A DNA stretch of 64,000 nt from Schizochytrium sp. TIO01. Lineage: Eukaryota > Protista > Bigyra: Labyrinthulomycetes. The notes below the pieces were generated by a model. That model worked only from the letters and a program-made list of their open reading frames with translations. It searched no databases and had not been told where the DNA came from. The DNA lies in assembly GCA_004764695.1 (NCBI GenBank), contig SMSO01000025.1, positions 2,852,001 to 2,916,000 on the forward strand. The letters are read 5' to 3'. The translations under genes and the position numbers were made by a program. Positions 1 to 64,000 of the stretch are shown here, one piece after another (position 1 is the first letter of the stretch; the number at the start of each line of letters is the position of its first letter).

Positions 1-808
1 TTAGATTTAGAAATAAAATTTAAAAATAACATAAAATGTGGAAATCGCTTCCCCCCCCCCACTTGAAAAAAAATAAAAAAAATCAATGAAATGGGTCTAC
101 GTTTGATTTCTTGGAATCACCTCTTCTTTCTATTTTTAAAGCAATAGACGAGTGCCAGTAGGTACGTACTGTGCTACGTACTGTGCAGAGCGTGGGAGTT
201 AGGCAGGGAAAGCATAATATGCAACGAGCTTTGAAAATTTACACTGAGTAACCGCGGAAAGAAACCTCCATTTGCACAATTTCACTCTTCAAAGACCCCA
301 CTAGTGTTATCAATAAATAAATTAAAAACGACAAAAGGTTTTCAATTAATTAAATAATTAAAGAACCATAACAATTCTAGTAAATAAAAATAAAGAAACT
401 ATTTTATTTATCTATTTCTTAATAAGGGGAAAAAGGGGAAAACGAAATAAAACAAAAGAGTACATTCAATGTTTTTCAACAGTTGATGCCGCTTTTCCGC
501 AGCTAGCTTCCCTTCTGAAAGGTCGCCCAAACGTCCCTCCCGATTCTCCGTTTCTCCAGGCACCATGAGCTAAGCGCGTCCTACAGCCTCCTCAGCCGCC
601 CTTGGCAGTTTCCATCTCTCTCTCCCCGCGATCGTCCATGAAAACGTACAAAGCAAAACGATCCATTCCATCTCGGCAATCTAGCTGTACATAGCCGTGT
701 CTTTCGCTCGTCTTTCGCAATCTCGCAGGTACATACATACACTCTCGACTGACGACTCAGAAGGCTAAAAATGGTGCCCTGAAGAGTGGAAAGCTTTCGT
801 TCGTAATC

Positions 809-809
<1 letters not shown>

Positions 810-855
<46 letters not shown>
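810..855. repeat. (GATT)n microsatellite
   Basis: About 11 tandem GATT units. A second, degenerate GATT/GGTT run lies at about 1107-1210. Confidence 0.95.
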
Positions 856-1381
856 TGAGCTGATAGTCACTGTAGGCTCTGCTGTACAGTCCTGTTGACT
901 GTAGTGCTACCTACCATACTGACTCACTGACTCTCTCACTTACAGGCTCTCGAGGTCAGTTTGAAAGTGAGAATGGACGATTGAATCCGTTACAACCGGC
1001 AGGGTATTAATTAAGCAAGGCGGTTTTCAAGGGACCGAATGCAGTCATAAGCAGGGAGGGTCAACAGCTCTCTACGGATCGTCATACGCATAGGTACAGT
1101 CTCACTCGATTGGCTAATTGATTAATTGATTGATTGATTGATTGGCTAATTGATTGATTGATTGATTGATTGATTGATAGGTTGATTGGTTGATTGGTTG
1201 GTTGGTTGTTGGCCGGTCGATTGATAAGGAAGAAGAATAAAGCGATTGGTCAATTTGACTCATCTTTACACTTGAAAGGATCAAGTCACACTGGCTATGC
1301 AGATCTCGACGAACGTCCTTCGATGGTGGCTATTTCATTGTGAAAGGAAATCCTCTTTCTTTCTTTATAACCCCAATGGCA

Positions 1382-1443
1382 TTGTTGTTGTTGTTTTTGT
1401 TGTTGTTGTTGTTGTTGTTGTTGTTTTCGTTGTTGTTGTTGTT
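1382..1443. repeat. (GTT)n microsatellite
   Basis: Tandem GTT units; they explain the poly-Leu spurious ORF 1340..1585. Confidence 0.9.
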
Positions 1444-3429
1444 AGCACTTTTACTTCTTGAGTCAATTATTTATTTACCTTTTTATGAAGAGGGTGAAAT
1501 GGCTGTCAGCCGGGGAGAAGCCAGGTACGTCATAAGACCAGGCTCGCAACGACACACACAGACACACCAATCCAGGAGGCGTTAACTATAAGAGATCGGC
1601 AAGTGTTCATGTGTGAAGGAGCACGAAAAAATAGAACTTTCGAGGACTCTACAAAATAGCATCACCAAGCAGGCTATTGGTCAAATAATGCGGTTTTACA
1701 GCCAAATGGCGTTTCTTACCTCATGACCTAGACTATCACTATTTTCGCTCTGTTTGAGTTCAATATTTTAAAAAAAGATCGGCCAAGTGCGAGTCATCTT
1801 GCAAAGTTCCTCGTGAAGTTCGTCAGGGCAGTCTAATAGTTTCTGTAGGCTTAGATTCACAAACAAGCTGATCCTTGTACAATGTGTTACACCATTGAGA
1901 CGGCCATCCAAGTAGGTTTTGCGATAGTGCTAAAACCGCAGCCTAGAAAATTAGCGCATTGTTTCATCGTATGACTTGGGGACACAGGATTGGATCGGTT
2001 TTATCGGGGCACTTATACATTTAGAAGTTCGATACAGCAGTGTCAGATTGGTTCTGTAGCAGAAGTACTAATCCATTGTTCCACGGCTGTTGGAATTGGA
2101 CCTCCCATGATGATCTTCTTGGATTTACTTATGACATTTACAACAAAGCACTTTGTGTAGACAGAGCAATAAGTTGAAGTATTACAGCCACAGCTGATCC
2201 TTTAATTATTATTATTTAAATTCACCTGTTATTCAAAGGCCCACACTCGATAAGTCTAAATGCTTACTTTGCTGGTCATGGTCATTACTGCATTTGCGCA
2301 CCTTGTTGACCGTTTATTCGGGATTTTGTCCGTAGAATTCTTGGGTGAATAACGCAATGATAGTGTACAAGTCAATTGACTGCAAGACTGTTCACCTTGG
2401 ATGAAAAGGAATGCGAAACGCTTTACTCCAACATCACAACCTTTGTCTGCCTTTGCTCGATTCGAGTTAGTGTCGAGGCTTGAAGAATTAATTTAATTTC
2501 AATTATAGGGTATGCAACCTCAAAACTCGGGATTACTGATTCGTTGACTTGAGTTTTACCCAATTCCAAGGATTGATTAGAGTAGCCCCTGACTAATGGC
2601 TGTGAGACTAGACATAAAGCCAGCTCATGGTACCTGACCAACGCATATTCCTGTGCGAAAGTACATATAGAGAAGCGCATTTTGCTCACATGAGCCTTTA
2701 CAAGTGGATCACGAATCTGGATAGAATGCAGTGTTTAGAGTCCAGGCTTGTGGACTAATAGCCTCCTCGGTCTCATAGATAGCAATATCATTAGCTCCAG
2801 GCACACAGTCAGTGAAACAGCAAACCGCTCGCGGTACCACAAGCGTGGAAACAGGCTTCTTTTCTTGTTTTCCCGCTGTCCACTTTTATTCCAGTAGCCT
2901 CTAATAATAATTATTTAATAGCATTCCTTCTAAGTTGTTATCAGTAATAACATCATTAGTACTGGGGGTACGCGAAACATTTTTCAATTAAAATTAAAAA
3001 CCAAAATATAAATACGAACATGAACCGATGCCACTATTCGAAATTTTCTTTTAGTCTCATGGTCTAATTTATTTGAAGCTTTTAAAATTGAAATAAAAAT
3101 AAAATTATACTATTAAAATAAAATCTCAAACAGAAATACAAAGAAAGCACTATTAAAAACAGCTTTCAAGCGCTCCACAGTCCTCTGGGATAACCCACCC
3201 CACAAACGGCTGTGGGATATGTGAATAGTGATATCCCCAGAGCTTCCCCGCACGTAGCAACTCGCTGACAACCTGGCTGCTCTGATTGAATGGTATGCTC
3301 AGTCTGCGATCCGAGCTAGTCCTTAAACCAGAGGATGTAGATAAACTTCATTTTTACTCCTGCTCACGCGAGTTCGTTCATCGTAAGGCTTCAATTTGGA
3401 ATAGCCAACTCATCACACGAGGTTGAGAT

Positions 3430-3468
<39 letters not shown>
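3430..3468. repeat. poly-T tract
   Basis: Uninterrupted run of roughly 38-39 T. Confidence 0.9.
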
Positions 3469-3472
<4 letters not shown>

Positions 3473-5484
3473 AAATATAATGAAAGGAAAGAAGGAAGAA
3501 AGAGCAAACATTTTAGTGAAAAACAAAATCAATTGTATTATTAAAAAAATTGCTCTTTTTTTTTGAGAGGGAGCAAAATTAAAGCAAGCTAACAGCATTA
3601 TTGAAAGCTAAGTTAATCTAAGCAGAAGGGTTTTATTGAGCTATGCTTTGAAAGTCCATCTTCGCTAGGGAGAAGCAAGTGTGGCAGGGGTTTTCCCTTC
3701 AAAGGCAAAGGCAGACGTACCATACAATCAATATTGTTGATCACAGCAGGAGCTATTTTGCATCTACTCATATATGTTACTTTTGCATATTGGTACCTTG
3801 CTTATACAATCTCGTGCCTTTTTGTGTCTTTTTTAGAATTAATATAGTTAATATTCATCATTATATATAAATATACTTGAACCTGCTTATGAAGAAGCTT
3901 GAAAGTGGAAAATGTGATATTTCGCAAGACATTATGGTTTCGGGAAGTCCTGGTAGCACATTATGTGAGCGATTCCACAGATACAATCTTCTGGCAGGGT
4001 ATATTGCCACGTCTAATTGCGCCCTCCGCTGCAACTGGAGCTCCCGTGTGCGCCTTTTTAGTGAAATACATACCCGATAGGTTACTCTTAAAATCGCGAA
4101 CTACGTAGGTACCTAGTTAGTTGTTTTACTCCGCTTTGCTCCTAATTCGCAGCCTAGGTCGTACCTACCTACCTACCCGTGGTATCCCCTTATGGAATCG
4201 GCTTCGTTGATGATCAATGCGCTGCCCAAAGTTTTGTTCTTTTAATCTATTAGCCCAAAGGGAAGAGACATCGGGTCCATTCTCTTAGGGTCTCTTCGTT
4301 TCGCAAACCTATATAAATGAGCTCTCTCGCCGGTCGACTCGTTCTGTGAGACGGGTGTAGCTAATTAAGCTTAACTTGGGAACTGTCTCGCTCTGTGTGA
4401 TCAAGAATCGAATAAATTTGTCCTACTGACTGCTCGATGAAGGCAATTCTTTGCGTCGACTGGCAAACAACCAGCTGCTAATCCAAAGATGGCCGCGCCC
4501 CTGTGCACCGTGACTTGATCGACCATATCTCACGAGTTCAATGTTCAATATTGCACAGTGGTCTTTTTTCGAAGAAGCAAGCAGAAACGAGCCGTCTCAT
4601 ATTATATTGTTCGACAACAGGCGACATTTTCTACTACTGCGATCATTTTCTTTCTGCGACCAGTTTAATCTCTTTCTTTCAAACAAAAAAAGGGCTTTGC
4701 ACAGGTCGCGGTCCTTGAAGAAGAGAGAAATACAAGCTTCTGTAAAAACCGGCAGAAGGCCCTCAAGCATGCGACCAAGGGCGGGTCTCCACCCTGTGGT
4801 GCCGTGGCCTCCACAGCGGCGGTGTCTGCGGTGTGCTCGCCGGACTGGTCTGTCTATCTGTCTCTCTGTCTGTCTACGCGCTGAGGACCCACAGAAGTCA
4901 CAGCGTATACGTACTTCGCTGAGCGTAGACTGACTATAGAGTGACATGGGAAAGAAGAAGGAGGAGCAGAAGAAGAAAGGGGACACCGATCTCTCTGTCC
5001 ATTGTGCGAAACCATTCTTCACTCGTCTGTCTTCGTTTGATTGATTGGTCTGTTGGCCAATCAGCCTCTTCAAGAGCAGGGCTCACGCACAGCCCTAGAG
5101 AGGCCGGCGTGGAGGGCGTAAGCAAGCACGCATACGCGCCATGTCTCGAAGGGAGCTCCAATCAGTTCCTGAATTGGCGGGAAGCGACTGCGATCGCGGG
5201 AACAAAGCGAGGGGTATTCTGAATACGTGTCGCTGCTGTATTGAGCTAGCTAGCTCTAGCTAGCTGAGAAGCTGGCTTCGCTTGCTTATTTTGCAGGACG
5301 AGGCGGTCTTTGTAGAGCGGCACACGGCAAAGGCGAAGCGAGGGGACTTGAGCCTGAAGGTCTCTTGAACTCAGGGCTTCCTCGGGATATTGCTGCTGCT
5401 GCTGCGACGACTGACCTGGAAAGGAGAGATTTTGCAGAGGTGCGTACTGCTGCTGCTTGTTTACATGCTTGTTTATCGATGGAT

Positions 5485-5600
5485 GAAGGAATGAAGGAAT
5501 GAAGGAATGAAGGAATGAAGGAATGAAGGAATGAAGGAATGAAGGAATGAAGGAATGAAGGAATGAAGGAGTGAAGGAATGAAGGAATGACGGAATGAAG
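5485..5600. repeat. (GAAGGAAT)n 8-bp tandem repeat
   Basis: About 14 copies of GAAGGAAT with rare variants (GAAGGAGT, GACGGAAT). Confidence 0.95.
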
Positions 5601-7250
5601 GGGGGAATGCCCAGTGGCAGAGACAGCTAGATAGATAGATAGATACACAGCACGGACCAATGCAGCACGCCAACAGGTGGAGTCCCTTAACAAAAATGCC
5701 GGACAGGAGCTGCCTGTCTGAGTGCCGACTGATTGTTTGTCTGTCGGGTTTCCACTGTGGGTGCAAGTGTGCTGGTAATCACTGCCGGGCGGCCCGTCCT
5801 ATGGTTTAAGTTATGCTTACCCTAACAATACCGACAGACATGGCTGCGTGATGACCTCTGACTCTGTGATTTGCTGGGAACTCGAAAAGGAATTGAGGAA
5901 AAGAAGAGACAAAATAAGTTTTCAACTGATGGCGGAGGATGAGAGGCTTTAAAAGAATTTGAAGATAAAAGCAGGCGGGGTTGAATTGGAGAAACCCATC
6001 GCTGCCTAGCGCCTGCTTTTGATTCTGTCTGAACAGAGCTGGCGTTGGACGAGTTTGAGAACGCAGGGCTGGGAACAGAAAGAGCACCAAAAGCCTGTTC
6101 CTTTGCTTGCTTTCGGCAGCCTGGAGTTACTAACGTTAGGTTTCGTGGCGGAATCCTCTGAATAAAAGACGCCATGAAAGACTGACTGTTGGGTATACTC
6201 TCTATACATTTTTTTCAAGTTAATACTAAGAAGTGAAAACTAAAACTAAAACTAACTTCAATCTATTTATCATTGCATTTGTGATTCTACTTCATCAATC
6301 TTAAAGTTTCAGTCAGTTCGTTTAATTGTTTTTAGTCACTTTTTAAAAATAAAGTTATAAAACTATATATATACACAAAAAGAAAGAAGGAAGAAAAGAA
6401 GAGAAGAGACTTTATAGAATCGAAGAGAATAATGTTTTGCATGGTAGGTACCGATGGATGGAATAGGAGCGATCGTGGTGAAAGCAAGCTTGAGAAGCCT
6501 CTCTTTGGTTTGCAGGCAAGCAACCAGCAATGCGCAGGATGGGGCAAGCAGGCTTGGCATTGCGCTGCCATCAGAGGCGGTGTGCACTATGCAGGCAAGG
6601 GCCAAGAGGCCTGCGTGCAAAACTCTGCGCCGCGCACCAGGTAGCCAGCACGCAGCAAGTGCCCTGAGAGTGAAGAAAAGAAGAAACAAAAAGAAAGAAG
6701 AAACAAAAAGAATGAAGAAACAAACAAACAAAGAAGAAGAAAAAGTGGCGCACAGTTTATTCTGTGAAAATGAAGGAGGAGCAGGAGTCAATTGATAAGG
6801 AAAGGAACAGCTACAGAAGCAGCACGAGGAAAACGGGATTGGATTGGAGAGAGTTCGTAGGCTAAATAGCTAGCTAGCTAGCAGCTAGTTTGGATATGCA
6901 TATAATGTTTAATAACTTTTTTTAATATTGTTAATTTTATCTAATACTAATGATAATATATTTATTATCATTATTATTATTATTATAACACGTAGCTAGG
7001 AAAACAAATGGTGTTGAGAAGGCAGCGCCGGGCATTTGAAAGATGGCCTCCTCAGCGCCACGTTTTGCAAGGTACTGATTCACCAGGCTCGTCGATCTCT
7101 ATGCTACGCCCGCTACCTTTGCTGCAGGCAGGCCTGCCCTTTAATGAATTGCATACATCGACGTGTATGTTTCGCCGCATTTGGGGAAACTAAAATCTCA
7201 CTATTCTTTTCAATTGACTATACTTCATTCATAAACAAATAAATAAATAA

Positions 7251-7252
<2 letters not shown>

Positions 7253-7282
<30 letters not shown>
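7253..7282. repeat. (TA)n microsatellite
   Basis: Dinucleotide run inside the AT-rich island upstream of the phytochrome gene. Confidence 0.9.
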
Positions 7283-7286
<4 letters not shown>

Positions 7287-7948
7287 ATTTTTTTTTAATA
7301 TTTTTTTTTAAACATGTCTTTGGACTCTCTCTTATCTCTTTAATTAAAAATTAAATTTTAAAATAAAGTAGTGTCCTCTCTGAGTTCCCAAGAACTCTTA
7401 GGATTAGAGCCCTCTCAATTCCTTTCTTTCTTACAAGTTTCTTTTCTTCTCTCCTCTTCTCTTCCAATCTACTTCCTCTTATTCTCTTCTTAATGCCGGC
7501 GACTCGAAGCAGCGAACAAACAAAATCGAATCAGCAAAAACCAAAAGCCCCCGTGCCCGGCCGTGCGTGGCGTTTCTCAGCCAGAGCAGCCTTGCTCCGT
7601 GGTGCCTGCAGCGGAGCACCGTGCAGGTTCTGAGGACAGAAGCACGCTCGACGTCGCTGGACCTTGGCTGGCAGCTAGTGCCTCGTCTGCTGCGCGCGTT
7701 GACCTCGAGCAAGACGAGGTTCTTATTATTGACTTGCGCTTCTTATTACTTTATTACTTAACCCTATTCACTTATTGTGTGTAGAAAGCTCGTGGTCGCG
7801 GGTCTGCTTTCCACAGTGTCACTTTTGCGGACGCTGGTGCAGATCAAGAAGGAATCGCAGCAGCAAATCCCGAACACCTTGTAAATCGACGCTGCCGTTG
7901 CCGTCGTAGTGGTGTGTGTTTCTGCTGTAGAACTAGCTCGCAGAAACC

Positions 7949-10900
7949 ATGGCTCACAATCGGTGGAAGGACTTGGAGGGTGCCTCCACACGTAATGGTC
8001 TCACAGCATGTGATACAGAACCCGTCCACTTGGTGCCCCTGATCCAAGAAGGAATGGGCACCGTGTTGGTTGTCCATGTTACTGGCGAAGACAAGAGCAC
8101 CCGCACCGTGAGACAGGTCTCGGCTAATTGCAAAGAATGGTTCAACAAATCCCCAGATGAGATGCTTGAGCATGACCTTGATGACGTGATGCCAAAGGAG
8201 GTCTGCGCTCTGGTTGACGAGGCTATAAATTTCGAGCATTTGCCAATCGAATGCAGCACAGATCTCCCGGAGCGCTTCAAAGAGCAGGTTCTTGGACAAG
8301 ATATGTGCGACTGGTGGAAAGACATTTACAGTATCAACGACATGAACGTTTTCTTGAAGTCCAATTCCACCGTACCACCTTTAGCATCACGTGACATGAC
8401 CAGCCGACTCGTTCTTGAAACTAAGGGCCAAGTGCATGTGTCAGTATCTGCATCACGAAGGCCGCAACCCAATGATGACGATCTCAATGAAACTTTCATG
8501 CCAGTCTGGTCTGTTCTCATCACCTTTGAGGAAGCTGATGTGAACACCGAGACCTTCATGTCTGAATTCGGTGCTGTGGAGCGTCTAGATCGTCAGAATT
8601 GGCAGCTAGAGTCTGCTCGCGATGAGAAAGAACTTGCACAATTACTTACCGATTGTGTTGCAGATTTTTGCCAGTTCGACCGCGTCATGTACATCAACTT
8701 TCTTCCTGGCGGCCACTGCGAAACGGTCGCTGAGAAGTGCAAAGAGGGCATCCCTTCTTTCTTGAACTATCGTTTTCCCGCCACTGATATTCCAATCCAG
8801 GCTCGTACTTTACTCAAGCGCAACCGTGTGCGCCACATCATGGATACAACATCGCCTGGCGTTGAGCTGGTACCTTGCCACATTGATGGTCGCCTAACTG
8901 ACCTAAGCAACTGTCATCTTCGTCAGTGCGGCCCCATTCATCGACAGTACCTGAACAACATGAAGGTCTTCTCAAGCTGTACCGCTGCGGTTATGGTTAA
9001 CGACATGATCGTTGGCATGCTCTCGTGCCATAACAATGCTTGTCCACTCACCATGGGTCCAGCCAAGCGAATGCTCTTGCGTCAGCTCTGCAAGTCGGCA
9101 TCATCTGTGCTGCAAAGCATTCGATCCCGCCGATCGCAGCGTCTCGCCGCTAAGATTCAGCGCGTGTTATTGCCACGATTCGAATCTGTCACGCAAGCAG
9201 TTGAGGTCCTGTCTGAGTCTGAAGCTATTCTCCGAGATTCTGCAGAAGCTGATGCGATTGTCATCGTTAGCTACGATCTTGATGCTGAGGACGACATTCG
9301 TTCCGTACGACAAGCACTCAGCTTTGGTGTATCTGTTGACCACGATTCCGTTGTTGCCGCTACTCACGAACTTTGTGATGCAAATGCCGCTGATCTGATT
9401 CCTAACACGGCCTCTATTCACAAAGACTGTCCACAAGCTTACGCAAAACACCAAAAGGCTATTGATGACAGCAAGATGTGCGGAATTGCTGTCATTCGCC
9501 TCGTTCTCTGCGACATTGTGCTCGTTCGCTTGGGTGTACGGCAAAATATTCGCTGGGCAGGCGCCCAAGCAGCATCCACAGGCAAAGAGCTTACAACAAG
9601 CTCGCGTCTTCAGCCTCGTGGCTCGTTTCAGGCTTTTGACGAAAGATTAAGCAACGTTTCCTTTGATTGGAGTGATACTCAGCTTGATGCACTTAGCTCT
9701 TTCCGCGCCCATGCTCATGTTTCATTCTGTGATGTGCTTGCAGCTGATGAACGTCGACGAACCAACAAGCTTACCAAGCGGTTTCTTGCCAGTGTTAGCC
9801 ACGAGCTGCGGACCCCGTTCAATGGCATTGTTGGCTTGCTCAGTGCACTTTCCGAGGAGCAAGGTATGCCTGCAAGTGCCAAAGATCTTGTTGGAACAGC
9901 TGGGCGATCAGCAGATGCCATGCTTGGTATTCTCGACGACTTGCTTACAGCTGCTAAGCTTGATGAACGAAAGGTAGAACTTCTCGCCAACCCTATCGAT
10001 GTGCCTCTGATTGTCAATTCCGTATATTTACTTTTTGAGCGTACTGTCTCAGCGGAAAGTCTCCGACTCGTTGAAAAGGTCAGCTCGCATATTTCAATGG
10101 ATAAAAAAGGTTTGCTGGGTGATTCCGGACGTATTCGGCAAATCTTGCTCAACCTTGTGGGCAATGCTCTCAAGTTCTCCCACAAGTCAGACGGAAGCAT
10201 TCGTAAAGGCCAAACAATTAACCTCGAGTCGGCGATATTCTCTGACCGAGACGCTCTCCATGCTGAGGTCATGAAGACTCTCAATAAGTACCAAGGTGTG
10301 AGTCAGCCTCGTGAGGATGTTCTTCATTCTATCCTCGACTGCGTTCATCCTCTGTTAAAAGAGACTCCTGAGGGCGAAAATGAAGATGTAGGAGTTGTCG
10401 CAAACGGTACCAAGGTTGAAGATGAAGAAGCGAAAAATGCTGGTGGCACGATTCCTTTGGAAAGGTCCTCCTCTGGCAAATCTGTCTTGGAGAGCCAGGA
10501 AGTCCTCGAAATTTCTGAAGATAGCATCTGCGCAAGGAGTTCCTACAAATCTGCCTCATCTTTGATGACAGTAAATAGCGGTGAGGTGGAGCCAGAAGTT
10601 GTGTATGCCTTATTCACTGTGACAGACGAAGGTATTGGTATGGAAGAATCGGCAATGCGCAGCAAGCTCTTCCAAAAGTTCTCCCAAGTCCATTCGGTGG
10701 GTATTCGCAAGAAATATCAAGGCACTGGCCTTGGTCTTTCTATCTGCTTTGACCTCGCTATCCTTATGGGAGGCAACATCTGGGCATGCTCTTCCCCCGA
10801 TAATGGTACAGCCTTTCAGTTCTTTGTGCCTCTGCAGATGGTCCCTGCAAAAGAGGCCCCCGTGGTTAGCTCCGTTGAAGAGGAGGAAACGTCCACCTTT

Positions 10901-11389
10901 CGAATGTTATGCAAACCGTGCACTTTGCAGCCCACCCAGGATGTAGAGGAGAACAAATTTGTCACCGACAGTGAGGAAGATGAATTCGATCTCTTCATTC
11001 GGGATGCTCTAGCTACACAAAAGCCCGTGATGGTAGCTGCTGACGATAACAATGTGAACCGCCTTGTTCTCGGCCGTTCCTTCAAAAATGCCTTCCCTGG
11101 GAACCCGAATATGTGCTGCGATGGTGGACTTCCTCTCGTGGCCCTTGTTCGCAAACTCGTATTGGCTTCGTGCCCTATTGCGGCTGTCGTGATCGATTTC
11201 CATATGCCAGATTGCGATGGCTTGACCGCAGCAACAGAAATTCTAAAGATCGATCCCAAGATTAAAATCTGGCTTTACACAGCTGACACGTCCCCTGACC
11301 TGCAAGACCAAGCAACTGGTCTTGGTCTCCGTGGAGTTATTGTGAAGCCAAGTACCCTCAAAACATTCAAATCTACTCTCCTGTCCTAA
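7949..11389 (+). CDS. Phytochrome-type hybrid sensor histidine kinase (PAS-GAF-PHY-HisKA-HATPase_c-REC), bacteriophytochrome/fungal/stramenopile type, 1146 aa
   Basis: N-terminal LTACDTEPVHLVPLIQ resembles BphP CxxEPIHxPGxIQ (Cys21). GAF motifs: FDRVM, RFPATDIPIQAR, LRQCGPIHRQYLNNM, GMLSCH. PHY tongue: WAG...PRGSF. H-box SHELRTP (H618), N-box NLVGNALKF, G1 DEGIGM, F-box LFQKF, G2 GTGLGL. Receiver: ADDN...IDFHMPDCDG (D1083)...T...KP. Single ORF with no intron needed. Confidence 0.96.
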   Translation: MAHNRWKDLEGASTRNGLTACDTEPVHLVPLIQEGMGTVLVVHVTGEDKSTRTVRQVSANCKEWFNKSPDEMLEHDLDDVMPKEVCALVDEAINFEHLPIECSTDLPERFKEQVLGQDMCDWWKDIYSINDMNVFLKSNSTVPPLASRDMTSRLVLETKGQVHVSVSASRRPQPNDDDLNETFMPVWSVLITFEEADVNTETFMSEFGAVERLDRQNWQLESARDEKELAQLLTDCVADFCQFDRVMYINFLPGGHCETVAEKCKEGIPSFLNYRFPATDIPIQARTLLKRNRVRHIMDTTSPGVELVPCHIDGRLTDLSNCHLRQCGPIHRQYLNNMKVFSSCTAAVMVNDMIVGMLSCHNNACPLTMGPAKRMLLRQLCKSASSVLQSIRSRRSQRLAAKIQRVLLPRFESVTQAVEVLSESEAILRDSAEADAIVIVSYDLDAEDDIRSVRQALSFGVSVDHDSVVAATHELCDANAADLIPNTASIHKDCPQAYAKHQKAIDDSKMCGIAVIRLVLCDIVLVRLGVRQNIRWAGAQAASTGKELTTSSRLQPRGSFQAFDERLSNVSFDWSDTQLDALSSFRAHAHVSFCDVLAADERRRTNKLTKRFLASVSHELRTPFNGIVGLLSALSEEQGMPASAKDLVGTAGRSADAMLGILDDLLTAAKLDERKVELLANPIDVPLIVNSVYLLFERTVSAESLRLVEKVSSHISMDKKGLLGDSGRIRQILLNLVGNALKFSHKSDGSIRKGQTINLESAIFSDRDALHAEVMKTLNKYQGVSQPREDVLHSILDCVHPLLKETPEGENEDVGVVANGTKVEDEEAKNAGGTIPLERSSSGKSVLESQEVLEISEDSICARSSYKSASSLMTVNSGEVEPEVVYALFTVTDEGIGMEESAMRSKLFQKFSQVHSVGIRKKYQGTGLGLSICFDLAILMGGNIWACSSPDNGTAFQFFVPLQMVPAKEAPVVSSVEEEETSTFRMLCKPCTLQPTQDVEENKFVTDSEEDEFDLFIRDALATQKPVMVAADDNNVNRLVLGRSFKNAFPGNPNMCCDGGLPLVALVRKLVLASCPIAAVVIDFHMPDCDGLTAATEILKIDPKIKIWLYTADTSPDLQDQATGLGLRGVIVKPSTLKTFKSTLLS

Positions 11390-11933
11390 ATAGCAAATTC
11401 TATTATATCATACAAATTCATTCTTTTTTTACATTTCATTTTTGGTGAATTCTACGTCACTATGTTCATAAATGTTACCAAAAGGCTGTAGAGGAGAAGT
11501 TTAATGTTGTTGTGTTACTCTTCTCAGATTAGAGTGTTGTAGGATATCTTCCTGTTCCAAAAATGTCAAAATATATTCCATGTAAAATATATTTTAATAT
11601 TATGCTCGCATCAAGCCACCACTAAGTGTTAGTGTCCCCAGATATTGTAGCCAATCACAGGGCTTCCTCTTCCTGCAAATAAAAAGATCAATGTCTTGCT
11701 TCAGGCATGATTCCAACCAACAATACAATATCTCGTCGCGAGAGAGAAGTTTAATACTACGTCTATTAACAATCTAATCAGTCATACTACTGAACTATAA
11801 ATTGCATCTTGCCCTGCCTTGCAGGCAGACACCCAATTATATAAAATTTATTTGCTTATTAAAATTTTTGAGAATCAAAGACTTGCTCCTTCAGTGCAGG
11901 AACATATATTATATATTTGATTGTAAGGATTGC

Positions 11934-13586
11934 TTACAGAACCTCCTCGCCGCTTTCACGAAAGAGGCGAGTGATGCGACCGCAACCCTTCGCACTGCCT
12001 TCCCGGAAGATTAAAGGGCGGCCAATCTCAAGATACTCGGCACAATGTAGAAAGCGAAAGCGGACCCGAACTTGCGAACCTGTACGCGCTAGAACCTCCT
12101 CGCCTTTGTCTGAGAGAATCTGAATAATGCGAGCAGATTGTCGTACTCCCGCAAGATGAATAAATGGTGAATAGCCTCTGTCGATGGTGGTCGAGTGATG
12201 GAGCACCTTGATGTCAGCTTCGAATTCCCACACCGTTCGCTTTTGAGCTGTCTCGTAGTCAGGCTCACCTACAGCAACCATACCTTTGCGAAACATATCT
12301 CGCTTCAAATTGCCGCGACCTACTGATTTGATAGCAAACGTTGCATGTTGACCTTCAAAGGCTGCTTGTGAAGGTACGCACTGTCGATGAATCGATCGCA
12401 CAATTACCTGGCGATAAGCACCCGTCTTATCAGGTCCTACCCAAATGCGCTGGCCAATATGCACCTCCCCTCGGCAGACTGTACCACCAACAACGATACC
12501 AACGCCTGGCACATTGAAGACATCATCAAGCATGAAGTTCATTGATGTTGTTGCAGACTGAGCTGCTGAAATCGCATTTCCGCCAGCTGACATAGGTGTT
12601 ACTGCCACACCATCCTCGCCAAGTGGGGACACAAAGATGTCGTTAGCATCAGAAGTTGCACTATCTAAAACCGTCCCTTCGGTATCCTTGGCCTCCGTGT
12701 CTCTTGCTTCATCTTCCTTAATCTCATGTTCAGCATCACCTTGCACAGTCTTCGTATGCGCCTCTAATGATGGAGACTTGCGGGACTTGTGCAATGCAAG
12801 CTGCTTGATGAACTCGCGCAGTAAGTCCATATTTTGGCCAGTTACACTCGATACTTCAAAAACCGGTGCAAAGGCTACCTGATTTGTGTCCATACATTTG
12901 ATGGCACCTTCCATATCAGCACTCTCGCGTACATAAAATCCCTTGCGAGCTGCGCGTTTTAAGATACGCCTGATTTTCATCTGGGTCTCACGTAGCACGT
13001 TTTCAGGAACCATATCTACCTTGGTTTCTACAATGAAAAAGGGAATGCGCAGAGCACAACAGAGGCCAATATGTTCTCTGGTCATACGTTGGATACCACG
13101 CTCTGCGCCAATGACTACCATTGCACAATCTGGATTCATCGCAGTCAAGCCGTAAATTGAAGACTTGAGGTACTTCTCATGTCCGCACAGATCTACAAGC
13201 GTAACTCGATGCGTTGCTTTGGAAGCAACCTCAAAGAAATCCCTCTGGTGACCTTTGCGAGCTGCCTCTACAGACTGACTCACAGGCATGACTTGTTCGC
13301 CTTCGCGGTAACCCAAAAGCGCTAAAGATACCGAGGAAGTTTGGCCGCGCTTAAGCTCATGCTGGTGCTTCAATACAAATGATCGAGCCTTACCGCGGCC
13401 ATCGTCCAACATTCCGCGCGTTAAGCAGCCAACTAATGTTGATTTACCAGCATCTACATTGCCAAGCATTGCTGCTCTAAAGTCACGAGTTTCAGCAAAG
13501 CCTCGGCCTGATGTTGCTGAAGTGGCAGCAATTGATGTTGTTGTAGCTGCCGGTGCTGCTGTTGCAGCTGCTGCTAAAGAGGCCAT
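11934..13586 (-). CDS. GTP-binding protein 1/2 family translational GTPase (GTPBP1/GTPBP2-like), 550 aa
   Basis: G1 GNVDAGKS, family motif LDDGRGKAR...HQHELKRGQTSS, G3 DLCGHEKY, G4 TKVD; EF-Tu-like domains II (VPGVGIVVGG) and III (WEFEADIKVLHHSTTI...FREG). Confidence 0.93.
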   Translation of the reverse strand: MASLAAAATAAPAATTTSIAATSATSGRGFAETRDFRAAMLGNVDAGKSTLVGCLTRGMLDDGRGKARSFVLKHQHELKRGQTSSVSLALLGYREGEQVMPVSQSVEAARKGHQRDFFEVASKATHRVTLVDLCGHEKYLKSSIYGLTAMNPDCAMVVIGAERGIQRMTREHIGLCCALRIPFFIVETKVDMVPENVLRETQMKIRRILKRAARKGFYVRESADMEGAIKCMDTNQVAFAPVFEVSSVTGQNMDLLREFIKQLALHKSRKSPSLEAHTKTVQGDAEHEIKEDEARDTEAKDTEGTVLDSATSDANDIFVSPLGEDGVAVTPMSAGGNAISAAQSATTSMNFMLDDVFNVPGVGIVVGGTVCRGEVHIGQRIWVGPDKTGAYRQVIVRSIHRQCVPSQAAFEGQHATFAIKSVGRGNLKRDMFRKGMVAVGEPDYETAQKRTVWEFEADIKVLHHSTTIDRGYSPFIHLAGVRQSARIIQILSDKGEEVLARTGSQVRVRFRFLHCAEYLEIGRPLIFREGSAKGCGRITRLFRESGEEVL

Positions 13587-14896
13587 TGCGAATGACCGTT
13601 AGCGTCGCCTTGCTCCCCTACTCAAGTTCTTATTCTCAGCAAATCTAACGAAGTAGCGGGGAAGATCAGTTGTCAGAATCGTCGCTCAACAAATCGGATT
13701 TGCTTGCTTGCTTGCTTGGTATTGTAAAAGAGTTTTAAGATCGTCTCGGCTCGCTTTGCCTCGTCTTTAAAACGAGATGTGGTTCTTTAGCCCAAAATCA
13801 CTTCTTAAGCAGACTCCTCTTTCACGAGCAAACAAGCAACTGCACTGTCGCGTAGGCTAGGTTGCTGAATAATCTACCTACGTTTTCGGCGTGCGATTGC
13901 CTAACGGGGTAAGCAATGTCTCAGTTTTGAAGGCTGGAAACCACTCTAGAAACAATGCCTCTTCGAACTGCCTAAATACGGGCAGACCTTCCGAGGTCCG
14001 AAGTACCAGCGACTTGCACGCGCTTCCTTTCCTCGGTCTAGCTGCTTGCTTTCTCTATCAGTACCGCTGTGGATATATGTTCTCGCGCCACCGCGAGGCA
14101 CCGCGTTTGGGATCTGGCCAACGGGGGAGTACGTAGTTCTTTTCGAAGGTTCGCTCAGTCGATCATGCTTTGATCCTCTAAAGTACTTATAAAATAAAAG
14201 CGCTCAATTTACTCAGAGAAAATCTGAACAAGTAGATGCTGTGGTTTTCATACCAGACAGGGAATAGAAACCATACTTTAGTATATGACTAATACCTATT
14301 CTGCTATGAGAAGAGCGGGTTCTTCAATGGTTCTGAGACACGAAGAAAAGTATTGAGGGGGAAAGAAGGAAGAGGGTGGGTAAGAGAAGCACCACCCTGG
14401 TAGCGATCGATCTTGGAGCGTACCTTTTTTACAAGGCGCAGTGGGAAAAGGCATTGCTTTCGGATCCAGTGCGGATCGCTTGCGAGGAGTGTGATGCGAC
14501 GCTCGGGATCGTTCTTGGCGGCTTTGAGGGATACGTTGTTCATAAACGTGGTCGTAGATGCATCAAATGTGGCCTCGTTATAGTTATACATATACAATAC
14601 AAAAATATAAAGAAATCGATTAAGATTAAACCCTCGGAGGCTTTGCAAGGAGCGGATGAAAATGTGCGACCATGGAACATGAAAATGTGGAGGGTTTATC
14701 CTAAAGCATGGCACTTATAACTCGCTGTGGGCCCAAGCCAAAGCAATGGTTACCGGCTTCTGCGGAATGAGCTATTGTTATTGAGGAAAATTATGGTTGT
14801 TGATTGGTTGTCTTGAAGATGAAAGTTAAGAGTTCATAACATGTGTTGAGAGATTGTTCATAATGATTTAAGGTGGTTACTGCTAAGCTATTGTCT

Positions 14897-17800
14897 CTAG
14901 CGGTTGAGCCATGAGGATGCCTGCGAGAAGAGGTTGCTACCGACTTGGCCAATTGACTTGAGAGCGGTGGCAGCCTCGGTGGTGGCCTTTTCTCCGTGAG
15001 CAGAGGAAGCTGAAGAACGTGATTTGGCAGAAGGCGAAGATAGCGCACGCGAGGTTGTTCCTCTACGCTGCGCTGCAGCATTGCTGCGCACGGAGCGAAC
15101 ATTAGAAGGAATAGGGAGCAGTGGAATACGCGGCAGCGTGTTTGTGGGTAGGTAGCCGAGATGAAGCATGTTGTTAGTATCATACACAGAATAGGATTCC
15201 TGAGACTCTCCAGCACTCTCAAATGCATACTCTGAAGAAGCAGTCCAGGTTTTGGCAGCCCGTGCCTTGACCATCAAGCTTGGTCCAAAGAGCAAAGCAT
15301 TGCGATCGCGATAAATTTTTATCCGGGTCAAGAGGTGAGGCTCTTGCAGAGTCCAGTTCACAGTATCAACATGAACTTCGACGAGGCTTTCAATAAGCTG
15401 GGGGATTTCATTTGTCGCCTCTTGCTTCTGGTCAACGAGTAGAAGCCATTCAAACCAGTGCAGGTCAAAGATGGTCTGCAGCGCAGCAGGCTCATTCTCA
15501 TGACTCGAGTTCTGGTCGAGATGTTTGCTGTACACCTCCTGCACAAGCTTCAGACCACCATGTGCTAAAAGGAGGACTGCTTGCTCACTAGATTTGCAAA
15601 ATTGGTTCGCAGCTTCGTTCAGGTACTCACGCGATGGAGCTCCTTGTTCTAATAAGGGAAGAAGGTCCTCTATGTTTTGAGAGAGAACCGAGCCCGATGA
15701 AATGAAGCGCGAGTCACCAACAAGGCGGACTTGCTTAGATAAGAGAAAGGAAAATAATGCAACGCCGGGAGAAACAGAGCCAGGAAGTTCAATTGTATCC
15801 TCTTCATCAAAAACCGATGCAGCCCCTTCCTCGTCGTCGTCCTGGTTAAAGTCATCTTCATCAGCTTTAAAGCTCACTGGAATTCGCTCCCATCCACTAT
15901 GTAGGATTGCCCAGTCACGGGAGTTATCCCAGTCCTGTGACTGCAAAGAGTTGCTCAAAACATCTGAGCTCATGGAAAGTGAGGCATCCGCCCAGACCTG
16001 ATACACGCTTGCCGAAAGTTTGTTCAGATCCTCTTTCAGGGTGGCCTGGGCCTCCTCGCTCAGCAAGCGCTTGAGTACGCCACCAATAAGAAGACCTTCC
16101 GCAACACGAGCTAGAAACAATGTTCGCTTCAACGCAACAAATACGTCGTCGTTTTGTGTTGGATCTTGGTGAGGAGATTTGTCTGACAGAGCACTGACAC
16201 TAGAGCCAAACGCATCCACAGAGGCTGCCAGCTTCTCTCGTAAATTATCCGTAAGCTTTCCCAGAGTGAGTTTAGCAAGGTCGTGCATTTGTGAATCGAC
16301 GAGGGCTGTGTCAATGACTAAAGACTCGCGGCTCTCAAGTAGCCGGGAAACCTCCGAAGCGAAGATGTGCAAAAGGACTACAGCAGCGCCTGCTCTGTCC
16401 ACTGCACTTTCAGACATGATTCGCTCACCTAGGCGAGTAAATAGACGGTCGTCCTCATCTGCATCGTCATCGTCTTGTGGTTCCTGTTCGGTTGAACGCT
16501 TGGTCATGGCATTTCCACTGGCCTCTTGTACATCCGGCATGTGTTCACGCTCAATGGATGCAGACAATGTGCTTTGAATGCCCTTTTCAAATGATAAGCA
16601 AACTGCTTCAAAGTCACTTTGCAGGAGATCTGCTGCACGAGAGACAAATGCAGACCCAAACATCATTGGGTAAAGGAAGAGGTTGTTTGTGTTTTGCTCT
16701 GAAAGCCTGGGGAGAACACATGCTTGCACTGCAGCCCGCCAAATGTCAACATCAAGCTCAGACGCAGCATCGGTAGAGGCGCCTCCGCTAATTTCAATCT
16801 CGATGATGCGTTTTTGAGTTTGTGCCAGGGCATCTAAAGTAGGAATTTGCTCGAGAATTTTTTGTGATGCAAGTGCTATTTCATCAGCACGAGCCTCAAC
16901 CCAACTTGTGACAGATTCGCGGACATGGTGAGGGTCTACATCGCCTACAAGGCGTGAACCAGAGACATACAGGTCTGCCATATCTACAATAGTTTGTTGA
17001 ACGATAGCAATGCTCCGCTCCAAAGTTCCCGGTACAATATCTTGTAAGGTGCGCAACAGAACGCGGTATCTAGCATCTAATAGTCGATCAACGCTTTGAG
17101 CAGCGGTGGCGTCACCAAGCACGATAACTGCACGAATTGCCCCACAGGTCGTGTCTAAATTGAGATCCTCGCTTTCTAATAGAGCCCTGGCTTCAAGCAG
17201 GATACGCTGGCGCGCTTCTTGCACAAGCGACCAATGGGATTTTAGAAACGGGTACAGCTCCCACACAGAGGTCTTTGATCCTTCTGCTTGTGTTGAAGAG
17301 GCCATTGTTTGCTGGCTTTTTGCTGGCATCGCAGCAGCAGCGCGAAGATCCTTGAATTGTGAAGGGTCAAGTCCCAACGCCGCAAAGTCACGTTCTTCTT
17401 TCTCATCAAACGCCGTTGGTTGAGCCGGGGTCAGGTCTGCCATTGGTGGTGGCAAGCTTTTGAATGCTTGCTCTGCTTGCACAAAGGAGTCACACGCCTT
17501 CCATAGACGCTGTGAGTCGATTGACTCCCAAATGTTTACTGCCGCCAATGATACAATATCCGCTGCTCTGAGTTGAGCATCAAGCTCATCTTGGTCCTCC
17601 ACTTTTGACACAATTGGTGTCAATACAGGCGCGGTATCGTGTTGTACAGAATCAGACTCCTTTAACAAAAATATCGTATTTTGAGTATCTTTCAACATCT
17701 CACCTTGAACAAGAGCTCTACTCGCGGACTCCACGTTGGCCACGATGGTCTTGAACTCGTCAACGGTCCTGTCCATGCCAACAATAGCGTCCGCAGAATC

Positions 17801-17968
17801 AATAAGGTCATGGTAGCGCTCGCTGATGAGCTCTCGGAGCTCGCCTCGTTTCTCGTCTACTCGGCTTTGGACGTCCTCAAGCGCCACCCAGACACGATCT
17901 GCTCCCCAGTTTTCGTATAGGTAGCCGACGCCGCGGTACTCATGTACAGTGCTGCCAGAGTCTGCCAT
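14897..17968 (-). CDS. COG1: Conserved oligomeric Golgi complex subunit 1 (Vps51-domain protein), about 1023 aa
   Basis: N-terminal Vps51/COG1 signature DEKRGELRELISERYHDLIDSADAIVGM; C-terminal ALQTIFDLHWF...DTVNW resembles COG1. The first ATG is at 17968; the ORF-track start at 17980 is a TTG. Confidence 0.8.
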   Translation of the reverse strand: MADSGSTVHEYRGVGYLYENWGADRVWVALEDVQSRVDEKRGELRELISERYHDLIDSADAIVGMDRTVDEFKTIVANVESASRALVQGEMLKDTQNTIFLLKESDSVQHDTAPVLTPIVSKVEDQDELDAQLRAADIVSLAAVNIWESIDSQRLWKACDSFVQAEQAFKSLPPPMADLTPAQPTAFDEKEERDFAALGLDPSQFKDLRAAAAMPAKSQQTMASSTQAEGSKTSVWELYPFLKSHWSLVQEARQRILLEARALLESEDLNLDTTCGAIRAVIVLGDATAAQSVDRLLDARYRVLLRTLQDIVPGTLERSIAIVQQTIVDMADLYVSGSRLVGDVDPHHVRESVTSWVEARADEIALASQKILEQIPTLDALAQTQKRIIEIEISGGASTDAASELDVDIWRAAVQACVLPRLSEQNTNNLFLYPMMFGSAFVSRAADLLQSDFEAVCLSFEKGIQSTLSASIEREHMPDVQEASGNAMTKRSTEQEPQDDDDADEDDRLFTRLGERIMSESAVDRAGAAVVLLHIFASEVSRLLESRESLVIDTALVDSQMHDLAKLTLGKLTDNLREKLAASVDAFGSSVSALSDKSPHQDPTQNDDVFVALKRTLFLARVAEGLLIGGVLKRLLSEEAQATLKEDLNKLSASVYQVWADASLSMSSDVLSNSLQSQDWDNSRDWAILHSGWERIPVSFKADEDDFNQDDDEEGAASVFDEEDTIELPGSVSPGVALFSFLLSKQVRLVGDSRFISSGSVLSQNIEDLLPLLEQGAPSREYLNEAANQFCKSSEQAVLLLAHGGLKLVQEVYSKHLDQNSSHENEPAALQTIFDLHWFEWLLLVDQKQEATNEIPQLIESLVEVHVDTVNWTLQEPHLLTRIKIYRDRNALLFGPSLMVKARAAKTWTASSEYAFESAGESQESYSVYDTNNMLHLGYLPTNTLPRIPLLPIPSNVRSVRSNAAAQRRGTTSRALSSPSAKSRSSASSAHGEKATTEAATALKSIGQVGSNLFSQASSWLNR

Positions 17969-18683
17969 GGTGCAACACAAGGGGTAGACTGACGCCCGGG
18001 GATTGGAGTTGAATATGCGCGTGCAGAGGCGTCCCTCGCCTCGGGCCTTCGCTCGCCTCCGGCCACAAGAGTCAGGGCTCTCTTGAGCGATTTGATGCCT
18101 TGATGATGTAAAATAGATACCTGCATTGCCCTATGTGTGTGTGAGTCAAATTTATTGGAATTTTCGAGCGAATATTTTAGACAAATATAAATTCGTTGGA
18201 TTTTACGCTACTCTGCGTCGGATTCCTAGGTCCCACGACACCCATCCGGTGAACGAGTGAATGAGTAGTGCGTGGAACTCGGAGTGGGAGCGACAAGTTT
18301 CAATGAATCATGGAAGGTGTCAACAAAGTTCTGCTATGCTCTGCTTTGTTCTGTAGATATGAAATCGGGTGCTTGTGTCGCGTTTAGGTCTTGAGACCGG
18401 CTAGCACTGACTACTTGACACCTATCAGGGAAGGCCTCGAGGCAGAACTTTCTGTGGCCGGGCAAACGAGTACTCGGAGCGAGAATCTTCTTCTTCTTCT
18501 GCGAACATATCCTAATCAAGTTACAGGCATAGCGAGAGCTCTTTCCTGGCAAAGACTTTGTCTTGAGGTGAGCAAAGTCGAAACTTGGCCACACTTCGGG
18601 AGATAGCTCGAGAACTTGGGATAACGTGGAAGCAGCAAAGCTTTGGATGCAAAGCTGGCCTTGGCAAAGACTGAGCGAGTAAC

Positions 18684-19238
18684 ATGATTCATGCAGCTCT
18701 TGGGGCGGCCCTGGCACTAGCCTTGACAACAACGGGATCTGCAATTGGCTCTGCGTATGGAGGGCAGATTGCGGTACTACAAAGAGCACATGGAGGCTCG
18801 CTGGCGGCGTTTATGCCGATTATCATCGCTGGAGTCATTGGCATCTACGGAATGATTGTGGCCGTCATCATTGTGAGCAGGATCGGTGGAGGCGAAAGTC
18901 CTATGTCTGAAGATGAAGGAAACCGCCTTCTTGCTGCTGGCCTTACCGTTGGTGTTCCTGGCCTGGTTTCTGGGTCTTCGATTGGCGTGTTTTGTCGTTA
19001 CCTACTGTCTACCCATGACAAAATGTCAAAGTTTACGGTATCCCCGGCTGGGTACCGTCGCATGGACATTGAACGCGAAGTTGGCGACGACATTGAGCCA
19101 GAAAATGGGTCTTCTGATAGCGCTGCCCAACTTGTGAACGGAACGATCTTCCTTGTTCTTGCCTTTATCGAAGCTCTTGCTTTGTATGGACTGATTGCTG
19201 CACTTTTACTCATCAGCAAGTACGACAAGGCTACTTGA
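18684..19238 (+). CDS. V-type H+-ATPase proteolipid (subunit c-like), divergent paralog, 184 aa
   Basis: Four hydrophobic helices; PIIIAGVIGIYG in TM2, AAGLTVG..GL.SG..IG in TM3, FIEALALYGLI in TM4 with the proton-carrying Glu (E163). Confidence 0.88.
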   Translation: MIHAALGAALALALTTTGSAIGSAYGGQIAVLQRAHGGSLAAFMPIIIAGVIGIYGMIVAVIIVSRIGGGESPMSEDEGNRLLAAGLTVGVPGLVSGSSIGVFCRYLLSTHDKMSKFTVSPAGYRRMDIEREVGDDIEPENGSSDSAAQLVNGTIFLVLAFIEALALYGLIAALLLISKYDKAT

Positions 19239-20088
19239 ACTGAGATAGCTTGCGAGTTTGTTATGCGGTTGAGGGGCGTACACAGCAAATGTCATGTCCA
19301 TCAAGGGGGCTCTCTTCGCAGTGATCATACATCTTGTGCCTACGCGCAGCATAGAATAATTGATTCATTTAAGCAAGCTATTCTTGCTGATGCTGAGGAG
19401 CATGCTAAGTCATAAACTAAGTTATGAACTGCAAATGAGCAGCTATAATAGCATTAAATATATCTATATATATATATATTTCCTTTGCTCTCATGGAAAA
19501 CTGATGGCGATACTTATCTCTCGATGACCATGCTCTCTATACCGAGAAACGATATTGCGTTATATGATGCTCCATTCAGGATTTTATTCAGAAATTTTTT
19601 AGAAGGCAAGCCTGATATCTAATACTAAATGTGAATTAAACTTAGAGATATTGTAGACCAATCGATGAATCAATGCACCGGAAGGAAGAAGGACTGATTT
19701 TTTTTATATGTTTACGAGCTAGCTACTTACTCAAGAACAAGAAAAAATGAAGTTGGAGTTGTTTGCAGCTGAATGAAAAACGAAACGTAAATCCTGCTGT
19801 GCACCGATGGCTCTCCTTCTTTGCTCTTGAAGTATGATATTTGTTTGGTCTTTTTAAAGTGAAAAGTGGAGAAGGAAAGAAAGAGGACAAGTATATATGT
19901 AAGTAAGGTAAGATGAGATCACTGTGTTGTTTCTGTGCTCGTGATGTGTTATGTAGATAAATTTGAGACAGGAAGCTTTGGGCTACCAATTCCATCAGAG
20001 TGAGCGAGCGAGTGAGTAAATTGGTGAATGACTGTGTGTGGAGTGTGTCACATTCATTCATGTAATTCAATCATCTATTCAAGCCGTT

Positions 20089-22695
20089 TTAGCCAGTGAA
20101 CAGGGGGATGAGTACAAGCGTGATTGTGGACACAAGCTTGATCAGCACGTGCAAAGCAGGACCAGCAGTATCCTTGCAGGGATCACCGACAGTATCGCCC
20201 GTGACGGCAGCCTTGTGCGCGTCGGAGCCCTTGGAGTGCTGGAGCTCGAGTAGTTTTTTGGTGTTGTCCCAGGCGCCTCCACCGTTGTTCAGGAAGAGTG
20301 CCATCACAATACCCGCAATGGTGGTAATCATGAGGAAACCGCCGAGGGCCTGAGCTCCCAGGAGGGGCCTATCGAGCTGGTAGCCGACTAGGCGGAAGCC
20401 AACACCGACGGCAATCGGCATCAACGTGACGAGGAGACCCGGCTGGATCATCTTGCTGAGGGCAGCTTTGGAGACAACATCGACACAGACGCCGTACTGA
20501 GGCTTCTCCGTACCATCCAAGATACCCGGTCTGTCGCGAAACTGACGGCGCACCTCCTCCACGACGGTTTGCGCAGCAGATCCCACCGCAGACATTGCCA
20601 TCGCAGAAAAGCGGAAAACCATGGCGGCTCCAAGGAAACCTCCGCAGAACACCTCGGGAGTTGCGATATCGACAACCTTAAACTCAAGACCAGTGTAGAG
20701 TTCAACCTCGTCCATAAAAGCTCTAAAGAGCAGAAACGATGCAAGTGCAGCGGATCCAACCGCAAATCCCTTCGTGGTTGCCTTCGTGGTGTTTCCAGCT
20801 GAATCAAGGCGATCAGTGACGTCGCGTACGCTCTCAGGCTGTCCGCTCATCTCCACGATGCCGCCAGCATTGTCAGCAATGGGTCCAAAGATGTCCATTG
20901 CCAGGATGTACACAGCCGACGAAAGCATTCCCATTGTGGCAACAGCGCTTCCGAAAAGGCCTCCAATGGGCTCTCCTGCAGAGTTCACAAGGCCTGAGCT
21001 CCTTCCGAGCCAGAACGAGGAAAGGATCGACGCACACATGACGAGGGTCGGGTACATGACAGACTCCATACCAATGGCAAGTCCTGCGATCACGTTGGTG
21101 GCATGTCCTGCATTACTAGCAGTGGCAATAGACTTTACGGGACGGTACTCGAAGTCCGTGTAGTACTGAGTAATGAGCACCTGAAGATATGCACTTGCCA
21201 TGCCAACCAATCCACAAAGGAAGAAGGAGAACCATGCCGAAGGGGCAGCAGCTGTGTAGAGGAGAAATCTTGTCGCAATGAAGAATCCTACAACTGCGCA
21301 GCCCATCGCAACAACGTAACCCCTCTTCAGAATAGCAATGGGGTCCTCGAGGTTACGCGCAGATGTGACGACAGTATCTCCCTGATCCGAGATCGTGAGA
21401 ACTCCAAGCGTACTAACGATGAGATCAAAGGCGTGAATAAGGAGCGGGAAGAGGACAAATCCACGTGCCTCTGTAGCGGTCATGTCACACTCCATCGAGA
21501 GGGTGCCACCAAGTACCATGGCGCTGATGATCTCTGCCGAAATACTTTCAAAGAGATCAGCTCCACGAGCCGAGCAGTCACCCACGTTGTCACCAACAAG
21601 ATCTGCAATGACAGCCGGGTTTCTCGGGTCATCCTCCGGAATGCCCTGCTCGACCTTGCCCACGAGGTCAGCACCAACGTCAGCAGCCTTGGTGAAGATT
21701 CCACCTCCGAGCTGCGAGAAGATAGCTACAAAAGATCCTCCAAACCCAAAGCCAATCAGAAGCACCGGGAGTCTTGCAAACGGGATTGCTCCAGGCTCGC
21801 CGTCAACACCCTCGTACACCGCAGCGATGATGATGAAGAGCAACGAAATGCCCAGGACCACCAGCAAAACCACAATAAGGGCCGCCACAGCGCCAGACCT
21901 CAGCGCGAGCTGAATGGTGCCGTGGTAGGACCTCATGGCAGCAGCAGAGACGCGAACGTTTGCTCTCACGGAGGTCCAAAGTCCAACGTATCCCGCACAC
22001 GCAGAGCAGGCTGCGCCCAAGAGGAACGACACTGCTGTAAGCATGGCCAAGAGGCTCTGGTTAAGCGACTCCTGACCGTGCGCAGGACGGCGGAACGCAT
22101 AGACAGCGAAGAGAATAAAACTCATAGGGAAAGCGAGCTTGAAAATGGTACCGTAGACGCGAGCAAAGAAACTATCGGAGCCCTCGCGAATTGCGGCGGC
22201 AATGCTGCGCATCTCAGATGGGCCCTCGTCCTGGAGCAAGACCCAGTGCACGAGCGCCCAGACGACAACGATGGCGCACAGGCAAATGACGAGAATACTG
22301 CCCATGATGAGGCCCTGGAAGAGGGCCACGAAAACGAGAGCAAACCCTAAGACGCCCACGATGGAGCGCAGGAGTCCTGAGCGAGGTACCATGTCGAGAT
22401 TGAGCAGAATCTGGGCAAGACTCTTGCGGCGAGAAGAGACGCCTGAGCGACGCAGGTGCATGTGCGGGGTAAATGTAGACGACGCAGAGGATGCATTTGG
22501 GTTGCCCAGGTTTCCACCAGAAGGGTTGTTCGAAGACGTTGAGGAGCGGCTGCTAAGGTTATTGGAGCCGGATTGGGCAGACGAGGCAACCGAGGTAGAG
22601 GGCATCATGAGCTCCACGTCATCGTTGGGCGCAGAGGAGGAGCCAAGAGCGGCACCGCCGCTGTGGGCGGACTTGCCGCCGCCTCCGGAGAGCAT
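20089..22695 (-). CDS. Membrane-bound proton-translocating pyrophosphatase, K+-independent (type II, AVP2/VHP2-like), about 868 aa
   Basis: GGGIFTKAADVGADLVGKVE, EDDPRNPAVIADLVGDNVGD, GPIADNAGGI, GNTTKATTKG, GGAWDN, GDTVGDPCKDTAGPA. The first ATG is at 22695; the ORF-track extension to 22839 begins at a TTG in a repeat. Confidence 0.96.
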   Translation of the reverse strand: MLSGGGGKSAHSGGAALGSSSAPNDDVELMMPSTSVASSAQSGSNNLSSRSSTSSNNPSGGNLGNPNASSASSTFTPHMHLRRSGVSSRRKSLAQILLNLDMVPRSGLLRSIVGVLGFALVFVALFQGLIMGSILVICLCAIVVVWALVHWVLLQDEGPSEMRSIAAAIREGSDSFFARVYGTIFKLAFPMSFILFAVYAFRRPAHGQESLNQSLLAMLTAVSFLLGAACSACAGYVGLWTSVRANVRVSAAAMRSYHGTIQLALRSGAVAALIVVLLVVLGISLLFIIIAAVYEGVDGEPGAIPFARLPVLLIGFGFGGSFVAIFSQLGGGIFTKAADVGADLVGKVEQGIPEDDPRNPAVIADLVGDNVGDCSARGADLFESISAEIISAMVLGGTLSMECDMTATEARGFVLFPLLIHAFDLIVSTLGVLTISDQGDTVVTSARNLEDPIAILKRGYVVAMGCAVVGFFIATRFLLYTAAAPSAWFSFFLCGLVGMASAYLQVLITQYYTDFEYRPVKSIATASNAGHATNVIAGLAIGMESVMYPTLVMCASILSSFWLGRSSGLVNSAGEPIGGLFGSAVATMGMLSSAVYILAMDIFGPIADNAGGIVEMSGQPESVRDVTDRLDSAGNTTKATTKGFAVGSAALASFLLFRAFMDEVELYTGLEFKVVDIATPEVFCGGFLGAAMVFRFSAMAMSAVGSAAQTVVEEVRRQFRDRPGILDGTEKPQYGVCVDVVSKAALSKMIQPGLLVTLMPIAVGVGFRLVGYQLDRPLLGAQALGGFLMITTIAGIVMALFLNNGGGAWDNTKKLLELQHSKGSDAHKAAVTGDTVGDPCKDTAGPALHVLIKLVSTITLVLIPLFTG

Positions 22696-23539
22696 ATAGA
22701 TGCTCGAGCCACGGGTCGGTCCGAGGAGAAGAGAAGGCGGCGCGACGCTCAAAGAGAGGCCGCGGAAACCGGTATGTCTGTCTGACTTCTGTCTTTCTTT
22801 CTTTCTCTCTGTCTTTCTTTCTTTCAAGTTCTTTTTCAATGCTCTTTCACTAATAACAAATACTCAGTCTTTCTGAGGCTTTTCATAAACATTTTACCAT
22901 TGTCAATAAATAAACAAATAAACAAATAAACAAACAAATAAATAAAGAAAGAAACAAAGAAAGAAATAAAATATTTTAACATAAAAAGTTTTTACCCCAT
23001 TACCATTACGCTAATTAATCAGAGTAGCTCCTAATAAAAAGGTGCTACTTTGCGCTAATCCTTTTTCGTGTTTTCTCCAAGTCAAAGCAAAGCAAAGCAA
23101 AGCAAAGCAAAGAAACCAACACCTTCGCGCTACGTCGACGAAGTCAGGCGTGAGCGTGGCAAACGCGACACGCTGGACCGCCGGCCGACTGCCTGTTCAG
23201 CCGGCCGTGGCATGCCTCGCCAAGCCTCTTGTTTGTCTGCGTGAATGGGCCACCCCAGTCTGTCTGCAAGCAGGGAGGGTTACGCAGCGAATGAGCGAAA
23301 CTGTACTTCTCCCTTATTATCGACAGCATGGAAATAACCAGCTGCACAGAGACCCCCCACTTCTAGGAGTACTCCCTAATAGGCCCATAGCGTGGCACTT
23401 ACTGGTTTTTGTCTTTCTTTCCTTTGATCCAAACAAAAAGAAAGAACTTCAAAGAAAGAAAGAAAGAAAAAAGAAAATAGAAAAAAAGAGAGAGAGAAAA
23501 GAAGAATCTAATCCCATAATAGCAACTTTGACCTTCCTT

Positions 23540-23612
23540 GATATAGATAGATATTGATATATAAGATAGATAGATAGATATTGATAGATAGATAGATAGA
23601 TAGATAGACAGA
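23540..23612. repeat. (GATA)n microsatellite
   Basis: Imperfect tandem GATA run. Confidence 0.85.
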
Positions 23613-24595
23613 TAAGGGGATAAAGAGAGCGCTAAGAAAGAAGAGAAAGAAAAGAAACTGTCTCCTGGCTGGCTCGTTAGATGAATCTCATTCACATCGA
23701 TCGTACATGTCTCGATGGATGGATGGATAATCGTTGACGATGCTCGCGATCGATCCATCGGAGGAGCTTTAGGACGCCAGCAGAGCCTGCTTGCCACGGG
23801 AGGGATCTCGTGCGAGAGCACGCTCGGCTCCCGATTGAAGAGGTTCTGCGCACCGATCGACTTACTTATTTACTTGCTTATACATATATATATAATATAT
23901 ACATATTTATTTATTTATTTGTTTATTTATTTGTTTATTTATTTGTTTATTTATTTATTTGTTGTTTTTACTTTGCAATGAATGGCATTTTCTTTTTCTT
24001 TTTCATTTCATTCGAAGCAAATGGAATGGAATGGAATTGAGGTTCTTCACAGAGCCACAAAGCTCGAGCTCATTGCTTGCTTGCTTCAAGAGCGGCAGAG
24101 CTGAGTCGGCAGAAATGGCATGAGGCGGGAGAGCTGTAGGCGCCGCGGAGGTCGCCACGAGGAGCAAGCGAGCGAGGAGCGGCAGGAAGAATGGTGTGGG
24201 TTCCCGCCTCTTGGAGCTGGGGCGGAGCCGACCTTCCTTCGCAATGGGTGCCTGAATAGGATGAATAAATGGCATGGATGAGTAAATGGCATGGATGAAA
24301 GAATGAATGAGTGAGTGAGAGAGCGCACGAATCGAAAGAAGTTCTGTTGTTTTCCTGCCGATTCGCTCTCATTGGTCTGGTTCTAAAGGCACCTCTGTCT
24401 ACCACATCGAAGACGCTCGAAGCAGCAATCAAATTGCGCCAACCAAATTGTATCAAAAAACGTGCCAATCGACGATTGACGATTGATTAATTGCGATTGA
24501 TCTATCGACCGACTGATCGATCGATCTGCGAGGGAGCTCAACGCGTGCTTGGGCTTGTTTGGACTCTCCCTGGAATCGTATTGTGTACGAGACTA

Positions 24596-24730
24596 ATGCA
24601 TTCATGTATTTATACATTTATGCATTTATACATTTATGCATTTATACATTTATGCATTTATACATTTTTGCATTCATGCATTTATACATTTATGCATTTA
24701 TACATTTATACATTTATACATTTATGCATG
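24596..24730. repeat. 8-bp tandem repeat CATTTAT(A/G)
   Basis: About 16 units, largely alternating CATTTATA and CATTTATG. Confidence 0.9.
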
Positions 24731-25273
24731 AATGCTCATGCATGCGTTGAGATTGAGACTAACTCTCGAGCCTCGCCGGCTTTGTGAAGGATGTTACGAT
24801 CGTTTGCTGTAGTACGTAGCTGCGAGTGGCAATGCGCCGGAATTGGCCAAGGCAGCTTCCAAATCAGTAGAAACAGTTGCCGATGTTCTCCAGGCCTGTC
24901 GATGTTCTCCACGATGCTCTCGAGGACATGCTCGGTGCCAATCTCGCGAACCCCAAACTCCGTCAGGAGGCTAGTTAGTCAGTTCTTTCGTGCTTTGCTT
25001 GTTTTTGCTTTCCTTTCTTGCCGGCGTAAGATAATGAATGACTCTTCTCTCTTTCCAACGCTTTTCTGTGTTCTCCGCTATTATGACAACCCATCTCCTA
25101 AGTACTATCTCCTCCAAGGTTAGGAAAAGCTCTAATTATGAAATAATAAAATAAACATTAGAAAATAAAATAAAAAATTAATATAACATAATATTACAAA
25201 ATAAAATGAGTGAATAACTTTGGAGTAACCAACTTATAATTAATGAATAAAAAAGTAGATGATGAATAAATTT

Positions 25274-25300
25274 TAATTAATTAATTAATTAATTAATTAA
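25274..25300. repeat. (TAAT)n microsatellite
   Basis: Tandem TAAT/ATTA run. Confidence 0.85.
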
Positions 25301-27140
25301 TATCTTTCTCTCTGCCACGGATACAAGGATGGAAACGGACATCGAAGCACAGCAAAGGTTTCGAGGCAAGGAATAACATCAAACCGAGAGGACATTATGT
25401 AGCACGCCTAGGTTTACGGAGGCTGCCTTCGAGAGGTTTGCTTGACCACGGCATCTCCTGACGGCCCATTGCCTTCACAAAAGAACTTGCTTGCGCAACA
25501 TATCACGGAAAACTGGTTCTTTGCAAAATCTGCTGGGCTGCAGCCCTTCTTAGACTTGGGAGTCCCGCTGGACTGGGGCTATGCCCATTCTACCGGTTAC
25601 TCTACCAAGAACTGAAGCAGTCCCACGAGCCGTCTGTCGTAGAGTATCGGGTAGCGTGTCTCGGTAGAAGTGCAGAAAAGTGCTGACCTGGCACCTATTG
25701 AAGGGATAAGAATATGGCTGTTATAAATCTGCAAAACGATGAGGTTAATGATTAGTTCATGCGAGCTGGAGGGAGCGTCTGTGCAGTCGCTGTGTAAATT
25801 TGGGTATATCTTCTGGAGCGATCAAAATAGGGATACAGAACCAGTCGAGCATACGGTGCTACAGAATCAGAATTTATTGACAATTCAAGATTGTAATGTT
25901 CGCGTTGACACATTAAGACATTTGTTCTTCGTTCCTGTGGGCTGAGGAAATGCAAACTTCTGCTGTAAGTCTGCGCAACCGCACTACACTATCCTGGTGT
26001 TGAAAATAGGTGAAATCACAGCTAAGCACATGAGTTAGTGATTTCATGAAGTAGCACTAGTTACGACCTGGCAATCGTAGTAGTGACGCAGACTCTCTGC
26101 TTGGAGCTTGTCCTGGTTTAAGGTACAGGCCTTAATCGGCTGGTCGAGCATCGCGGATAAAAAGTTGGTTTCCTATAGTACAGACACTACTGTTTTCTGC
26201 TCCATATAATCGATATGATGGCATTCAACGTGGGGAGCGATGTCATGATGAAATTATCGTGCTAATAATTCTTTGTAGTATAACTCAATGAAGTTCGCTC
26301 ATGATGATATTGAGGTAATTCAGCTGGATCTACTTACAATTTAACAACATTGAGTTTCTCGTCACCCCTACTAGGCAGAAGCAACTCCTTGGCATTTCCA
26401 TCCTTTGTTGGCACATACCTAGGCACCCATAAATATGTACTACCTTTTAGTTGAAAATTGAAGAAGCTCTAAGGCACGATTTAACTTGAATCTGAACATG
26501 TAACGAGAAATACCTTACTATTGCCAGTCCAGTTTGACAACCCAGGTGAAAACTTAATTGATCCATAATATTTTGGGAATTGAGACACTGCAACGCGATG
26601 CTGGAACTTCATCAACACTTGCCCAGTAAACCAGAATGATAGCTTTTAAACAAGCGAATTATCAAGGATAGTCAGCATTTTATTTGACCTATCAGACAGG
26701 AGCGAACAATTTGTTGTCTCTGCAATGCAACCCTATTATAGCCAAAACGAAGTGCTGTTTATTTCCTACAAGAGCAAAGATACGTAGAAATAAAATCCTA
26801 GTTTAATGGTCTATTAAAAGGTTTATACAGGTAATCATGATTAATCATGGACAATAATGCGGCGGTTTTTCCGTTCTGCGACGGTCTCTGTGGATGTACT
26901 TAATCATCAGTCATTCAATCCTAATCCACTTTGACAGCGCGAGGAAGAAAAATCCTGGCGCGTGGTAGAGTGGGTTTGGAGTCTTCAGAGACTCAGAAAA
27001 CTAGAGCTTCAAGTTTTGGCCATAGTTCGCGTGGTCGATCAGGGTTCTACAGCTGGGTCTATCCAGGAATCCGAGCATCAACACCAAAACACGGGTCGGG
27101 TCCTTCACTGTAAGGAAACCTGCGCGCAGACGACAGAAAT

Positions 27141-30059
27141 ATGCGAAGCTATGGGTCAAACAAGGACAAAGGTGCAACGAAATCGGTGCGAACCTATAGC
27201 CGCAAAAACCGGGCAAATGGCGCAGGATCTAGACTTCATGCCGAGCTCGGAAACAGAAACTGGGACAACCTTGTGCGGTCCACAGCGCAACTAACGACTC
27301 CAAGTCTTGCCAAATTCAATGACAATGCCCCATGTAAGAAAGAAGAAGGCAATCCTAGAAAGGTGCTAGGGACACGAGATGTCAATGCAGGCTCAACACC
27401 AAACCCCCTGCCTACCGATAAACCAATGGTTAAAAATAAAGCTACACACACTAAGCAGACGATTCCACCTCAGACAAAACAGCATGGGGAGACCAGGCCG
27501 TATGCCACATCTCCTAAGCTTCCAGAGCTGGTTGAGACCCATTTGTCACCTCAGAAACCTAGCGTAACATTGAGAACTATGCGTGATACCAAGGTTGTAT
27601 ATGTGAAGCCCGATGACGAAGAAGATGACGAAGAGGATGTGGAAACATTGGCAAAGACTGTAGGCACCGACTTGCAAAGTAACCAGCCCGTGCAAACGCA
27701 TGATCTAGAGTCTAGTGACTTAGAACCGCCTGAGCTTTCTCATACTACAGAATCTACGCATGCGGAGAGAGACCCTTCGGTCCATACTGAAAACCATGTA
27801 AGCGGTTCGGACTTGGAGGATGATGATGACGAAGAAGAAGAAGACGAAGAAGAGGAATCTGGTTCTCAAAGGCATGTAGTGGTAGCATTAGCTAAGTTTG
27901 ATGCTAAAGGTCGTCGATTGGCACGAAAGACCATTCAGGAACTTGGTTCAGATGAATCGTTCTCAAACGACCGTGATTGCGGCACAGATGCTACCCATAT
28001 TGTTATTTTTGATCCAGCAGCAAGCATGCGCAACATGAAGGTTCTTCTCGGTCTTGCACGCGGTGCTTGGATCCTACAAGAATCATGGTTGCAGGCATCC
28101 AAAGAAGCGGGCGCTTGGGCACCAGAGGAAACGCATGAAGCGATGCTTCAATTTCCCTGTACTGCCCAAGTCCGTAAATGGCAAGCAGACGGCACCCTAC
28201 ACGCCCATTTCCTCGCTGATGTCACATGCTATGCAGATTTTGCAGATGACTCTAACCTCAAAGCCAAAGATCACTTTTCCCAGATTATAGAGTCTTTTAA
28301 CGGACGTTTGACAGATACCCTACTGGATGCAGACTTGATTGTCACTGTCAATTCAGATGAGAAAGACTCACCACAAAATGATTTGAATAATAAAGACGCA
28401 CATATGATACCACGTTGCCACAGAGATTGGCTTCTCGAGAAACTCCGTGCCGGTGAAACTATAAAAGACCTTCTCCCAGGGATGCAGGAACAGCAAATCT
28501 TGCAGTACTCACAGGCACAGGCACAGGCACAGGCACAGGAACAACAGATACAGGTATTCGCAACACCGATTCTTGAGCGAGTGTTAGGTTTTCTTGAAAA
28601 GGATGAAGTACTTTGCTGTACAATCGCTGTGAACAGGCGGTGGGCAGATGCGTCTCGAACAGCTTCAATGCGTGCTAGTGTAGCATTCGTCCGGAAGATC
28701 TGCAACCTTTTCGAAACGAAAAAGGGAGATCTATCAATGGTAGCAGAAGAAGAATTAGGTCTCTGGAAATGCTCAAAGGGTCTAGCCAAAAACTTTCCAA
28801 GAGGAAAGTTTCTTTCAGATGGTTCGTATAAATTTGTTTACAAAGTGTGGTGTGAGTCTGCTCAACGTTACGAGGCACTTAGTGTGATGGATTATAATTC
28901 TGTTTATGAAAGGTCAACTGTTTCTGTTGTAGCCCAAGAAGTAGACGTTGCTGTACAACTATCTGAGTTAGTATCAAGAGGTATTTGCGCAAACTTCATT
29001 GAGACCTACCAGGTCTTTCAAACAGCCACAGCGCCTCTGGAAGACCTCTGGGGATCTTCACAAGGTCACGACGATGCTACTGAAGATGCTAGTAGTACGG
29101 TTTCTGGTTCTGATGATGATCAAAAGATATTTCAATACATTCGAATGGAGCTGTGTACTCATGGAGACATGGAGGATCACCTGAAAACTTACCCGGGAAA
29201 GATTCTAAGTGTTGAGGCAACCCTGGGTGTATTTTTACAGATGGTGTTTTCCTTACATATTGGATACGAGAAAGTTGGTCTGCGGCACTATGATGTGAAG
29301 CTGTTAAACTTTTTCGTTACCAAGGGTAGCGAACAGCACGGCTATGCGTTTCAGCTAAAGGACGGCGCTCAGCCTCTGGGGCTCTGTGATGAACATTCTG
29401 GCCTAATTGTAAAGCTTGCTGATTATGGCACAGCGAGTACGCGCACTACAGGCCGCACAGTCCTGGATATTGACCACTTTGCCACCCAAGAAAATGCGCC
29501 CCCTGAATACTTATTTCTGGGCAACGACTCCCCACCGGAGGGATCTGATTCATTTGCTCTTGGTCTTTGTCTATTTCACCTTTTCACTGGCGATTGTCCT
29601 TATGAAGAAATCATGGAGTCTGTAAAGTGCCCCACAAGTGTGAAGCGAGCTCTCAAAGCGATCTGGACCACAGAAGAATGGTCAGTTCTCGACCATGTTA
29701 TTGCTGACGATCCCGAGGACACAATGTATCACACTTTATATAGGTTTCTTGTGCTTCTTGACTTGCCTGAGGAGGGTTCTCGTTTCGACAAATCTCAGGT
29801 TGGTGTCGCACTTCGAGGTCTCCTCAATTCAAATAAGAACACCAAGGCAGCTGTGCAGTTCCGGAGCGATCGCCAACAATTTGCCATCGGATCTGGATCA
29901 CACCCGTTAGTTTCTCGAGCGTCACAGCGGCTTGCAGAAGCACCCTATGCAATCGATGTTTTGAAAGGTCTTTTAGCCTGGGATCCAGAAGACCGTTTGC
30001 AAGATTACGCAGCTGTTCTTCGCCATCAAGCCTTTCAACAAAAGTACCATGTCAAATAG
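27141..30059 (+). CDS. Multidomain protein kinase: disordered acidic N-terminus + tandem BRCT + F-box-like motif + Ser/Thr kinase domain, 972 aa
   Basis: BRCT1 ATHIVI...RNMKVLLGLARGAWILQESWLQAS; BRCT2 QIIESFNG...ADLIV...DWLLE; F-box-like ILERVLGFL...AVNRRW; kinase LSDGSYKFVYK, alphaC Glu (AQEV), MELC..GD, HYDVKLLN, DYG, APPE, DSFALG, DPEDR. Confidence 0.9.
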   Translation: MRSYGSNKDKGATKSVRTYSRKNRANGAGSRLHAELGNRNWDNLVRSTAQLTTPSLAKFNDNAPCKKEEGNPRKVLGTRDVNAGSTPNPLPTDKPMVKNKATHTKQTIPPQTKQHGETRPYATSPKLPELVETHLSPQKPSVTLRTMRDTKVVYVKPDDEEDDEEDVETLAKTVGTDLQSNQPVQTHDLESSDLEPPELSHTTESTHAERDPSVHTENHVSGSDLEDDDDEEEEDEEEESGSQRHVVVALAKFDAKGRRLARKTIQELGSDESFSNDRDCGTDATHIVIFDPAASMRNMKVLLGLARGAWILQESWLQASKEAGAWAPEETHEAMLQFPCTAQVRKWQADGTLHAHFLADVTCYADFADDSNLKAKDHFSQIIESFNGRLTDTLLDADLIVTVNSDEKDSPQNDLNNKDAHMIPRCHRDWLLEKLRAGETIKDLLPGMQEQQILQYSQAQAQAQAQEQQIQVFATPILERVLGFLEKDEVLCCTIAVNRRWADASRTASMRASVAFVRKICNLFETKKGDLSMVAEEELGLWKCSKGLAKNFPRGKFLSDGSYKFVYKVWCESAQRYEALSVMDYNSVYERSTVSVVAQEVDVAVQLSELVSRGICANFIETYQVFQTATAPLEDLWGSSQGHDDATEDASSTVSGSDDDQKIFQYIRMELCTHGDMEDHLKTYPGKILSVEATLGVFLQMVFSLHIGYEKVGLRHYDVKLLNFFVTKGSEQHGYAFQLKDGAQPLGLCDEHSGLIVKLADYGTASTRTTGRTVLDIDHFATQENAPPEYLFLGNDSPPEGSDSFALGLCLFHLFTGDCPYEEIMESVKCPTSVKRALKAIWTTEEWSVLDHVIADDPEDTMYHTLYRFLVLLDLPEEGSRFDKSQVGVALRGLLNSNKNTKAAVQFRSDRQQFAIGSGSHPLVSRASQRLAEAPYAIDVLKGLLAWDPEDRLQDYAAVLRHQAFQQKYHVK

Positions 30060-30673
30060 AAAGACAACAATAGTTTTCTTCAGCATAGTCAGATAATCTC
30101 CCTTTTATCTTGTGGGCTATGGCCAAAGAAACATTATATACCAACTAACAAAGAACTTCCATTTGGGCGGATCTGTATGCTTTCTTACGGGCTCTGTTCC
30201 TTATTTCCAAATTCGTTGATAATTCATTTGTTGCTCTAGCTATTGCGTGCCTATGAACTATATCCATTTGGACAAATATATACTTTCAGCTGAAGAACTT
30301 CTACCTAATAATTATGATATCTTATAATGTATTGTTACAACTCATCTGGAACCAGATAAACGTTTCGAGATTAAGTTTTCTTCCGTCCGAAACTGATGTA
30401 TGGAGATGATATAGAGACAAGTAACTAGGTTCTTTTTAAAGCGTATTCAGAAGGTTAAAAAAAAGAAGAGATCGTATCGATTTAGTTTGCAATACTCAAC
30501 ATAACTAACTTAATGGCAAGCGACACTCCTTATAATCGGGTGAAGTAAAGTGGGAGGAGAAAGTATTTTGTAGGCGTGTTTTTTTGAATAAGAAAAATGA
30601 ATGTTTGTAAAAAAAAAAAATAGAACGTAGCGTAGGGAGGACATAGCAAATGTGGACGGACGGAACTATCAAT

Positions 30674-32752
30674 CTACATAGAGTGGGTTTTGCGAAGGCG
30701 GGTACCCTGGCCATTAGAATCAACGTCATCCAAGTCCTCATCAGCTTCGTCAGGAGTGTTCTGACGCTCAGGAAGATGCAAGCTGCGAAGCTTATCAGCA
30801 TACATTTCTTGGCGAGCATGAAGATACCTGGCAGAAGGCTTCCAATACTTCATGTAGCCATCCCAGTTGACATTCTTCAAACCAGCCTTGTCTGCGATAG
30901 ACTTTTTCACTCGAGCTGCAAATTGAGTAGCAGATTCGCCAGGACGGCGCACTTGAGGCTTCAAGTACCACACATCACAGATGAGGCAGAATGAGGTCAT
31001 GAGCTCGACAAGATGCATGGGGAACGACTGCTGACGAGAGTTCCAGAATGGATCCACAAAAAGCTTATTGTACCTGATTGCGACAGGGACAACGGGTACA
31101 CCAAGCTCAAAAATACCCTTCTTAAACTGGATGACGTACTCGTTGTTCACGCAAGTGCCTTCCGGGAAGACAAGAAGGGGGTTGCGATTAGGGTCAAGAG
31201 CATGCTCCTTAAGCTTCTGTGCAACCACTGCACGATCCTTAATTTCACCACGATCGAACCAGACGCACTGAAGGCATGCAAGAACTACCTCCTGCAGGAA
31301 GCGAACGATTCCTTTGTGGCGCTGGCCCACCAACGAGAAACAGCGCATTTGCTGAAGAATGATCACATCAATCATTGAGGTGTGGTTAGCAACATACACA
31401 GGGTGGCATTCACCAGGCTTGGGCTTGACGTAGGATCCATGGTAACGGATCACAGCCCCCCATGTAATGCAAAAGACACCACACATCATCATGATAAGCT
31501 TATGTTCCATGTTGGTGCGGCGGGGCCCTTTCTTGAAGACGTTCTGCACGAAGAACATACCCGAACCAAATACAATCCAGCCGACAATAAAGATCACCAT
31601 ACGGATGGGGAAAAGAATAAAGTAGCGAACCAGAACTCCAATAGCCCACATAGGCCACAGGTAGGCGTTCCAGTTCCAGGGTCGAGGTTTCTTACTTTCG
31701 AAACACTTCCAAAAATTATCATCCACGATTGAGGTGATGCCCTCCATGTACATGTCGGCAGTTGCCCCAAAGAACTCGGCGGCAAGCTTGGATTCAAGTT
31801 TTTGCGCAAGAGGAGCAGGCGAGGCAGACTCGGCAGGTTCCTCTGGTGTGGTGTCAGACCTGTACTTGCTTTGGTCCTTGGATGGTTTAACAGGGGTGCT
31901 GTATGGAGTCTCTTTTCCGTCGGCACGGTCGCTGCCAAACGACTCGTGACGCTCCTCCTCCATATCCTCATCTTGGTCGGCATTCTCGTCGCCCTCAGGA
32001 ACAGTTCCAGCCGGGGTACGTCCTCGGCGCCGACGTCTGGCAGTGAGACTTTCGTTGGCGATCACGGAGAGGCGGCCAGGAAAATTGCGACGGGCCATTT
32101 CGTCATCAATGTAGGAAAGAACAAAGTCTTGTGTAGAAGGGCTCTTCTTCATATCATAGTCACCGAAGACTGCATTTTCCATGCCTACACGGCGCGGATC
32201 AAAACCACCATTGTCGTCTTCATCGGTCTCTGCACTCATGATAGACGCAAAGGAGGACTGGGTATCACGGCGAACCTTGCCCAAGTGTACTTGATCAGCT
32301 CCTCTGGGCGTCTTTGAGATTTCAGAGTCTTCATCATCGTCGTAGGACTCGCCGTCTTCACTACCAAATCGGGAGTTTCGTTTAAATGCATCTTGGAAAG
32401 CGCCATCGCCATCATCGCCATCATCGCCATCATCGCCATCATCGCCATCATCGCCGTCCTCGTAAGTCTCGTCCTCATGTTTAATGTCGTGGCCATCTGT
32501 GCTCTCTGACGAGGTGCTTCCAGAGCTGCGGCTGGCAGATGGCAGGGTGCGGGGATCACTTGGAAGCTGGCCGCGTGGGAAAAGGTATTGGGCGGTCAGA
32601 GGTGAAATGGTATCTCCGTTTTCCTGCTCCTCAGCAAGGTCATCTGCAGAAAGGGTATCGTCCTGTTCGATTGTTGCGTCACCTACTTCGTCACGCCGTT
32701 CGTCGTGTTCACTCTTGTGCAGAGCTTGCTGTTGATCTTGATCTTCACCCAT
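30674..32752 (-). CDS. Glycerol-3-phosphate acyltransferase (GPAT3/4, plant GPAT9 type) with long acidic N-terminal extension, 692 aa
   Basis: Acyltransferase blocks VANHTSMID, FDR, FPEGTC, VVPVAIRY; family motifs SIVDDNFWKCF, PWNWN, DPFWNS and WDGYMKY. Confidence 0.94.
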   Translation of the reverse strand: MGEDQDQQQALHKSEHDERRDEVGDATIEQDDTLSADDLAEEQENGDTISPLTAQYLFPRGQLPSDPRTLPSASRSSGSTSSESTDGHDIKHEDETYEDGDDGDDGDDGDDGDDGDGAFQDAFKRNSRFGSEDGESYDDDEDSEISKTPRGADQVHLGKVRRDTQSSFASIMSAETDEDDNGGFDPRRVGMENAVFGDYDMKKSPSTQDFVLSYIDDEMARRNFPGRLSVIANESLTARRRRRGRTPAGTVPEGDENADQDEDMEEERHESFGSDRADGKETPYSTPVKPSKDQSKYRSDTTPEEPAESASPAPLAQKLESKLAAEFFGATADMYMEGITSIVDDNFWKCFESKKPRPWNWNAYLWPMWAIGVLVRYFILFPIRMVIFIVGWIVFGSGMFFVQNVFKKGPRRTNMEHKLIMMMCGVFCITWGAVIRYHGSYVKPKPGECHPVYVANHTSMIDVIILQQMRCFSLVGQRHKGIVRFLQEVVLACLQCVWFDRGEIKDRAVVAQKLKEHALDPNRNPLLVFPEGTCVNNEYVIQFKKGIFELGVPVVPVAIRYNKLFVDPFWNSRQQSFPMHLVELMTSFCLICDVWYLKPQVRRPGESATQFAARVKKSIADKAGLKNVNWDGYMKYWKPSARYLHARQEMYADKLRSLHLPERQNTPDEADEDLDDVDSNGQGTRLRKTHSM
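32401..32460. repeat. 9-bp coding repeat (CCATCATCG)n encoding (GDD)n in the GPAT N-terminus
   Basis: About five tandem 9-mers, translated as GDDGDDGDDGDDGD. Confidence 0.9.
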
Positions 32753-34457
32753 TGTACTTGAATTGTGTTGGTTGTATCAAAAAGTGACTTTAATTGCAAG
32801 AACTGCAAGCCTCTCTTAAAGATTTGTCAACTGGAGGCTTGCAACGTTGATGCACCAAATTCCGTTTCTTTTCTTCGATGTCAAAAAGTCTGAGAGATCT
32901 AGTTTTTATTGTTGTTTTTGGATGTCGAGTGACAGATACTCAGCGACTTTTCTTCTAATTTCTATTCCTGCTTTCCGCAATTTGGGATTTTTTTAAAGCT
33001 CGTTTGATGCAGAGCCCTTTTCAATTTCGCAGACCTGCGCAAGAACGAGGAAAGCTCTTTCTTGGTGATTTGCCAAGCTCGTCAGGTCACCTTCTTGCAG
33101 AGAAAACGCGATTTCCAGATTTCTCCGTCCTCTCCGGCACTTCGCACCCGCAGAGGCAGCACTGTACGCTTTTCGGCGCTCCGCACAAGGTGCACTTCGC
33201 GAGCGAGCAGCACGAGCGCCGGTGGTGGGAGGGACCCTTCCGGCCTGACGATGCCTCAGCAAGCGTCAGAATGAAAGCGGTTTGTTGCCGCCGCTCCTCC
33301 TCCCCCCTCTCTTGCTTGTCCCTTCGCAGCCGCCGCAAGTGCGCTATCCCTCGCCTCGCAAGTAGGCTATCCGCGCGCCCAAGTCAAACATTTTCCTATA
33401 ACCCACTTGCGCCTCTCCCTCAAACTAGCCTATCCACGCCCTTACTATGCGCTTTTATTCCAAAACCCGGCCGCTCGAAAGCCGGACCCGCGAGTTGCCA
33501 TGCCGCGCTAAGCAAGCCAATCTGCTTCCGCCTTAATACAAGCGATCTCAACTGTGGGCGAAAGGCGGAGGTTAAGGTGGGCAGACCCGCATCGCGGTTC
33601 GCGAAACTTTAGGTTGGCCTGCGGAGAGGCGCGTACGAAGGCTTCGAGCCGCGGCTCCCGGCGGAGAGGGGCGCCGGAGGGGCCGCGGGGAGGCCCTGCG
33701 AGGGCGCTCCCGCCGCGAGGCGTCTCTGCGGGTCCGCGCTCCTGGCCCAATCAAGAGTTGGCGGCCTCGATTCGTCGCAGGCGCAGCTTAGGGGGGTGCT
33801 TGGTCAAGAGTGACCTACCTCCCTCAGCGCCGAAGCCAACACGCGAAGGACCCAAAAGGCAAAGAAGAGAAACCAAAGATGTCGATGGAGGCCAAGAATG
33901 CCAAGAGAGCCACGCACGCCGAGGAGCCCCGGCTTCGGATTGCTCTGCTTGCTTGCTTCGGGTTGGGTTGGCTTCTCTCTTCAAGTTTTGCGGGCCTCGA
34001 AGAGTCAGTCAGTCAGTCAGAGTCAGTCTCGAGATTCATTCATTCATTCATTCGTTCATTCATTCGTTCGTTCGTTCCCATTGAAAGAAGCGAAAGGGCC
34101 AAAAAGGCGTCGAAGGATCCATCGATCCATCGATCAATCAATCCAAGAATCAAGAATCGAAGTCTTGCTCCAGCGAGATCCCGCTGCGCTGCCGGCCGCT
34201 TGGCTCTCTTCTTCCTCGCGAGCCCCGCGTCGATTGCCGCTTCTGTCTGTCTGTGTGTGTGTGTGTCTGTTTGTTTGTCTGTTTGTTTGTTTGTTTGTTT
34301 GTCTGTGTGGCGTCGATTCTTGCACCGTGGACGATGACGACGATGGGGATGGCGTCGCTGGAGCCAAGAACTGCGTCATCCGCGACTCCTAACGATTGGG
34401 GTAGCTGGGTGCTAGGCGGGCACGTGGCCAAGACCGCTGGAACGAACTGCATCAGTG

Positions 34458-34822
34458 CATGAATGAATAAATGAATGAATGAATGAATGAATGAATAGAT
34501 ACATGAATGAATAGATACATGAGTGAATGAATGACACTGCAAATGAATGATTGAATGAATGAATGAATGACACACTGCAAATGAATGATTGAATGAATGA
34601 ATGAATGACACACTGCAAATGAATGATTGAATAGAATGAATGAATGACACACTGCAAATGAATGATTGAATAGATACATGAATGACACACTGCAAATGAA
34701 TGATTATCTACCTGAGTGAATGAATGAATGAATGAATGAATGAATGAATGAATGAATGAATGAATGAATGAATGAATGAATGAATGAATGAATAGATACA
34801 TGAGTGAATGAATGAATGACAC
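34458..34822. repeat. Compound minisatellite: about 38-bp unit GACACACTGCAAATGAATGATT(GAAT)n x5 within a (GAAT)n field
   Basis: Core copies start near 34533, 34569, 34607, 34646 and 34684, flanked by pure GAAT runs and GAATAGATACAT variants. Confidence 0.92.
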
Positions 34823-36188
34823 ACCATGAAGACATGGATACGCGACAAAGCAAATAAACGAACGGGCAAAAACTCGGAGGCAGGAATGCATCGCGGCCCT
34901 GGATAAGCAGGTGAGCGAGCGAGCAAGCAAGCGAGCAAAGTAGTGGCGATGGCAAAGCTTTGGCGATCGCGATGAGCTGGAAAGCAGTGGACGGTCGGTC
35001 GGTCGTCCACCGTCGTCGTCACTGCCGTCACTGCCGTCGTTGACGTCGTCGTCGTGGTCGTGGTGGGCGTCGTCATGATGGTGGCAGCGGCGGGTCGCGA
35101 AGATGTTCGTTCAACACGGCGTGAAGAGGCTTTCAGGAGACACGCGATAAGTATGCGGTATGTCTATGCCTGGGATCTTGATGTTTTCAAGCACCTCTGT
35201 ACGTACGTAGAAAACTCAGGCGCCCGAACTCACTCACGCACAGCGAACATCACATCCTTGGCTATGGCTCGTAAAGAAGCGCAGAGCTGAGTAGTAGCAG
35301 CAGGTCACCGTAGCAGCAGTCGGAGTCGGCCTCGCACAGGCCTCGCACAGGCCTGGCCGGAACGGGGTTGAGGCGGCTGCCTTCGACGTGGAGGTCTCAA
35401 GCTGGTGAGGTCTGTCTGGAGGCTCTCCTTCGGGCGAAGCGGAGGGTAAGACGTGTGCTAATCCACATGCCGCGAGCGGGTTCATGGCGCCGCGTAGCAG
35501 TTTCTAGCACGAGTTTAGTTGGGTCTGGGAAGACTCCGTTCTAGTTCTGTGGTGCCCTGAACTTGCGCCTGTCTAAGGCGGTGTAACGCGGAGGTCGCTG
35601 TTCTGGTGCTGCCAATGCGCGTGCGGTGAGCATGAAAGGCAGAAGTGAGACACCCGTGGCGAGGTCGGTAGCGATGCGATTTCCTCGGCGGAGGAGCTTT
35701 AGGGTTCTGCAACAGTGCCGCCGCTTTGACTAGCTAGGTGTCTTGAGGCGGTTTCTTATGTCATCACGCACATTCGTAACAGGAGGCGGGCGCTCTGTGA
35801 CAGCTCTCACGGTGCTTTTTGAGTGATAGGAAGCGCTAAGCTCGTGGGTCACATGGCAGCACATCGCAGCGACCTGCAAGAGCTTGGAGAAGTAGTTTCC
35901 AACATGAGAGAATGAATGTCTTCTGTGCAGTCCCGTCTGCAGAGATGCAAGTACGAAGAGACCGTCGGCGCATCGCAGCGGCTTACGCAAGCGCTTACTT
36001 AGGCAAGGCTGACTAAAGAAGACACGGGGTGCAGTGATTTCTATTCCCCCCCCCTGGTGTAATTTAGTTATTGATAGATAATTAGCAAGATGAGGAAACA
36101 GAAAAAAGATCACACATGCTTAAAGATAGTAGACAGTAACTAAACCTTATGAACAGAGTTTGTTGATGGAGGGAGGACGCTGAAGGGT

Positions 36189-37469
36189 CTATGGAGACAT
36201 GCACTCGTCAAAGCGCTCGCTGAATAACTTGTCGACGGCGGCATAGAGTTTGTTATCAAGCTCGCATACATCATCGAGCACAGCTTGCACCTCGGAAGAG
36301 AATTTGAGCTCACGACGCGTGTCAGTATATTGCTTGGAGTTAGTCACCTTGGCCAGTTCCGTCGCTCCTTCAAAGTATGTCGGGAGTAGCTTTTCCATCA
36401 GTTCAATGAAATCCGTTAGGCGCTCGGTAGTGCCAACAATGAAGATGTTGTCGTTCAAGTTTTTCAATGCGGTTTCAAGCATGGCGTCTGAGGGAGATTC
36501 GCATTCCTTGTCGTAGCCGCAGAGAAATTGGGTTTGAAGAGAGCACCAACGACGTAGCTCATTCTTTTCAGCACATACAGGGTCCAGCACGCACTCGTCA
36601 AACTCAAGCTCGCCAAATTGCTCACGATAGGCTTGACGCCATGTCTCGCTTCGGGCGTGAAGACGAGCGTAGTAGTACATTGAGCGAAGACGATCTTGCG
36701 GCTTGCGAACCACAGAAAATTCAATCGTATTTTCCATGACCTTCTTGGAGGGCTTCTCCAAGTGCAGGTATTCCAGAATAGGTTCAGGTACAAGCTTATA
36801 CCAGAAAGGGGGAGGCATGAGCAAAGCCATGGGCCAGTTTAGGTGAAACACATGGCCTTCGAAGAACGTTCGGTTGCGACCAGCGTACGGCGGGAATACA
36901 ACAGCTTCACCATTATCTTTCAAGAATTTGAAGCGATTCGCCGTAGCCCTTTGAATATTGGGGTCATTATAGCCTGCTGTCCCAGCGTTCGTCTTAGAGT
37001 CTACTGTCTGAACGGCAAGATCAAATTCACCAAGTTTTACAGTATTGAAGTTTTTCCTCCTGTTGAGACTGTGTAGAATATCGTACACAGTTGTGCTTCC
37101 CGTCTTGGGGATGCGCGTGTAGATGAGGCGTGTCGTATCGGTGGGCCCGCAACGACGGTTATCCTCTTCTGCGGTTACGAAGCATTTGCCTTCGCAATCC
37201 TGGACAAAATACCCAAAGTGGCCCAGGGTCATGGGATTCACAACCATGGTGAACGCCATGAGGAGTAGAGCACCAGCAAGTTTAAGGTAGTCCATTGTCT
37301 TGTCCCTTTTCTTACGGGCCACCCTGGGCTTAGGGGCGTTTGTTGGTGTTACATTGTCAGCTTTGACAGCTGCCTCGCCCTCAACTTTGGTCTCTTTGGT
37401 CTCGTTGGCCTTCTTGGCAGCTGGTCGCTGCGTCAGGGTGCTGCCATTGTTCTCCTTCGCAGACGACAT
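36189..37469 (-). CDS. Golgi type II carbohydrate sulfotransferase (heparan sulfate 2-O / uronyl 2-sulfotransferase-like, Sulfotransfer_2), 426 aa
   Basis: Single N-terminal TM (LAGALLLMAFTMVV); 5'-PSB loop YTRIPKTGSTT; FEGH; 3'-PB motif VRKPQDRLRSMYYY; QTQFLCG, VGTTERL...LP.YFEG, D.KLY. Confidence 0.9.
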   Translation of the reverse strand: MSSAKENNGSTLTQRPAAKKANETKETKVEGEAAVKADNVTPTNAPKPRVARKKRDKTMDYLKLAGALLLMAFTMVVNPMTLGHFGYFVQDCEGKCFVTAEEDNRRCGPTDTTRLIYTRIPKTGSTTVYDILHSLNRRKNFNTVKLGEFDLAVQTVDSKTNAGTAGYNDPNIQRATANRFKFLKDNGEAVVFPPYAGRNRTFFEGHVFHLNWPMALLMPPPFWYKLVPEPILEYLHLEKPSKKVMENTIEFSVVRKPQDRLRSMYYYARLHARSETWRQAYREQFGELEFDECVLDPVCAEKNELRRWCSLQTQFLCGYDKECESPSDAMLETALKNLNDNIFIVGTTERLTDFIELMEKLLPTYFEGATELAKVTNSKQYTDTRRELKFSSEVQAVLDDVCELDNKLYAAVDKLFSERFDECMSP

Positions 37470-39500
37470 TTTTTATGATCTTAGAACTCAAGCAAGGCAG
37501 GTATTGCCTGAGGTCGTGTCACGTCACTCGCGCTCGTCACCGCACGAGTTGTAGTTTTGCCGTCGAGCTTGCGGCGCTCTGTATTGAATCAAGACTTTGG
37601 TTATTGTTTTCATCGATCCAAGATTGCACAATCCTAGTGACTACATATATCGATAATCATACCAGTACAGCATTGCATCACTTAGAAAGCGACTATTTCC
37701 TTTCTTTGCATTATTTATACACAGGAAGTTCTTACTTCCTTCCTAGAAAGAACTACTAAGGGTGCGTATTCTGAGACTTCCTTAGTTACTTTCCTGAGCT
37801 TTTCCTATTTCTGATGTTGTGCACAACCTCTTCAAGAAGAACTGCGTGCGGAGTTTCGCCTTGATGATAATGCCTGACAGGCCAAAGGAGGCTGATGAAG
37901 CACGGAGTGTGCCTAGGTTCCGACCTGCAGTTTGCGAAAACAAGGTGGGCGATAGGGAGTGAGGCGGCTTTCTAATTTACAAAAGGGGGGAGGTGCCAAG
38001 TCCTACCAAGTGATTGACTAAATTGCTAAATTCCATGTGTGCAAACGATACGGGGCGCCTCCTGGATTGCGATGACTGCCAACTTGTCAAGACAAATTCG
38101 CGATAGGCATTAATTAGTAGGCCGCTACTAGCAGAACACTTCGAGCTGCACGAGATTTTTGTTTTTTGATGAACCGAATGCAGAGACTGGAGATGAGTCA
38201 GTAGCTTCAGATTGCGGCTGCTGAAAGTAGAAGTACTATGATACATGTGATGTTCAGGTTAATTTGTAATACGACTCGGAAAGTATTCTGAAGACTTTGA
38301 TATGAGCAATACGAGGGATCGATTGAATTCTGCAGAAAAAGTTGAGAAGTTGGACAGGAGAATGGGCGACTTGGCATGCTGTGGTGAAAATGGACATGAG
38401 GGGTTACTTGGGTTTTGCAAACGAACCCTGAGCATCAAAATAAGAAGATAGGATTATAACATCAGACTTAGCTCTTTGAAGATAAGGTTGTTTGTTGATT
38501 ACCAAAATCAGAAGTCTAAGATATTATTAATAAGTACCCTATGTTCTAGTAATTCTTCTGTCCATGGTGTAGTTGGTGAGAAAAAATATTAAAGAAAATA
38601 ATCGATTCTTGCGGAGACGCGTATTGATTCTTGACAAACGATTGATTCTGTGAATGTTGCATACATAACCTTAAAGCCTGGAATATGATAACGGAGCAAA
38701 CTATGAAGCTAAGTCCTTGAAAGCAAATTTAATTCAAATACTATGTCTCAGATGTACGAACTAGTATACGAGTTGAAGCCTAGTTTTTGCAAGTTTGAGA
38801 ATCACTTCAATATTACATTGGTTGATCGGTCGGTTGTCTTGCACCATTGATTGGTCAGTTTTCTAATTGTTTTGATTATAATGTTGTGTAAACTAAGTAT
38901 CGACTCTTGTGCTAGCAGAAAGTAACACGGCTGCTACCAGATATGTTTCTCTTCCCATCAGTTTATATGCATCCTCATGCGTACGGTGAGTATTTCTACC
39001 CAGCATCTCTCTATATTTAGTGCGTAATGATGGACGCCTTCCGTGGCTGCATGGTCATATAACTCGACTTCACGTGCTTGAGTGAGTTTGTCGTTCTTGC
39101 AAAGCAGCATATTTGTTTCATAAGCTCGTTTTCATGTGGATCTAAGATTTTTTTATTTTATAAAAAAAGGATGTATCAATTCTTAAACAGACTTATTGAC
39201 TCTACCATTCCACTTCACCTAAACTGTCTTTTTTTCAACACCGGAGCTGTTATCAAAATGGCGCGAGAACATATTTCCAAGATAACTGATGCATAGCATA
39301 ATATGAGGAAGAAAAAGAAAGACAGAAAACGAATTTTGGTGCTTTTACTCATGGAAAGTCCTTTCTCAGACTACAGAAAACTAATAGTAGGCATGAAGGT
39401 ATTTATATTCGTACAAGGGTGCATAGACTCAAAATATGTGATTTGAGCCATGTTGCGAGGGCAAGACCAAAACACGAGTAAGCAGAGCGAATAGCTTAGC

Positions 39501-40096
39501 TTAGGACTTGAACCAGTCAGGCGGGTTTGGAGGAACATCAACCAAATCTGTGTCAAAAAGCTCAATGAACTGCTCATTTGCTGGCCTTACCTTGCTTCCA
39601 GCATAACTAAAATGTCAAGTAAAAGAAAATAAGCGTAATCCGAACTGGTTAGTTTGGCTATGGTGATACACTGCACAACGAAGAACTCAACTTACCGTCT
39701 ATACTCGTCCCAGATTGAAGTAAGAGACCATCTCAGAGACTTGCGCAGGGCTCCAATAACAACACCTGTGCGGTGCGAACCCTGGTGATCACATACAAGC
39801 ATAGGGTGGTTGGAGCGGTCCAGGATAATACGTAGGGCTTCCAAAACAGTATCTTCGCCAATTGGTGCGTACAAAGCACGCACGGACTCGCTTGATCCTA
39901 AGTGCACGAGGTTCACATTGTGATCCTCCAGAAATCGAGTGAACGATACATCCAAGAGGTCGTCGCCACCTAGATAAACTACTGTCTTAAGTCTCAGTTG
40001 CTCAAGAAATCTGAGATTAAGCTCATTCGGCAAACCTGATCGATGGAGGTCCACTTCTACCATACCATAATTTAAGGGAGGAATGAGGCCAGCCAT
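39501..40096 (-). CDS. PFA-DSP / Siw14-OCA family phosphatase-like protein, two exons join(39696..40096, 39501..39606), 168 aa
   Basis: LIPPLNYGMVE..LHRSG.P...N..FL..L.LKTVVYL; HRTGVVIGALRK...WSLTSIWDEYRR. The ORF stops at a GTAAG donor; splicing to the TTAG acceptor restores YAGSKVRPANEQFIELFDTDLV, the conserved family C-terminus. Confidence 0.9.
39607..39695 (-). other. Spliceosomal intron (89 nt, GT-AG) in the OCA-family gene
   Basis: CG|GTAAG donor and TTTTAG| acceptor; phase-2 splicing restores frame and conserved residues. Confidence 0.9.
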
Positions 40097-40111
40097 GTTG
40101 AGTGTCTCCAC

Positions 40112-40522
40112 CTGAAAATATGAGTTCTCTAGCCTCTAGACCTGTTGCCTTTAGGAGGTTATTGTTCGTGTCGTGCTTCGCCAGGTTTTCCAAGGCTTCG
40201 AGATGAGCAGTTTTCCGGCACTTCTAGAGCGCCACTCTTTCAACCCTAGCGAGGCCAACGAGCACAGTAGTTCAATGCTCCTACGGGCGTTACTCCTGTC
40301 GCCGCGGTCACTGCCGCGGTCGAAGGCTATCTGCTCAGATGGTGCTTGGGAAGTCCACAAGGCATCTATCGATCTATGATCATTCACTGATTTACTACTG
40401 TGACCCTTTTCGCACTCGAATATTGATGCAGAATAGTGTATAGGTAAGGAGGTAGTAACTGCTAGCAAGTGCGTACAACTGTTATCGAAAAGAAAAGAAA
40501 AGAAAAGAAAAGAAAAACTCAC
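40112..40522 (-). other. Probable 5'-UTR intron of the OCA-family gene
   Basis: GTGAGT donor followed by a (TTTTC)n tract; TTTTCAG acceptor 15 nt upstream of the ATG at 40096. Confidence 0.5.
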
Positions 40523-42309
40523 GAGAATATTTACTCTTCAGCAGCAGCGAAAGGGTTCATTACCTGTCCCGAAGAGTTTATGTCTAAGCTTTCAGCTCAT
40601 GTAACTTGTAAAACGTTGTTTTATAAAATAAAGACTGCATAAACACAAGTTTGCGATGATGCATGCATGCACTACAAGTGCTTTCAAGCCCGAGCGTTTA
40701 TTTCGCATGAATGCAAAATCGTATTGCATTCAATCCTCAAGCAACTGCTCAGACCCACCCTTATTCTTGGCCGACCCGAGCGCCACATGTGTCAAAGCAA
40801 TCCGACTTGGCCATCAAGGTTTAGATTTCATTGAGTCCTCAGCATCGTCGTCCAGTTTCACGAAACGTCTCGTGAATTTTCGACGTTCGTTTGACATGTC
40901 TCCTGGAAAAGTACCGAGTTCCTGACACATCGTTTGAGCAAGCTCCAGCCCTGCCATTATGACGAGAGCGCGCAAACTTCGCGAGACCGCCTCCGCGAAG
41001 GTTTTGGCGCCTTCTCCGTTCACGGGGGCTTGCTTGCTTTGGCCAGGCAGTCCGTGGAGAACATTGTGCCTCGAATTGCTCACGGGCCGTGACAAGTTGT
41101 CACGCGGAGCGCCATTGCTAGCTAGCTAACCAGCCCCTCCCCAGTCCACGTCAAAGCTGTTTGCTGAAGGCTCGCGATTTGCCAAGCTCCTTGATCCTTG
41201 ATCCTTATCAGGCTGGCATCGATCGGGCTCTGCTTCGAAAGCAAGCTCTCGCCATGGCCACCATCACTTCGGTTCGTCTCGACAGCCGCCATCATGGGTC
41301 TTTCGCGTGCATTCCACAGGCCAACTCCAAGGTACCGGTTCTGCTTTGGGATCGCTGTGCTGTTGCCGTCTTTGGATATATTCTCGTTGCGGTTTTACAG
41401 CTCTCGGTCGCAGCGGTACTCGCGCTGCGAAGTCGTCTCTCTCAGCCCGTGGCAAGACCAAAATGATGAAAATCCCAATTCCCATTCGCAGCGAAAGCGA
41501 CCACGACTGCTCACCATCGATCACATCGAATTGATTGCAGACTGCTTTCACGAAAGGTATCGATCGAATGGACTACAGAAGCCCTCAATTAGCAGAGGTT
41601 CTTGATGACGACGATGATATGAACGATCATCTATGGCCTCAAAGATTCTTCCGCATTGTGTTTAACGAAGCTGCATTTGCAGACCTGAAGAAGGACTGCC
41701 TATACGTGGGTCCGTATGCATACAGGTGCGTAAAGGAGAGGCTTCTTTGCGGCCCTTTCGTTTTTCACTGATGGATTGTACTGTGATTGATGATGGTTCT
41801 TTTTTGTTTTCTTTAGGAAAAGGGAAAGAAGCAAAAGGCTCGCGTTAATTAAAAAAAAGAAGTATTTTTTTTTTTTTCGTGGATAAAAGAGAAGCGCCAC
41901 TCCTTGCATTGGGATCATCCAAAACAAGTTTGGTCCCCGTTTGCGCGGTTATGCTCCGGTGCCATCACTTGCATCATCAGCAACAGCAGTGCGTGTTATT
42001 TGTGGGCTCGCGTCGCGTCCAACGCCGCACCGACTTACGTTGGATCGACCCATCCTTTGATTTCTTAATCGTATCACGGTATCGAATATATTTTACATTT
42101 GTGATGGTTGGAAGACTCTCTCTAGCTAGTAGAGAGAATTAAAAATCAAATCATTTGCCGATTGGTAAGTTTATTTGGCTGCTCTTCATTTCTTACTGAG
42201 GAGTCTGAGGCCTTCTCATTTTGACGCGCTCGTTCCGCTGCACATCACAGAAGAGAGCCTTGATTGGGGTCTTGGAGGGTTTGATACCCAAGCTGTCTTG
42301 ATGATCAAG

Positions 42310-42379
42310 GTAAATGATAATATTTACTGTGAGAGTATTTCATTATTATTAATAAAAATATTTTTAATGTTTTGTTTAG
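42310..42379 (+). other. Probable 70-nt intron in the 5' leader of the GT31 gene
   Basis: AAG|GTAAAT donor, very AT-rich interior, TTTTGTTTAG| acceptor; ends 125 nt before the ATG at 42505. Confidence 0.6.
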
Positions 42380-42504
42380 GTAACTCGAAGCGATCAAACG
42401 TCGAAGACCAAATCGACCAACAAACTGAGAAACCTAGGAGATCTTCTCCTGGTTTTAGAGACAGACCTTGATAGGCAGCCTTGTGAGCGCGTTGCTAGGC
42501 AAAG

Positions 42505-43551
42505 ATGGGGTCTCGCGACGTGGCACGTAGTGCCATGCGCGGGTGGACCTTGCGTGAGAAGGTGTATCTCGCCTTTGCCTTATTGTTCGCGGCGTGGACC
42601 TACTCGGTATGGTGGTGGCAGACGACCACGGGCGAGATAGCGGTGATTCCTGATGCTCTCAGGTTTCGAAAACCAGGTGTCGTGGTGATTCTAATTATGC
42701 AAACTACCTTTACGCTTGAACGCTCAGAAGAACGTCGAAACGGCATACTGATGAGCTGGGGCTCGTATCGTGGTTCAGGTAGAATGCGCTTTATGCCACG
42801 GTTTCTGAGCCAGACCGCGGACCCTGAAGACGAATTTTCATATTTGTGTCTATCTAAAACCAAAACAGAATGTCTGCTCGACGGATATCAAGCAGCTTTG
42901 GCAGAGTTTCAAGAAGAGCTAGATTTTGTGCTGAAGGTTGATGATGTTACTTTCATCTTCCCTGATAATTTAGAAGCGCTCTTATATCCAATCAGCCCCT
43001 CCGAGCCCCATGCACTTGGCAATCGCATGTGCATTGAGTCTAGGAGGAGAAGCTGTTTCTTGTCTGGAGGCGCTGGATTTGTCCTTTCTCGTGCAGCGGT
43101 TGAAATTCTCCTTGATACATGGGGTGACCACTGCAAGGACCGTTACTCCGCAGAAGGCGATCTGCGAAGTGAGGATGTGTCCATCTCCCGCTGTCTTACT
43201 ACGGCAGGCCACGTATCTCTCGAGTCACCTCGCGATGGAGAAAGTGAATTGTTCAATGTCTTTGAGCCTGTCACAACAATTCAAGGCCGTTTTCACGCGT
43301 GGTTTTCCATTTATAAGCGCAATGCAGCAATCACTTCATACGGCTGCTGCTCTCCAAAATCTGTGACTTACCACTATGTTGAAATGCCTTTGGCAGAAAT
43401 GCTTTGGCAATGCCACCTTAATATGGCGTTTTGTCCACGCTCCATTAATGACTGGCCAAACCATCTGGGTGGTTACGCCCACCGCCCTAAGACTCAAGAA
43501 GAACTTGAGAAGGTTATCAAGGCAATTCAGCCGCAGATGGTCTTTGATTGA
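42505..43551 (+). CDS. GT31 glycosyltransferase, core-1 beta-1,3-galactosyltransferase (C1GALT1/Fringe)-like, 348 aa
   Basis: Type II TM; FVLKVDDVTFIFPDNL (cf. KADDDTY..NL), FLSGGAGFVLSRAA, EDVSISRCL, CCS..SVTYHYV. Confidence 0.88.
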   Translation: MGSRDVARSAMRGWTLREKVYLAFALLFAAWTYSVWWWQTTTGEIAVIPDALRFRKPGVVVILIMQTTFTLERSEERRNGILMSWGSYRGSGRMRFMPRFLSQTADPEDEFSYLCLSKTKTECLLDGYQAALAEFQEELDFVLKVDDVTFIFPDNLEALLYPISPSEPHALGNRMCIESRRRSCFLSGGAGFVLSRAAVEILLDTWGDHCKDRYSAEGDLRSEDVSISRCLTTAGHVSLESPRDGESELFNVFEPVTTIQGRFHAWFSIYKRNAAITSYGCCSPKSVTYHYVEMPLAEMLWQCHLNMAFCPRSINDWPNHLGGYAHRPKTQEELEKVIKAIQPQMVFD

Positions 43552-44166
43552 AGTCAGTAACATGTCCCTGTATTACCATAAACCGATATCCTATAGTCCT
43601 CTTCTTTCTCGTCGTGTGCTTATTTTTTAAGTTTTTGCGTTTATAGGCAGCACAAATTTTTTCCGGTCCACTTATCTTTGTAACTTTGGTCACTTCAATT
43701 CTGAAGGGGCTTTAGTTCTGATTTGTGATTTGCTAAGCACGATTATCTTCTAGAAAATCAATACCCTTGGCACGAGATTATCATGAAAGCAAAAGGAAGG
43801 AGTCATAAAATTTCACAATTTTTAGGGGTTCTATTCTTTGCTACATCTTTCCTGTATTCCATACGACTATCTTTTCTTGTGTATAGAAAAATTGAAATCA
43901 AAAAACCTTGGCATCGCATATGGCTAGATAGATCTTTTCTGGGAAAAGCAAATAATCAGTACGAAGATGTATATATCTTCATTAACAACAAAGTAAATCT
44001 TGCTGTTGCTCGGCCTCGAAGGGCTCGTAACAGGTGTTCAGGAGGTTACAGACGTATATAAATCGGGCTATGTATGCTCTGCAAGAATTGAAGAAAGGAG
44101 AATGAACATGTTGTTCAAGAGTGAAAGGATGTACGAACATACAAATTATAAAGGGTATTTCTAAAC

Positions 44167-44511
44167 TTAGTAAATGTGAACTAGTGCATACATGAGCGTC
44201 CAATAAAGCACAAATGCGAGAGCTTCGTTACCAATTTCGGACACAAGGAAAGACGCAGTGGAAGTTTGGGGAATGTAGAGCTTTGTCTGGCCGCCAAAGT
44301 TAAACGCCACAATAGCCAGAGACGTGAGCAGGTGCTGAAGCACGAAGAACGCAAATCCCTTGAGTCCTGTGAAGCCAAAGATTCCCGCAGAGAAGCCACC
44401 CACGATAGTAGAGATTGTACGAATGTAAGCCACTGCCTTTTTGTTGCTCATTACGCTCTTGGTGTCGTAGAGCTCAGGCTCGTCGCTTGGGGGCTGACCT
44501 GGCGCCTGCAT
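44167..44511 (-). CDS. EMC6: ER membrane protein complex subunit 6, 114 aa
   Basis: N.KAVAYIRT..TIVGG.SAGIFGFTGLKGF.FF ... FVLYWTLMYALVHIY is the typical EMC6/Rab5ip pattern. Confidence 0.93.
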   Translation of the reverse strand: MQAPGQPPSDEPELYDTKSVMSNKKAVAYIRTISTIVGGFSAGIFGFTGLKGFAFFVLQHLLTSLAIVAFNFGGQTKLYIPQTSTASFLVSEIGNEALAFVLYWTLMYALVHIY

Positions 44512-46087
44512 TTCGTCAAGACTTTGATCAAACTGTACGACAAAAGCTCACAAGGAAGAGAGGCAGAGTCCGCCTGTACAGCTACTAGAGACTGAGGAAC
44601 ACTTGTCACAAGCACGCCTCAAAAGTCACGCCAAACCAAACTGCGCAAGCCCTGAGAAGGTTTTCTTCGCGCTTTGCTCTTCTTCACTTTCTCCTCTTCC
44701 GCTTGGCTATTTGATATATCAATCAACACCTCACCAAGGCGCTATAGTACCTGCTAGGTACTTACTACCATAATTAACTTCCTAATAAAAACAAAAATAA
44801 ATAGGATCAACTTGAACTTTAAGATGTTCTTCAATAATTGCCAATGGAGACCTTGGCGCAAACTCAGATCATGGCGTTCGTTGATATCGACACAATAATT
44901 TTAAACACGGAGACAGGCAGGTAGTAAGGAAGAAGTAGTTAATCCTTTAATAAGATAAGATTATCGAGTGACTTGTCAAACGGTGACTTTTGCGAGATCA
45001 AACAAAATCGAAACTGTTTCATTAGAATTGCACATAGCTATCTAAGGGTTGCGCTGTTTCTTAAAAATGTCTTAGATATACGTGCGGTGAGACCCAAAAA
45101 TTGTTACTTGAAGATTGGATATCTCAAATCTACACAATCAAATTCAAAGAAAAACTTGCTTTATAAGACCCACCTTTGACATAAAATATCTGAGAAAACG
45201 TCAAACTTCGTTTCTCTGCAGTAAGGAAGTGCAGATTACAGCCTTGAGCTCATTTCAGTTTATCTCTATGAAGTCAATTTCTATCCTGTTTCATCATTTC
45301 TTTTTTGCTATTTAGCAGATGAAATAAATCAGTTGGTTTGGAGTTTCCTGGTGACACCATAAGGTGTCCTACGTCTGTATTATTGTGTGTAAATAGAACA
45401 AAGGATTAGAACATCAAGAACAATGACTGACAAAGATGAAGAACCCGGAAGTTGATGTCTTTTGAAAGACGAGGGAGATGGTAATGCACGAACCTTTGAG
45501 ACTTTATAAAGCCACAAGTTCAACAAATGGAGCTCCAACTCAAGGAAGTGGAGTTATGGCTCCTAGTGAGAAACTAAATCAATTAAATAACGTCCAAATC
45601 AAGAGAATTAAAGTAGAAGCCTCAAGGCAAATGAGACAATGCAAAGAGAAAATATATCGTAACATTTTTTCCAAGAACAGTGATACTCGATAAAATCACA
45701 GCCTTTTCTAAAGTGACTTGTGAGATTGCCTAACTTGAAGATACGTCTTTGATTTCAGAAAATTTTCACTTTGCCTATCCCTCGACGAGCGAGAATGCAG
45801 GCCATCTATGTTCGGTTTTGATAAGTGATGTTTGTCTACCTCTTGTAGTTTCTTCTTAGCGTTAACACTAGTATTAGTTACACCAAATCACAGATTCCAG
45901 ATTGGACAAGTGAACAACAAACAGATCACAACAATTGATCGACCTCTGTCGATTACAAAAAGTCAACTCGTAACAAGGGAGGTTTAATCGTGCCACGTTC
46001 CTTCTCCTCATCTGTTTGGGTATTCTATCTGTCGAAGGTTTGCAACAGGCTCGCGGGCATACCTAGCTTGCTGGAGACGTAGGTGGA

Positions 46088-48109
46088 ATGGCGGCGGTGA
46101 AAAGTAGCGATGGCTCTGACTTGGACCTGAAGACCGTGGAAGGTCTCTCCAAGGCTGCGAGCCAAGGTCAGGTGGATAGCGACTGGATTATGGGTGTCAG
46201 AGTTCTCGGCCGAGATGCAGAACAACGCAAGGAGCTTCGAAAGCATGACGATATTTGTAAAGGCGTCGCCGAGATCTTCGGTACAGATGCGACCTCAGCA
46301 GCAGCAGCCCTGGCCAATCTTGTTGTAGACGATGACGAAGATCTGCATGCCTGCTCAAGCCTTCATGAGGCAATCGCGAAGCTATTCAGTGTATGTGCCG
46401 ATATTGGGCGTGTTGAGAATTCCAAAGATGCAGAGAGCTCGGGAAGAACCAAGTCGCCTCAGTTTGAGATGGTTTGTATCATCGCCCTGCGTAACATCGC
46501 AGAACAGGTTTCTGGTGCAGTTGCGCATTCAAAGGTAGTGACAGCCGCAGCTCAAGATGTTTTGGGTAAGTGGGTTCATTCGGGCTTTGCAAAGGCGTGT
46601 GCAATGGCATGTTGTTATGCAAGCGCTGCGTCTATGCGGAGTAATGCAGTGAGCGCATTTGATACGTTCTGCGAGTCAGAGCTACTTAAGGCAAGTCTGC
46701 TTGACCTTTCACAGCCATATGTTCTTGATGTCGTAAGTAGTGCTTTGCAAATGTCAGGGTGTGAAAACTCGGATCTTCAAGGGCAGGAGGAAGCATTGAA
46801 ATTATTGCAACGCATTTGTGTGTACGCTGGAGAGATGCAACAAAAGCAAACTGGAAATGCTACTGCTGGTATGGATGTGCGGACAGTCCGCATTTTATGT
46901 GAAAGTGGCGCTGTGCAGCACACTGCGGCTCTTTTGAAGGTAGATACACTTCGTGGTGTATCTGCAGAAGCTCTATCTGAGATGGCCAAAGTTGCACTGT
47001 CCGAGACTGGCGCACCCCTTGAAGACGAAGATTTCCAGGAGCGAATTGAGCTGCTTGAGAAGAACGAAGTGACAAACATAGTGATGGAGACGCTCAGTAG
47101 CATCACTGGACCATTTGGAGAGGCTGAAATTGGCATTGCTCAACTAGTTGCAGCATTAGTTATGCAAATTAAAGCAGAAAATCCGATCTTCTCCGTTGCA
47201 CGCAATGGTCTTGTGGGTGCAGTCCGTACAGCAAGTCAGACTTTAAAGCCAATGGTAGAGCTTTTACGATCAGGTTCCCGCTCCGCAACTCCTGAACAGG
47301 ATGCTAGGATTCGTTCAGAAATTCTTCCTGTGGCACGATTTCGATTATTTTGTCTAGGAGCTTTAAATACAATGTCTAGCTCTCAAGAGAATGCCTCCGC
47401 CTTGGTCTCTGATGAATCTCATGTTTGCTTAGCATGTGTCGAGGTGATATCTGTGACATTCGATTTTGATATTGAAGCCACCCGCTTTGCGCTGAATATT
47501 CTACGCAATCTTTGCCTAGCGGAAGAGACACGTGGCCATGTCCTCGATGCGGTAGAGAGTGCCAGCGACCTTGGCTCCCATTTGGCGCGCGTAGCTCTTA
47601 AAAGCAGAGACCCCAATTCAGCTGGCTTGGCAGCCGCTATCTTGCGTTTATTAGCCTCTTCTCGAGAAAAGAATCAGCTTGAAAGGGTACTTAGCACTGA
47701 AATATGTGACCGCTTAGTTCTTGCAGAGAGAGAAAAAACTCTTGCGTTTGCATATGTGGAAATGGGCCGCATGATTGCACATGCGGTAGTAACATGTGCA
47801 GATACTTTGCAAGAAGAGGGTCTTGGACGCCACCTTGGAGTTACTTCAGCGTTAGCCAAGGTATCTTTCTTGCTCCAGTCTGAACAGCCCGTTCTGCACG
47901 TAGAAGCCCTTGAAGCCCTGTCTGTTTGCTCAACAGCCCTTCTTGAAAGCTTGCAAAAGACTGTTAGTCTACAAGTGAAACACGCTACGACACAAGTAGA
48001 GGAAAAACTCACATTTCGCGAGCGACTTGAACAGCTCTCTCAGATTGACGATGAGCAGCGTGGCAAAGAAAAGGAACTTGCCAAGACTACACTCGCCAAA
48101 CTACCTTAG
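46088..48109 (+). CDS. Armadillo/HEAT-repeat protein, possibly SmgGDS (RAP1GDS1)-like, 673 aa
   Basis: Long Ala/Leu-rich helical ORF with ARM-like motifs (AAAALANLV, IIALRNIA, ALNILRNLCL, AAAILRLLA). The specific family is uncertain. Confidence 0.7.
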   Translation: MAAVKSSDGSDLDLKTVEGLSKAASQGQVDSDWIMGVRVLGRDAEQRKELRKHDDICKGVAEIFGTDATSAAAALANLVVDDDEDLHACSSLHEAIAKLFSVCADIGRVENSKDAESSGRTKSPQFEMVCIIALRNIAEQVSGAVAHSKVVTAAAQDVLGKWVHSGFAKACAMACCYASAASMRSNAVSAFDTFCESELLKASLLDLSQPYVLDVVSSALQMSGCENSDLQGQEEALKLLQRICVYAGEMQQKQTGNATAGMDVRTVRILCESGAVQHTAALLKVDTLRGVSAEALSEMAKVALSETGAPLEDEDFQERIELLEKNEVTNIVMETLSSITGPFGEAEIGIAQLVAALVMQIKAENPIFSVARNGLVGAVRTASQTLKPMVELLRSGSRSATPEQDARIRSEILPVARFRLFCLGALNTMSSSQENASALVSDESHVCLACVEVISVTFDFDIEATRFALNILRNLCLAEETRGHVLDAVESASDLGSHLARVALKSRDPNSAGLAAAILRLLASSREKNQLERVLSTEICDRLVLAEREKTLAFAYVEMGRMIAHAVVTCADTLQEEGLGRHLGVTSALAKVSFLLQSEQPVLHVEALEALSVCSTALLESLQKTVSLQVKHATTQVEEKLTFRERLEQLSQIDDEQRGKEKELAKTTLAKLP

Positions 48110-49703
48110 AATATCATGCCCATGACAATTTTTCTATTATTAATGCTCATTCCATTTTATGTTAACCGGGAGTTCCTTTGAAGTATTCTCCTAATCAGTG
48201 AACCGATTAGAGAATTTTCTAGTATTATTTCATACGTGGTACTCTGAAACTAAAATTCGGAATTTCCTCTGTTAAATTCTGAAATCCCATCCTTCATATC
48301 TCAACTTGAAGATCAAGATACATATGTACACTATCCCCAAATCTTGTTGACTTTGATTTGCAAAAGATAGTTTTCATTTCTTTGAAGTAGGATACGCGCT
48401 ACTTAGTTTGTTTAGATTCATGAAAATCTTCAATGAGTTCTGCTAAGTGCAGCGTTTTATAGCGACAATCCGAAAATAACATGACTCGAATACATTTCTA
48501 TGTTGCCTTTTACATATTGCTGAGAGATGAGTTTGGTCAGCTAGAAGTGGGCTATGAAAATGAATAGGAGAGACTTGAGGAAGGCTGGATAACTTTGATT
48601 TTCAAAGTTGTCAAAGTTCTGTCCGTGTAAGTCAACCTTAAGGCAGATAAATTTTTGTTAAAGTTGGGGAAGCAACACAGGTTTCATCTAACTAGACACA
48701 ATTGAAGAGGTTATGTTAACTTGTCTCTTCAACCATCAATTCAGAATCCGCCATACCTTAATTCTAGTGAATGAGAATATGCACTTCAGGTTCTTATCTA
48801 TCTTGAGTTCACAACCACACATCTGGTTGTATAGATTTGCTCCTATGGAAGTTGTAGATCCTCGAGGGCTTACGAGGGAACGTCAAGAACCTGAGCAATA
48901 TCTGGTCCTCTTATAGCTTCATCAGGAATCTCCGCATAATATATCTATTCTTGTAGTTTCTGTAAGCAAGTTATGTCCAATTATAATCAGCTTGGCCTAG
49001 CACTAAACTATCTTTTCTATCTTAGTATATTTTCGAAGTCGCTCGCGTGTACCGGTTTCAGCATCGTATACTACATTACAAAGTTTCAAGTCGTCAAAGG
49101 AGCTTTTGTAAAAAGGAAAAAGGAGATTGGTGTTTTCCCCTCTCCTCAGTTTTCACTTTGATACTTAAGGTTGTAGAGTTCCACAGCATTCTAAGCATCA
49201 GCTGTCTCGACTTTCACTAGACCAGCCATGCATAATAACGATAGTGCTAAGCTTTCCCTCGCAAGAAAAGAGTATGGTTCTAACCATACAGAACAGAGTT
49301 CGTCACCAACACATCCTTTAGTTTGGGGTGTCAACATTCATACCATCATACGTCGTACTGCGAATAATTCTTCCGGGAGGAAGTTTAAAATATAAAGAGT
49401 GCTCTGCCACAGACCCGATCAATTAATTTAAGGTAAAGCAAGGAGATTGTCCAAGAAGTTGTGGAAAGAGTTTAAGACTAAAAGTGGGAGTCAAAAATAG
49501 CTCATAAGCAAGAGGACAAACGCTTTTTTATAGATTGTGAAGAAGTTGATATGAAGCTAAATGAAATGATTGAAGAAAACATTGGACACAATTTTGCATT
49601 AGGTACGCTTACGGTAAAAAGCCGAATGAACAACAGAAGAGAGCGCGACGCTAAGGTATTAAAATGGAAAGTGGGCGAAGGCTCCATGGACAGCTATTGC
49701 TGC

Positions 49704-51068
49704 TTAGAGGAGCTTGTCGTCACCCGGAATGTATGAGATGTGAAGACCACCGTGCTCAGACGAGTCGAGGCCAGCGAGCTCAAAGTCCTCAGAGACACGA
49801 AGCTTGCCAGTGAACTTGAGAACAAGCACAAGCGGGATGACGAGTGCAGAGACCCAGGCGAAGATGCTGAGGCCTCCGACGAGCTGGGTGGCAATCTGGA
49901 TGCCACTAGCACCGTAGCACTCCTCACTGTAAGCAGCAGCGACGAGGTCGGGGTCAGCAAAGCATCCGACAGCGAGGAGACCCCAGAGGCCTGCAGCGCC
50001 GTGAACGGAGATAGCATCGACGGGGTCATCAACGCCAATGATCTTCATGACCTTAGAGGAGCCCATGTACACAAGAGCACCAATCATACCCGCGATGATG
50101 GAGAATCCAGGAGTAAGGGAAGGGCATCCAGCGGTAATGGAGACAAGACCAGCAAGGCAGCAGTTAAGGACGTTCGGGAGATCGAAGTCACCCTTAGTGA
50201 AGCGTCCAACGATAAGGCCAGTGAGGGTAGCAGCAGCAGGGGCAAGGGTGGTGGTGACGGCAACGTGTCCAGCGAGGTCTCCGTCGAAGACGAGAGTGGA
50301 ACCACAGTTGAAACCGTACCAGCCGAACCAGAGAGCGAAGGTACCGAAGGTGCAGAGAGCGAGGTTGTGGGGCTGGAACTCAGCAGCATCTCCGGTCCAG
50401 CGGCCGAGGCGGGGTCCGATGAAGAGTGCGGCCCAGAAGGCGGCAACTCCACCGGTCATGTGCACAACACCGGAGCCGGCAAAGTCGAGCATGCCGCAGC
50501 CGCCCTTGGCAGAGAAGATGGGGCTAACACCATCGTTCTGAAAGGCACTGATCCAGCCACCAGTGGCCCAGATCCAATGTACAATGACGGGGTAGACAAA
50601 GATAGTGAGCCAGATAGCAATGCCAAAGTAAGCGGGCAGAGCCACGCGGCCAGCGACGGCTCCTGAGACGATGGTCGCTGCGGTGGCAGCGAACATAGCC
50701 TGGAAGAAGAAGCCGGCGTAGGAGTCAATACCATCATGGGCAAGGGCAAAGCTGCCGCTGCCAATAAACCTGGAGGAGTGGTCGTCGGCGTTGTTGCCGC
50801 CGTAAGCAAAGCCGTAGCCGAGGAGCCAAAAGCAGAAGGCACCGAAGGACATGGTGCCAATGTTCTTGTACATGATATTGACACCATTGCGGTGACGAAC
50901 AGAGCCACCCTCAAGCATTGCAAAACCAGTATGCATGAAGAACACAAGCATACCAGTGATCAAAAGCCAGCCATTGTTAGAAAGGCTTGCGTACGCATCA
51001 AAACCACTGAGGACATCACTGATATTTTCAATATCGGTCTCCAAGTCACCGGTGGACTCCAGCGACAT
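49704..51068 (-). CDS. AMT: Ammonium transporter (Amt/Mep/Rh superfamily, AMT1-type), 454 aa
   Basis: LVFFMHTGFAMLEGG, FFQAMFAATAATIVSGAVA, DFAGSGVVHMTGG, LWFGWYGFN, LAGLVSITAGC, DDPVDAISVHG; both pore His residues present. Confidence 0.97.
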   Translation of the reverse strand: MSLESTGDLETDIENISDVLSGFDAYASLSNNGWLLITGMLVFFMHTGFAMLEGGSVRHRNGVNIMYKNIGTMSFGAFCFWLLGYGFAYGGNNADDHSSRFIGSGSFALAHDGIDSYAGFFFQAMFAATAATIVSGAVAGRVALPAYFGIAIWLTIFVYPVIVHWIWATGGWISAFQNDGVSPIFSAKGGCGMLDFAGSGVVHMTGGVAAFWAALFIGPRLGRWTGDAAEFQPHNLALCTFGTFALWFGWYGFNCGSTLVFDGDLAGHVAVTTTLAPAAATLTGLIVGRFTKGDFDLPNVLNCCLAGLVSITAGCPSLTPGFSIIAGMIGALVYMGSSKVMKIIGVDDPVDAISVHGAAGLWGLLAVGCFADPDLVAAAYSEECYGASGIQIATQLVGGLSIFAWVSALVIPLVLVLKFTGKLRVSEDFELAGLDSSEHGGLHISYIPGDDKLL

Positions 51069-52359
51069 GGTTGCTTTTATGTGATAAAAACTCTTTAGGC
51101 TGAGGTCTTGCCCTTACGTTAGAAGTATCGTGAAGTTTTAAGTCTCTAAATGTACACGGCTTCGCCAAGGATGAATCCTTCGGCGACTGACCGTATGGGG
51201 TTTGCTGCGAGCTATCAAACTCTTGACGAGGAGTTCTTTCCATACCCCCCTATTTCCATTTCATTGTAATTATTTATTTAATTATGTTTTGAAATGCTAA
51301 TTATATTTCTTTAAAAATGTTGGTGTAAGTGTTTAAAAAAACTAAGAAAAAATACTTTGAAGATCACACTGCTAACAAATCTCAAGCCGTCATCTGTCCT
51401 AGACTGAAGCCACCGCTCTGTCCCCTCACCCCTCACTCAAGGACCTTCAAGATCGTGCAGAGGACAAAGAGCAGTTGGTCGCTGCTTAAAATATCTTAAA
51501 GGAAAGCAAGTCAGGAGCCATCACACCGCTTAGTTCTTACAAACTATATGTCTGTATTCTCTATACCGTCGCGTCTATGGCAAACAGCCGCCTTTTCTCT
51601 AATCGATCTTTTGCGGTCAATCTTTAATTCCAAACTTTCAACTTTGAAAAGTAGAATGAAACTTTCCTTTTACATACTTTCTTTAAAACAGAATATGTTT
51701 TCACTCACTTTTAGTTTATTTTATAATAAGAGGAGTCTTCTTTTTCTTGGTGAATTCTTTTAGTGTTAAAAATAAACATAGAAAAAAGTGCTATCCTTTT
51801 TATCTAAAAAAAAAGAAGAAGAAGAAAAAAAAGAAAGAGGTAGTCATAGCACACCTACAAAGCACTTTCTCCTTTCGATATCATTACTTCCTGCTCGCGG
51901 CACGTGCACGCGGCCTTGCGAGCGAGCAGCGCGTCGAAGGGGAGCAAGCAGTTCGGGAGCCACCCTGGGGCAGTCTGGGGTCAAAGCTGCGTACCACTGA
52001 GCGCGTCACGCTTCTACAGATGAATCCGACAGGGGACCTATGGCTTGCAGGCTCTAGAGGACGTGCCGAATGCCCCTGGAAGCCCAAGTCTCCGAGCAGC
52101 GCCCGTATCCAGCTTTGCCATTAGAATGGTTGAAACCTGCGCCAACTCCAACTCGAAGAAGATCGTGATCCACGCGAAAGCCTCTCGCAGAAGATACAGG
52201 CCCAAGCCAGCTCCGGGCTGGTGGATAGTCAAGCGCACTCATCTCTGTCGAAAGCCTTCTGCCCGAAATGTGAGCGTTGGAGAGACACTGCCACGAGAGA
52301 CCGGCTTATTGGGAAGGCAGGTTTCCTTATGTCTTCGTGGCACGATAAGTGCATCTCAT

Positions 52360-52384
52360 GAGTGAATGAATGAATGAATGAATG

Positions 52385-52440
<56 letters not shown>
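52360..52440. repeat. Compound (GAAT)n(CAAT)n microsatellite
   Basis: A GAAT run switches to a CAAT run. Confidence 0.92.
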
Positions 52441-52441
<1 letters not shown>

Positions 52442-55400
52442 CTCGCTAAATTGTTCATACCTATCAGCTAAGTTCCCTCCTCTTTGGAGACCAAAGCATA
52501 CTTAGGACCGCATAATACAGATTACATGGATTGCAAAACTAGATAGTGAGGTGTAGTAGCTATTAGTGCGAATTAAAGGTCTGCGTCAGTGGAGCTGCAC
52601 AAGTTTAGATCATCATGGCGAACCGTAGGAGAAACTGCGATGCGATGATAGATCGCGATGGCTTGCTTGTCCAAGGCCATCCTATTTGTGCAACTTCTGT
52701 GCTTGCTCGATAGTGATATTACCTCAAAACAGCCTCGTGTCGGCAACGAATGGCGCCTCGAGTCCAAGCTGTTGAAAATGGATGCACTACTCGGCTATGA
52801 TAACTTGAACTTGAACTTGAAACTTGAGGAAGATAGTACCAAGAAAATAGCACAATTAATGGGAAAGCTTGATGTATGTCTGGTTATCGGGGCGAGTAAT
52901 CCAAGTTCTGCGTGAAGGAGGTCGTCGCGATAGCGAGGCAGAGATAGCGGAGGTAATATCGCACAGCGAGCTAAGCAGGGAGCTGATTAGCAGTGGATGC
53001 AGTCAGCGGCGAAGAAAACAAAGGCTTCAGCGCGAAGGATGTGCTTTGTGGTCTAGATTAGGGGAAGGACAGGACAAAATAAAGGGGGTTCAGAGCGGTA
53101 ACCTTAATTAGGAGCTGCTAAGGGAATCCTTCTGTCATCGAAAGATCATCGAAATCTTTCAGAAGATGATCATGAACTACCAACATTGAACAGAAAGTGT
53201 CACTTTGGCTTTTGTTTCGTGTTGATTGGTTTCTCATTTGAGTAGAGCGAAATAAACAGCGAAGGCATTGGAAATGGGGAAGTATTACACCATCGTCGTA
53301 GTGTGAGGAGAAAGTGGAGCCGCATAAGCCACACCGTCCGGAAGGCCTAGGCGAGCTTAGATGTTTACGTGTCGTCTTGAGACCTAGTTCCTTATGCTTC
53401 CATTCTCTGAGGTCGTCCAATCCTTCAATTCATTGATTATCAATTCGTAGAAGCGAAGGCCACTGTATCAGTGCCATACATTCGATCATAAAACAAAGAA
53501 AGAAACGAATTCTCAACTTTTTTCTTTTCTTCTTTTCCCGAAACAATTTGTTTAAACTGAAAGATTGTAAAGATGAAAAATATTTAGAAACTCTAAAAAC
53601 ATTTAAAAACTTAGAATAAATGTTTAACAAGAAAAAAAATGAAACTTTGAAAGAAAAAGAGAAGTATAATATTTCTAGATGAAAATAAATCTAACTGCAA
53701 TGCACTTTACACATCTTCTTCTCCTCCTCCTCCTCCTCCTCCTCCTTCATAATGATGAACTGCGCAATGTAATGCAAGAGCCATATTTTCAAGCAAGACA
53801 GTCATGGCTCTGATCTGTGGAGCGACACGACCAGCCAAAATGACGCAAAGCTGATGGCTATCGTGAGCCGGTAGAGCTCTAGAGTGTCTGCAGCCCAAGA
53901 CCTCTCTCAGCCATGTCAATCGACGTCAGATTTCCTTGTTCACACAGTCAATGAGTCCAACTAAGAGAAACCCTCGATAGCATGATCCTAAGATCAATCA
54001 ACCGAGATCTCTTGAAAACTTGAACAGAAAGAACCCGAAGGGCTAACTGCTCTCCATCTACTTTGGGAACTAGGATCTTGGGGAGACTGGCCGTTTAGCA
54101 TACACCACCCTCAGGGCGCAGCAAACACAATGGACAGAGCAGAGACCCAGGAACTGTCTCCGAGCAGAAAAGTTGAGTCAGAAAGCCAAAGACTTGAAAG
54201 AAAGACTTCTTGCAAGGGTGTGCACCCCTAGAGGGCGACTATGTGGCGGTACTGCCTACCTCGGGCAAGCATGAGTAAAGGCAGCGATAGCGAGTAAGGT
54301 GGGAAAGCAGAGGGCTAGTAGTGCTAGCTAGTAGGGCGTCGCCCGTGCAGATAAGTAGTCCATCAGGACTCTTTTAAAAACTTGCAGGTGCCACGCCTGC
54401 ACGTGCTCGAGATCTTCGGTTGGGATTTCAAGATCGATCAGGTGAGCAGATTCTTGAAGATCATCGCCTCTTGCAGGATCTCTGCATCGGGGTGCTTGCT
54501 ATGATTCGAGTTGGGCTGGAGATGACAAAAGAAATGGCTGTTGATTATTCATTTGGTGCAATTGTAGGTACTACTTTAAGTTGATCTGATAGCAAATTAC
54601 CAGGATCTTAGGATTGGCTGAGGCACTTCATGAGCGCAAATTGAAAGCGCTGCGTATGGCAAGATAGAGGCTCATAGGAACGAAATTGACGAATTATCTC
54701 GAAGTTCAAAGTTCATTAGGGTTAAGAGATACAGGAGATACCATTTTAAATGATGATGGTTGTAAACCTGAAGAGTAAGTCAAAACGGTAAGTGCAGAAC
54801 GAATCTTTGAATTTTACACTATGTTAGAAAATAACTTAAAATCCTTCATCATAAATGAATGCAAACCTTGGCAAGTGCATCAGTCTTGGATCATAGCTGG
54901 CGATCCGCATTCTTTGACACTTCAAACTTTGTCCACCAGAGTTTCAAAAAAACCTGTATTAGTAGTTACCTTGATGCTCTTTTGAAGCTCGATCTTTAGC
55001 CGTAGAGGCCTTTGACAATAGGTAGGGTGTGTAAATTGCTCACTTTCTGCTATGCTGTTGCTAGTTCTTCATGCTCTCAGAAGTTCTGCATTTATTGTAT
55101 TCTACTTGAGGCGTAATTCGTAATTCGAAAGGGAAAGGTTAGCTAGGGCGGACTCGCAGAGCCGGTAGAGACATCGCCGTCGCCATCGCCGAATGAATCA
55201 TTCTTACGTAAGGCCGTCTACTCTTTGTTGAGGCCATCAGGTTCTCCTGCCCATCTCCATCTCCGTGCAAAGTCTTTGAGCTCGACTATCACGTCACGTT
55301 TATAAAGAAAGTGTATTTCTCCTATCCTGTTTTGAAGATCAAGCATTACTAGTCAAGACTCACACATTATAATTTCAATTTAATTTTTTAAAACTAATTT

Positions 55401-58400
55401 TTTCAACCTCTTATTTTAAAAGTTTAAAGTAATAATTTTCGTAGGTAAATTCCATTGGGAGTGAATGCCTTGACTAAAGAAGTGCAACTGGCGTGCGAAA
55501 GAACGTGAAGAAGAGAGAGTTCGAAGAAGAGAATCGGTTGAAGCCATTTGGGTCCGGCTACTGCTTTGTCAGTCAGCCACAGACTAAGGACAAGCGGTGA
55601 CATGGCGAGAAACGACGACATCATGAGAGCACTGGCTGGCTGCAAAGCTTCTTCCTTGAGGAAGGAGCCCTCCGTCGCAAAAAGATTGCATGCATAAACC
55701 GTCCTTCATTCCTGAAGCAAACAAGCGTGGAGATGTATAGTACCTATCACCTTCTGGTGACAGTAAGTTTGATCTGCAAATCGGGGTAAATCAGAGATCA
55801 TAAAAGATCATAATGATAATCCGAAATTTAATGTCGCAGGCAAAATCACTAACAAGGAGACTCGAAGGTAGGGTTGAGAGAATCACCGTGTTCTCTCAAG
55901 TTGAGGTTTCATCCATTGAGGGCCTTCAGGGCCATATGACGCGGTCCCAGGGCGAGCCACCTGTAGAAAGGCTGTGGAAGCAGCTTTATGGTAGCATTGA
56001 GTGCAGCATAGCCAGCTTTGACGTTTAGGCTCGGGCTCACGAACAGCTCGAGCGGTACTGCGCAAAATAGAGCCTTTTTGATCTTAGTGGGCTGTGTAGG
56101 AGTATCTATTGCTCTTTTAGCTAAAACCCAAAACGCACACCCCAAACAGACTGGAAAAAAATACTACGACGACTTGGAGGATCATCATCGTGGTCAGGCT
56201 GCACGGCACTCAGGCACGCACGAGAAGCTCCTTGCGGCATTGGTAGGTATGGCCTTCGCGTGGCGTGAGAACTGCTCGGACCAAACCGAAGTGCACTCGG
56301 ACGTGAGATTAAACTTGAGCAATCTGAGTGACGGACTCAGGAGCGGTAATCTTGCCGGAGCTGGTTTTATAGCAGCACCGCACGTTTTTATCCAATTTTT
56401 CAAGCTAATTAACTCTGGTCGATCATTTATGGCCAGTTTGAGCTGCTTGAGCTTTCTACTATCGACATCTTACATTGAAAACTAGAGCTCAAAAGGGAGT
56501 CGATAAGCGATCCGCTGTGCAGCACGTGCAGATGTAGCGACATGCACAGACTTAAGGAACGCTTATTTTTATTCTATTTGTTTGAGGCTATTCTTAATAG
56601 TTATTGCGGCTATCAAAATGCAGAGTTTGTAAAATTTCAATTCGAATGTTTATTTCTTCATTTTATTTAAATGTTAATTTAAAGTAAAGAAAACCTTTTA
56701 TTTTTATTAAAAAAAATAAAATTTATAAAAGACCGTCTGGCTGACTGATTGGCTGAGATATGCCATAGTAGTAGTATACAACAGAACATAAATACGGTTC
56801 CGCCACCACCGCGTGCTGCTTGCTCTGAAATGTCTCGTTTTAGTCAAAGGCATGGTGTGAAGGCAATCTGAGACTGAGTAGTGCTGATATGCCAAAATTA
56901 ACGTTTCACAGTTCACAACTTTGGACATTTTGCATTTGAAAATAAAACCTTGTGCAAATGTGGTTGGCCAGCAGTGTTGCAGCATGACGATCCTGATTTT
57001 CTTGCGATCTTCAGCGCAGGGAGAGGAGTACAAGGTAAGGAAGAGGGGGTTGGAGGGGGGGGGGGGGGGGGTTAAAGGGTTGTGCAACTTTTCTGTCGTT
57101 TAAAGTCGAATTATTGTGCATGATTTCTTCTTGTATTGAAGCTCGAAATGAGGCATGCGGTTGTGCAGCTCAGAATTTCAGATATATAACGCTACACAGA
57201 TGTCGATTATGGCAGTGTTTGATGCAATTTAGTTTTGAACTAACTTAATTTCATAGTAATCAACTGAAATTACAGGTATGCAAAGAAATTAGGCCCTAGA
57301 TTTATATTGCAGATTGATGACAATGCTGGACGATTCTGTGTTGAAGAACTGGTCTAAATCCAATGTAAAAATATTGAAGAAATTTAAACAACTTATAATA
57401 GCACAACAATTGGCTAGCTGAGCACACCTGGAATTGTTTTTATTCAAAATTCCTTGGCTATTCGGTGAGTGTTTTGTCAAGGTGTTTTTTGATCTCTTCA
57501 ATTCAGGGGGCTCCAGCAAATCATCGCTTTGCCTGAAACTTTCCAAGTCTCTAGGAGGGGATGCACAACAGATAATTCTCATTCCCCTATACGATTACAT
57601 TCGCAGCATTTATTGAAACAGACCTGGGCAACAAATTATCCTGAATTTGGCAAATTGTCCTCAAGATGTTTATTTACTAAGTCGTGTTCTTATTTTTAAA
57701 AAATGTACACACTTATGAGGGAGAGCCAATTATCGCCTTGATATAGGGAAATATGCCGTGCGCATGTGATTGTATGCTGATCTTTTGCAAGCGCTCCAGG
57801 TTGCTAGCTGCACTGTAAATTGCCATGTGTGAATTTTCTTTGTCCGCACTTTGGGTACAACATTTTTCGTTGTTGTTTAAAAAGCTTTTACCACTTTAAA
57901 AAAAGAAAAGAAGAAAAAGTTAGAAAAAGATTTTACAAAATCAACATTTCACTGTAAGGAGAACTCCGAGTCTGAAAACGCTTTGGAAGACAACCGTATT
58001 GTAAAAGACTCCACCCACGATACCATGAACTGCCAAACAGGGGGCTTCCAACACCCATTCGGAAGCGAGCAAAGGAAGAGGGACCATCTTGCAGCACTCA
58101 GAGTCATAGAAGCAGACTGCAAAGCATCATCATTTGATAGCAGTTTTTAAGAAAGCATAGGATTGCTGCCGGAGTCACCTGGATGAAGCGCCTCTATTCC
58201 AGCGTCAAGGCGTCTCGCTACAGCAGAAGTACGGTTGTCAGAAAACCCAAAGTCGCAGAGCTAACCTTCGCCAGGCCGCACGCAAGTTTAGCTGCAGTGG
58301 CCACACAGACTGACAGCCAGACAGCCCAATTTCATTGCACAACTGCTATATTCTATTAAAAGCGATTTGCTCTTTCTTGAGCTATTCTGAGACGGAAGTA

Positions 58401-61400
58401 ATCTCCATCAAAATTTAATCACGATAATTATGATACTCCAGCATCGATATAGTGAACGCGGCTACGGTAAGCTTGGGGTGTTGGAATACCTTATGAGATG
58501 GCTCAGCATGGGCCCTCGTTGCTTCTGGGTGCACGCCGAAGTGGATTGCTCATTAGTTTCTATTTTTATTTTATTTATTTTTAATTAAACAATTAAAGTT
58601 AGAATGAATTATAGATATTGGGGTCAGAAGTCATGGAAATAAGAAGTAAATACATAGAGGGTTTCCAGTGAATTTCTTATCCTATCAATTGTGGAAAGGC
58701 GATGCTTTTCCTGGCCAATGCTGTCAGAAATACACAGCTGCGATGTGATCCAGATAAGGGCTCAATTGTTTATCTCCTTGATGATTCGGTCCGATTAGCC
58801 ATCGTAGTTCAATGGATCGCATTTCTGGCGATTTGCTCAGAGGCCGCTACGCAGATGCAGTGTCGTAGCCAATCTCAGGCAATGGATTGATGATGTACCA
58901 GCAAATTTCTGCTTGATTTGTTTCTCAAGCTTTATCATAAAATAAATATGCAAAGTGAAACAAAAACACTTGAACGAACTCCTGGATCACCCAGTGAATC
59001 TCTGCAACTATGTTTCGTAGAGGTCTTTTCAAATTTAAATTACGTTAGAAAGAGAGTGGAGAGTGGATATAAGATTGCTCAACATCGAGACTTACATTCG
59101 AACCGTGACGGTGCGCGTTTTCACAAACCGGGTTTTGCAGCACCAACTATAATAGCTACTGGTGCATAAATGCAGTGTTTCGAGGAACGGCGCATGCAAG
59201 CAATCTGGCTTCGAGCAAGTTTCAATTCGCCAGCAAACTTAGACAGTTTTTTGTTTTGTTTGTTTTTTTACAACAAAGGTGAAGAAATCTTAATCCTCTT
59301 CATCTCAATTGTACGCTTACACTCCCATAGCAATCTCTAAGTGCACGTAAAAGAATGATTGTATGCCGTGCTCTCTGAGGCTGCCGAGTTTGCATGCTGT
59401 AAGTTGCGGAATAACGATTGGAAGCAGCCGTAACTAGAAATATACTAAATCAGAGGTGGGTGAGAGTACCTTTCACTATTACTTCTATTTTCCTTTTCCA
59501 AGAGAAAAAAACAAAAAAAAAACAGAATATATACAACTAAGAAGACACAGATCTGGCGCGTGAAAGAGATTTCTTCGTTGCGCGTTCTTCTTTCGTTGGG
59601 TTTTCGAGTTCTTTGCCATTCAAGCGGTAGGACTTTGCCTGCTCCAGGTTTAACCCCGCTTGCCTGCTATCCTGTAGGTTTTCGGGAGAACCAATCTCCC
59701 GGCGTGGAGCAGTCTGATTGGCTGTCGCTCGATCGGAGAGGATTGGAATGGTAGCTCACGCCCGAGAACGCGAAGGGTGTCTTCTTCCTCGCCTCGCCAT
59801 CTCGCTCCCGGCTGTGCGTCCTTGCATATTTATGTCTCCAACAAATGTTAAAAGCCGCTTACTCATTCGAGCGACTTTATTTCTCTTTCTGCCAGAACCT
59901 TAAACAACTCTATAAAACCATGTTTTAAGTATTTTATTTGGCCAAAATCTGCGTCTTTCCTATATGAACGAAGCCCAGCAGCACGTGCACACCAGCAGGG
60001 CTCGCAAGAGTAGTCGAACTTGAAACAAAGCTTCTGATGAAACTTACAGCATGCATGACTCGAAGAGGAGCCGCGATCTGGCTGGTCGGGGAACTGGCGT
60101 AAGTGAATAGACTCGGTATCAAGGTTTCTCAGAGTTTTCAGTCATCTCCTCGACGATTCGCTATGATCCGTGGAAGACTAGCAACGCCCTTGAACAAAGC
60201 AGCTACTCCTTTAGACATCATCACGGCGACCCTAGGCCTTCACTCGATCTTGCCAATTAAACCCTACAATAGGCCTGCCTCCTTTTTCGTTTCTCAAGTA
60301 AGGTAGGTATGATATCATAATATACAGTATTTTTTTTAATAAACATTAAAAAATATATATTTATAATAAAATTATCTTTACTGTAAAAATAAAATAAAAT
60401 GCTTTTTAGTTGGAATAGTTTTAATTCCAAGTGAGCAATAAATTAAATACGGACCCTTGGTGCGAATTCGTATTCGTATCCATTTATCCGGACGCTACCG
60501 CTGCACATCCCTTTCTCTCTATATATACTGCGCTACACCTCTTCGGTTTGCATCCCTAATCTATCCCTAATCAGCCGGCTGTTTTCCATTACACGAGGCC
60601 ATCTCTTGGCAGGCAGGCGGGCAGGCACTCACTCATTCACTCAACAAGTCGTTCAAACGAACAAGCGAAGCAAGCAAACTCAAGATCGCAAGTGTTCTCA
60701 ATGTTCCCAATTTCTCACCGTGCTCCAAACGTTCCTCTCATATCGTCGCAAACCCGTGCTTCAATTGAAAAGAAAGTCTTCAGCTGGGCTACCAGTTCCC
60801 GCAAAACCTTCGTCATGCTTAGCAGTTCTCCGTTCAACCGACCTCGAATCGACCTCGCCTTCGAAGGGCTCCAAGGCAGACTAATCCATATTTTGATTGG
60901 TGACTTGCAAATTGTAGTGCCTTGCTCTGCTTGCAACTCTGAAGAGAAGTGTGCAGTCTTAATCTATGGCGCACGCGCCGATTAGAACAAACGCAAGGAT
61001 TAAAAGCGCCTCATGTAGCTAAGCAGGGAGCTCGATCCCTGAGCATTATCATGACTCTTGAGGATCACCATCATGATTGCTTCTGATTACCTTATTTTCA
61101 TCATTTTGTCAGGCGTCGCCGATGCCACCTTCAAAGTTGCTTTCCCACGAGCTTCCAAAGGGGCACACTGTGCATCATCATTAGCATCACCATCATGAGC
61201 TTTCCACCCTCTTAAAGTCTAATCCAGTTTATTATTTCTTACCACATTTTAAAAGTTTCCCTTCTACTTTTCAAGTTTTTTTTGTCTTGTTTTTTCTCTG
61301 TTGTTTGCAACTTGGAAATTTTTAGTTTCACTTTTAGTTTTAAAACTAACATATGTTAGACTATAAATTGGCGACTCCTAATTTTCAACGTTGTGTGGAA

Positions 61401-62409
61401 ATATACTATTTTTTAGTTTATGGCTTTGCAAAAACTCATGTAATTGTTAATCACTTTTTTTTTTTTTTTTTTTTTTTCTGAGTGAATATAAATAAAGAGG
61501 ACCTAGGAAAAGGTACTGCACCTTTTCGTCAAATTATGAGAAGAAGAAGCGCAAATATAGGTGCTAAGACCTAGTCCAAGCCGCTTGTGATGAGGAAGGA
61601 CGAGAAGAAGATCACTGAGAAGAGGAACAAGTTGAAGTCCTATAGAGCGCCTCCCAGCTGGCATCAACGAGAAAAACACTTCATCTTCTTTCCGTCTTTC
61701 ATATGTATGTCTTGTAATTTGGTTTGTTTTCTTTTAGAGGTTGTGTTTTAGTTTGCAATGGTCCTTCGCAAGATCCTGGTTTTGAAGATTGCCACAGCAA
61801 GGAAAGGCAATGTTCGCTCGCGCATTTGTCACGACGGCCGCGGGCGAGAAACTGTTTGAGAGACGAGGCAGCTGTCCTGGCATCAAGTTCAGGCATCTGT
61901 CTGGCATGAATGTTGATGAAAATAAAACACTCCTGCCGAATGGAATTCTTGGGAGTCATTCAATCCCATTTCCAAGCTCATGCTACTATTTAGCGCGTAC
62001 TGACTAAGCAGTAACCCAAATTAAATAGAATAAATAATTAAATAAAACTAACAATCTAACTAACATCTAGCTCGCGCACGCAGCCAACTAACTAACGTAC
62101 CGACTAACTAACTAATCGATTCGAAGAACTAACGAACTTGATTCAAGCTGGCCGAAGTAACAGCAAAGATCGAGCTTTCGCCGGCTCGAGGCCTCCCAAG
62201 CTGCGATTGGGCTCGATCGACTCGCAGTTCTTCTGCGCAAGCCTCCTTTGCGTCATTCTTCTTCTCCTCCTGAAGCGGCTTTTTAGGCGCCTGCTCGTTC
62301 TTGGTAGCCTCAACAGCCAAAGCAGAGAGACGTCTCAGGGACCACAGCAGTGCGTCCCCACCTCCCTGCTTGCTGGCCTTGTTCGCACACTTTCATTTTT
62401 TTGATATAG

Positions 62410-62411
62410 GA

Positions 62412-62450
<39 letters not shown>

Positions 62451-62452
62451 AA
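62410..62452. repeat. (AAAT)n microsatellite
   Basis: About 10 tandem units. Confidence 0.9.
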
Positions 62453-64000
62453 TCAGTTTTCGCAAAGGGTGTTTTTAATTTCTTGGGAAAGGTGAGAGAA
62501 AGAAAAAAAGAAATTAAAAAGTAGGAATGCATGCCAAAAAGGGGGATCTTCGTGCTGATTGGTTTCGTGGAAGTGGTCAGATGAACTAGTCAAGTTTGGG
62601 GGATCAAGCGCGGCTCGAGACGAGCTGGCGCACGCTCATGCGTGCTTTCCTCCCTCTCTCTTCCTACGGGTTTGCTGGGGAATATGGTTCGCTTGGCGTG
62701 CGCAGGCGCAGCGGCTCGGCTCGGCTCGGCTCGGCTTGGTTCGTGCGATAAGAGGCTTTTACAATCACTTTTGATCGCAACTCTTCTTATAAAAAGAATA
62801 TGTTTTTCATTTTTCATTTTTTTTTTTAAATAAAGATGCTTATGAGGTTCTTCTCAAGTTTTAGAAAAAGCAAAAGCAAAGAATCCATGAACATTGTCAT
62901 TGCCGCCTGGTGAGGCAGCCACAGGGGCGAGGCAAGCCTTAAGTTATCCTTCTTACACACAAACAAAGGATTGTCTGCCGCCTTCTCGTTGCGGCTACTT
63001 TCCAGCGTGCTTTATACTAGCAATGCCTCAGAAACACAGCGGCTCTAGCCTGCCCCCCCCCCCCCCCCGCCCCTCTTTTTAGTGTGAAAGAATTATACCC
63101 TTCTTTCTAAATCTAAATTAGTTCTTCAGTTAGCTCAATGTTTTTATTCGTCTGTTTTCGTCTCTCATATGGAGTTCACCCCGCGGTCGGCACGTGAACT
63201 AACCTCCATTTACCTTATACACTAAGAGATGCAAGGGAGGCTCCTTGTCAAACAGTCTACGAGCAACCAAAAAGATCAGAGTGATGGTGAAAAGTCGCAC
63301 GCTGCTTGTGCACATAGAAAAGAAGAGGCCGGAGGCGTCTATTATCCTCATTTTTAGGCACCATTAATCGAATTTTTCATTAGACAAGGGTCATCAAGTT
63401 GAATTGCATATTATCATTTTCTTATAAAAGATTAGTGAGAGTGGAGGAAAGAGGGACTATGTTTTTATAAAGAGTTATCTTGATCTTGAGTTGATCTTGA
63501 GTCAAGAAAGCACGTCAGACAAGGATCGGAGGCAATGCGCAAGAAAGACATGCGCATGAGACGCTGGCAGCCAGAGAGCAGGGCAGCTGTGAAGACGGAG
63601 AGACAGTGGTTGCAAAGGAGGAGGAGGACTGCCGTGCCCACAGAGAGGAATTTTGGCAAACTAAAGTCTTTTGCTCTGCTTTAAAATACTTTTCGTTAAG
63701 AAATTAATAAGAAAAGTTTTTAGGTAAAGTATTTCTTTATTTGAGAAGTTTTCATACCTCCTAAGATTGGAAAACATAAACATGGTGACTCTGACCGACT
63801 TACTTCTAATGGATTAAAGAATAAGTCGAGGGGGCTTGTTATTTACTTTTCTTCAAGCTTTCTTCTATGCGCTCGTGCTCCTGAGGAACACAACACGACG
63901 GAGAAAGCATAATTAGTTGATATAGTTAAATTTATTTATTTTTGTTTTCTCAAAAATTGAAAAAGGTTATTAAATAAGTAAGTGTAAATCATACTTGCGC

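Follow-up and report, generated by a model that had tools for sequence, protein, structure and literature searches.

A predicted biliverdin-type phytochrome hybrid histidine kinase with a remodeled chromophore pocket in a thraustochytrid

RESULTS

An intact, expressed gene in a heterotrophic stramenopile

The window analyzed here is a 64,000-nucleotide stretch of contig SMSO01000025.1 from Schizochytrium sp. TIO01, and it begins at base 2,852,001 of this multimegabase, eukaryotic contig. The gene described in this study occupies a single open reading frame (ORF) that starts with ATG and encodes a product of 1146 aa. Its features, in window coordinates, are as follows.

7949..11389, + strand: complete, intron-free phytochrome hybrid histidine kinase gene, stop codon included (ORF list, translation, Pfam, and colinear 1146-aa MMETSP product)
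8009..8242, + strand: PAS_2 domain, residues 21-98 (PF08446, 23.5 bits against a cutoff of 21.4)
8009-8011, + strand: codon of Cys21, the predicted biliverdin attachment site, in CDTEPVHLVPLIQ at the start of PAS_2
8243..8593, + strand: insertion specific to the clade, lying after the PAS core and before GAF (residues 99-215); its W122-W123 motif is at 8312-8317
8627..9103, + strand: GAF bilin-pocket domain, residues 227-385 (Pfam PF01590 and alignment with Stigmatella BphP2)
9311..9709, + strand: PHY domain, residues 455-587 (Pfam PF00360, 46.4 bits)
9554-9643, + strand: PHY tongue motifs W536-A-G538, P556-R-G-S-F560, and F563-D-E565, which align with the solved BphP
9779..9967, + strand: HisKA/DHp domain, residues 611-673 (Pfam PF00512, 51.6 bits)
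9800-9802, + strand: codon of the phospho-acceptor His618 in SHELRTPFNG (S617 to F624 invariant in the clade)
10121..10837, + strand: catalytic ATP-binding domain (PF02518, 72.7 bits, matching profile positions 36-110 only)
10184-10588, + strand: insert of about 135 aa (residues 746-880) that splits the ATPase domain, poorly conserved
11042..11371, + strand: receiver domain (Pfam PF00072, profile positions 5-107 at 2863042-2863371 of the contig)
11195-11197, + strand: codon of the receiver phospho-acceptor D1083 in DFHMPD

Position 7949 is the earliest possible start, given that in-frame stop codons lie directly upstream. The product of an MMETSP transcript is identical to the window protein at 1140 of 1146 residues (99.5%), with all 1146 residues colinear and no gaps, which indicates that the gene is expressed and free of introns, as a preliminary description of this locus had proposed. 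The 1146-codon frame is also unbroken in at least four strain variants, which carry 6 to 13 differences, mostly in the kinase insert. The neighboring genes are eukaryotic and encode an EF-Tu-like GTPase, Vps51, an H+-PPase, and a protein kinase, and the GC content of the phytochrome gene is similar to that of its surroundings. Across the entire genome, a Pfam profile search returned a single PHY domain match. Two antisense ORFs (7844-8299 and 9715-10284) were set aside as side effects of the long sense ORF.

The host had been taken to be a heterotrophic thraustochytrid, and this was upheld by the 64-Mb eukaryotic genome, the nearly identical MMETSP transcript, and an ortholog in Hondaea fermentalgiana that is 66% identical overall and 73% identical over the photosensory module. 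The locus is a real nuclear gene, and the heterotrophic stramenopile that expresses it is a thraustochytrid of the Aurantiochytrium type. Identity to the Hondaea protein is 90% in DHp, 84% in GAF, 73% in PHY, 71% in REC, and 38% in the PAS core, while the insertion at residues 99-215 is 67% identical and the kinase insert 26%; the strongest cross-genus constraint falls on the GAF and DHp domains. The Hondaea protein is annotated merely as "Histidine kinase 4," and the sequence is already in databases but unrecognized there as a phytochrome. In its gene model, EPxH is missing from the N-terminal motif, a deviation that may be a gene-model error or a real relaxation.

Domain architecture and phosphotransfer residues

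The PAS-GAF-PHY-HisKA-HATPase-REC architecture read from the sequence in the preliminary description was recovered as six Pfam domains in that order, with HATPase_c placed at residues 885-963, Response_reg at 1077-1140, and the other four as listed above. All six score above their curated cutoffs (E-values of 4e-20 to 1e-4), and the length of the ORF together with the six ordered domain E-values is far beyond chance. A six-frame search of the genome lengthened the REC match to the profile positions 5-107 given above. The positions earlier assigned to Cys21, the PIH histidine H331, H618, and D1083 were all exact.

The boxes of the ATPase domain are present and invariant in the clade described below: N735/N739, G1 (D893-x-G-x-G897), F908/F911, and G2 (G925-x-G-x-G929). 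The receiver further contains D1032/D1033, T1111, and K1133. As read from these alignments, the catalytic residues of the kinase and the receiver are intact. In the PHY domain, the tongue motifs W(G/A)G, PRxSF, and (W/F)xE are all present and are near-invariant among homologs.

A biliverdin-type pocket with three replaced residues

The two hallmarks of a biliverdin-type phytochrome that had been named for this protein, a Cys in an N-terminal CxxEPxH motif and Ile rather than Cys before the GAF His, were both found. The Cys21 motif reads CDTEPVH, and this Cys is kept in 55 of 56 other phytochromes and in all seven clade members that have the N-terminus (N-terminal and insertion columns were counted over 56 other phytochromes, pocket columns over 276). 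The residue before the GAF His is Ile330 (P329-I330-H331); at this position 273 of the 276 other phytochromes, which are mostly bacterial, have I, V, L, or M and none has Cys. Among the pocket residues, F276, D280-I-P, R295, R325, H331, Y334, and H361 are kept. The GAF invariants (D207-I-P, R222, R254, H260, Y263, and H290 in DrBphP) are thereby all present, each of them invariant or near-invariant in the 276 other phytochromes.

The earlier claim that all signaling residues are intact stood for the kinase and receiver but not for the chromophore pocket, where Y176, Y216, and S257 of DrBphP are replaced. The D-ring gate tyrosine (Y176 in DrBphP and Cph1, Y276 in phyB) is I249 in the window protein (codon 8693-8695) and Val in Hondaea; this column holds Tyr in 273 of the 276 other phytochromes, and the residue immediately preceding I249 is a Tyr, Y248. 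DrBphP Y216 is replaced by L289 (8813-8815), Leu in Hondaea too, and S257 by G328 (8930-8932), which is also Gly in Hondaea and in none of the 276 other phytochromes. Y216 and S257 are B-propionate ligands, and neither is retained in either thraustochytrid ortholog. Remodeling of all three positions in Hondaea as well suggests that the pocket is conserved and not decaying. Relatives within the clade vary at Y176 (F, L) and Y216 (F, I, M, L, S), and H260 itself is Q or Y in some of them. Of the 11 Cys residues in the GAF domain, Hondaea shares 8, one of them C327 close to the pocket.

In mutagenesis of Cph1 (Y176H) and phyB (Y276H), changing the gate tyrosine cripples or alters photoconversion. 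Ordinary red/far-red photoconversion is not to be assumed for a protein with these three changes. With neither the gate tyrosine nor these two B-propionate ligands in place, the protein probably departs from textbook red/far-red behavior in its spectrum, quantum yield, or dark reversion.

Predicted structure and comparison with known phytochromes

The AF2 model of the photosensory module (pLDDT 86.3, pTM 0.86) is a confident one, with a PAS-GAF-PHY fold, presumably of the knotted type, that can be superposed on bacteriophytochromes of solved structure. The top Foldseek matches in the PDB were 6ptq, 5mg1, and 5i5l (E of about 1e-35, TM 0.74-0.83), and all 35 of the top-ranked PDB matches listed are phytochrome photosensory modules (E-values starting at 4e-35, TM no higher than 0.83). 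The solved Stigmatella BphP2 is homologous with E 1e-35, its DIP, PxH, PRxSF, and WxG motifs aligned with those of the window protein.

The fold is therefore like that of SaBphP2 (6ptq/7jr5), DrBphP (5mg1/4q0j), and Agp1 (5i5l), and the window protein shares with bacteriophytochromes the motifs CxxEP(I/V)H, DIP, R-x2-S/G-P-x-H-x2-Y-L-x-N-M, PRxSF, and WxG. However, identity to the solved bacteriophytochromes is just 20-25%, and the window protein differs from them in its 117-aa insertion after the PAS core, its hybrid kinase with a fused receiver, its split ATPase domain, and Y176I/Y216L/S257G. Fungal phytochromes of the Aspergillus FphA type are alike in having a heterotrophic eukaryotic host, a biliverdin-type photosensory module, a hybrid kinase with a receiver, and an HPt relay. 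The Aspergillus steynii Fph is 24% identical to the window protein and 1329 aa long, with a long N-terminal extension and without the WW insertion. The likeness to the diatom DPH and the brown-algal and phaeoviral phytochromes, which are reported to form one clade (Li et al. 2015, PMC4525182), lies in the stramenopile supergroup, the PAS-GAF-PHY-HisKA-HATPase-REC architecture, and the N-terminal biliverdin-type Cys. In contrast to these, the window protein has Ile for the D-ring Tyr and Gly for S257, and its host is a plastid-less heterotroph of the Bigyra and not an ochrophyte.

A clade marked by a WW insertion

In a FastTree phylogeny of 130 rows, the window protein falls, with an SH-like support of 99, within a small clade of hybrid phytochrome kinases that resemble eukaryotic proteins. 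In IQ-TREE C20 trees, for which all supports are SH-aLRT values, this clade received 90 and 93 with long branches, and we consider its support to be moderate. The columns of the WW insertion are gaps in all 56 other phytochromes, whereas 10 of the 11 clade members have the W. One member of the clade carries an NCBI accession (CAK9030046.1). The split ATPase domain is common to the clade, and the architecture of a photosensory module followed by HisKA-HATPase-REC is common to nine clade members and a viral protein. Three clade members end at the same point within REC, as would be expected if the ORF caller had met an intron there. The viral GAF-PHY-HK-REC protein, which is without the WW insertion, is encoded on a 154,641-bp IMG/VR contig and groups with the clade (SH-aLRT 93, long branches); we take this contig to be probably a phaeovirus (Feldmannia virus FsV-158). 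The A. steynii Fph fell outside the clade in three of three trees. In these trees, which were built without the named diatom or brown-algal sequences (XM_002290775, XM_002179026, FN649030, and AF204951), the clade probably represents a stramenopile/phaeovirus lineage and not a fungal or any sampled bacterial group.

Further searches did not extend the clade. No new relatives came from word-index protein searches with the clade alignment or with P0110, a metagenome scan with P0111 returned unrelated kinases only, and the ESM Atlas returned generic bacterial phytochrome clusters only. Scans of viral sequences yielded no match to clade-specific patterns, to P0241, or to P0199, and a viral kinase-motif scan found about 80 kinase loci, many of them on giant-virus MAG contigs, of which none has a photosensory module.

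Chromophore supply and relay partners

A heme oxygenase, an HPt protein, and response regulators had been named in the preliminary description as components to look for in the host, and all were found. The genome contains three heme-oxygenase domains (152-202 bits) and one HPt protein, a 186-aa ORF with the motif HSIKGSS, located at 326104-326328 of the same contig as the phytochrome gene. It has at least 8 HisKA and 18 REC domains; 8 of the REC domains are colocated with HisKA, and about 10 stand alone outside kinases. No match to the ferredoxin-dependent bilin reductase family (PF05996) was present in the 64-Mb genome. From this gene content, the host is predicted to be able to make biliverdin and not phytochromobilin or phycocyanobilin.

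DISCUSSION

Our findings point to a protein, expressed in a thraustochytrid, in which a phytochrome of the biliverdin type is joined to a hybrid histidine kinase and which on balance probably works as a photoreceptor kinase. By homology, biliverdin supplied by heme oxygenase would bind in the GAF pocket and form a thioether with Cys21, and light would isomerize the D ring, leading to refolding of the PHY tongue. Tongue refolding would in turn alter autophosphorylation of His618, from which the phosphate is expected to reach a response regulator by way first of Asp1083 and then of the single HPt protein with its HSIKGSS motif.

We considered whether this protein could instead be a phytochrome-derived sensor that has lost or radically changed the classical photocycle while still binding a bilin or another tetrapyrrole. 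Such a sensor, whether locked, fluorescent, or fast-reverting, could report bilin or heme availability, redox, temperature, or shorter wavelengths. The replacement of Y176, Y216, and S257 by I249, L289, and G328 (V, L, and G in Hondaea) in a GAF domain that is otherwise strongly conserved between the two genera fits this explanation, as do the variation of clade relatives at Y176, Y216, and even H260 and the many conserved GAF cysteines, C327 among them. However, the remaining pocket and all Pr/Pfr tongue residues are kept (Cys21, F276, DIP, R295, R325, H331, Y334, H361, WxG, PRxSF, and FxE), and a light-blind sensor would have little reason to keep them. Diatom phytochromes, moreover, are tuned to respond across the visible spectrum and are still photoreversible (PMC13150293), suggesting that altered tuning requires no loss of the photocycle. 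We therefore regard a lost or radically changed photocycle as unlikely, though a serious possibility, and continue to favor a working photoreceptor kinase.

Two further explanations are far less probable. The best matches among solved structures and named proteins are bacterial BphPs (Stigmatella and alphaproteobacterial HWE kinases) at about 25-30% identity, which could suggest a recent transfer from bacteria or bacterial contamination of the assembly. This reading is largely refuted by context, expression, and conservation, and we consider it very improbable. The gene lies on a chromosome-scale eukaryotic contig among eukaryotic genes of similar GC content, and both a eukaryotic transcriptome and a second genus contain it. 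No bacterial protein more than about 30% identical to the window protein was found among 1.84 billion cluster representatives. The insertion and the split ATPase are common to the clade, and the one member tested (P0125) had no close bacterial or archaeal relative among 185,579 species, the best being 26-44% identical over parts of the protein; the shared endpoint of three clade members within REC is also intron-like. It is similarly hard to credit that the gene is an evolutionary relic, transcribed without a useful function. The low identity of the N-terminal PAS region between genera and the noncanonical pocket residues are what such a relic might display, but the frame is intact in every one of the strain variants, GAF and DHp are 84-90% identical across genera, and the catalytic boxes are all intact. 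A pseudogene was thus rejected on context, expression, and conservation.

More tentatively, we propose that the thraustochytrid protein and its metagenomic relatives constitute an undescribed, plastid-independent lineage of eukaryotic phytochromes, characterized by the WW insertion and the split ATPase. In the thraustochytrids, the D-ring Tyr would have been replaced under purifying selection, giving a noncanonical photocycle that could take the form of a shifted color, a fast-reverting thermosensor, or a light-independent bilin or redox sensor. We regard this combined proposal as rather doubtful as it stands.

In reviews up to 2026, the only stramenopile phytochromes listed are those of diatoms and brown algae and of their viruses. 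Consistent with the earlier statement that no characterized red/far-red photoreceptor is known for this group, we found no report of a labyrinthulomycete phytochrome in the literature searched, and the supplementary data to one paper on diatom phytochromes and to another on the zoospore proteome of A. limacinum contained no phytochrome sequence or mention. We class the protein as a previously uncharacterized phytochrome within an established type of photoreceptor; its photochemistry may be unusual. The roles suggested for it in the preliminary description (light sensing under leaf litter, control of zoospore release or of lipid and carotenoid synthesis, and temperature sensing) are speculation.

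With an intact, expressed phytochrome in a plastid-less labyrinthulomycete, the family now reaches down to the heterotrophic stramenopiles at the base of the group. The finding bears on whether stramenopile phytochromes arrived with the plastid, came by viral or other transfer, or predate photosynthesis in the group. Most of what is known about the D-ring gate tyrosine comes from engineered mutants, and its replacement in two genera provides a natural test case for this residue. Aurantiochytrium can be manipulated genetically and is an industrial source of DHA and carotenoids, which makes a red/far-red or broader light input to its phosphorelay directly testable and perhaps useful.

Identity of the gene and its host

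The window protein is a real, complete, and expressed phytochrome hybrid kinase of predicted biliverdin type in a heterotrophic stramenopile, already present in databases yet unrecognized and uncharacterized. Its gene is a single open reading frame (ORF) of 1146 codons in the ORF listing, with in-frame stops directly 5' of the ATG, and all six Pfam domains exceeded curated cut-offs, in agreement with the PAS-GAF-PHY-HisKA-HATPase-REC gene proposed in the preliminary description.

Features of the phytochrome gene (Pfam, unless noted)
Window 7949-11389, + strand: phytochrome hybrid kinase gene
Residues 21-98: PAS_2
Residues 227-385: GAF
Residues 455-587: PHY
Residues 611-673: HisKA
Residues 885-963: HATPase_c
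Residues 1077-1140: Response_reg
Window 11042-11371: longer receiver match, profile positions 5-107 (six-frame genome search)

The key residues lay exactly where that description had placed them: Cys21 within CDTEPVH, the GAF motif at P329-I330-H331, His618 within SHELRTP, and Asp1083 within DFHMPD. The N, G1, F, and G2 boxes of the kinase were all found, as were D1032/D1033, T1111, and K1133 of the receiver.

The window spans C24:2852001-2916000 of the host genome, and the neighboring genes are ordinary eukaryotic ones, encoding an EF-Tu-like GTPase, Vps51, an H+-pyrophosphatase, a BRCT-kinase, an acyltransferase, and an ammonium transporter. In a collection of 15 billion sequences, the nearest proteins were 99% identical 1146-aa variants, and a 66% identical protein of Hondaea fermentalgiana was annotated merely as "Histidine kinase 4." One of the 1146-aa variants, an MMETSP0958 transcript product, matched the window protein at 1140 of 1146 positions with no gaps, as expected of the intronless gene first described. 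Given the neighbors, the transcript, and the Hondaea ortholog, we conclude that this is a nuclear, transcribed thraustochytrid gene whose coding region lacks introns, and the earlier suggestion of a nonphotosynthetic, thraustochytrid-like host holds. Contamination or recent bacterial transfer is very unlikely on the same three grounds.

We take MMETSP0958 to be Aurantiochytrium limacinum ATCC MYA-1381. The header of its product carries TAXON_ID 87120, which denotes the basidiomycete Rhizopogon burlinghamii and probably transposes the digits of 87102, A. limacinum. This species is a heterotrophic stramenopile with a telomere-to-telomere genome of ~62 Mb (bioRxiv 10.1101/2023.06.15.545109). The H+-pyrophosphatase ORF (window 20089-22839, - strand; 783 bits) has ~185 residues upstream of its Pfam match; these may be an extension of the N terminus or come from an ORF called too long, from a TTG start.

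Relatives of the photosensory module

A HMMER search with the photosensory module (PSM) against 1.84 billion cluster representatives returned only 11 proteins below 1e-30; identity to the query was 73% for Hondaea and fell to ~30% thereafter. One small clade was recovered in all three trees.

Support for the clade
FastTree, 130 rows: SH-like support 99
IQ-TREE LG+C20, 53 rows: SH-aLRT 90
IQ-TREE LG+C20, 42 rows: clade recovered

Its members are both thraustochytrid proteins and the retrieved relatives P0110, P0111, P0112 (NCBI CAK9030046.1), P0113, P0120, P0159, P0125, P0199, and P0227, with P0241 at its edge. The PSM-HisKA-HATPase-REC architecture was present in all nine members scanned (the PHY domain of P0199 fell below threshold), and the HATPase match began at profile position 30-41 in six of the nine. 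These members all carry a variable insert within the ATPase domain in the alignment and share a PAS-GAF insertion bearing a WW motif, where 56 of 56 other phytochromes have a gap. Apart from the thraustochytrid pair, the clade proteins and P0241 come from metagenome, Logan, and ENA sources, and in a set of 15 billion proteins every one of them is a near-singleton.

P0113, P0120, and P0159 all end at an identical point inside REC, suggesting a conserved intron met by the ORF caller. Moreover, a scan of 185,579 species of bacteria and archaea gave no close relative of the one clade member used as query, and a viral GAF-PHY-HK-REC protein groups with the clade (SH-aLRT 93) on a very long branch. 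Together, these observations suggest that these relatives are eukaryotic.

In the comparison with BphP, Fph, and viral phytochromes proposed in the preliminary description, the window protein fell in this small clade, Aspergillus Fph lay outside it in all three trees, and a probable phaeovirus protein joined it. The latter is the 920-aa GAF-PHY-HisKA-HATPase-REC product of IMGVR_UViG_642918839_000001 (154,641 bp; positions 4602-7361), a contig equal in length to the phaeovirus FsV-158 genome. Four more IMG/VR contigs (L097-L099 and L101) matched the PSM query; three carry bacteriophytochrome-like ORFs, and the L099 ORF lacks phytochrome motifs. A further ~80 IMG/VR contigs (L017-L096), of which roughly one third are labeled as giant-virus MAGs and the remainder are other viral contigs, encode HisKA-HATPase kinases, a few matches reaching a receiver domain; the PSM was absent from all of these kinase loci that were fetched.

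According to Li et al. 2015 (PMC4525182), the phytochromes of diatoms, brown algae, and phaeoviruses group together in a single clade, and stramenopile phytochromes were then known from no other source; a 2026 review (PMC13150293) gives the same distribution; the host here, in contrast, is a heterotrophic labyrinthulomycete. We read the window protein as a probable stramenopile-type phytochrome, from its place in trees with the clade members, Aspergillus Fph, and the viral protein. A full-text search, with most subscription journals outside its scope, found no paper on a phytochrome in thraustochytrids, labyrinthulomycetes, or Aurantiochytrium, an absence that is not proof. Kabbara et al., surveying histidine kinases across eukaryotes, mention no labyrinthulomycete genus for which we searched; labyrinthulomycetes appear in a eukaryotic kinase review only as carrying ethylene-receptor homologs, and thraustochytrids in an algal photoreceptor review only under rhodopsins.

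A predicted phytochrome fold with a noncanonical bilin pocket

The best solved match to the PSM was Stigmatella BphP2 (E 1e-35), with the DIP, PxH, WxG, and PRxSF motifs aligned. An AlphaFold2 model from a 68-sequence alignment had a mean pLDDT of 86.3 and a pTM of 0.86, and all 35 top-ranked PDB matches listed by Foldseek were PAS-GAF-PHY modules, including SaBphP2, DrBphP, Agp1, and PsBphP (E about 1e-35, TM 0.74-0.83).

In a comparison with 276 other phytochromes retrieved here (DrBphP numbering), F203, D207-I-P, R222, R254, H260, Y263, H290, and the tongue motifs were retained. Three positions deviated, so the pocket is not fully canonical, and alignment to the solved Stigmatella protein gave the same mapping.

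Deviating pocket positions (window protein; Hondaea; 276 others)
Y176 (D-ring gate): Ile249; Val; Tyr in 273
Y216: Leu289; Leu; Tyr in 230, Leu in 10
S257: Gly328; Gly; Ser in 265, Gly in 0

Identity between the window and Hondaea proteins
DHp: 90%
GAF: 84%
ATPase, C-terminal part: 80%
PHY: 73%
REC: 71%
N-terminal PAS core: 38%
ATPase insert: 26%

Given that all three positions are also replaced in Hondaea and that the GAF domain is so well conserved, the changes look like conserved remodeling rather than decay. Changes at the D-ring Tyr strongly alter photoconversion in Cph1 Y176 and phyB Y276 mutants, and Y216 and S257 of DrBphP help hold the B-ring propionate. With all three replaced, an altered or lost photocycle is a substantial alternative reading. 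The conserved, unusual pocket makes the photochemistry of this phytochrome worth measuring.

Of the 11 Cys in the GAF domain, 8 are also conserved in the Hondaea protein. Strain variants of the window protein carry 6-13 differences, mostly within the ATPase insert. The public Hondaea model lacks EPxH in residues 1-33 or so and has a Cys alignable to Cys21, reflecting either 5' misannotation or true motif divergence.

Chromophore supply and phosphorelay components

Cys21 within an N-terminal CxxEP(V)H motif and Ile before the GAF His form a residue pattern of biliverdin type, as first proposed. The host genome (64 Mb, 37 contigs) encodes three heme-oxygenase domains, a single HPt protein (HSIKGSS motif, ORF of 186 aa), at least 8 HisKA kinases, and 18 receiver domains, and no ferredoxin-dependent bilin reductase was found in these 64 Mb. 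Heme oxygenase, HPt, and response regulators, which the preliminary description had named as partners to look for, are thus all present; the components for biliverdin supply and a His-Asp-His-Asp relay are complete in the genome, which supports the biliverdin-type reading.

None of the three heme oxygenases adjoins the phytochrome gene. Two of the domains lie in tandem on one strand of the same contig (C24:496430-498017; 200 and 152 bits), in ORFs rich in Cys-Pro motifs (CPFA, CPAF) resembling heme-regulatory motifs, and the third is at C5:1781245-1781874. At C31:4937500-4946215, open frames of 862 and 1074 aa encode two hybrid histidine kinases on one strand, within 9 kb of each other; both have HisKA and REC domains.
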